Positions 1 through 64,000 of a stretch of DNA of 64,000 nt are shown here, one piece after another. The DNA is from Heptranchias perlo. Lineage: Eukaryota. Location of the stretch: NCBI RefSeq assembly GCF_035084215.1, contig NC_090326.1, forward strand, positions 79,050,001-79,114,000, written 5' to 3'. Within the stretch, counting starts at the first letter, position 1. Each line of letters begins with the position of its first letter. Under the pieces are notes generated by a model, which did not search any database, had not been told where the DNA came from, and was given only the letters and a program-made list of their open reading frames with translations. The position numbers and the translations under genes are program-made.

Positions 1-380
1 CTTAATATCTTATAAACTTCGATTAGATCACCCCTTAACCTTCGAAACTCTAGAGAATACAACCCCAATTTGTGTAATCTCTCCTCGTAACTTAACCCCT
101 GAAGTCCTGGTATCATTCTAGTAAACCTATGCTGCACTCCCTCCAAGGCCAATATGTCCTTCCGAAGGTGCGGTGCCCAGAACTGCTCACAGTACTCCAG
201 GTGCGGTCTAACCAGGGTTTTGTATAGCTGCAGCATTACTTCTGCCCCCTTGTACTCTAGTCCTCTAGATATAAAGGCCAGCATTCCATTTGCCGCCTTG
301 ATTATTTTCTGCACCTGTTCATGACACTTCAATGATCTATGTACCTGAACCCCTAAGTCCCTTTGGACATCCACTGTTTT
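1..380 (-). mobile_element. CR1-type LINE fragment (RT C-terminal region), cut by the window edge
   Basis: The reverse strand encodes the CR1 motif LYKTLVRPHLEYCEQFWAPHLRKD...LGLYSLE. Confidence 0.85.
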
Positions 381-1371
381 TATAGGAAGAAATACCTTAT
401 AAAGGGTATTTTAGCCTGTTTGTTTTGGTTTTTAACTATTGTAATACATATTTAATTGTGTCCTATTGCTTTTATATATCATTCAATCGGCCAATAAACG
501 TTACTTTTAGCCTGGACACATTGGTACGATAGCATGGTACTTTTTACCTTTTGATAGAACATGATGAGTATCCCATGTGCCCTCAATGTTCAATACTGTA
601 ATTAGGGGGTTGCTGTTACTCCTAGGGGCTGTACTATTAATAGCACGTATAAGAAAGCAGTTTCAGTTCATGGGAGACTCAATATGCTTACGGAAACTGC
701 CTTTTTGAACACAAAAGGACTGAGAAAGTCCAATCATAACAATCTTTATGATAGATTTTGTAAAATTTAAAAGTTGAATTGAAACAAAAATTATTTCAAG
801 ACTTCAAATTAAATGTATCTATCTTTATCATATGTATAGCTAAAATTTTATTTGCTGCTATATAAATCACATTTTCGCAGCTTTTATCTTCTACTGGGCA
901 TGGGTAAGTGGGAGTAATGGCCTCAGTCTTTAGATTCGAAAGAACACAACTAAAAATAAAAACAGTAGTATAAATTAAGGGTTTTTGATGCTATGGTAAG
1001 AAACTGCACATTAGAGGTGCTTTTTGTTTATTTTGGTTGAGCTTCTCCGTCAATAGTTTTAGCTGTTATAATTCTATAGTAGAAATTGTCTACTATCCAG
1101 TAATTTGCTTTGATTTTGGGAAACCTGCCGGTTAGCAAAGTAAGCAACTAGTTTATTTAACTTCAATTTTATTAATTGTAGGTGGTTTAATTATTTCATG
1201 GTATCTTATTTCTTTGAAAGTATCCCAGTTGTCATGGAATATAAAGACTACCCAAAATGATTTTTTTCTGTATATTAAAAATTAGATTGATGTAATTATT
1301 TTAGGTGTCATAATTCTAATTTTGGCTTTTTTTTAAAAAAAGGTTGAGCTAAGTGCAACAGATGTGCAAAG

Positions 1372-56462
<55,091 letters not shown>

Positions 56463-57291
56463 CTTTCCAACATGGACATTAAAGAAAAGTTTGTATTTTT
56501 TTGTAGTTGTATAATTGATTTTATTTTGTCAAATGCAAAACTGTATTTTTACAGAGCATAAGTACTGTGTGAAAGACTTCAATTATTTTTACTAATGTGC
56601 CTGTAAACAAAGTAATTGAACCACAATGAAAAGAATGGTGCATAACCCTTCATTAACGAGCACTTATTCTTTACTTTTTATTCAAAGACCATCTTTTAAG
56701 AAATTAACTTCTATAATAGTGAATAATCCAGCATCATCTCACTTGAAGAAACAGCCTTGTAATATTAGTTTGTTGTGATCTGTATCTTGTTCATTACATG
56801 ACTGAGAACTTGTTTTGTTGCTTATTTCTACCACATTCAATTGAATTGTATTTTGAGGGGAGAAAAATCACGTGTAAAAGCTGTGCGAGTTCAAGATAAT
56901 TATGCAAATGTAAGAATTTTGATATGAACTTAGTTGAACTCCACTTGATTTTGTAGCTACCTTGTATCCTGGCTTTAGTCATTTAAGTGGACACAGATAT
57001 TTGGTCCCTTTTTCAAAGACCTTTTTACAAACAAATGCTGCTTTAAAACATTAAACATGAGTGTTTCTAATTCTCAGATCTCTCCCTAACCATTGCATTG
57101 AGGTTGACTGTTAACTTCTGTATCAGAAATTGAAAATGCAAAAATCAGTCCTACTAATGTGGTTCAAGCTGCCATTACAGTGCTTTGTACAGAAATGCTC
57201 ATTGTAGTGTAATATTTACATACTGTTTTTTAAATATCAATTATTGAAGCTGATTTACAGTTTTAGAAACTACTTCCCAGCTAAAATGTTG

Positions 57292-57297
57292 AATAAA
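57292..57297 (+). terminator. Candidate poly(A) signal AATAAA in the HYCC1 3' UTR
   Basis: First clear non-repeat AATAAA I found after the stop, about 830 nt into an AT-rich UTR; others follow near 58071 and 58238. Confidence 0.35.
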
Positions 57298-57321
57298 ATC
57301 ATTTGAGTAAAATAATTTGGT

Positions 57322-57442
57322 ACACGGACTGCAGCGGTTCAAGAAGGCGGCTCACCACCACCTTCTCAAGGGCAATTAGGGATGGGCAATAAATGCCGGC
57401 CTTGCCAGCGACGCCCACATCCCGTGAACGAATAAAAAAAAA
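57322..57442 (+). mobile_element. Very short young LINE 3' end in the HYCC1 3' region
   Basis: Differs from the copy at ~43813-43930 at only two positions by eye. Confidence 0.9.
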
Positions 57443-57915
57443 GAACAAAAATTTCCTTTGTACAAACTGCTGTATATCATTCATTGAGGTTTTTATAATT
57501 CATTTCATTTCTCATTATTTTTGTGCTAGACAATATATTGCAGTTACTGAGTAAAGAAAGCCATATTAAAATGGACTTTTAAAGTTTATATATTTTACTG
57601 AACCATTAACACTTGCTAGTCGTGTAGTATTCTTTTAGGCAGTTATATTTGTGCAATTTTTAGTACAAAAATGGAATTGATAAGTCATTTTGTAACATAA
57701 CTCTTATTTGAACTTCCACACATTTTTTTGGTAGGATCACTGGGACTCAGTAAGAGCAGGAAATCAGCTATTCTCCTCTTTCCTCTCCCCTGCCCCCCCT
57801 CCCCCACCGCCAATTCTAGTGCCTAGATTAAGATAAGCCAATTTAGTGCAGATCAGGGGTCAAACCTGACACTTTCCTGGTCTGTATGACTTGGTTCCAA
57901 CAGTACTTTTATCAA

Positions 57916-58007
57916 TTGTAAACAATTTTACAACACCAAGTTATAGTCCAGCAATTTTATTTTAAATTCACAAGCTTTCGGAGATTTTCTCCTTCCTCAG
58001 GCAAATG
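57916..58007 (-). mobile_element. Penelope-like element terminal fragment (92 bp) inside a SINE head
   Basis: acaacaccaagttatagtcc...agctttcggag...ctccttcctcagg is a recalled PLE pseudo-LTR motif; flanked by TTTTATCAA / TTTTGTCAA. Confidence 0.75.
57966..58006 (-). ncRNA. Minimal type I hammerhead ribozyme motif (PLE-associated)
   Basis: Minus strand: AUUUGC-CUGAGGA-A-GGAG-AAAAU-CUCC-GAAA-GC-UU-GUGAAU; conserved core, 4-bp stem II, palindromic AAGCUU stem III, 6-bp stem I. Confidence 0.75.
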
Positions 58008-58829
58008 TTTTGTCAACTGAGTCATATGGATGCCTACATGATGCAATAGCATCAGCATTTAAATGATTTAATAAATAATCACTACATATTTTTATTGGAT
58101 AGATACAGATGAGACATTTAATAGTTGGTTTCAACAGTATTATACTTGGATATTAGTTGATGCCCTATATATTTATATTAACATTCATTTTAAAAAGCTT
58201 GAGCAACAATGTTCTACACTTTAAATATTCTAAGAATAATAAATATCTGATGTAGCAGTATTATTCAGATTTATTCCTTAAAGTTTGATGCAATAGTGGG
58301 AAGAACTAGTTGAAAAGACCACATGCATTCCATAAAAATTGAATTCATCTAAGTGTACACATTGTGTAACATGTGATTCCATCTTAAATATTTCAGACAT
58401 GCACTATAAAACAAACAATTAGAGAAACACCTACCCATCAGTTCTCTAAGTGATAGATAATAGGCACACCTGCTTTGGCTGTCTTTCTATATTTTGTAAA
58501 TTTGTCTTGACTAGAAATGTTTACTTTTGTATTAATACTGGCTTTAAGAATTCAAATGTATTTGTAACCATTTTAATTGTACTGTTTACAATTATTCTAA
58601 ATTAGTATTCTACATTTTAGAATGAGGGTTGACTGAATAATAACTCTCAATTAAAAATTTTAAAAATCAGCATTGCAGTTATCCAAGTTTTAGACAAATA
58701 ATATAAATTGGAGAAAGATCTAATAGACCTGATTTGTCAGTTTCACTAAAATGGAAGAATATGTCTTGCTTTCTGTTACATTTTTTGATTGAGAAGTTTA
58801 ATTTTTTTTTCACATTAGTTGTCTTGTAT

Positions 58830-59840
58830 ATCATGGTGGGTACAGCACAGGAGGCAGCCATTTGGCCTGTTGTGCCTGCACCAACTCTTCAAAAGAGCTA
58901 TCCAATTAGTCCCATTCCCCTGCACTTTCCCCATAGGCCTGTAATTTTTTCCCCCTTCATGTATTTATCCAATTCCCTTTTGAAAGTTACTACTGAATCT
59001 GCTTCCACTATCCTTTCAGGCAATGCATTCCATATCATTACAACTCGGTGTAAAAAAAAATGTTTCCTCATGTCGCCTCTGGCTCTTTTGCCGATCACCT
59101 TAAAATCTGTCCTCTGATTACTGACCCTTCTGCCACTGGAAACAGTTTCTCTTTATTTACTCCATCAAAACCGTTCATGATTTTGAACACCTATCAAATC
59201 TCCTATTAACCTTCTCTGTTCTAAGGAGAACAACCCCAGCTTCTCCAGTCTCTCTCCATAACTGAAGTCCCTCATCCCTGGTACTATTCTAGTAAATTTA
59301 TTTTGTACCCTCTAAGGCTTTGACATCCTTCCTAAAGTGTGGTGCACAAAATTGAACATGCTACAGCTGAGGTCTAACCAATGTTTTATAAAGGTTTAGC
59401 ATAACTTCCTTGCTTTTGTACTCTTATGCCTCTATTTAATAAAGCTCATGATCCCTTTTTTAAAAAAAACAGCCTTCAACTTGTCCTGCCACCTTTTAAA
59501 GATTTGTGTATGTGCACCCCCTTTAAAATCATTTAAAGCATTTACTTTGTATTGCCTCTCCTCATCTAACCAAAATGTATCACTTCTGTGCTAAATTTCA
59601 TCTGCTCATTTCTCCAATCTCTGTCCTCCTGAAGTCTGTTACTATCCTCCACATTGTTTCATGTCATCTGCAAACTTTGATATATAATGATTTGGACTTG
59701 TGTGTAGGGTATAATTTTAAAGAGTGGTGGTCCTCATACTTCCCTCCAGACTGAAAAACAACTGTTCACCACTACTCTGCTTTCTGCCCCTTTGCCAATT
59801 TTGTATCTATGATACTACCGCCCCTTTAATCCCATGGGCC
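58830..59840 (-). mobile_element. CR1 3' portion
   Basis: ORF 58898..59098(-) RGDMRKHFFLHRVVMIWNALP; collinear with other CR1 copies. Confidence 0.9.
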
Positions 59841-61524
59841 ATCAAGGAATTAAGATGCAGAACTGCAATTACTAACTGATACAATCTTTTAAATCATTAA
59901 CAGATGATTCTGAACTGTTCAATTGGTGGACAAATTTTATCTGTATGAAGTGAGGCCACTTGAAGCTTTCTGCAGCACACATTTTATACTGTTATTTAGA
60001 TGTTAATATCCATACGTAGCTTTTTATTTAAAGAAACAATTGGTGATAAGCTAACAGCCTTGGTGGAGAGCTCAAATTTGCTACTGGAAAACCTAGAAAA
60101 TTGGCATTGAAGTTATTGTCCTCAAAATCAGTATTTTCCAAGAAAGTAAACAAAAAGTTGTTTGTTAAAAAAAAAATCTTTGTTCTCTGGATGTGTGACA
60201 TTTATTACCATTCCCTCATTGTCCTGATAACTCTTTCATTAAGTTGATTTTCACAACTTGTCAAACCCTGAACACATCCAGAAGAATCTCTTCCCTTCTT
60301 TCTCACCCAAGTTATGTTTCAGCCAATACAAGAACTCTATTTGCTCTATAAAGATGCTCAGGAAGAGTTCCAAAATGTATTTTCTAGCAGAACTAGCTAA
60401 TTTGCCATTTCCTAGCCTGCAATACAGGCATTGGGATCAGCACAACAACCACTAGTCTCACTAGAAACTATGACTGACTTATTCACTGTCAAATAACCCA
60501 CTACAGCTCCCCTTCTAATTCGGGAGTGGAATGTTAAAGTTTGTGTTCATTCCTCAGGATTCTGCTGGCAACCTTAACAATATTTCAGTCGTTGGAGCTG
60601 TTGGCTATTCCACCAGCCTATGGGGAGAAACTGAATCCTAGAAAATTAAAAACTGGTAGTCTGTCAACATCTGAAAGACAAGTTTCCATTTTGGATAGAG
60701 ATAATTCCTAAACAAAAACCTTCACCCAGACAAGATAGTAATTAAACAGCTTCTCCCACTAACAGTGCTTATCCCTTGACAGACAAGGACCCCAGCAAGA
60801 GTACAGAAATACACCTCCTCCCTCAACAGTTTGTTCTATTACCTCTACAGCTGGAAACCAGCAATCCTCCTGGTGGCTCAATCACAGTTCATTCGCAGTA
60901 GCATAAACCTCATCGTTCCCGGTGCCCTCCACGGAAGACTAGTACCTTGTCCCCAAGAACACCATGCTCCCAAACACCTATCCCTATTCACTTGATAATT
61001 TTAACAAAAGTATAGGGTGAAATTCCTCTTCTAATAAAACAGCAGGATATTGTCTGTTTTTCTCTAATTCACCTGCTCACAAAATTGCATGTTCCACAGC
61101 CACAATTTTGTTAGTCAATAATTATGGGAATGAATGCATATTCCTGTTTTTTGTTAAAAGAATTCCTTGTTGGTTTCTGTCTTGTTTTAATTTGATTTCA
61201 TACAAGCCACAGTTTAGGAGAAGAAACCAGTAGCATAGTCAGAATTCAGAGTGATTTGCCTAACTGAGTAGATTCTCCTCTATGGCTTGGTTACCTCAAT
61301 ATTGACAGGACAAACAATAACTAGCTCTACTCAAACTGAAGAACAAGAACTGGTGAACAACCCTGTTGCATCCAAGTCTAAAGTGCACGACACAATGCCG
61401 GTGAGGATCATGATTGATGTTAAAGTAGAAAATCCATTTGATGACCCTTGAACCAAATCTATTACTTCTAGAATGTGAATTCCCATTGAATGTGTTTCTG
61501 CATCTGTGAGCTGTGCATTGCTTA

Positions 61525-62530
61525 CAAACATACAAAAATGACATGCCTGAAAAGACAAGTTGCTCCATCAAGCCTGTCCCACAGTTATGATGCCTGGAAC
61601 ATCATGACTAGACCCTATCCACCAAGAAGCCATGTAATCGCCTGGGAGAGGCAAAATAAATCCAGGGCTAATAAGGGGAAAGAAAGTCTGGAAAATTCCT
61701 CTCCAACCACCACCCCTCCCCCCCCCCCCCACCTCAGGTGATTGAAATCAGTTCAGGAGATGACGTGGACCACGTGTTGATTGTTAATCCACTTACCTTT
61801 TATATGATGTGATCTCTACCCCAGCCAAGAACTGGTCCTGCTTCCTTTTGAAGGTGCAGAGATTCAGCACACACCGCACATGCTGGCAAGGCATTCCAGA
61901 GACTCACTACTCTGAGAAAAGAAAAACTGTCCACCATCTAGCCTATTCTTACTCTTGCGTTGTTTAAATGCATGTCCCCTGGTCCTCTCAATCTGTCAAA
62001 CTGAAATAAATTAATAGGTATGCAATCCAGCCATTTCATTATTTTTATATACTTCTATCACATCTCTAAGTCTATGCTGCTCTAAGGTAAATAGACCCTA
62101 CCATTTGCCTATTGGAGCAACTAAGGTTCGTTAAGCTAGGAAACATTCTTGCAGCTCTCCTCTGAACTTTTTCCAAGGCAATTACCCTGCAAAGAGACCA
62201 AAACCAGGCTCAGTGCTCTAGATGCAGTCTAACCCAGGACAGAATGGTGTCCTCTGACTTATATTGAATGGTTCTATTAATACAACATGTTTGCTTTGGT
62301 TACAGAGTCTCTGCATTGGTTGTGAACCTCGAGTGATCTGTGCACAGTAACACCTAGATCTTTTTCTCTCAACCGCTTTCAGTATTGCTCCCTGTAAATT
62401 AGAAGTATATTCTATGTTGGTCCTACCTACATGCATCACACTGCATTTATCTATGTTAAATGCCATTTGCCATTATCTGGCCCATTCCTCTGGCGTATCG
62501 AAATCTTTTTGCAGAAGATTGTACTCCTCT
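61525..62530 (-). mobile_element. Old CR1 subfamily 3' portion
   Basis: ORF 62218..62466(-) MAFNIDKCSVMHVGRTN; VVSLWNALP-like remnant near 61890. Confidence 0.75.
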
Positions 62531-62939
62531 ACAGTCTTAGCTGTTATCGATGAAGTGCCTACCACAGATAAATCCAAATTGATTCAGATGAACCACTTTT
62601 GTGATTGAAATGTTGAGACACAAAGGTGAAGTTTTACCCCCAAATCATACTTACGAGGTTAGGAGGCAGTGTTGCTCAGTAACTTTTAGTCAAAGAACAA
62701 AATTCCAGCCAATACTGCAATATGTTACATCATGGAGTGATGGGACAACAGTCAGTGCCTGCAATTCCCCACATAATGAGCTTTTGACATAAATCATTCC
62801 ACTGTGGGCGGTTACTGAGTGGCATTTCCACACAGGAAGACCTGATGGACAAATTTTTTTTTAAAAAATCAGGCCTTCTCACTTCCTTTATGGAAGCTTA
62901 GATGATTCTACCTTCTAATAGAAAGAACAAACAAACAAA

Positions 62940-63292
62940 CTAGTGTTTACATTATGCCTTTCAAGTCCTCAGGGCATGCTAAAGCCCTTCTCAGTATTTT
63001 TGAAATGTATTGTTGGAATGTAGGGAAATGTGGCAGTCAATTTGCACACAGCAAGGTCCCACACATGGCAGAGATAAATAACTAGATAATCTGTTTTAGT
63101 GGTGTTGGTTGAGGGATAAGTGTAGGCCATAACACAGATTTCCCCTGCTCTTTAAATCGTGCCTTGATCTTTTACATCCACCAGAGAGGGCAGACAGGGC
63201 CTCCATTTAGTGTCTCACCTGAAAGACAGCACGTCTGATTGTGTGGCACTCCGTACTGAAGTGTCAGCCTAGATTATGTGCTCAAATCTCTA
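62940..63292 (-). mobile_element. Deu-domain SINE, cut at its tRNA head by a CR1 tail (63293-63763, -)
   Basis: gatctttttacatccacca.gagagggcagacagggcctc...gtcagcctagattatgtgctca; the CR1 tail follows directly. Confidence 0.8.
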
Positions 63293-63763
63293 GAATTACA
63301 CAGAATGTACAGCATTGAAACAGGCCATTTGGCCCAACAGTTCCATGCCAGTGTTTATGCCTCACATGAGCCTCCTCCCTCCATCATCTAACCCTAACAG
63401 CATATCCTTCTGTTCCTTTCTCCCTCGTGTTTATCTAGCTTCCCCTTAAATGCATCTATGTTAGTAGACTCAACTACTCCTTGTGGTAGCGAGTTCCACA
63501 ATCTAACCACTTTCTGGGTAAATTCAATTCCCTATTGGATTTATTAGTGACCATCTTATATTTATGGCCCCGAGTTCTGGTCTCCCCTGCAAGTGGAAAC
63601 ATCATCTCTATGTCTATCAGACCCTTTCATAATCTTAAAGATCTCTATCAGGTCACCCCTCAGTCTGCTCTTTCCTAGAGAAAGGAGACCCAGCCTGCTC
63701 AATCTTTCCTGATAAGTAAAACCTCTCAGTTCTGGTATCATCCTAATAAATCATTTTTGCACC

Positions 63764-64000
63764 TTTTTTTTATTCGTTCATGGGATGTGGGCGTCGCTGG
63801 CGAGGCCAGCATTTATTGCCCATCCCTAATTGCCCTTGAGAAGGTGGTGGTGAGCCACCTTCTTGAACCGCTGCAGTCCGTGTGGTGAAGGTTCTCCCAC
63901 AGTGCTGTTAGGAAGGGAGTTCCAGGATTTTGACCCAGTGACGATGAAGGAACGGCGATATATTTCCAAGTCGGGATGGTGTATGACTTGGAGGGGAACG
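63764..64000 (-). mobile_element. Young poly(A)-tailed LINE 3' end, inserted in the CR1 tail and running off the window
   Basis: ttttttttattcgttcatgggatgtgggcgtcgctggcgaggcc... Confidence 0.92.

Follow-up and report, generated by a model that had tools for sequence, protein, structure and literature searches.

A heterozygous piece of a Penelope-like element with a minimal hammerhead motif in the likely 3′ UTR of a hyccin-family gene of Heptranchias perlo

The window (the whole stretch of DNA that was analysed, 64,000 nucleotides long) carries exons of a hyccin-family gene on the plus strand, identified by a family search, and downstream of these exons a short insert whose hammerhead-like motif reads on the minus strand. 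The features are listed in Table 1. The last hyccin coding exon ends at 56462, and Pfam gave no match in the last two host exons. Contigs from three sequencing runs presumed to be RNA start at the exon edge (55907–55908), as spliced RNA does, and end at 58585–58625, where a DNA run continues; these contigs carry neither strand nor level. An ATTAAA lies at 58650, downstream of the likely hyccin 3′ UTR. Because the presumed-RNA contigs span from the exon edge to 58585–58625 and this hexamer follows, the insert is likely to lie within the 3′ UTR, antisense to the gene. An earlier note on this DNA had the orientation right but placed the insert downstream of HYCC1; it lies instead inside the transcribed terminal exon region.

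The same 3′ UTR contains, at about 57320–57443, a SINE-like repeat of high copy number, A-rich at its end and with AATAAA sites, which could supply an earlier poly(A) site. Given these upstream AATAAA sites, some hyccin mRNA isoforms may end before the insert. On the plus strand, the pyrimidine tract and CAG at 57984–58001 could plausibly serve as a 3′ splice acceptor within the 3′ UTR. In presumed RNA, whose contig depths carry no level and hence no allele balance, the junction contig has a depth of 44 against 41 and 69 in the flanks. No effect of the insert on the host mRNA is indicated.

Table 1. Features at the insert and in the host gene (positions in the window; a dot marks features without strand).
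Feature	Position	Strand	Basis or remark
Hyccin-family terminal exon, stop 56460–56462, likely 3′ UTR to about 58625	55909..58625	+	
Original target 9-mer	57907..57915	.	As in empty allele, joint 57911–58013
Stretch identical to pLTR, TATA+31 to tail-less 3′ end	57913..58010	-	Exact match; 3 bases at each end common with target
Tail-less 3′ end, first of two putative reverse-transcription start sites	57913..57919	-	
AAUAAA hexamer within pLTR	57956..57961	-	Read through in window copy
Minimal type I hammerhead	57966..58006	-	Descriptor, folding, family alignment
Hammerhead stem I	58006–58001/57971–57966	-	
Hammerhead core; unpaired A	58000–57994; 57993	-	
Hammerhead stem II	57992–57989/57983–57980	-	
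Hammerhead GAAA, then palindromic stem III	57979–57976	-	
Predicted cleavage site, after U17 at 57972	57971..57972	-	From hammerhead numbering of PMC4209133
5′ end of copy, TATA+31..+33, putative parent transcription start	58008..58010	-	Also microhomology with target
Duplicated 9-mer, one new base at 58012	58008..58016	.	Empty allele

Re-reading the letters of the window bore out what the earlier note had seen there, namely the 41-nt hammerhead string, the AAUAAA and the flanking 9-mers. The string contains the core CUGANGA, GAAA and UH, an unpaired base between positions 9 and 10.1, a G10.1–C11.1 pair and a palindromic 15.2–16.2, as compared with PMC4209133. A type I descriptor comprising the core boxes and both stems matched once in the 64-kb window and in none of 100 shuffles, and the minimum-free-energy fold of the monomer contains stems I and II. 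The folding energy is ordinary (z −1.2, with 21 of 200 shuffles folding equally well). In the fold of the full putative leader, stem II has a pair probability of 0.96 and stem I only about 0.3. The 6-bp palindrome forms a duplex of −4.3 kcal/mol, and the active fold is absent from the minimum-free-energy dimer, leaving self-cleavage as a prediction. Rfam models run over 57000–59000 gave seven matches at E ≤ 10, none of them a hammerhead; we attribute this to the limited reach of such models where minimal motifs are concerned, and do not take it as a refutation.

Judged by its letters, the motif is a minimal hammerhead of the known Penelope-like element (PLE) kind. It shares with the described type the core boxes, the unpaired 9/10.1 base, the G10.1–C11.1 pair and the palindromic 15.2–16.2, as well as its place in a pLTR and its occurrence as many single copies. 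It differs in having a stem II of 4–5 bp, a stem I of 6 bp with two G-U pairs, U at position 17 and very low variability within subfamilies. The text of the published description does not mention sharks.

Conservation was assessed in 83 copies chosen by a downstream anchor alone, the ribozyme being disregarded. Core letters deviate in 4 of 996 cases against 119 of 1411 in the other columns between 7 and 35; in these copies the core is nearly invariant, and N7, loop II and stem I are variable. Among descriptor-selected, closely related rows, helices I and II are paired in 97.8% of 319 cells compared with 26–48% in slid controls; nine of 38 variants, comprising junction chimeras, a gapped one and some singletons, were left out of this count. 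Changes in these rows keep pairing, though two-sided changes occur at 0 of the 11 helix pairs.

The insertion is heterozygous and recent, because an empty allele is present both in the same individual and in a relative. A contig of the empty allele joins 57911 to 58013, skipping 101 bp, with four letters that fit either side; its depth is 8.4 against 17–20 in the flanks, in contigs of the same individual. The same joint is found in a related organism, and the junction of insert and target is unique in the genome. The earlier note had given the insert as 92 bp, which is correct for the part not shared with the target; the match to the element is 98 nt long, three bases at each end being common with the target, and the copy itself amounts to 95 bases.

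The empty site keeps the A-type 9-mer, which is therefore the original, and the G at 58012 is new. Eight nucleotides of the duplicated 9-mer and 58017 match the start of the element tail in reverse complement. We consider that the new G was probably templated by the tail, in preference to a point mutation. Inverted pieces primed at the tail often stop at the tail start elsewhere (L023, L026, L073 and L078). Two points, along with the unique junction, count against the run-off reading proposed below: such an inverted tail piece is rare among solo tail-less copies (2 of 38), and the 9-bp duplication here is shorter than the usual 10–14.

The whole match is identical, base for base, to the pLTR of an intact tandem element at locus L075, in line with the Penelope origin that the earlier note had proposed for this minimal type I hammerhead. 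The parent forms a tandem array with a period of 3081 bp, two full units of which carry an open ORF of 902 aa. Loci L075 and L076 together (C1:4460200–4476000) form a tandem array inside a simple tandem repeat, with two intact, identical-looking ORFs. The 902-aa ORF matches RVT_1 (E 3e-10, above the cut-off) and, at its C-terminus, GIY-YIG (E 7e-4; 20.3 bits, just under the cut-off of 22.6). Its translation, read by eye, has a CX4CxxC linker and CCHH residues; the Neptune/Nematis group is defined by a CX2-5CxxC linker before the endonuclease and a CCHH motif (PMC8557442), and the parent ORF has both. As in EN+ PLEs, the parent has a single ORF running from the RT to a C-terminal GIY-YIG and tandem units that form pLTRs, and its family shows inverted 5′ copies, a one-sided tail of 30–40 bp and a target site duplication.

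The family is very large. A search of the genome with the insert gave 59 matches at 96–100% identity among the 40 best of 794 candidates. A 37-mer lying 3′ of the ribozyme has 41,231 exact matches in the genome, compared with none for its reversed control, and the ribozyme core of subfamily A, to which the window copy corresponds, occurs exactly at 9,281 places. Relative to the parent, the 5′ end of the insert (hereafter the stub) lies about 30–31 nt downstream of the pLTR TATA box and its 3′ end about 36 nt upstream of the ORF ATG, just before the tail. The putative RNA leader is 131 nt long, without an upstream ATG, and the stub covers most of it; the unit is thus better described as leader than, as the earlier note put it, as ribozyme plus poly(A) signal.

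The 3′ ends of the family were counted in the first 100 of the 41,231 37-mer places, three small duplicate groups being kept; loci L001–L030, the top BLAST matches, are biased towards the query ends and were left out of all end counts. The ends fall into two types: 42 of 100 lie at the tail-less site (0–5 tail bases), 58 at the tail end or past it (33 or more), and none between. In head-to-head pairs the tail is on exactly one arm in 61 of 63, and 57 of these 61 have a duplication of 9–14 bp. The window copy is solo and tail-less; it runs about 43 nt past the AAUAAA with no poly(A), so the hexamer did not end its template. One-sided tails are known in PLEs (PMC3846280; PMC8557442). In vitro, the PAc element (Poseidon of Anolis carolinensis) is reported to start reverse transcription at two internal sites and to extend two strands (PMC11167929), and by analogy the one-sided tails seen here fit such a scheme.

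Several head-to-head copies have further peculiarities. At L086, L091, L092 and L096 (4 of 54 pairs) the ribozyme columns that tell subfamilies apart disagree between the two arms, which hints at two RNA templates within one insertion; 10 of 54 pairs show a difference of any kind. At L019 (C21:50879415–50882516) several telomere-type repeats stand between the inverted arms, as if telomerase or telomeric RNA had extended the cDNA end before joining, and the L045/L046 junction contains about 35 nt of G/A-rich sequence of unassigned origin between its inverted arms.

The 5′ ends cluster at a set distance from the TATA box. In the subfamily A sample (n = 98; two rows from L100 included, four tandem duplicates left out) 16 copies end at TATA+31 and 32 at +30 to +36, and in a mixed sample 21 of 100 end at +30 to +33. 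Initiation about 30 nt after a TATA box is the standard geometry of polymerase II. The peak at +30 to +33 is found alike in subfamilies A and B, whose ribozyme core starts at +41, and in subfamily C, where it starts at +47/48. Lesser clusters occur around the TATA box in subfamily A (+4 to −5, 7 of 98) and, for several C copies, at +16 to +18. The earlier note had said that random 5′ ends would speak against an independent element; the ends are not random, being set by their distance from the TATA box.

Two other sources of these 5′ ends were rejected. A 3′ splice site, as at the intron of the Drosophila virilis element, finds no AG before +30/+31 and no common upstream exon. Cleaved RNA as the main template is at odds with the ends themselves, none of 100 lying exactly at the predicted cut and only four within 2 nt of it. 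Recurrent junctions are seen as well: the same inverted junction, with arms to +31 and +36 and three shared bases, occurs at the unrelated sites L082, L105, L122, L130, L146 and L148, and a second one, at a palindrome near +23, at L098, L112 and L123.

We propose, with a probability of about 0.7, that the insert is an exact, heterozygous 95-base piece of the pLTR of a young autonomous PLE, likely produced by internal priming and run-off at the 5′ end of the RNA. This reading is supported by the identity to an intact element with RT and GIY-YIG, by the thousands of identical cores and by the empty allele, and further by the two fixed types of 3′ end and by a 5′ pile-up that stays locked to the TATA box even where the spacing between TATA and ribozyme differs. 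The TATA box and the insertion ends suggest that the pLTR promoter would start RNA at TATA+31. The element protein would then prime at the tail-less site in its own 5′ leader and copy 95 nt to the RNA end. Its endonuclease would make a staggered cut, and the cDNA end would join the other target end through three shared A's, the second DNA end likely priming briefly at the tail and so templating the new base at 58012. The template was presumably uncut RNA, because the copy includes the entire ribozyme; for PAc, priming at two internal sites and use of uncut RNA as substrate are both reported in vitro (PMC11167929). Copies with coding capacity would need read-through RNA with a downstream pLTR and tail.

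The most serious alternative, which we consider unlikely, is an ordinary 5′-truncated PLE end: reverse transcription would have begun at the 3′ pLTR of a read-through RNA and broken off prematurely, and the pile-up at +31 would reflect A-rich microhomology or an RT pause. A-rich microhomology does attract junctions, most +31 junctions sharing A's with the target or the partner arm, and the smaller clusters also fall at A/T-rich spots. Templates of the read-through kind are equally common: 43 of 98 subfamily A copies run beyond −40, well upstream of the TATA box, and an early stop on such a template could therefore also yield a short copy. Moreover, single minimal hammerheads have already been ascribed to truncated PLEs (PMC4209133).

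Against this alternative stand the peak itself, which tracks the TATA box and not the ribozyme in both A and C, and genome-wide counts with exact probes. Subfamily A copies reaching +41, +34, +22 and +8 number 9,281, 8,084, 5,290 and 4,850, and C copies reaching +35, +22 and +3 number 12,271, 4,417 and 4,052. The raw losses are 35% from +34 to +22 and then 8% in A, and in C 64% from +35 to +22 and then 8% over the next 19 nt. The probes miss variants (10 of 100 rows fail the C probe at +22 and 4 of 100 the A probe at +22); corrected for these misses, the losses are about 60% against 17% in C and 32% against 12% in A, and even so the loss per base is 3- to 7-fold lower upstream of +22. Subfamily C provides an internal control for sequence context, having the same 10-nt motif at +10 and +24 with a cliff only at +24: far fewer copies are lost at the one that lies 14 nt further upstream.

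The run-off reading can be extended to the group, and on this extension we are evenly balanced. PLEs would make strong-stop-like cDNA, the RT priming at two leader sites that bound the tail and running off the capped start, with a third to a half of all insertions in this genome being stubs. One priming site would serve each cut DNA end, and the ends of the stubs would show in vivo where transcription starts and where the two priming sites lie. Coding copies would come from read-through RNA alone; the ribozyme, at 39 nt from the cap, would serve as a brake by removing the leader, and not as a copying step. As part of the same extension, and with the same even weight, the parent family would be inserting at present, to which the heterozygous site and the intact tandem ORFs point.

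The earlier note had offered a truncated PLE end or a tiny retroelement; a piece of a PLE is supported, and the second suggestion, a non-autonomous ribozyme element akin to a retrozyme or SINE, one unit in transcription and in copying, is very improbable. About 5 of the 98 sampled subfamily A copies are solo and tail-less and start at +31 to +34 like the window copy, from which several hundred genomic copies may share both its ends, as the earlier note had wondered, without being an independent element. PLE-derived non-LTR retrozymes are reported in vertebrates (bioRxiv 10.64898/2026.07.22.740005), and like the stub they are small and non-coding, with a type I hammerhead and an origin in a PLE pLTR. 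They are, however, tandem repeats with a ribozyme in each unit (at least two ribozyme-bearing units make a retrozyme), whereas the stub is present once and the ribozyme does not determine its ends: the window holds one match and no tandem units, and the 5′ end lies 39 nt upstream of the predicted cut, not at it. The unit is identical to an autonomous pLTR, and long and short copies with the same subfamily letters occur in every subfamily. It appears to have no promoter, the TATA box lying 30 nt upstream of it; a SINE-like element would combine its own internal promoter with its own copy lineage, a combination that the insert does not present. The Anolis element, in the account of PMC11167929, needs RNA downstream of the priming site, which is absent here. 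That the insert is a co-opted hyccin regulator, cutting antisense RNA or altering the 3′ UTR, is scarcely credible: its likely 3′ UTR position and the near-invariant core columns of the family might suggest it, but a heterozygous insertion absent from a relative has had no time for co-option, the conservation belongs to the parent element, and monomeric minimal hammerheads show no detectable cleavage (PMC4209133).

On the run-off reading, the stub itself is likely inert and a dead end, because it lacks a promoter and a tail and because neither the descriptor nor a sequence match gave a second hammerhead in the window. Activity of its ribozyme is predicted only where antisense RNA arises and either the element protein or a second ribozyme assists.

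Comparison with described elements places the family among known systems. It resembles EN+ Neptune/Nematis PLEs, as portrayed in PMC8557442 and PMC3846280, in its RT and C-terminal GIY-YIG with CCHH, CX2-5CxxC linker, tandem pLTRs with TATA/Inr-like motifs, inverted 5′ copy, one-sided tail of 30–40 bp and target site duplication. Unlike the elements portrayed there, it has tens of thousands of copies and 5′ ends piled up at TATA+30 to +33. Those accounts attribute head-to-head inversions to self-priming on antisense RNA, and they derive solo pLTRs from recombination or deletion. With PAc (Frangieh et al. 2024, PMC11167929) it shares, on the reading given here, a pair of neighbouring internal RT start sites on either side of the tail, nicking and extension of both strands, AT-rich targets, uncut RNA as the main substrate and, in that system, a protein-assisted ribozyme. 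PAc belongs to a different clade and its ORF begins inside the ribozyme, whereas the parent ATG here is at the tail end; the parts of that report used here describe no run-off at the transcription start. The Penelope element of D. virilis likewise has its promoter in the pLTR (Schostak et al. 2008, PMC2377424), which is described as TATA-less and internal, with a nearby intron; here, by contrast, a TATA box lies upstream of the putative start and is not copied into the stub.

The ribozyme class, the element class and the layout of the insertion have thus all been described before. We found no description of PLE run-off at the transcription start in the literature searched, subscription papers and supplements lying outside it. 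What is new are the genome-wide end counts with their internal control, the empty allele and the position in a 3′ UTR. The single insert is ordinary; the family is useful for understanding the integration mechanism of PLEs and the role of their hammerheads, and its near-identical copies, which number in the tens of thousands, its intact ORFs and the heterozygous site offer a direct read-out in vivo. Lying in a likely 3′ UTR, the insert lends itself to an allele-specific test of the host mRNA. Should the 5′ cliff mark the transcription start, this would explain thousands of lone hammerheads that share ends without any retrozyme, and would make this young element testable in vitro in the same way as PAc.
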